Origin: a virus
Lineage: Duplodnaviria; Caudoviricetes
Reading direction: 5' to 3' (one strand)
DNA: 26,151 nucleotides
Virus record (IMG/VR): IMGVR_UViG_3300010362_000584
Location: 1 to 26,151 of that record
Shown here piece by piece: positions 1 through 26,151 of this stretch. Each line of letters starts with the position of its first letter. The stretch's first letter is position 1. The position numbers and the translations under genes were made by a program. The notes below the pieces were generated by a model, which was given only the letters and a program-made list of their open reading frames with translations, was not told where the DNA came from and searched no databases.

Positions 1-2
1 AC

Positions 3-3000
3 GAGTACCTCAACCCGCCCCCGCCTGAACCCCCTGCACCAGCCCCATCAGAAAACCTGCTCACCCCCGACGCTGCCGGGCCCCCACCCACACCAACCCC
101 CCAGGTACCGTCTACTGCTGTACCACCGCCAGTATTGACAAGTCCCGCTCCACCTGCTACAACTGTGCCAGAGACGGGGACGTCCGCCCCGACTCCGACT
201 GCAGCGCCCTCGGGTGGAGTACCGACCGCTCCGAGCAGGCCCAGTCCTGCGACGACGCAGACGGGGGTAGTAAGCGGCACACCCCCCGGTGCGCCCCCTC
301 CTCAAGGGCCCCCGCCTGCGGTTCGTCCATCACCCACCCAGCAGCAGTTTGTCTCCGAGCACCTGCAGGACGCGCTCGCCGTCGAGGCGCGCACCGGTAT
401 CCCGCACCAGGTCCTGCTGGCCATCCCAGGCAACGAGACGGGCTGGGGTCGGGTCGTGCAGGGCAACAACTTCTTCGGCATCAAGGGCACCAACCCCAAG
501 ACGGGCGCCAACACGGGCCCCGTCGGGACCTGGGAAGAAGTCAACGGCCAGCGGGTCAACATCCAGGACACGTTCAGGGCGTACGGGTCGTACCAGGAGT
601 CGGCCGACGACTTCGCCCAGTTCCTGAAGGACAACCCGCGCTACCGCCCCGCGCTCGACTACCTGAACCAGAACCCCAAGGACTGGCGCGGGTTCATCAG
701 GAAGGTCCACGAGGCGGGCTACGCCACCGACAGCCAGTGGTCGAGCAAGATCGTGGCTATCGGCAACAGCATCGAAAACGGCGGCGCGCCGACCCAGAAC
801 TCGACCGACACCTCAGGCGCGGCCAACCGCACCTCGACCAGCATGCTCGGCCCCGACCGGACCACGGGCCGACAGGGCATCAAGTCGGTGATCGACGTGG
901 CCAACCAGGCCATCGGCACGCGCTACCAGTACGGCGGGCCAGGCGGCAGGTCCGACTTCGGCGAGACGCTGCTGCCGACCGATTGCTCGGGCTTCGTTAG
1001 CTGGGCCTACGAGCGCGCCACGGGGCTGCGCGTGCCCGCCTATACGGGCGACATCTGGCGCACCACGCGCGGCATCCGCGCCGAAGAAGCTGTGCCAGGC
1101 GACCTGGTCATGTTCAACATGGACAACCCAGACCCGGGCATCCAGCACGTGGGCATCTATCTGGGCAACGGCAAGATGATCCACGACTCCAGCCTGAACC
1201 CGAACGGCGGGGTGGACATCACCAGCCTGTGGAAGGGCGCCGAGTTCAGGCGCGTGGCGGGCGTCGACCCGAGCCTGGTCAACGCCGCTCAGCCCACCGA
1301 CCGTCCCGGTCTGTTCAGCCAGCCGCTCAACCTGCCGCACGCGGCCGACTACTCGTTCAAGCCGCAGCCCCTGCCGCCAGGCGAGTGGTCGACGTTCGTG
1401 CCCGACCGACCAGGCCCAGGCTCAGCCCTCAAGCGCAGCCCGCTCAAGACGTGGGGCGCGCCGCAGGGCATGGGCAACGACCTGGGCGCGGGCGCCGACG
1501 ACCCCAAGCCGAGCATGTCCAAGAAGGAAGCCAGCTACGTCAAGAAGGCCCCCGAGGACCACTGTGCCGACTGCAGCATGTTCCGCAACCAGAAGTGCAC
1601 GCTGGTCAAAGGCCAGATCAACCCGGGCGGGTCGTGCGACTACTTCGAGCCCAAGCAAGCAGGCGTCGGTGCGGGCCAGGAGGGCTTCACCGAGGGCGGC
1701 GGCGGGGGCGCGCTGATCGAGGAGAACGACGAGGAGCGCGAGCGGCGGCGGCAGATGGAGATCCGCCGCTACATGGCCGAGAAGGCGGCGCTGGGCATGC
1801 CTCCCCGACCGACGCTCCAGCAGGGCCTGCGCGACGCCAACGCGGCCATCGACCGGCGCCTGGACGAGGCGGGCCAGGCGTTCCGCACCAGCGCTGAGGC
1901 GGGCACGCTGCCGCAGGACATCGCCTCAGGCATCGCCGAGACAGGCGGCGGGGCGCTCAGCGCGCTCGGCACAACTGCGCGCGGTGCAGCGGACACAATC
2001 GGCGGCGCGCTGAGCGGGCCTGGCCAGGCCATCCAGGCAGCAGGCGAGGAAGCGTTCAAGACCGACCAGGGCCCGTCTCGTATACAGCAGATTCTGAACC
2101 CGCCAACGCCCCAGCCGAGCGCACAAGAGACCGTGCAGCAGGCCATCACGCCCGCTATCGAGCAGGCGCCGAGCGTGCTGCAGGGGATCTACCAGGGCGC
2201 CCAGGAACTGAACCGCCAGACGCCAGGCCAGGGCGCGGTCGAGATCGCCCAGAACATCGCCGCCAACCCCGATGTGCAGCGCACGGCGCAGGTCGCCGAC
2301 CAGATCGCGCGGGTCATGAACCCGATGACGTCGGGCTCGACGATGGCTCCCGGTGTCGAGGCCAGCGTCAGGTTCATGAAGGACAACGGCTACGACACGA
2401 CGCCCGTCGAGAACATCATGAACGAGCAGCCGTCGCCGGGTAGCGTGTCCGAGTACGTGGCCAAAGGCGGGGTGATCAACAACCCGTTCGACGGCGCGCG
2501 GCTGATGTGGGAGGCGTGGGACAAGTCCAACCGCATCAGGGAAGAGGCGCTCAAGCAGGCCCAGGCGCCCGAGATCAGGGACACGCCCGAGGGCTGGGCC
2601 AATCGCCAGGTGCTGATGGTCGCGTCTGACCCGACGACGTACATCGGCCTGCCCGCTGGCGGCATCGCCGACGGGGCCAGGACGCTGCGCGCGGCCGAGA
2701 TGGCCGAGCGGGCGACCGAATTGAAGGGGCTCGGGCTGCGCATCCCCGAGGTCAGGGGGCGCACCGCCGCCGAGATCGTCGACCTGCTGCAGGATCAGGT
2801 GCTGCATGACGCGTTCGCCCGCCCATACACCGAGGACGAGATGCGCGCCATCCTGCAGCGCGCCTCGCTCGACCTGAACAGCACTGCCCTGGAGGCCCTG
2901 TCCACGCCCGCCAAGGGCAAGTTCGAGCCGCTCTCGGGCGAGCAGATCAGGCGCGTGGTGATGAACGCGGTGGGCGAGGCCGACCCGACCATCAAGCCTG

Positions 3001-6000
3001 GCGACCTGCTGCGCAAGACCGACGACATCCTGCGCGGCGCGGATCACCCCGGACTGACCACCGATGCGCTGCTGGCGAGCGGCGAACCGGTCTTCGACGA
3101 CGTGGTCCAGGCAGGCTTGCCGTGGTTCAGGGGCACCGCTGCCGACGGCCGACTGCTCGAATCGAAGATGCGCGCTTCCATCAATTCGCTCGAAGACAAC
3201 ACGGCGCGCAGGGCGCTGGCGAACAGCCTGCCCGCGCGCGCCTCGGCCCAGTTCGCGCTCGGCCTGGGCGTCGGTGGGCTGGCGGCGGGCCACGAACTGG
3301 CGACCAACAACAAGGACGACCCCAACCTGTGGGGCAAGGCGTTCGCCAAGGGCGCCACGGGCTTCCTGCTCGGCGTCACCTCGCCGTACATGGCAGGGGC
3401 GTGGAACCGGACCGTCACGCCCGCCTTCAACCGCGTCGTACTGGACAACCTGAACTCGATCTTCGCGCCGATCAACCTGCTGCGCGACGAGACCAAGAAC
3501 CCGCTCCAGGCGTGGGTCGGCGAGCGCATGCAGTCGACGGCGGCGGCGCTCATGCACGAGGACCGCTGGCGCTCGGCGTTCGGCGACATGAGCCCCGACG
3601 ACTGGTGGGAACTGGCCAAGGAGATCGAGAAGACCGACGCGCTGCCCGCGCGCTTCGCGGGCAACGCCAGGGCCCAGGAGGCGCTCGACCTGTGGCGCAA
3701 CATCGCCCTGTGGGCGCGCAAGTACGACATCATCCCCGAGCCGATCAAGTTCCCGTCGGTCGGCGGCGCGCGGCTGTACCTGCCCCATGTGCGGGCGACC
3801 GAGTGGGACACCGCAATGAGCAAGGTCGGCGCGGCCAAGGGACCGGGCCAGGTCTCGCGCGACCCGTTCCGCCACTACAAGGTCAACCGCGAGTTCGCCA
3901 CGCTGGAGGCGGGCGAAGCGGCGGGCGTCAAGTACGAGAAGGACCTGCCGCAGCTTCTAGGCAGCTACTACAAGCGCGCGCTCGACCTGGTCGCCCACGA
4001 GCGGCTGGCCGAGCAGATCAGCAACCTGGCAGCCAAGAACGACCCGTCGCTGATCAGCCCCGCCGCGCTGGCCCGCTGGGTGATTCAGGACAGCGACGTG
4101 GTGCGCTGGCCGAAGACCGGGCTGCGCGGCCTGAACCGTCCGAGTGACGCGCGCCACATCAACTCCGTCGACGCACTGCGCCACATCCAGGATCAGCACA
4201 AGGTCGGCATCAACCTGGACGACGTGTACATCTCCGAGGACATGTACCGCGTGCTGCAGAACATGTTCGGCGAGGAGTCGTCGAACCTGCTCGACAACAA
4301 GGCGGTGCGTGCGCTGACCATCGACCTCAACTCGGTCTTCCGACACAATGTGCTGAGTGGCATCGACTTCTACCACCCGATCAACGAGATCCGGCAGATG
4401 TTCGCCACGCAGGGCGCGTACGCCCCGCGCACGCTGTGGCAAACGTTCACCCAGCACACTTTGCCTGGCGCCCACCGCCGCTGGCTGCAGGACCCCGCGA
4501 CCATCGCCAGCATGCGCGAGGCGCTGCGCGACGGGCTCGATCTGACCACCTCGCCCGACATCGCCGAGCACATGAGCGTCAAGCAGCGCTGGGCCATCGA
4601 CGCCATGAACACGGTCACGGGCGGCGTGGTCGCCTACCAGGCCGCGCTGCAGTCGGGCGCCAGCCAGGAGGACGCGCTCAAGGCGGGCGCGGCGGGCGCG
4701 GCCATGGGCGCTCTGACCTACGCCCCGGTGCTGCCGACCAGGGCGGGCAGCACCTGGAAGTGGGGCATGGGCGGGGCGCAGCGCTCGCTGGTCGAGAACA
4801 TCACCAGCACCGTGTTCAACCGCTGGCTGCCGTTCTGGAAGCTGACCACGTACCAGATGCTCAAGCCAGGCATGGAGGGCAAGTCGGTCGCGGCATTCGT
4901 CAACCAGGTCTACGGCGGGCTGAACATGCTCCAGATCGGCCGCTCAAGACATGTGCAGGACGCGCTGCGGATGAGCGTGCTGACGCCCGACTGGACTGAG
5001 TCGTGGGCGCGCATGTTCGGCTCGGCGCTCTTCCGCTGGGGCAAGGATGAACCGGTCGGCGCGCTCTCCCGCCGCTACTGGGCGAACGCGGCGGTGCAGG
5101 GTGCGCTGATGCTGGAGACGGCCAACCTGATCTTCGGCGGGCACAGCGCCTGGGAGAACGACCCCGACGCGGTGCTGCTGGTCGACCTGTCGCAGCTATA
5201 CGACTGGATGCACTGGCGCCGCCAGGACCCGCGCACGGGCGAGAAGGTCACCCCGTACCTGGACATCCTGGGCCCGCTCAAGGCCATCTTCGAGCCGCTC
5301 CAGTTGACCGCCCGCGCGGCGGCGTCGACCGGGTACGAGAAGCTCGGCTTCGACCCCAAGACGATGCCCTTCCGCGCTGAGATTGCGGGCGAGCCAGGCA
5401 AGACCTACCAGCCCGACTGGGGCACGTCCTGGAAGAGCTACATCGGCAACCGCACGGGCTGGCTGCCGAGCACCGTCTTCGAGCAGTGGAACGGCTCGGA
5501 CTGGAGCGGCCGACCGATCAGCCAGCCGAGCGACTCCGAGGCGCAGAAGATGGCCGGTCAGATTCTCCAGTTCGCACAGCGCATCATCCCCGCTGGGCAG
5601 AGCGACCTGGCGCGCGGCATGGCGCGTGGCGAGCCGCCCGCCGCCACGATCCTGAGCGTGCTGACGGGCATGCGCACCAGGCGCGAGTCGGACACCACGC
5701 GCTACTTCAAGCAGATCGACGAGGAGCGCAAGCGGCTGGGCGTGTCCGATCAGGACTGGAACAAGCAGCGGCTGGATGACTTCAGGAACAACCAGCGTGT
5801 CGACGGGCTGATCGAGGGCTACACCAATGGCACGCTGGTCAACGACAGCACGCCCGTCGACCCGATGAAGAACCCGCTCACGCCGCGCCAGCGCACCGAG
5901 TTGATCGCCGACCAGAGCAAGCAGCGCATCACTCAGCGCGAGCGGCTGAACACCCTGGTCGACACCAGCGACGTGGCTGACCAGACCGAGAAGGACCGCA

Positions 6001-7256
6001 TCCAGCGCCACTTCAACGACCTGCAGAAGCTGAACATCATCTCGGGCCAGGAGAACGTGCCCGCCGACCCCGAGCCCGACGACATGGCGCACATGGATGA
6101 GATCTACCGGCTAGCGTGGATGAAGGACCCGCACGAGGTGGCGCGCCTGAAGGGGCTGCCGCGCGACCAGGACTGGCCCGCCAACATCGGCGAGGCGGCG
6201 CAGGCCATCTTCAACCACCCGCCCAACTACGAGGCCGACCGCAGGCTGGCCGACCTCAGATCGCGCTGGCTGATCGAGGCGAGCAATACCTGGGGCGTCG
6301 ACCCGGCTGTGCTGCAGGACTACATCAAGGCGCGGGTGTACCAGGTGACCGACCGCAACGGCCAGTTCGTGCCGCCGCCGCTGCCTGGCGTGACGTCGGC
6401 CCAGCTTGACCGGTGGGTCGACGACTGGCAGGCCAAGGGGCGCGACGAGAAGGGCAACGCGCTGCCGCTGAACGAGGATGCGGCGATGTACCGCCAGCAG
6501 TACGTGATGGAGCTTGCGCGCCAGACGGGGCTCGACCCGCAAGCCATCCAGCAGCGCATTCAGCTACGCGTGATGCCCGTCCAGGACTCGACGCCCGCCG
6601 CCATCGAGCGCAGGCACGCTCTGGACGTGCTCAACAACGCGCGCTTCTATCGCTACCAGGACGAGCAGGGCAACCCGGTCGGCACGCCGGTCGACTGGAA
6701 GCGCTGGGACGGCGAGATCGAGGCCGCGCGCAAGACCTCGTACGCCTTCCGCTCGGGCGCCTTCGGTATCTTCCAGAAGGACGGCAAGCTGGACGAGGAC
6801 CTGACCAACAAGTACAAGTGGCAGCAGCAGGGCCGCGCCAACAAGCTCAAGGATGTGCTCAACTCGCAGCACGCCGACGACTACCAGCACTGGTTTGGCG
6901 ACGGCGCGGACCTGACCGAGGACCAGTGGCGGCAGTACCAAAACGGCACGCTCGACATGTGGAAGGACAAGCCGCCGCCCATCGAAGCCAAGAACCGCAC
7001 GCGGGCCATGCGCCTGTGGGCCGCGCTCACGCCCCAGGAGCGCGTCGACCGGGGCGTGGAGATACAGGGCGGCGGGCCGCCGATCAGCTACCTGCACAAG
7101 TGGCCAAGCGGCATCTGGACGACCGAGCGGGTGCCCCTGGCAGCGTATATGCGCTACATCAACGCCAACCGCTCGGGCGCTTACCTGCTCGGTGATCTGG
7201 ACCCCAAGAACGATCCTGATCTATCCTCGGGAGGTCCGTATGCCTCAGAGCCCTGA
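3..7256 (+). CDS. Giant virion/internal (ejection-type) polyvalent protein with GH73 glucosaminidase, NlpC/P60 and HiPIP-like domains; 5'-truncated
   Basis: Frame is open from nt 3 (EYLNPPPPEP...), so the TTG at 135 is probably not the start. GH73/FlgJ motifs ETGWG, NNFFGIKG, FRAY, GYATD; NlpC/P60 motifs YQYGG, DCSGFV, PGDLV, HVGIYLGNGKMIH. The rest is long and probably helical, with hydrophobic Gly/Ala segments and an LPD38-like 'DWSGRPI' motif. Confidence 0.85.
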   Translation, partial: EYLNPPPPEPPAPAPSENLLTPDAAGPPPTPTPQVPSTAVPPPVLTSPAPPATTVPETGTSAPTPTAAPSGGVPTAPSRPSPATTQTGVVSGTPPGAPPPQGPPPAVRPSPTQQQFVSEHLQDALAVEARTGIPHQVLLAIPGNETGWGRVVQGNNFFGIKGTNPKTGANTGPVGTWEEVNGQRVNIQDTFRAYGSYQESADDFAQFLKDNPRYRPALDYLNQNPKDWRGFIRKVHEAGYATDSQWSSKIVAIGNSIENGGAPTQNSTDTSGAANRTSTSMLGPDRTTGRQGIKSVIDVANQAIGTRYQYGGPGGRSDFGETLLPTDCSGFVSWAYERATGLRVPAYTGDIWRTTRGIRAEEAVPGDLVMFNMDNPDPGIQHVGIYLGNGKMIHDSSLNPNGGVDITSLWKGAEFRRVAGVDPSLVNAAQPTDRPGLFSQPLNLPHAADYSFKPQPLPPGEWSTFVPDRPGPGSALKRSPLKTWGAPQGMGNDLGAGADDPKPSMSKKEASYVKKAPEDHCADCSMFRNQKCTLVKGQINPGGSCDYFEPKQAGVGAGQEGFTEGGGGGALIEENDEERERRRQMEIRRYMAEKAALGMPPRPTLQQGLRDANAAIDRRLDEAGQAFRTSAEAGTLPQDIASGIAETGGGALSALGTTARGAADTIGGALSGPGQAIQAAGEEAFKTDQGPSRIQQILNPPTPQPSAQETVQQAITPAIEQAPSVLQGIYQGAQELNRQTPGQGAVEIAQNIAANPDVQRTAQVADQIARVMNPMTSGSTMAPGVEASVRFMKDNGYDTTPVENIMNEQPSPGSVSEYVAKGGVINNPFDGARLMWEAWDKSNRIREEALKQAQAPEIRDTPEGWANRQVLMVASDPTTYIGLPAGGIADGARTLRAAEMAERATELKGLGLRIPEVRGRTAAEIVDLLQDQVLHDAFARPYTEDEMRAILQRASLDLNSTALEALSTPAKGKFEPLSGEQIRRVVMNAVGEADPTIKPGDLLRKTDDILRGADHPGLTTDALLASGEPVFDDVVQAGLPWFRGTAADGRLLESKMRASINSLEDNTARRALANSLPARASAQFALGLGVGGLAAGHELATNNKDDPNLWGKAFAKGATGFLLGVTSPYMAGAWNRTVTPAFNRVVLDNLNSIFAPINLLRDETKNPLQAWVGERMQSTAAALMHEDRWRSAFGDMSPDDWWELAKEIEKTDALPARFAGNARAQEALDLWRNIALWARKYDIIPEPIKFPSVGGARLYLPHVRATEWDTAMSKVGAAKGPGQVSRDPFRHYKVNREFATLEAGEAAGVKYEKDLPQLLGSYYKRALDLVAHERLAEQISNLAAKNDPSLISPAALARWVIQDSDVVRWPKTGLRGLNRPSDARHINSVDALRHIQDQHKVGINLDDVYISEDMYRVLQNMFGEESSNLLDNKAVRALTIDLNSVFRHNVLSGIDFYHPINEIRQMFATQGAYAPRTLWQTFTQHTLPGAHRRWLQDPATIASMREALRDGLDLTTSPDIAEHMSVKQRWAIDAMNTVTGGVVAYQAALQSGASQEDALKAGAAGAAMGALTYAPVLPTRAGSTWKWGMGGAQRSLVENITSTVFNRWLPFWKLTTYQMLKPGMEGKSVAAFVNQVYGGLNMLQIGRSRHVQDALRMSVLTPDWTESWARMFGSALFRWGKDEPVGALSRRYWANAAVQGALMLETANLIFGGHSAWENDPDAVLLVDLSQLYDWMHWRRQDPRTGEKVTPYLDILGPLKAIFEPLQLTARAAASTGYEKLGFDPKTMPFRAEIAGEPGKTYQPDWGTSWKSYIGNRTGWLPSTVFEQWNGSDWSGRPISQPSDSEAQKMAGQILQFAQRIIPAGQSDLARGMARGEPPAATILSVLTGMRTRRESDTTRYFKQIDEERKRLGVSDQDWNKQRLDDFRNNQRVDGLIEGYTNGTLVNDSTPVDPMKNPLTPRQRTELIADQSKQRITQRERLNTLVDTSDVADQTEKDRIQRHFNDLQKLNIISGQENVPADPEPDDMAHMDEIYRLAWMKDPHEVARLKGLPRDQDWPANIGEAAQAIFNHPPNYEADRRLADLRSRWLIEASNTWGVDPAVLQDYIKARVYQVTDRNGQFVPPPLPGVTSAQLDRWVDDWQAKGRDEKGNALPLNEDAAMYRQQYVMELARQTGLDPQAIQQRIQLRVMPVQDSTPAAIERRHALDVLNNARFYRYQDEQGNPVGTPVDWKRWDGEIEAARKTSYAFRSGAFGIFQKDGKLDEDLTNKYKWQQQGRANKLKDVLNSQHADDYQHWFGDGADLTEDQWRQYQNGTLDMWKDKPPPIEAKNRTRAMRLWAALTPQERVDRGVEIQGGGPPISYLHKWPSGIWTTERVPLAAYMRYINANRSGAYLLGDLDPKNDPDLSSGGPYASEP
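339..776 (+). other. GH73 (FlgJ-like) glucosaminidase domain
   Basis: NETGWG, GNNFFGIKG, TWEEVNG, FRAYGSYQES, NPRY, AGYATD. Confidence 0.9.
876..1262 (+). other. NlpC/P60 (C40) peptidase domain
   Basis: IGTRYQYGG...DCSGFVSWAY...PGDLVMF...HVGIYLGNGKMIH; Cys-His-His triad present. Confidence 0.9.
1515..1655 (+). other. HiPIP-like [4Fe-4S] 4-Cys mini-domain
   Basis: SKKEASY...HCADCSMF...KCTLVKGQINPGGSCDYF resembles the short HiPIP pattern Y-x(n)-CxxCxxF-x(n)-CxxVxGxIxPxGxC. Confidence 0.7.
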
Positions 7257-7446
7257 CAAGTACACCGGCAAGGTCAAAGTGGGCAGCGGGCCGGTGCCGC
7301 TGCAGCGGTGGTCCGACAAGGACCGAGTGAGTGCGCGTGAGGACATGCGCATGGAGGAACGCAAGAGCCCGCATCCCAAGGAGAACTTCTCGGCCCTGCC
7401 TACCCCGTGGAAGGGGTACGGGCCACGCAAGGGGGAGGACGAATGA
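7240..7446 (+). CDS. Small hypothetical protein (68 aa)
   Basis: GGGAGG RBS before ATG 7240; overlaps the end of the giant gene. Confidence 0.7.
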   Translation: MPQSPDKYTGKVKVGSGPVPLQRWSDKDRVSAREDMRMEERKSPHPKENFSALPTPWKGYGPRKGEDE

Positions 7447-7484
7447 GGTTCCGACGCGGCAAGAAAGGTGTGAGGACCAAGTAA
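7443..7484 (+). CDS. Basic micro-peptide MRFRRGKKGVRTK (13 aa)
   Basis: GGGGAGG RBS; ATGA overlap with upstream stop and TAATG overlap with downstream start. Confidence 0.45.
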   Translation: MRFRRGKKGVRTK

Positions 7485-7669
7485 TGGCCACGATCAACAG
7501 CAAGCACCAGAAGGTCAGCGGCAAGAGCGCGGGTACCAACTACGAGTACAAGCGCGACGGCTATGCCTCGGGCCCGGTACCCAAGTCCATGCAGGGGACG
7601 AAGGTCGGCCTGACCAACCACCAGGGCTACTCGGGCCCGAGCGTGGCGCAGGGTACGCACAGCAAGTAG
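7484..7669 (+). CDS. Small basic Gly/Ser/Lys-rich hypothetical protein (61 aa)
   Basis: GAGG RBS, ATG 7484, codon usage like neighbouring genes, ends 3 nt before scaffold start. Confidence 0.75.
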   Translation: MATINSKHQKVSGKSAGTNYEYKRDGYASGPVPKSMQGTKVGLTNHQGYSGPSVAQGTHSK

Positions 7670-7672
7670 GAC

Positions 7673-8551
7673 ATGACCGAGACCCCCGCAGACAACGCTG
7701 CCGACGTCGAACAACTCCCCGCTGCGCCCGAAGCTCCCGCAGCGCAAGAGGACACGGCACCGGAGACGGAAGCGGACGCCCGTGAGCGACAAATCCAGCT
7801 TCGGCTGACCCAGCAGGGCCGCGAACTGGCCGCTGCGCACCGCCAGGCCGAGGTGGCCACGGCTGCCTCGCAGGCCATGGCGACGCAGATCCAGGAGATG
7901 CGCGGCTACATGGTTCAGATGGCCAAGGGCCTGAACGAGCGCGAGCAGCGCGACCAGGCCCAGCGTCAGCAGCAGATGGAAGCCGAACTGGCCAGCCTCC
8001 CCCCCGCCGACAGGATGCAGCGTCAGATCGAGATGCTGCAGGGACAGATCCGGCAAATGCAGCAGCGGCCTGCTGTGCCACCCGCACAACCAGCGCAGCC
8101 GCAACGCCAGCAGACCCAGCCCCAGCGCCAGGCGACCGACGACGAGCGGCGCCAGTACATGGAAAAGCGCGTCCAGGAGATCGTCTCCGAGGCCGAGCGC
8201 ACCTACGGTGTCAGGCCCAACCTGGACGAGATCCCCGACGAGGACTGGGGCAACGAGACCGCGTTTTATTCGGCGGCTATGCGACAGGCGCAATCACGCG
8301 CCGGAGGCAACACTGTGGCACCTAAACCGAAGGACGAGACCCCCGCGCAGATGCGTGAGCGCATTCGGCAGGAGGAGCGTGAGAAGCTGGGCGCCACGTC
8401 GCCCGCGTCGCCCCGCCCCGCCGCGACTGGCGGTCGCAAGAAAGCCGCCAGCGAATCAGATGTGCGCGCGGCAGCCCAGAGCTACGACTCCAAGGCGGGC
8501 CCGAAGGCCAACCTGGAGCGCATGAAAGAACTCCGCAAGAGCATGGGATGA
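7673..8551 (+). CDS. Putative capsid scaffolding protein
   Basis: Acidic disordered N-terminus, Gln/Glu/Arg coiled-coil, directly upstream of the MCP. Confidence 0.7.
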   Translation: MTETPADNAADVEQLPAAPEAPAAQEDTAPETEADARERQIQLRLTQQGRELAAAHRQAEVATAASQAMATQIQEMRGYMVQMAKGLNEREQRDQAQRQQQMEAELASLPPADRMQRQIEMLQGQIRQMQQRPAVPPAQPAQPQRQQTQPQRQATDDERRQYMEKRVQEIVSEAERTYGVRPNLDEIPDEDWGNETAFYSAAMRQAQSRAGGNTVAPKPKDETPAQMRERIRQEEREKLGATSPASPRPAATGGRKKAASESDVRAAAQSYDSKAGPKANLERMKELRKSMG

Positions 8552-8634
8552 GCGGCACTACCGGGACGCAAGCGCAGCCTGCACAGGTCAAGCCCAGTTA
8601 CCCCAAACCCAGGAAAAAACCCAAGAAGAGGTAA
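8548..8634 (+). CDS. Basic micro-protein MSGTTGTQAQPAQVKPSYPKPRKKPKKR (28 aa)
   Basis: ATGA overlap with scaffold stop; fills the gap to the MCP; in frame with MCP (TAA CCC ATG). Confidence 0.5.
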   Translation: MSGTTGTQAQPAQVKPSYPKPRKKPKKR

Positions 8635-8637
8635 CCC

Positions 8638-9861
8638 ATGCCGCAGGGCACAACCGGCACCGTTGCACTGGCCCCGGAAGTCAAGGCGATGTACGACGCC
8701 GACTTCTACATCCAGGGGCAGAGCGTCCTGTACTGGGACCAGTTCGCCGACCTCAAGGGACCGATCATGAACGGGCAGCGTGGCATCAGCCAGAACTTCC
8801 CGATCATCGAGTCCCTCCAGCCCAACCCGACCGTGCTCGACGAGTTGATCGACGTGGCCCCGCAGCAGATGCGCGGCTCCGAGGTGGTCATCACGCTCAG
8901 CGAGTACGGCAACGCCATCGAGGTGACCAAGTTCCTGGTCGCCACCGCCTACGCCGACGTGTACAAGCAGGCGGCGTACATCAACGGCTACAACCTGGCC
9001 GAGAGCTTCGACTACATTGCGCGCGCCGTCTTTGGTCAGGGTTCCCGGGTCTGGTTCCAGAACAACCGCACCACGCGCGCGCAGTTCGCGGGCATGACCA
9101 CGTCGGCCGACGTGATGGGCATCAAGTTCATCGAGTTGCTGTCGCTGATCGGCGCCCGCTCGACCAAGATGCCGCTGTACGAGGACGGCGCGGTGGCCAC
9201 GGCCATCCACCCGTTCGTGTTCTACGACCTGATGCAGGACGCGGCCAACGGCGGGCTGCGCACGATGTCCCAGTACAGCCACCCGGAGTTGCTGTTCAAC
9301 GGCGAGCTTGCCTACTGGGGCGGGCTGCGGCTGATCGTGACCGCCAACGCCAAGGGCTTCTGGGGCGCGGGGGCGGCTGCGGGATCGGCCGTGGCGACCA
9401 CGCTCTCGTCAGCGGCCAACCCAGGCGACACCACGATCAACGTCACGGCAGGCACCAACATCGCCGTCGGGCAGTGGCTGTCGATTCAGGACGCGACCGA
9501 GCCAGGCAACACCTGGTCGGACAGCAATGAGCTTTTCCGAGTTACCGGTGTGGCGGGAACTGTCATCACCGGATTCGCCCTGGACCCTGGTCCTGGTGAT
9601 GCTGCTGGTCTGCGCTTCGCTCACTCGTCGGGCGCGGCGGTAGTCAACAACAACAGCGTGTTCCCCGTGCCCGTCTTCGGTCCGAACAGCGTGACCAAGG
9701 CAAGCTCGGACTGGACGGGCCCGTACGGCGAGACCGTGGTCACCGGTCCGTTCGACCGCCTCGGCCGCTTCCTGACCTTCGGCTGGTACGGCATCGAGGG
9801 CTACGCCCGCACGCGCAACGCGTGGCTGTTCCGTGGCGAGGTGGGGTCCAGCCAGTCGTGA
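8638..9861 (+). CDS. Major capsid protein, N4-gp56-like (HK97 fold), with inserted beta domain
   Basis: Motifs ITLSEYGNAIEVT, IHPFVFYDL, LFNGELAYWGGLRLI, PVFG, GPFDRLGRFLTFGWYG; AAGAGG RBS; follows scaffold. Confidence 0.85.
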   Translation: MPQGTTGTVALAPEVKAMYDADFYIQGQSVLYWDQFADLKGPIMNGQRGISQNFPIIESLQPNPTVLDELIDVAPQQMRGSEVVITLSEYGNAIEVTKFLVATAYADVYKQAAYINGYNLAESFDYIARAVFGQGSRVWFQNNRTTRAQFAGMTTSADVMGIKFIELLSLIGARSTKMPLYEDGAVATAIHPFVFYDLMQDAANGGLRTMSQYSHPELLFNGELAYWGGLRLIVTANAKGFWGAGAAAGSAVATTLSSAANPGDTTINVTAGTNIAVGQWLSIQDATEPGNTWSDSNELFRVTGVAGTVITGFALDPGPGDAAGLRFAHSSGAAVVNNNSVFPVPVFGPNSVTKASSDWTGPYGETVVTGPFDRLGRFLTFGWYGIEGYARTRNAWLFRGEVGSSQS

Positions 9862-10220
9862 GCACGGTCATCCACACGGGCGAGTACATCGACCCCCCCG
9901 CCAATGCAGCCAAGGACGGCGACTACTACGACCGTTGCCCGTCCGACGGGTGCATGGAGGTCGACGCGCTCCACCGCAATGAAGGCAATCGGGCGGGGCC
10001 GAGAGAAGCGGTCCACGACTGGTCGATCTTCAGTGCCGACACGAGAAGGGGCGGCTGCGGGTTCGTGTGGACGCGCACCGCGACCGGGGGTGTGGTCCGC
10101 GACCACGCCCTCGGGCGCGAGTCGCGCTGGAAGACGGCCAGCGCGGGTACGGAGCGCTTCACGTCGGTTCCGTCCGACCAGTACCGCACCAACTACGAGC
10201 GCATCTTTGGACATTCGTAA
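9858..10220 (+). CDS. Hypothetical protein (120 aa) with possible metal-binding Cys (CPSDGC...GGCG)
   Basis: GTGA overlap with MCP stop; strong GC3 bias. Confidence 0.7.
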   Translation: MSTVIHTGEYIDPPANAAKDGDYYDRCPSDGCMEVDALHRNEGNRAGPREAVHDWSIFSADTRRGGCGFVWTRTATGGVVRDHALGRESRWKTASAGTERFTSVPSDQYRTNYERIFGHS

Positions 10221-10419
10221 CGCGCACCCCGACCACATCGGGTTGCAGACCATCGACAACAATGTGCTGCACACGCTGTGGCCGTGCCTGAGCCACCCTG
10301 CTAGCATCCCGTGCGAGCAGGCCCAGCGCACGGCGTCCAAGCGGGGTCTGCGGTCACTGGTGCCTGCTCCTTCCAACCTCCAGGTACGTCCATTCCCGGC
10401 CCCGCAGAAGGAAGTATGA
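10207..10419 (+). CDS. Hypothetical protein (70 aa)
   Basis: TTG start overlapping upstream gene; stop overlaps next ATG (ATGA); fills the gap. Confidence 0.5.
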   Translation: MDIRNAHPDHIGLQTIDNNVLHTLWPCLSHPASIPCEQAQRTASKRGLRSLVPAPSNLQVRPFPAPQKEV

Positions 10420-10742
10420 TCCAGTTCCAACAGTCTCTGGGCGACGCGTACGTGCGCCCCGCGCGCAACGTCATGCTGCCCAGCACGCCTGGCCGCCAGG
10501 TCAGGTTCATGCAGGGCCACGCGGTCATCAAGCACGGCCACGACATGGTCGCCATGCTGCGCCGACCCGACGTCAGGATCGTGCTCACGCCGTACGCGCT
10601 GAGTTGGTGGGACACCTGGGCCCAGCAGGTGGGTGAGCGGATCGAGGCGGACGTGGTGGTCCCCGACGAGCCAAGCTGGGATCCCAGCTTGCGGAGTGAG
10701 GTCCTTGGCACAAGTAGCACGGACCCTGATCAGGGAGCTTAG
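10416..10742 (+). CDS. Hypothetical post-capsid virion protein (108 aa)
   Basis: AAGGAAG RBS, ATG 10416; 'VRFMQGHAV' segment resembles small post-MCP proteins. Confidence 0.65.
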   Translation: MIQFQQSLGDAYVRPARNVMLPSTPGRQVRFMQGHAVIKHGHDMVAMLRRPDVRIVLTPYALSWWDTWAQQVGERIEADVVVPDEPSWDPSLRSEVLGTSSTDPDQGA

Positions 10743-11664
10743 CGAGCGCATCGGCGACCTGGTCATTGCGACCCCGAGCGGGGGCGGCACCGGGTCGCTG
10801 ATCGACTCGGACCTGCTGCAGTACTTCCCCCAGCCACTCACCCAGTTCAACGGCTGGGTGTACGGCACCGACAGCGTGCCGACGGCCGCCAATCGGGGCA
10901 TCGAGCGACGCGGCAAGCAGTGGATCCCCGACAACAACATCCTGCTGCTCTACCCGCCCGGTTTCCCGGGCCCGATCCAGGGCGGCGAGTACGAGATCAG
11001 CATGCGCTACCCGAGGCACAGGAAGATGGCCGCGCTCAACTCGGCCATCAGCCAACTGGGCCTGCTGTGGTACCGCCAGATCGTCGACGAGACGCTGGTC
11101 ACCGAGGTCAACCGCTGGATCTACGAGCCCGACCCCGTCCAGAACTGGGCCAACATCTACCGGGTCGAGATCCAGATCAACACGGCCGAGGAGCAGATCG
11201 GCTACCCGTTCGCCGACGCCGAGTACCTGAACTGGCGCTCCAGGCGTTGGGTGGACACCCTTGGCGCCGAGCACTGGGCCATCGAGTTTGCCATCCAGCC
11301 GCCGCCCGACCGCACCCTGCGCATCTTCGGCGAGGGCTTCTACCCCAACCTGCAGTTCGACGACGATGTGCTGGCGATTGCGGGCAAGTGGGAGGGTGGC
11401 GCACTGGAATGGGTCTACGACTGGGCCGAGTTCAGGCTGAACGACAGCATCTCCAACCGCCTGCCGACCGGTGAGGCAGAACGCATCAGACAGCAGGCGC
11501 TCGATAGGTTGGAGCGGCAGAAGAACGATGTGCTCAACAACGCCCCGTCGCACATGCCTGGGCGGATCGTGACCCCAGGCCACGGCGACGCGATGGCCTT
11601 TCCGAGTCCCGAGGACTGGCGCTTCCTGGGCGCCTTCAAAAGTGCTTCGTTCCGGCTGGGATAG
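10705..11664 (+). CDS. Putative head-tail adaptor (tail tubular A / P22 gp4-like position)
   Basis: GGAGTGAGG RBS before TTG 10705; helical N-terminus, 'ALNSAISQL', beta-rich middle with 'IQPPPD', helical C-terminus; lies between MCP and nozzle. Confidence 0.6.
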   Translation: MAQVARTLIRELSERIGDLVIATPSGGGTGSLIDSDLLQYFPQPLTQFNGWVYGTDSVPTAANRGIERRGKQWIPDNNILLLYPPGFPGPIQGGEYEISMRYPRHRKMAALNSAISQLGLLWYRQIVDETLVTEVNRWIYEPDPVQNWANIYRVEIQINTAEEQIGYPFADAEYLNWRSRRWVDTLGAEHWAIEFAIQPPPDRTLRIFGEGFYPNLQFDDDVLAIAGKWEGGALEWVYDWAEFRLNDSISNRLPTGEAERIRQQALDRLERQKNDVLNNAPSHMPGRIVTPGHGDAMAFPSPEDWRFLGAFKSASFRLG

Positions 11665-12121
11665 TGTTCCAAGTATGACCACTTGCCGCACGCTTGACGG
11701 GCGAGTAGCTAAGCCACCAGTACGCTACCTTCCAGATGGCGTACGTGCTGCTTCCCTGCTTGCACAGCCAACGGATGTTGGCGACCTGCTCGGGCGTCAG
11801 CTTGCGGTTGTGAGCATGGCCCCACTTCGGGTCACGCCTGCCTTTGGTGTCCATGTCCTGCACATTTTCAAGCTGCGTCCCCAGCCACAGATGAGGCAGG
11901 TACACGCAGCGCGGGCGGTCGCACGTGTGACACACGTTCAACCCGTCAGGGATCGGACCCCGCGCTCGCATCCAGGCCACACGTGCCGCACGCTCGGTAT
12001 GCCCCAGGTAATGGCAGGTAGGCGAGTTGCCGGGCCAGAGCAAACACTCGCCATCCTGAATCAAACGCAGCCACGGGCTGTTCCTGTATACCAAGCCGCG
12101 AGGTCTCATGCGCCTAAGCAT
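11636..12121 (-). CDS. HNH (His-Cys box-like/HNH_3) homing endonuclease with C-terminal HTH-like segment
   Basis: CLLWPG, RVAW, GPIPDGLNVCHTCDRPRCVYLPHLWLGTQLENVQDMDTKGR, KLTPEQVANIR; antisense to the operon; start could be 12109. Confidence 0.85.
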   Translation of the reverse strand: MLRRMRPRGLVYRNSPWLRLIQDGECLLWPGNSPTCHYLGHTERAARVAWMRARGPIPDGLNVCHTCDRPRCVYLPHLWLGTQLENVQDMDTKGRRDPKWGHAHNRKLTPEQVANIRWLCKQGSSTYAIWKVAYWWLSYSPVKRAASGHTWNTIPAGTKHF

Positions 12122-12132
12122 ACAGGTTCGTG

Positions 12133-12300
12133 ATGTCCGAGGCGACTATCCACCTGATCATCGAGGCCGTCGTGGCCGTCATACTGATCCTGGCCATGAC
12201 CTGGGTCGTGCTCAGCCCCGTCTCGGACGAGGTGACCAAGGGCGCGCTGGTCATTCTGAGCGGCGCCACCGGGTATCTATTCGGCAGGCGGGTTAGCTAG
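12133..12300 (+). CDS. Small 2-TM membrane protein, putative holin (55 aa; absent from ORF track)
   Basis: MSEATIHLIIEAVVAVILILAMTWVVLSPVSDEVTKGALVILSGATGYLFGRRVS; two hydrophobic helices, GYLFG plus basic tail; TAGTG coupling to the next gene. Confidence 0.7.
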   Translation: MSEATIHLIIEAVVAVILILAMTWVVLSPVSDEVTKGALVILSGATGYLFGRRVS

Positions 12301-14372
12301 TGGCCGTCATCCCCTGGCCGAACCCGATTCCGGGCCAGCCTGACCAGGTCATCATCGACGGCATGCCCATGCAGGTCGTGCCGGGTAAGTACTCGGTCGA
12401 GGAGGCCGACCGCTTCGGCGAGAAGGTGTCCTCGGGGGCGCTCAGCTACTCCGACTTCAACCCGTACGAGAACGCCTGGGCCATTTCCGCTCTGGTCGGC
12501 GGGGCGGGATTGAGAAGGTACTCGGACGCGGGCGACGACGTCGACAAGTACATCACCCTGTACACCGAGTCGACCAACGTCAACTGTGCCTTCGCGCCGA
12601 TTGTGCTCAGTCCGCAGGTGCTGCTGAACACGCTACCGGGCGCGACCGCGCCCGCCGTGTGGATGGGCGAGGACTGGCGCTCGAACGTGGCGGGCGAGGC
12701 CAAGCGGCTGCTGGCCGTGGCCAGCAAGGGCGCCGACACGGGCGTGTACGTACGCACCAGCGGCGGACCATGGACGTTGTGGGCGACGATCACGGCCAAG
12801 ACCGACCCCGTGCCGACGGCCATCGGCATCTACGAGGGCACGCTCGTGGTCGGCTACGCCTCGCGCCACCTGGCCGCCAGCGTCTCGGCAGCGGGCGTGG
12901 TCGGCACAGTCACCCAGGACGCCAGCGAGCCCGCTGGGGTGCAGCCGCTGTACGTCTGGGCGTTCACCTCGGACCACGCCTCGGCGTTCGTCGCGGGCGG
13001 GCCGAGCGTGACCGACTACTACCGGGTCATGTCCAGCGTCGACCCGCACCAGTTGTACTCCAAGCCCGTCGCCACGGGTGACTCGATGGTCGCCAGCCTG
13101 GCCCCAGGCGGCGGGCTGGTCAGCGTGTACGTGGGCAAGATCTCGGAGCTTGGCTGCATCACCCTGTCGGCGGTCTACCAGAGCCTGATCCCGTTCGACT
13201 CGCGCCTGGACACCAACTGCAAGCCGATGAAGTGGCTGCTCGCCTCGGGTGCCGACCAGCAGCGCGGCAGCCTGACCCTGGTCTTCCCGCGCGACCGGTC
13301 CTTGTGGGAGTACGCGCCCGCCGACCAGTTCTCAGGCACAGCTAGCTGCATTGCGCCGTGGGCGCAGAACTTTCGCCGCCCGCCCAACGCGCGCGGTAAG
13401 GTGACCGCGCTCATCGGGTCGAGCCGCTGGCTGTATTACGCGGTGCAGAACTCGGCGGGCAACACGTGGATCTGGCGCAACGACCAGAGCACCGGGTCGC
13501 CGCACACGTACCTGTACCTGGGCGCGGTGACCGTCTCGGCCATGGCGGTCACCCACCTGTTCAGCGGCAACCCGCTGCTGCTGTTTTCCATCGGCACCCA
13601 GATCGGCTCGGTCATCCTGCCGCTCGACGGCGACGCCGAGTTTGACGACCCGAGCACGCGCTACGCCCTGCAGGGCTACCTGGATCTGCCCGACGTCGAC
13701 CTGGGCTTCCCCGACGAGGACAAGATCGGCTTCGGGGTGCGCATCATCGCCGACAACCTGGCGGGCCTGAACCGGTACATCAGGGTCGAGGCGAGCATCG
13801 ACGGCGGCGCCTGGGTCGACATGGGCATCGCCAACCAGAGCCCGTCGGACGAGCTTGACTTCCCGATCAACAACATCCCGCGCGCCAAGCGGCTCAAGCT
13901 GCGCGTGTGGCTGTACACCGACGACGCGACGGTCTCGCCCCAACTGTGGGGCATCTCGCTGCGCGTGAGCCTGAACACCAAGGTCTATCGGCTATTCGTG
14001 CTGCAGACACGTGTGCCCGCTGGTAGCTTCTCGACGCTCGCCGACGACCTGCAGAACCCGTACCTGCAGATCCTGCACTCGTGGGTCATCAGGCGGGCGG
14101 GCTTCCCGGTCTCGTTCGCCGACCCGTGGAACGACCCGTACTGGGTCAGGGTGCTCAAGGTCCAGCAGCAGCAGGCGCTGCGCGAGCCCGACCGCACGCC
14201 CGAGTGGGTCATCGACTGGACGCTGCTGGAGTTCCTGGCGGGCGACGTCGAGACCGGTGAGTTCCGCTACGACATGGACTGGACAACCGATCCGCCCAGC
14301 CACCCCGAGGAGCAGGACCTGTATGGCTATGACCAGCCGCTGGCCACGTATGCTGGGGACCAGAGCTTCTGA
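12300..14372 (+). CDS. Putative tail nozzle / tubular B / stabilisation protein (beta-propeller)
   Basis: 690 aa, beta-rich repeats; C-terminal 'DLGFPDEDKI...IDGGAWVDMG...LKLRVWL...SPQL' typical of podovirus nozzle proteins; position. Confidence 0.65.
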   Translation: MAVIPWPNPIPGQPDQVIIDGMPMQVVPGKYSVEEADRFGEKVSSGALSYSDFNPYENAWAISALVGGAGLRRYSDAGDDVDKYITLYTESTNVNCAFAPIVLSPQVLLNTLPGATAPAVWMGEDWRSNVAGEAKRLLAVASKGADTGVYVRTSGGPWTLWATITAKTDPVPTAIGIYEGTLVVGYASRHLAASVSAAGVVGTVTQDASEPAGVQPLYVWAFTSDHASAFVAGGPSVTDYYRVMSSVDPHQLYSKPVATGDSMVASLAPGGGLVSVYVGKISELGCITLSAVYQSLIPFDSRLDTNCKPMKWLLASGADQQRGSLTLVFPRDRSLWEYAPADQFSGTASCIAPWAQNFRRPPNARGKVTALIGSSRWLYYAVQNSAGNTWIWRNDQSTGSPHTYLYLGAVTVSAMAVTHLFSGNPLLLFSIGTQIGSVILPLDGDAEFDDPSTRYALQGYLDLPDVDLGFPDEDKIGFGVRIIADNLAGLNRYIRVEASIDGGAWVDMGIANQSPSDELDFPINNIPRAKRLKLRVWLYTDDATVSPQLWGISLRVSLNTKVYRLFVLQTRVPAGSFSTLADDLQNPYLQILHSWVIRRAGFPVSFADPWNDPYWVRVLKVQQQQALREPDRTPEWVIDWTLLEFLAGDVETGEFRYDMDWTTDPPSHPEEQDLYGYDQPLATYAGDQSF

Positions 14373-14941
14373 TGCCTCTTGACACGACGCGTATGGTCCC
14401 GCGCGGTCACCTGATCTCGACTGACATCAAGCAGTACGCCGACCTGCTGCTGGGCAGCATGGTCGACCAGCCGGTGTTCCTGAACAACACGCTGCGGCTG
14501 GGCAGTTACCTGCAGCAGTCGATCATCCTGACCCCTGCTCTGCCTCCGTCGGGCAGCCTGCGCATCTACCCCAAGAGCGACAACCACCTGTATCAGCTTG
14601 ACTCGTTGGGGGTGGAGACTGACCTGACCACGGGCGGCTCGGGCACGACCGAGGTGTGGATCGACCCGGAGGAGCCGGCACCACGCGACGACCTGGTGCT
14701 GTGGGTCGACACCGACCAGTCGGGTGGTGGGGGTGGCGGTGGCGGCGACCTGAACTATGTGCACACGCAGACCGCGCCGTCGACCACCTGGACGGTGGTG
14801 CACAACCTGGGCAAGTACGCGGCCGTCGACGTGGTCGATAGCGGCGGCTCGGTGGTCATCCCTGATGTGCACTACGACAGCGCCGCGCAGGTGACCCTCA
14901 CGTTCGGCTCGGCCACTTCAGGAAAGGCGTACATGAACTGA
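14372..14941 (+). CDS. Tail fibre anchor/adaptor protein (189 aa)
   Basis: N-terminus paralogous to the 18816 fibre; LWVDTD half-module; poly-Gly linker; C-terminal 'TWTVVHNLG' domain; TGATG coupling. Confidence 0.7.
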   Translation: MPLDTTRMVPRGHLISTDIKQYADLLLGSMVDQPVFLNNTLRLGSYLQQSIILTPALPPSGSLRIYPKSDNHLYQLDSLGVETDLTTGGSGTTEVWIDPEEPAPRDDLVLWVDTDQSGGGGGGGGDLNYVHTQTAPSTTWTVVHNLGKYAAVDVVDSGGSVVIPDVHYDSAAQVTLTFGSATSGKAYMN

Positions 14942-16416
14942 TGCCTACGCTCGGTGCAAGCCTGGACTTTGCCAAGTACGAGGGGCGCAACCTCCGGGGC
15001 CACCAGCTAGGCACCGCGCCGTCGTCGCCCGTCACCGGTCAGCTTTACTACAACACCGCCGACAACACCCTGTACTGGTACGACGGCAGCCAGTGGGTCT
15101 CGGCCAGGGGCGGCGCGGCGTCGGTCCCGCCCGCCACCACGGGCGCGCTGGGCACCATCCAGCTAGCGGGCGACCTGAGCGGCACGGCGACCAGCCCGCA
15201 GATTGCAGCGGGCGTGATCACCGACGTCGAGGTGGCGGCGGCGAACAAGGACGGGCTGCAGGGCACGGCCAGCATGCGCACGCTCGGCTTCGGCGCTCAG
15301 CAGGCGCTGTACGGCAACGTCGCACTGAACCAGATCCAGGTGCCGACTGGGTCGCTGCTGCTGAACAACCAGCGCATCGCCAGCATGGCCGATCCGACCG
15401 CTGCAACCGACGCGGCGACCAAGCAGTATGTGGACAACCTGTCGCAGGGGCTGGACACCAAGCTGTCGGCCAGGGCCATAGCGACGACCAACATCACCCT
15501 GTCGGGCACCCAGACCGTGGACGGCGTGGCCCTGGTGGTGAACGACCGGTGCGTCGTCGCGGGTCAAAGCACGGCTGCCAACAACGGCATCTACTCGGTC
15601 CAGTCGGGCGCCTGGACGCGCACCACCGACGCCGACACGTGGAACGAACTGATCTCGGCGTACGTGTTCATCGAGAGTGGCACGGCCAACGCCGACAGCG
15701 GCTGGCTGTGTACCGTCGATCCCGGCGGCACGCTCGGCTCGACCGCCGTCACATGGACCCAGTTCTCGGGCGCTGGCCAGATCACCGCTGGTGCGGGCCT
15801 GACCAAGACCGGCAACACGCTCGACGTGGTCGCGGGCGACACCTCGCTGACCGTGGCGGCGGACAACGTGATCGTCAACACGTCGGTCATCGCCACCGTG
15901 GCCAGCGTGGCGGCCAAGGCTAATTCGAGCACCACCATCACCGCTGGCAACGGGCTGACTGGCGGCGGCGATCTAACGACCAACCGCACGCTCGACGTGG
16001 GCGGCACGACCAACCGCATCACCGTGGCGGCCGATGCCGTGGACATCGCGGCGACCTACGTCGGGCAGACCTCGATCACCACGCTTGGCACCGTGGCTAC
16101 CGGCACATGGAATGGCACTACGATAGCCGTGGCCAACGGTGGGACGGGCCAGACGACGGCCAAGGCTGGGCGTGAGACGGGGCTCGGCGCGGCGGGCTAC
16201 TATTCCAGCGCCACGCACGGTGCGGGCACCTCGATCAGCATCACCCAGGCCACGCACGGGCTGCGCGCCAGCCGTGGCCTGCTGGTCCAGGTCCAGGAGG
16301 AGGCTACCGGCAACGTGGTTATCCCAGACATCTCGGTCGCCGCCACGGGCGACGTGACGGTGACCTTCGGTGCGAGCGTGTCGGCGAACGCGTATCGGGT
16401 GACGGTCATCGGCTGA
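14941..16416 (+). CDS. Tail fibre protein (491 aa)
   Basis: APSSPVTGQLYYNT..LYWYDG.QW, GTIQLAGDLSG, DAATKQYVD, NITLSGTQTVDG..NNGIY..WTRTTDAD, ITAGxGLT repeats. Confidence 0.85.
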   Translation: MPTLGASLDFAKYEGRNLRGHQLGTAPSSPVTGQLYYNTADNTLYWYDGSQWVSARGGAASVPPATTGALGTIQLAGDLSGTATSPQIAAGVITDVEVAAANKDGLQGTASMRTLGFGAQQALYGNVALNQIQVPTGSLLLNNQRIASMADPTAATDAATKQYVDNLSQGLDTKLSARAIATTNITLSGTQTVDGVALVVNDRCVVAGQSTAANNGIYSVQSGAWTRTTDADTWNELISAYVFIESGTANADSGWLCTVDPGGTLGSTAVTWTQFSGAGQITAGAGLTKTGNTLDVVAGDTSLTVAADNVIVNTSVIATVASVAAKANSSTTITAGNGLTGGGDLTTNRTLDVGGTTNRITVAADAVDIAATYVGQTSITTLGTVATGTWNGTTIAVANGGTGQTTAKAGRETGLGAAGYYSSATHGAGTSISITQATHGLRASRGLLVQVQEEATGNVVIPDISVAATGDVTVTFGASVSANAYRVTVIG

Positions 16417-16625
16417 TGCCCGAGATCCCTGGTACGCTCAAGCCGCCCCGTCTGGCGAGCGCCCCCGGTACCCCTGTGCTCGGTCAGATGTACGCCAACA
16501 CGGCCAGCAACACGGTCTACTGGTGGAACGGTACGGTCTGGCTGTCCGTCTCGCCCGAGGTGCACGTCGGCACCGCCGCGCCCAGCCCGCGCGTGAATCA
16601 AACACTCTGGGTGGACACGACCTGA
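16416..16625 (+). CDS. Small tail fibre linker/adaptor (69 aa)
   Basis: One full APxxPVxGQxY..WxG..W module plus a terminal half-module LWVDTT; TGATG coupling on both sides. Confidence 0.7.
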   Translation: MPEIPGTLKPPRLASAPGTPVLGQMYANTASNTVYWWNGTVWLSVSPEVHVGTAAPSPRVNQTLWVDTT

Positions 16626-18514
16626 TGGCTGTTCTGAAGTACTGGGACGGCGCCGCCTGGCAACTGGTCTCGGGCGGTGGCGGCAGCGTGACCTGGCCGC
16701 TGCTCGCGCCCGACGGCAGCGCCGCTGCGCCCAGCTACGGCTTCGGCAGCAGCGCGGCGGGCCTCTACTCCAACGGGCTGGCCGTGAACATTGCCAGTGG
16801 CGGCGTGGTGCGTATGGCCGTCGGCGGCACCACGGTCCTCTACAACGGGCTGCAATGGGGCACCGACAATACCAACGACATCGGTAACAACCTGTCGGCC
16901 CGCCCGCGCAATCTGTACCTGGGCGGGAACCTTGACCTGGGCGGCACGCGCATCAAGGCCAAGTTCGACGAGTACTACGACGCCAACTCGACGTACTTCA
17001 TGACCAACAATGCCGTCGCCAACGGCAGCCCGAACACGTACCTGACCGTCCTGCCGGACGACACGCCGGGCAACGTGGGCTCCACGACGGGCATCAACCT
17101 GTTGGACAACCCGACCGTGGCCTCCGCGCACTACTTGCTGTTGCAGAAGGGCTACAACCAGGCGACCGTCTCGTCGGACCAGACGCTGTACATCGGCACT
17201 GCTGCCAGCGCTGTCGTGAACTTCGTCATCGGCGGGTTCACCCGCTGGACGCTCAATACCAGCAACCACATCGTGCCGGCCACCAGCAACACCAACGACA
17301 TCGGTACGAGCAGCCTGCCCGTGCGTGCGCTATACGTCGGCACGTCGATTGCCACCCCGGCCTTGATCCCGCCCGCCAACATCTTCGAGCAGCGCAACAG
17401 CACCAGCCCGCAGGTCTGGCGGCTGTACAACACGTACACCGACACGAACAACTACGAGCGATTCGTCATCTCGTGGGGCGCGAATCAGGTCAGCATCCAG
17501 AACGAGGCGGCGGGCACCGGGTCGATCAGGCCGATCATCTTCAACGGTGGCACGGCCACGGTCAACTTCAACACGGCCCAGGTCTTCGCCTGGCAGACCA
17601 ACAGCGCCACCAAGTGGGCCATCGTCACCTCCGAAGGTGGGCACTGGCGACCAGGCCCCGACAACGCCCTGGACCTGGGTACCGCTGCCAACCGAGTCCG
17701 CAACGTGTACGTGGGCAGCGGTATTGGCATCGGAACCAGTCCAGCGACAGATCGCGGCCTGGGTATTGGAACGGCTGCACTCGCGGGTACGGCCCAGTAC
17801 GGGGCCGTGATCAACCCGCCGTTCACGTCGGCGGCGACGACGCTTGGCACGGCGGTCTACGCCGGAGTCCAGACGCAGGCTGCGGCCTTCACCATGACTG
17901 ATGCCCATGCCTTCCGGGCCTGGAGCCCAAATCTCGGCGCTGGCTCAAGTATTACCAACACCTATGGCATCAGGGTTGAGAGCCAGGGCGGGACGGGCAT
18001 TACCAACGCCTATGGCGTCTACATCGCCGCGCAGGCCGGGGCGAGCACGACCAACATCGGCCTGTACAACGCGGGCACCACGCAACTGGTCGGTGCGGTC
18101 ACGTTGCCCAACGGCACGGCACAGGCGTTACTCGGCAGGTACGAGGGCCAGAGCATCTCGTGGAGCACCGCGCTCACAGGCTGGCAACCCGTCACGCCCG
18201 CCCAGGTGACCGTGACCGTCACGTCGGGCACCGCGCTGCTGCGCGTGGAGTGCGGCATCACGCTCTCACACAGCGCGGCCAATGGCTCGTGGTACGTCAC
18301 GCTGGGGCAGAACGGCAACCCGTACTTCCAGCAGACGTTCAACCTGTCGCCTACGGCCGGCGTCCCGTTCCCCGTCTCGTTTACGCGCTACCTGGGGCCG
18401 GTGTCGCCCGGCAGCTACACGTTCCAGATCTTTGTCTATAACAACGTGGCAGGCACGCTGACGGCCTACGCCAACTCGCTCGCGTGGATCTACGTGACCG
18501 AGCAGCGATGCTGA
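16625..18514 (+). CDS. Tail fibre / receptor-binding protein (629 aa)
   Basis: Start at ATG 16625 (TGATG); DGSAAAPSYGF module, three 'xNxxDxG...RxxYxG' repeats, C-terminal beta-sandwich. Confidence 0.8.
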   Translation: MAVLKYWDGAAWQLVSGGGGSVTWPLLAPDGSAAAPSYGFGSSAAGLYSNGLAVNIASGGVVRMAVGGTTVLYNGLQWGTDNTNDIGNNLSARPRNLYLGGNLDLGGTRIKAKFDEYYDANSTYFMTNNAVANGSPNTYLTVLPDDTPGNVGSTTGINLLDNPTVASAHYLLLQKGYNQATVSSDQTLYIGTAASAVVNFVIGGFTRWTLNTSNHIVPATSNTNDIGTSSLPVRALYVGTSIATPALIPPANIFEQRNSTSPQVWRLYNTYTDTNNYERFVISWGANQVSIQNEAAGTGSIRPIIFNGGTATVNFNTAQVFAWQTNSATKWAIVTSEGGHWRPGPDNALDLGTAANRVRNVYVGSGIGIGTSPATDRGLGIGTAALAGTAQYGAVINPPFTSAATTLGTAVYAGVQTQAAAFTMTDAHAFRAWSPNLGAGSSITNTYGIRVESQGGTGITNAYGVYIAAQAGASTTNIGLYNAGTTQLVGAVTLPNGTAQALLGRYEGQSISWSTALTGWQPVTPAQVTVTVTSGTALLRVECGITLSHSAANGSWYVTLGQNGNPYFQQTFNLSPTAGVPFPVSFTRYLGPVSPGSYTFQIFVYNNVAGTLTAYANSLAWIYVTEQRC

Positions 18515-18526
18515 AAGGAGCAAGAC

Positions 18527-18811
18527 ATGACGACTCCCGAACCACCGCCCCCGCCCGCCACGGTCGGCACGCAGCCCGAGACGGCGTTCGCCGTGAACCA
18601 GGTGATCGGCCAGCACCTGCGCGCCTTCACGCAGAACAAGGGCGTGATCAATCAGGACCACGCCTGGCTGGAGACGTGCGACCTGAAGGTCGCCCCGTAC
18701 TACTTCAGCACGGAGCAGGAGACGCTCATCAAGAGCGCCATTGCCGACCTCGATACGGCGCTCGACGGGATCAACATGACCTTCATTAGCCGGATCATCG
18801 GACTGGCCTAG
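18527..18811 (+). CDS. Hypothetical protein, possible fibre assembly chaperone (94 aa)
   Basis: AAAGGAG RBS; small helical protein directly after a fibre gene. Confidence 0.7.
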   Translation: MTTPEPPPPPATVGTQPETAFAVNQVIGQHLRAFTQNKGVINQDHAWLETCDLKVAPYYFSTEQETLIKSAIADLDTALDGINMTFISRIIGLA

Positions 18812-18815
18812 ACCC

Positions 18816-20393
18816 ATGCCCCTGGACTCCACCAACTTCTACCCCAAAGGCCCTGTGCTGGCGGGGGACATGAAGCAGTTCTACGACCTGGCCACGGGGG
18901 TCATGCTCGACCAACCGGTGACCTACCGCAACGTGCTCAGCGTCGGCGGCAACCAGGGGCTGACCACGGTACCGCTCAAGATCTACGGTGCGACGGGCCA
19001 GAACACCAACCTGATTGACCTGTACGCCGACCGCTCGGCACCCCAGCCTGGCTTCGGCTTCAACGCCGCTGGCGCCTTTGCCTGGGGCCCTGGTGGTGCG
19101 GCGCCGCAGGACACCTTCCTGTCGCGCATCGGCACCCAGGTCGACGCGACCGACCGCCCCGGCCTGCTGATCAACCCCGACCTGCGCGTGAGCAGCACGC
19201 TGACCGTCGGCGTCTCGATCAGCCTGCCCACCTCGGGCGCGATCATCTTCGGCGCGGCCAACCGTCTGCGCGGTGACCTGAGCAACGTCACGCACGCCCA
19301 GCGGCTGCTGTTCCTGGGCACCACCTCGAACACGTCGAGCGTAATCGGCATCATCCCCAACGGCTCGGGCACCGCCTCGGGCTTCAACTCGTACAACAGC
19401 AGCAACCCCGACCTGGCCAGCTACGTGCAGCTAGGCATGAGCAGCACCAGCGCCACGCTCATCAGCAGCCACACCGGTACGGCGGGCGACTTGCCGCTGG
19501 TCATGGGCGCGGGCACCACGGCCAGGCTGACCATCCCAACCGCTGGCTACGCGACCTTCGCGGGCGTCTCGGTGTGCGTGCCCAACAGTTCGTACTACGC
19601 GGCCATGGATACCGGCGGCGTGCAGCGGCCGATGTTGTGGCAGGACAGCTTGAACAACACGGTCGTCCAGGCGGGCGGGGCGAACGTGACGCGCTTCCTG
19701 AACCAACCCGTCTCGGTCGAGTGGGCGCGCTTCGACGCCACCCACCTGACCGTTAACTACCAGGAGTCCATCGTCTACATCCCACCGGCCGTCAGCGCGT
19801 CGTCGTACCTGACGGCCATGCTGGAGCTACGGACCAACGCCAGCGTCCCGCCGCAACTGTCCTTCCACATGCCAGGCGCCATCGGCGGCACGATGTACAT
19901 GCCCGTGGGCGGCTGGCCACGCTGGATCCTGAACACGAGCACGGACTACGCGTTCGTGATGGACGGCCTGACCCAGACGCTGACCAGCAAGACGATCACC
20001 AGCCCGACGCTCAACGGGACCGTGGCGGGCCAGCCTGGCTGGGCGAGCGCACAAGCCTTCCCCGCCTCGACCACGGTCGGCGGCCGTCCGATCATGCTCG
20101 GCTACGCCAACGCCAGCGACTACCAGGTCGACTACGGCATCACCGGTATGGTGACCATCCCCGCTGGCGGGGCAGGCAACACGGCAGTCAGCTTCAACCA
20201 CGCCTTCTCCACACCACCGGCCATGGTCCAGGTCACGCTGACCAGCTTCTCGGGGGCGATCTCGAACGGGCTAAGCAAGATGGGCTCACCAAATGTGCAC
20301 GGCATCGGGACCAACGGCTTCTTTGTCGACCTGGACAACCAGACCGGGGGCTCGCAGGCCGTGCAGTTCGCCTGGCTGGCCATCGGCCGCTAG
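18816..20393 (+). CDS. Second anchored tail fibre / receptor-binding protein with C-terminal H-type-lectin/gp53-like domain
   Basis: N-terminal anchor paralogous to 14372; QTLTSKTITSP; C-terminal VSFNHAFSTPP..V...TNGF...WLAIG. Confidence 0.8.
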   Translation: MPLDSTNFYPKGPVLAGDMKQFYDLATGVMLDQPVTYRNVLSVGGNQGLTTVPLKIYGATGQNTNLIDLYADRSAPQPGFGFNAAGAFAWGPGGAAPQDTFLSRIGTQVDATDRPGLLINPDLRVSSTLTVGVSISLPTSGAIIFGAANRLRGDLSNVTHAQRLLFLGTTSNTSSVIGIIPNGSGTASGFNSYNSSNPDLASYVQLGMSSTSATLISSHTGTAGDLPLVMGAGTTARLTIPTAGYATFAGVSVCVPNSSYYAAMDTGGVQRPMLWQDSLNNTVVQAGGANVTRFLNQPVSVEWARFDATHLTVNYQESIVYIPPAVSASSYLTAMLELRTNASVPPQLSFHMPGAIGGTMYMPVGGWPRWILNTSTDYAFVMDGLTQTLTSKTITSPTLNGTVAGQPGWASAQAFPASTTVGGRPIMLGYANASDYQVDYGITGMVTIPAGGAGNTAVSFNHAFSTPPAMVQVTLTSFSGAISNGLSKMGSPNVHGIGTNGFFVDLDNQTGGSQAVQFAWLAIGR

Positions 20394-20405
20394 ACTGGAG
20401 GACCT

Positions 20406-20690
20406 ATGGACGAGGTAACTCTGAGCCCCGCAACGCTGAGACGACTGGCCCGCCTGCAAGCGCGCGTGGAGGGGGCCGTGGCGGTCTTCCAGGCTGCCCA
20501 GCAGGTCGCCCAGCAGCAGAACACGACGCTCCAGCAGGAACTGACCGAAGCGTGCGCCGACGAGGGCATGACCCTGCTCCAGGACAACCAGACCCAGGTC
20601 GACATCGACTGGAAGACAGGCGTAGTCCGGTTACGCAAAGAAGCCACCCCGTCACCGCTGGGCAACGGGGTGGCTGAGCCAGCGTTCTAG
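20406..20690 (+). CDS. Small coiled-coil hypothetical protein, possible fibre chaperone
   Basis: GGAGG RBS; last + strand gene; stop overlaps the convergent gene's stop (CTAG). Confidence 0.7.
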   Translation: MDEVTLSPATLRRLARLQARVEGAVAVFQAAQQVAQQQNTTLQQELTEACADEGMTLLQDNQTQVDIDWKTGVVRLRKEATPSPLGNGVAEPAF

Positions 20691-21592
20691 CTGGCCTTCG
20701 GTTTGCGCCCGCGCTTGACCTTCACGGGCTCGGGCGGCAGCACGTCGTCGAGCGGGGTCGGCTCGGCCATCGGCTGAGGCAGCGGCTCCTCGCCAAGCTC
20801 GGCCAGGATCCTGTCCAGCGCCACGTGCATGTTGATCACCTCCTGGGCCACGTCGGCGTAGCCGTTGAAGCTGACCCTGCTCACGTGCTCGATGCGGTTG
20901 CACATCTCCCACACCTCGGTGACCCGGTCGCCCACGGTACGCAGGTCGGCGTCGAGCTTGTCGATGACCCTGATCAGGAGGTCCACGCTCTCGGCCAGGG
21001 CGGTCGTGCGCTCGGCGTCGGGGCCAGGCCCCGTGCCGTTGTGCACGGGCAGATCGAGCGGGCTGGGCTCGACCTTCTCGGCGGTGTCGATGCCCGCCGC
21101 CGCAGCGGCAGCCAGCACGGGGTCGGGCTGAACCTCAGCAGCGATGGCGTCCTCGACCCAGTCGGGGACCACGGGCGTCGGGTCGATCACGGGCCCAGGC
21201 TGGGGCTCGGGGGCGGGCTCCGACGTGAGCTTGTTGAACCACGCGTCGAAGTCGATAGGGTCTTCAGTGCTAGGCACACGGCCTCCTGTCTTGGCCTGGT
21301 AGACCGCCTTGCTGGCGGCGAGCGCGGTGTGAACGACCCAGGCGTACGCTCCTGCCCGGCGCAAGTCTTTGATCCGCAGGATCTGCAGGTCGGTCGGCTT
21401 GCTCTTCTCCCCGAACTTGAGTTCCAGCGCCAGGAAGTGGCCGAGGGCCACCCCGAACAGGTCGGGATGGCCTGGCCCCGTGCTGGCGTTGGCGGGTCGC
21501 CCGAAGACCAGCACCTCACCCTTGCTCGGCGGGTAGTCCTTGCGGATGGCAGCGAGCACCTGTGCCCGCAGCCTGGCTTCGGGCGTGGCCAT
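20687..21592 (-). CDS. VRR-NUC (PD-(D/E)XK) nuclease / resolvase-like N-terminus fused to an acidic Pro-rich/coiled-coil region
   Basis: E at N-terminus, GHPDL, ALELK, PTDLQ, AGAYAWVV. Confidence 0.8.
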   Translation of the reverse strand: MATPEARLRAQVLAAIRKDYPPSKGEVLVFGRPANASTGPGHPDLFGVALGHFLALELKFGEKSKPTDLQILRIKDLRRAGAYAWVVHTALAASKAVYQAKTGGRVPSTEDPIDFDAWFNKLTSEPAPEPQPGPVIDPTPVVPDWVEDAIAAEVQPDPVLAAAAAAGIDTAEKVEPSPLDLPVHNGTGPGPDAERTTALAESVDLLIRVIDKLDADLRTVGDRVTEVWEMCNRIEHVSRVSFNGYADVAQEVINMHVALDRILAELGEEPLPQPMAEPTPLDDVLPPEPVKVKRGRKPKAS

Positions 21593-22185
21593 CAGTTGTC
21601 GAACAGATCGGCCGCGCCTTCGAGCACGCTCGGCGTACCCGTCGGACCGTTAGGCGTGCGCGGCGCCGTCACCCCACCCGTGCCGCCCAGCGGCGGGTTG
21701 CCACGGTAGTTGACCCAGTCGCTCTCGGGGTAGAGCGCCTCGATGCCCGAGATTGGCCGACCCGACTGGGTCTGGATGTCCTGGTCGGCGATGAAGGCCA
21801 CCGCCCGCCGCCCACGGCAGCGCGAGTCCAGGTTGTTGACCAACCGGACGAACGTGGTGTAGCTGTCGATGCGCACGCTGGGCAACTGCTTGGCGATCTC
21901 GGGCAGGCCGTACGCCCCGAGCATCATGCCCAGCCCGAAGCTGTTCTTGTTGCCGACCAGATTGAAGTCGCGCAGCCGACCGCCCAGGCCCAGCCCAGGC
22001 GCGGCGTCGGGGCCCTGGACGATGCGCACGTAGTTCCACACACCGTCCTTCTTGTCGGCGGCACGGTCCTCGGCGGTCGGCTCCAGCTTCTCGCACTCGA
22101 CCAGGTAGTAGCCCTCGGGCACGCGGGCCCGACCAGCCTCGGTCCGACCGACCGAGTCATCAAACGTAAACGGTTCGAACGGCAT
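21592..22185 (-). CDS. Putative ssDNA-binding protein (DUF669/gp2.5-like)
   Basis: VPEGYY motif, flexible tail ending DLFDN, GAGGAGG RBS, context downstream of AAA_24. Confidence 0.6.
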   Translation of the reverse strand: MPFEPFTFDDSVGRTEAGRARVPEGYYLVECEKLEPTAEDRAADKKDGVWNYVRIVQGPDAAPGLGLGGRLRDFNLVGNKNSFGLGMMLGAYGLPEIAKQLPSVRIDSYTTFVRLVNNLDSRCRGRRAVAFIADQDIQTQSGRPISGIEALYPESDWVNYRGNPPLGGTGGVTAPRTPNGPTGTPSVLEGAADLFDN

Positions 22186-22187
22186 GA

Positions 22188-22370
22188 CTAGCCCTCCTCA
22201 GGGGTCTTGAACATCGGCGCGCCATCCGTAGTGCGCCTGATCAGTACCAGCGCCTGGTCCAGGCTGGGGGCCTGGAAGCGGACGGTACAGTGGACGCTGG
22301 CGGTTCCACTGGACCACTCACTTGTCAACTCTACCAACACTAATTCGGAATTGTCAACTGTTGCACTCAC
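22188..22370 (-). CDS. Hypothetical protein (60 aa)
   Basis: GTGA overlap with AAA stop; fills the gap; 5' part AT-rich. Confidence 0.45.
   Translation of the reverse strand: MSATVDNSELVLVELTSEWSSGTASVHCTVRFQAPSLDQALVLIRRTTDGAPMFKTPEEG
22328..22357 (-). promoter_or_regulatory. Sigma70-type promoter candidate
   Basis: Minus strand TTGACA-18 nt-TAGAGT with TGn extension, in an AT-rich patch upstream of the SSB gene. Confidence 0.55.
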
Positions 22371-23224
22371 GACTTAGCCTGAGCCATCAAGGGCGGCACC
22401 ACCCTGTCCCAGGTCGGCTCCGAGATGACCCTGCCCAGGATGTGCGTGGGACCCTTGGCGATATACCGGTCGTGCTGGCCAATGAACAGGCGGCGCACCT
22501 CCCTGACGTTGGCCTGGATCTCTGCGTTATGCTTATCGGTGGGCCCGAGCAGGTCGGGTAGCGGAGGCGGGATCGGTTCGCCATCCGCACGTGACCCGTT
22601 GCTCGACGGCTCGGGTGCCTGCAGATCGACGTACAGCCGACCCAGGATCTCCAGGCTGTCCCTGATCCCCTTGAGCGCCTCGGGCGTGAGCCTGGGCCCG
22701 GTGCGGATGTCCTCCTCGACCTCGCGCCTGCGGTCCTGCTCCTGGAGCAGATAGACCATGTGCAGCGGCAGCAGGTTGAAGTTGCGCTGCCACTCGCTGC
22801 ACAGGGCACCGACCTGACCCCAGCCCCGCCAGTCGTGCGGATTTTTCGGGATCGAGTTGATGTACTGCGCCAGACGAGCCGGATCAGATGGTTCGTAGTT
22901 GCACACCTTGCCGACGGCCAGGTCCTGCACTCGGGACCACGTGTCCCAGACGCACACGGTGATCGGGTTGCCTGGTGCGGCGAGCGCCTGGTAGATCGTC
23001 AGCAGGTCGTTCCAGCGCCGCAGCTTGACCACCCGGAAGTGCTTGAGGTGGGCCACGGGCCTGATGTTCTCGTCGTCGACCGAGATGTGCAGCACCCGCT
23101 CGGTGTCGGGGATCGTGCTGGCAAAGGTCGTCTTGCCCGAGCCGTTGGCGCCGTAGATACCCAGCCGCACGTGGGTCAGCGCCGTGATCTTGTCCGGTGG
23201 GACGTACAGGTCACGCAGGGTCAT
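22367..23224 (-). CDS. AAA_24 / Sak4-like ATPase (recombinase)
   Basis: Walker A GANGSGKTT, Walker B VCVWDT, WG, GPRL; between exonuclease and SSB. Confidence 0.8.
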   Translation of the reverse strand: MTLRDLYVPPDKITALTHVRLGIYGANGSGKTTFASTIPDTERVLHISVDDENIRPVAHLKHFRVVKLRRWNDLLTIYQALAAPGNPITVCVWDTWSRVQDLAVGKVCNYEPSDPARLAQYINSIPKNPHDWRGWGQVGALCSEWQRNFNLLPLHMVYLLQEQDRRREVEEDIRTGPRLTPEALKGIRDSLEILGRLYVDLQAPEPSSNGSRADGEPIPPPLPDLLGPTDKHNAEIQANVREVRRLFIGQHDRYIAKGPTHILGRVISEPTWDRVVPPLMAQAKS

Positions 23225-24228
23225 TGGTAATCGCTCCTGCCCATGGCGAACAGGTCGTCCGTGCTGGGCTCCATGAACTCCTCACGGTAGACCTCGGATC
23301 TCCTGCCCGTCTGGTACTCGTGCATGCACAGCTTGGCGTACGGGCAGAACAGGCGGCAGTCGAGCAGGTTGATGGCGCGCGGGTAGTAGTCCTTCTCCCT
23401 GGCGTCAGCGATGCTGCGCAGCACCGCCGCCACGTCCTTGAGCGTCAGGCGGGCGTTGTCGTCGGGCCTGAACGCCACGTAGCGCTGGAACCAGGCGCCC
23501 TCGGCCACGACACGGCTGCGCATCTCCGAGATGTACGCCTCGCCCGCGTGCTTACTGCGCAACTCGGCCTCGACGGGCGCCCAGTAGCGCATCCGGGTCT
23601 GGCGCTGCTCGTCGCCCGAGTACAGGCTGCCGCCCTTGGTCACCCTGAGCCTGGCGCCAGGCAGGGTCGAGACGTAGTCGAACATGATGCCCGAGACACT
23701 GTGCCCCGAGGCGCGCGCTTCGATGTACTGGAGCATGGTCTGCGGGTCGACCGTGCGCCAGTCCGAGTCGGGGATGTCGCGCGTGGTCTTGCGCTCCCAG
23801 ATCCACAGCCGACCCTGCCGGTCCCGCTTGAGCACGTCGATGGTCGACGTCAGGCAGATGCCAGGCTTGGGCTCCCAACTGACGGGCACCTCGGTGCCGA
23901 CCGTCTCCCACGGGCCAGGCGCCTCGTCGTGGCCCTGCCAGTACGCCTGGTAGTCCTTGACCAGTTCGAGCACGTCCTGACCCATGGCCAGCACGTCCTC
24001 TTCGGGCACCTCGTGCTCCAGCGCCCAGTCCATCATGCGCTGAAGCTCTAGCTCCCACACGCTACCCTCGTCGAGTAGCTGGAGCAGGCGGTGGATCCAC
24101 ACCCCACGGCGCAGTGCGGGGCGCACGTCACGGGGACGGGGGACGAGCTTGTCGACCCACCGATACTCGTAACGTTTCAAACAGCGAGCAGCGTCGTTGA
24201 ACCCGGTGGTGGACAGCGAGATGTCCAT
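23221..24228 (-). CDS. PD-(D/E)XK exonuclease, Cas4/AddB-like with Fe-S cysteines
   Basis: Start at ATG 24228 (TGATG, GGAGG RBS); CLKRY, GVWIH, E, IDVL, WERKT, CRLFCPYAKLC. Confidence 0.85.
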   Translation of the reverse strand: MDISLSTTGFNDAARCLKRYEYRWVDKLVPRPRDVRPALRRGVWIHRLLQLLDEGSVWELELQRMMDWALEHEVPEEDVLAMGQDVLELVKDYQAYWQGHDEAPGPWETVGTEVPVSWEPKPGICLTSTIDVLKRDRQGRLWIWERKTTRDIPDSDWRTVDPQTMLQYIEARASGHSVSGIMFDYVSTLPGARLRVTKGGSLYSGDEQRQTRMRYWAPVEAELRSKHAGEAYISEMRSRVVAEGAWFQRYVAFRPDDNARLTLKDVAAVLRSIADAREKDYYPRAINLLDCRLFCPYAKLCMHEYQTGRRSEVYREEFMEPSTDDLFAMGRSDYQ

Positions 24229-24632
24229 CAGGCCATCCTCCGCTGCGCATACGCCAGATTGACGCACTGCTTGCACTTGCGCAGGCCAGCGGGGTAGAGG
24301 TGCCCGCGCTTGCACAGAAAGCGCGTCTCATGTCGGCGCGCCCTGGCTCGAATCGCATTCTCCAGAGCCGTGACGGGCTCCAGATGCTCCAGGGTGCAGC
24401 AGTCCTGAACGCCGCACACGTGATCAATAGTCAGCCCAGGACTGATCGGCCCGACGCCCAGAATGTAGGCGATGCGGTGGACCATAACCTCAGTGGTCCC
24501 CGCCAGATGCGACCGTCCGTAGCCGCGTCTATCGTGAAAGCCCTGCCATCGCAGGTGCGTGTCGTCCAAGATGCACCGAGCAAACAGCCGTGACAACGTC
24601 ATGGCTGGTGGTCTGCCAGCGTTCATAGGCAC
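24228..24632 (-). CDS. HNH endonuclease with C-terminal Zn finger
   Basis: GYG, VHRIAY, IDHVC..C...HLEPVT..EN, CKRGH...CKQC; AAAGGA RBS. Confidence 0.85.
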   Translation of the reverse strand: MPMNAGRPPAMTLSRLFARCILDDTHLRWQGFHDRRGYGRSHLAGTTEVMVHRIAYILGVGPISPGLTIDHVCGVQDCCTLEHLEPVTALENAIRARARRHETRFLCKRGHLYPAGLRKCKQCVNLAYAQRRMA

Positions 24633-24720
24633 ACCTATTCCTTTCTGCTCGGTACCTACTGCAACATCATCAACGACAGGGCAACGAGCGATTCAATGGT
24701 GCCAGAGTGTTTTTCGTTTG

Positions 24721-26151
24721 TCAACCAGGGATTTCGCGGCCAAGCCCCCACGGACCAGCCTTGATCTCCACCTCGATCAGCCCCTCGGGCAGGTAGAGTC
24801 CCAGCTTACGAAGCTCGACCGGGGCATGCAGCATCGTCCTCCTGATCTGCTCGGCGGCGGCACGGCCACGGTCTCGACGGACCTCGACGAGCAGCGCATC
24901 GTGGATGTCACCGACCACGCGCGCACCCTGCGCATCGAGCAGGATCATTGCCTGCTGGGTAATGTCGGACGCCAGCGACTGCGGCTCGGCGTTGATTCCA
25001 GCCCGGATGGCATCCTTCTGCCCAGCCAGCGCAGAGGGCAGCCGACGGATCCGTCCGACGGGCGTCTGGACCCAGCCTCGCCGGATTAGTTTGTCTGCGG
25101 CAATGCGGTGCCAGGCAGGGAACTCGGGGTAGCGCCGCCTGAACAGATGCCAGAGCGCCTGGGCCTGGGCGGGGGTCCAGGCAATCTCGAACGTCTTCCA
25201 GGCGTACTCTCTGAGCCCCTGCCACGAGATACCGTACAACTGGGCCAGCACGGGCACCTTGCCCATCACCTGCCGCTCGTCCTTGGTCACCTCCGACTCA
25301 GATTTCCTGAGTGCCCGGGCTGCAAAGTCGACGTAGATGTCGGTCCCCTGGTGGAACGCCCAGAGCATCGTGCTACTAGCAATGTGCTCCCAGCTATCGG
25401 GCCTGCCCGCCGCCATCCAGGCACAGATCCTGGCCTCGATCTGGCGATAGTCGGCCTCGATCAGCACCTTGCCCTCGGGCGCCGTGTACACGGGCCGCAC
25501 GCTGGTGTCCCTCGGCGTGGTGTGGAAGAAGCCCGCCAGCCTGCCCGTCTCGACGCTGGTCGTGCGCATGTCGGGGTGCAGCCTGCCGTCGAAGCTCTGC
25601 CTGGTCATCCTGTTGATCGGCCTGAAGTACGTGGAGAGCTTTTTCCTGGGCCGCCTTGAGTCCAGAATGAGCCGGGCCTGAGGATGTTCCAAAGCTAGCG
25701 ACTTGATGGTCGCCTCGTCGGTGCTCGGGTGCTGCTTGCCATTCTTCAGTACGGGCAGGCCCAGGTCCCCATATAACCACTGTGCGACCTGACGGGGGCT
25801 AGCTGGGTTGAGCCCCTCAGGCAACCGATCATCCGCCTGGTCGCGCTCGCGCAGGGCCCGATGCATCAGTTGCGCCGCCGTTTTACGGTCGACGTGGATA
25901 CCCCGCGCAACGAGTTTTTGGAGGGCCCGCAGCATCGGCATTTCCAGCCGGCTGAAGTAGTGCCACAACCTGGGCTCCTCCCGGAGGCGGTCCATGAGCA
26001 GGTCGCGCAGCAGCGAGGTGGCCGCCGCATCGTAGCCGTTGTACGGGTACAGGTCGCCGAGCGCGTGGTACTTGCGCGCGTCGATGTCCCAGTCGGGCCA
26101 GCCCAGATGGGCCCGCCCCGCCCACTTGAGCGACTTGGGCGCGTTCTCGTC
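24721..26151 (-). CDS. polA: Family A DNA polymerase with 3'-5' exonuclease, 5'-truncated
   Basis: Frame open to window end; ExoIII YNGYD; STD, TGRL, motif A DYRQIEAR, motif B K..LYG, GRIR, motif C IHD. Confidence 0.92.
   Translation of the reverse strand, partial: DENAPKSLKWAGRAHLGWPDWDIDARKYHALGDLYPYNGYDAAATSLLRDLLMDRLREEPRLWHYFSRLEMPMLRALQKLVARGIHVDRKTAAQLMHRALRERDQADDRLPEGLNPASPRQVAQWLYGDLGLPVLKNGKQHPSTDEATIKSLALEHPQARLILDSRRPRKKLSTYFRPINRMTRQSFDGRLHPDMRTTSVETGRLAGFFHTTPRDTSVRPVYTAPEGKVLIEADYRQIEARICAWMAAGRPDSWEHIASSTMLWAFHQGTDIYVDFAARALRKSESEVTKDERQVMGKVPVLAQLYGISWQGLREYAWKTFEIAWTPAQAQALWHLFRRRYPEFPAWHRIAADKLIRRGWVQTPVGRIRRLPSALAGQKDAIRAGINAEPQSLASDITQQAMILLDAQGARVVGDIHDALLVEVRRDRGRAAAEQIRRTMLHAPVELRKLGLYLPEGLIEVEIKAGPWGLGREIPG

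Follow-up and report, generated by a model that had tools for sequence, protein, structure and literature searches.

Branching of phage receptor-binding proteins (RBPs) has been described mainly via T4 gp10-like domains of enterobacterial phages. Chaperone-usher pili are held together by donor-strand complementation, in which the N-terminal segment of a subunit completes the fold of the preceding subunit. Anchor-branched RBP systems combine a T4 gp10-like branching domain with a conserved N-terminal peptide; examples are the Klebsiella phages KP32, K11 and KP34 as well as G7C, K1-5 and CBA120 (PMC13352976, PMC6872550, PMC8825819). In these systems an anchorless fibre docks by its short N-terminal peptide on a site of the anchored protein, this site is a complete β-jellyroll of ~60 residues (XD2/XD3; PMC8825819), and a shortened protein may persist as a bare adaptor.

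We analysed a fibre gene cluster in a viral DNA stretch of 26,151 nucleotides (the window; Table 1). The gene pair 16416/16625 comes from a soil phage. Its layout resembles that of the anchor-branched systems: 16625, as expected of a second RBP, has no 14372-type anchor and carries a short conserved peptide at its N-terminus, and 16416 seems to be a bare adaptor. In contrast to the complete jellyroll, the candidate docking site is a 22-residue half of another module (the socket, the module's first half), and the peptide is its other half (the plug). The socket shows no T4 gp10-like jellyroll feature; it has 22 residues, and these align with the opening half of a different module. With chaperone-usher pili the proposed joint would share an N-terminal segment that completes the fold of the previous subunit; pili use an Ig fold, monomeric subunits and a chaperone, whereas here a small, probably trimeric β module would receive a donated hairpin. 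We consider it probable, at roughly 70%, that 16416 and 16625 bind by rebuilding the module between chains, so that 16625 hangs on the end of an adaptor chain. Searches of the open-licence PMC and bioRxiv literature turned up no account of such a split module.

Table 1 Features of the fibre gene cluster, in window positions
Feature	Position	Strand	Description
14372 gene	14372..14941	+	189-aa adaptor: N-terminal segment, variant module, internal socket, poly-Gly, 65-aa C-terminal β-sandwich
Internal socket EVWIDPEEPAPRDDLVLWVDTD	14651..14716	+	Best matches L187 and L166/L253, each a plug-gene locus
C-terminal HNLG..AYMN β-sandwich of 14372	14744..14938	+	Model pLDDT 96
14941 gene	14941..16416	+	491-aa fibre; N-terminal peptide, then intact module 15019-15096
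16416 gene	16416..16625	+	69-aa adaptor: N-terminal peptide, intact module 16464-16541, C-terminal socket 16557-16622
16625 gene	16625..18514	+	629-aa fibre/spike without 14372-type anchor; phrog_1171 tail spike match, E 5.3e-5
Plug MAVLKYWDGAAW	16625..16660	+	Second half of the module; Gly linker next
18816 gene	18816..20393	+	525-aa second fibre; N-terminal segment as in 14372

The module and its division between 16416 and 16625

The initial annotation had described a fibre module that is intact in the 14941 and 16416 proteins and split across the following gene boundary. Both intact copies are present (residues 27-52 of 14941 and 17-42 of 16416), and the split is real: the 16416 protein closes with the first half, EVHVGTAAPSPRVNQTLWVDTT (stop codon 16623-16625), and the 16625 protein opens with the second, its ATG overlapping the 16416 stop (TGATG). 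Placed side by side, socket and plug give the whole intact module without gap or overlap. Profile comparison with a 13-row alignment of intact modules maps 40 sockets to columns 7-25 (prob 80, E 1.4e-5) and 28 plugs to columns 27-39 (prob 93, E 2.7e-7). An alignment of 28 proteins whose bodies diverge shows the plug start of 16625 to be conserved. In P0004 and P0005, both relatives of 16416, a long body comes after the same socket. 16625 is likely a receptor-binding protein. Its TGATG coupling, also pointed out in the annotation, is nothing special, as the genes 14372, 14941 and 16416 have it too.

A 1-nt assembly error at about 16623 had been named as a possible refutation; a small indel would indeed fuse the frames in register, and coverage is low (depth about 8). 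A contig of 852 bases at depth 7.7, spanning 15997-16848, matches the window with 0 differences and 0 gaps, although its reads are not independent of the window, because the run may be the window's own source. In the unrelated contig L516, a 67-aa 16416 orthologue ends in ..PSPRTSQVLWVDTS and is followed by TAATG and MAVLKYWDGAGW, that is, by the same split with another stop codon. Since the contig matches the junction and L516 shows the same split, we regard the chance that one gene was broken by misassembly as negligible. End-to-end splits of this kind occur in L516, L392, L254, L514, L424, L430 and L421.

The exact register of the halves could also reflect a programmed frameshift at the TGATG overlap, yielding a covalent 16416-16625 fusion with the module completed in one chain, and single-chain forms do exist in other phages: in L200, L252, L203 and L010 a linker joins the halves (in L200 the socket is followed by 10 residues and AVLKYWDGAAW). 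This explanation is nevertheless very unlikely, given that 16501-16630 contains no XXX-YYY-Z slippery heptamer (Y = A or T), that TGATG occurs at all four genes, that other loci have other junctions (L516 has TAATG, and the distance in L424 is 49 nt), that none of 11 longer 16416 relatives is a fusion, and that internal sockets with a plug gene one to three genes later would be left unexplained.

In the single-chain model of 16416, the intact module is predicted confidently as three strands (pLDDT 93 over residues 11-40) and the orphan half has no strands. Structural neighbours of the module are Mtd (residues 5-49), the collagen XV/XVIII trimerisation domain and CBA120 TSP3 (583-623), all weak matches at Z 3.5-3.8 (collagen XV, TSP3, Mtd). 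Pfam assigned no family to 16416 itself, in a local scan, nor to the 40 socket rows; PF26696 (PTL_trimer) was matched in 3 of 11 longer 16416 relatives, in records that give no position within the relative, one of these proteins being 65% identical across 99% of 16416. The intact copies in 14941 and 16416 look like a trimerisation-type fibre module of this kind, and close relatives of 16416 have the PF26696 match; we infer that the module forms a trimer of the Mtd/collagen XV trimerisation type. Solved structures of this type (Mtd, collagen XV/XVIII, TSP3) show the module inside a single chain, whereas two gene products share it here. PDB sequence searches with socket, plug and sandwich profiles returned nothing meaningful, and the 16416 profile one weak match to the intact module (9d83, E 0.18). 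No socket-plug pair turned up that is solved or comes from a cultured phage: a tblastn search of GenBank phages with 16416 gave only weak matches (best E 5e-4), and the start of an L010 plug gene had none. The one 16416 match inspected, phiScoe2, was rejected as a split pair, its module being intact.

In the proposed joint, three socket halves would form a trimer core, each contributing a first strand, a proline loop and the LWVDT strand, and three plug hairpins (LKYWDG..W) of the next trimer would complete it. Alternatively, the two proteins may form separately folded trimers that dock by their surfaces, which is how known branched systems dock, according to models of XD domains and tailspike heads (PMC8825819); co-occurrence of the halves speaks for partnership and not for geometry. 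Against this geometry, which we consider improbable, the two pieces tile one module exactly, and at 22 and 12 residues each is too short for a domain of its own.

Co-occurrence of sockets and plugs across phages

We surveyed the two halves from both directions. Starting from sockets, we analysed the 80 of 101 loci for which flanks were available, and 75 of these contained true internal sockets. By a plug pattern written post hoc, after earlier locus results, 63 of these 75 loci (18 of 23 clusters) had a plug gene downstream. The control set comprised 79 fibre loci (50 clusters) picked as 14941 relatives, where the plug pattern occurred in 5 of 50 clusters (5 of 867 ORFs) and an orphan socket in one. 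The comparison of 18/23 with 5/50 clusters gives a Fisher p of 1e-8, but clusters are related lineages and survey p-values are therefore too small. In the plug-first survey of viral contigs, 19 of 36 matches were real plug genes (judged by eye, near-duplicates included), 15 with a socket upstream and 2 further with a variant socket. A held-out metagenome set was then scored with a socket pattern fixed in advance, for clusters with at least 1200 nt upstream (n = 29), leaving out L460, whose match had the length and position of the window itself, and two short ORFs. An upstream socket was present in 15 of 29 clusters versus 1 of 50 in the control (p 2e-7, too small for the same reason); the other 14 had none by the fixed pattern, some of them carrying variants or a socket in their own protein.

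The outcome differs for C-terminal half-modules. The survey proposed in the initial annotation, for plug genes after genes ending in LWxDT, was mostly negative (0/7 and 1/45). The link between socket and plug is strong for internal sockets, unlike for the ND-LW[VI]DT C-terminal class, whose members mostly lack a nearby plug, so that a half-module can occur without such a partner. A plug scan of genomes gave 53 matches, mostly internal DUF2510-like motifs (LRYWDG..W is common to the module and DUF2510); five were gene starts by eye, three after a C-terminal half-module, one cut off and one without a half-module. Which residue precedes LW was compared between sockets and C-terminal caps, but this was discarded as circular, since the caps had been chosen for N-D.

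These caps bear on another explanation, namely that the halves are self-sufficient ends, a C-terminal trimerising cap and an N-terminal hairpin, which arose by gene fission and are co-inherited without mutual binding. It is favoured by the 44 of 45 ND-LW[VI]DT caps without a plug in the available DNA, by the linkage that adjacent genes have in any case, and by a protein family with 3-5 tandem sockets and one plug gene, which suggests that halves can remain unfilled. Most sockets, however, are internal, often hundreds of residues before the gene end and followed by unrelated bodies, a placement that simple fission cannot produce. Plug genes at these loci usually begin directly with the plug, another anchor not being evident by eye, and the halves are gained or lost jointly in the 16416 family (both in 6 clusters, neither in 4, discordant 0; for the 5 of 10 clusters from unselected searches, 1 both and 4 neither, p 0.2). 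Independent end caps are unlikely on this balance. Subtypes also pair, W-Y-D sockets with non-aromatic plugs in 10/10 and W-[VLI]-D sockets with aromatic plugs in 49/61, which is weak evidence because the sequences are related.

Complementation between 16416 and 16625 is well backed by co-occurrence against controls, the register of the halves, the single-chain forms with a linker and the L516 orthologue, from which we infer binding itself. The earlier interpretation is partly supported: complementation gains support, use of a second socket fares less well, and the LWxDT survey was mostly negative.

The 14372 socket and the proposed fibre chain

The orphan half-module that had been reported inside 14372 is confirmed, with QS and eight Gly following. 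Over about 29 residues it shares 55% identity with sockets such as that of L253, where the plug gene comes directly next, and by sequence it is a true family member. The claim that the same socket is used twice is harder to sustain: the 14372 socket is real and its use plausible, but two socket genes ahead of a single plug gene were found in none of 37 other clusters, one socket gene per plug being usual. An apparent second socket gene in L228 was rejected as an intact module. That the 14372 socket also carries a copy of 16625 is accordingly a tentative suggestion, to which we give somewhat less than even odds.

Residues 1-44 of 14372 and the N-terminus of the 18816 fibre are 48% identical (E 2e-11); this common segment is likely a virion anchor. 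The 18816 fibre was searched for plug and socket, and neither was found. The fibre chain would run from the virion through 14372, 14941 and 16416 to 16625, the last of four proteins, with the first two joints made by a C-terminal β-sandwich and an N-terminal peptide and the last by the split module. At an internal socket, the rest of the chain would exit sideways via a D[EQ]P or Gly linker and create a branch, and the 14372 socket would be of this kind; the 16416 socket stands at the chain end, and its joint is therefore likely end-to-end.

A broader picture, less likely than not, would make the split trimerisation module a snap connector of general use, found in many uncultured phages and in some cells, e.g. 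Saccharibacteria (L421), with partners set by matched socket and plug subtypes. In this phage, one receptor-binding fibre would then stand at two heights: on 14372 at the base of the virion, and on 16416, which tops a stalk of three proteins. A second, sequence-recognisable connector of only about 22 + 12 residues would make the wiring of multi-gene fibre clusters readable from soil, freshwater and gut phage genomes, would account for many short tail genes now called 'hypothetical' as adaptors, and would offer a route for swapping binding modules as whole genes. The socket-plug pair could also serve as a minimal trimer-to-trimer protein connector.

The modelled C-terminal sandwich of 14372 is possibly a T4 gp10 XD2-like docking domain for the 14941 N-terminus. 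It aligns to TSP4 187-249 (Z 5.3, rmsd 1.9, 54 aligned, rank 7), a match that trails neuraminidase (Z 6.9) and ties with unrelated sandwiches; Foldseek gave no match at E ≤ 0.001. 14941 further contains a DUF5907 repeat, a capsid-decoration-protein-like domain, a fibre shaft and a C-terminal sandwich of the 14372 kind, with structure-linked matches to 9nx3 (E 2.9e-11) and 9d93 (E 3.3e-5). As both sandwiches may, on this weak match, be of the classical type, this phage may combine the two connectors. The joints between 14372, 14941 and 16416 would be of a second, different type, absent from the initial annotation.

The split module at the 16416/16625 junction

The fibre genes of this 26-kb piece of a high-GC phage, from a soil run, are listed with the other features in the table; all four coupled genes, named by their start coordinates, open with a TGATG overlap. 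The motifs of the small fibre module are all present where the initial annotation placed them, and the end of the 16416 protein, carrying the first half of the module (socket), and the start of the 16625 protein, carrying the second half (plug), tile the intact module exactly. In a profile comparison, sockets fall on columns 7–25 and plugs on columns 27–39 of the intact-module alignment. A check for an assembly error at the junction against an 852-base contig, whose run is possibly the window's own source, revealed no difference. Among the surveyed loci (L-numbers), L516 encodes, just after the end of a 14941-type gene, a 67-aa orthologue of 16416 with the same split and a different stop codon, and fusion with a plug was found in 0 of 11 longer relatives of 16416, three of which contain an internal socket. 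These results show the split to be genuine and conserved.

Features of the window
Feature	Position	Strand	Remarks
Major head protein	8638
Large protein			endolysin-like matches close to its start
HNH endonuclease gene	11636-12121	-	opposite to and inside structural block
Structural block	ends at 20690	+
Replication genes		-
Fibre gene 14372	14372		189 aa; one of four coupled genes
Fibre gene 14941	14941		491 aa; one of four coupled genes
Fibre gene 16416	16416		69 aa; one of four coupled genes
Fibre gene 16625	16625		629 aa; one of four coupled genes
Common N-terminal segment	14372-14503 and 18816-18947		44 residues, 48% identity
Second junction	14744-14960 and 16201-16460		HNLG-type C-terminal sandwich, then gene with start peptide, e.g. 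M..F..D[LF].KNE.RN

In the single-chain model of the 16416 protein, the three-stranded module is predicted with confidence and the terminal half-module is unstructured. Fold matches of the module are weak but consistent (Z 2.7–3.8) and include collagen XV/XVIII trimerisation domains, the N-terminal part of Mtd, the C-terminal module of CBA120 TSP3 and a streptococcal phage hyaluronan lyase fibre. From these fold neighbours we infer that the module would be a trimer. Pfam PF26696 ('phage tail like trimerisation region') occurs in relatives. In cellular proteins, the intact module seems to have a counterpart in the actinobacterial DUF2510 (P.GWY.DP.G...LRYWDG..W), as in L404, L437 and further genome matches.

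Co-occurrence of sockets and plugs

We infer with a probability of roughly 0.7 that plugs bind sockets, the split module being a genuine and widespread connector that is probably functional. A socket-first survey gave 101 matches, 80 of which had flanks and were taken for analysis; internal sockets are present in 75 of these loci (23 clusters) and are followed by a plug gene in 63 of the 75 (18 of 23 clusters), by a plug pattern written after the data were seen. Among control loci picked solely as relatives of 14941 (79 loci, 50 clusters), the plug pattern occurs in 5 of 50 clusters, each time apparently by chance, and one cluster has an orphan socket. Plug-first searching of viral contigs returned 36 matches, 17 of them discarded as short or unrelated ORFs; the remaining 19 plugs have (i) an upstream socket in 15 cases, (ii) a variant socket in two, (iii) a socket only in their own protein in one and (iv) a cut-off contig in one. 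For metagenomes the socket pattern was set in advance (70 matches, 3 discarded, 48 clusters), and a socket lies upstream in 15 of the 29 clusters with enough upstream DNA (17/40 loci); against the control this gives p 2e-7, inflated, like all co-occurrence p-values here, by the relatedness of the lineages. A second plug subtype has an upstream socket in 5/8 loci (4/6 distinct), four further loci being the L010 contig again. Within the 16416 family, both halves are found in 6 clusters and neither in 4, only 5 of these 10 clusters being unselected.

Several proteins carry socket, a linker of up to ~10 residues and plug in a single chain, and the L200 chain contains AVLKYWDGAAW, identical to that of 16625. 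L010, L465 and L496 are gene chains in which every gene begins with a plug and, in most genes, a socket follows the plug. Counted among 78 distinct pairs, W-Y-D sockets go with non-aromatic plugs in 10/10 and W-[VLI]-D sockets with aromatic plugs in 49/61, a subtype pairing that may be driven by one lineage.

A tiny gene of ~30–40 aa (..GLGGYD..KPN.NI.E...), which may encode a tip cap or chaperone, often lies between socket fibre and plug gene (L154, L156, L160, L162, L168, L172). In a Saccharibacteria genome bin (L421), a socket-ending gene precedes a plug gene that contains repeated YWNG..W hairpins, outside any obvious prophage, in a region reaching ~1.2 kb upstream and 0.8 kb downstream of the match; the flanking genes resemble truB and rpsO.

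Caps without plugs and the 14372 socket

The initial annotation proposed surveying whether LWxDT-ending genes are followed by plug genes, an expectation that mostly fails: among 120 loci surveyed for LW[VI]DT with a TGATG overlap, seven were genuine cases and none had a plug. For the common C-terminal cap ending ND-LW[VI]DT, one locus of 45 has a real plug and one more has a chance-looking match 5 kb off. Since C-terminal caps are mostly plugless, half-modules can exist without a plug partner. The 16416 socket is most similar to internal sockets of the form EV.V.T..PSPRV...LWVDT in L187, L464, L496 and L504, all of which have a near-identical plug after them; sockets at the end of a gene precede plugs in L254, L392, L514, L421, L424 and L430 as well. 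In L356–L400, a very common cap (I.VGTTAP.SP..NDLW[VI]DTx, then stop) stands mostly without a plug, and the next genes often begin with MA[IF], after which comes a short hydrophobic strand; these may represent a different kind of partner.

The proposal that the same socket is used twice, in 14372 and 16416, holds in that the 14372 half-module is a family member, but its layout, with two separate socket genes before the first plug, is unique to the window among the 38 clusters, itself included, that span 7 kb or more. In these clusters, sockets equal plugs in number in 24, exceed them in 12 and fall below them in 2. L228 was rejected as a second such case, its apparent socket being an intact module. 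The best matches of the 14372 socket, L187 and L166/L253, both have plug genes, and neither half is present in the loci most closely related to this region (L277, L278, L279, L286, L303). Use of the 14372 socket by a plug as well is a tentative reading; alternatively, this socket may be the leftover of a lost partner. One family (e.g. L203, L196, L179) has 3–5 tandem sockets in one fibre and then a single plug gene, which is compatible with one plug serving many sockets or with empty sockets; such a fibre is a possible multi-way branch point.

A second junction and the proposed fibre build

The 14372 and 14941 proteins both end in a ~65-residue beta-sandwich, which lies at or within 5 residues of the C-terminus in 31 of 32 non-redundant copies from the surveyed loci. 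The following gene nearly always opens with a conserved peptide and then an intact module, most loci having been selected for such genes. The sandwich model (pLDDT 96) matches, among ties, CBA120 TSP4 residues 187–249 (Z 5.3), which, going by the linker limits given in PMC8825819, make up the XD2 domain. Sandwich and peptide may represent the classical pairing of a branching domain and a conserved peptide, and the HNLG-type sandwich may define a very common family of branching domains that has so far escaped recognition and has no Pfam name. Given this second junction, the likely build would be 14372 (anchored) – 14941 – 16416 – 16625, and 18816 would be a separately anchored fibre apart from the four-protein chain.

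Klebsiella and E. coli phages have anchor-branched systems in which a T4 gp10-like domain serves as docking site for a conserved N-terminal peptide (PMC13352976, PMC6872550, PMC8825819). The split-module system would work in a similar fashion; unlike the docking site of those systems, the socket here is not a T4 gp10-like domain. Open-licence PMC and bioRxiv texts yielded no description of the split module.

The N-terminal segment common to 14372 and 18816 is, judged by sequence, likely a shared virion anchor. Because the middle part of the 14941 protein is similar to a capsid decoration protein, tail and head are both possible as the seat of the chain.
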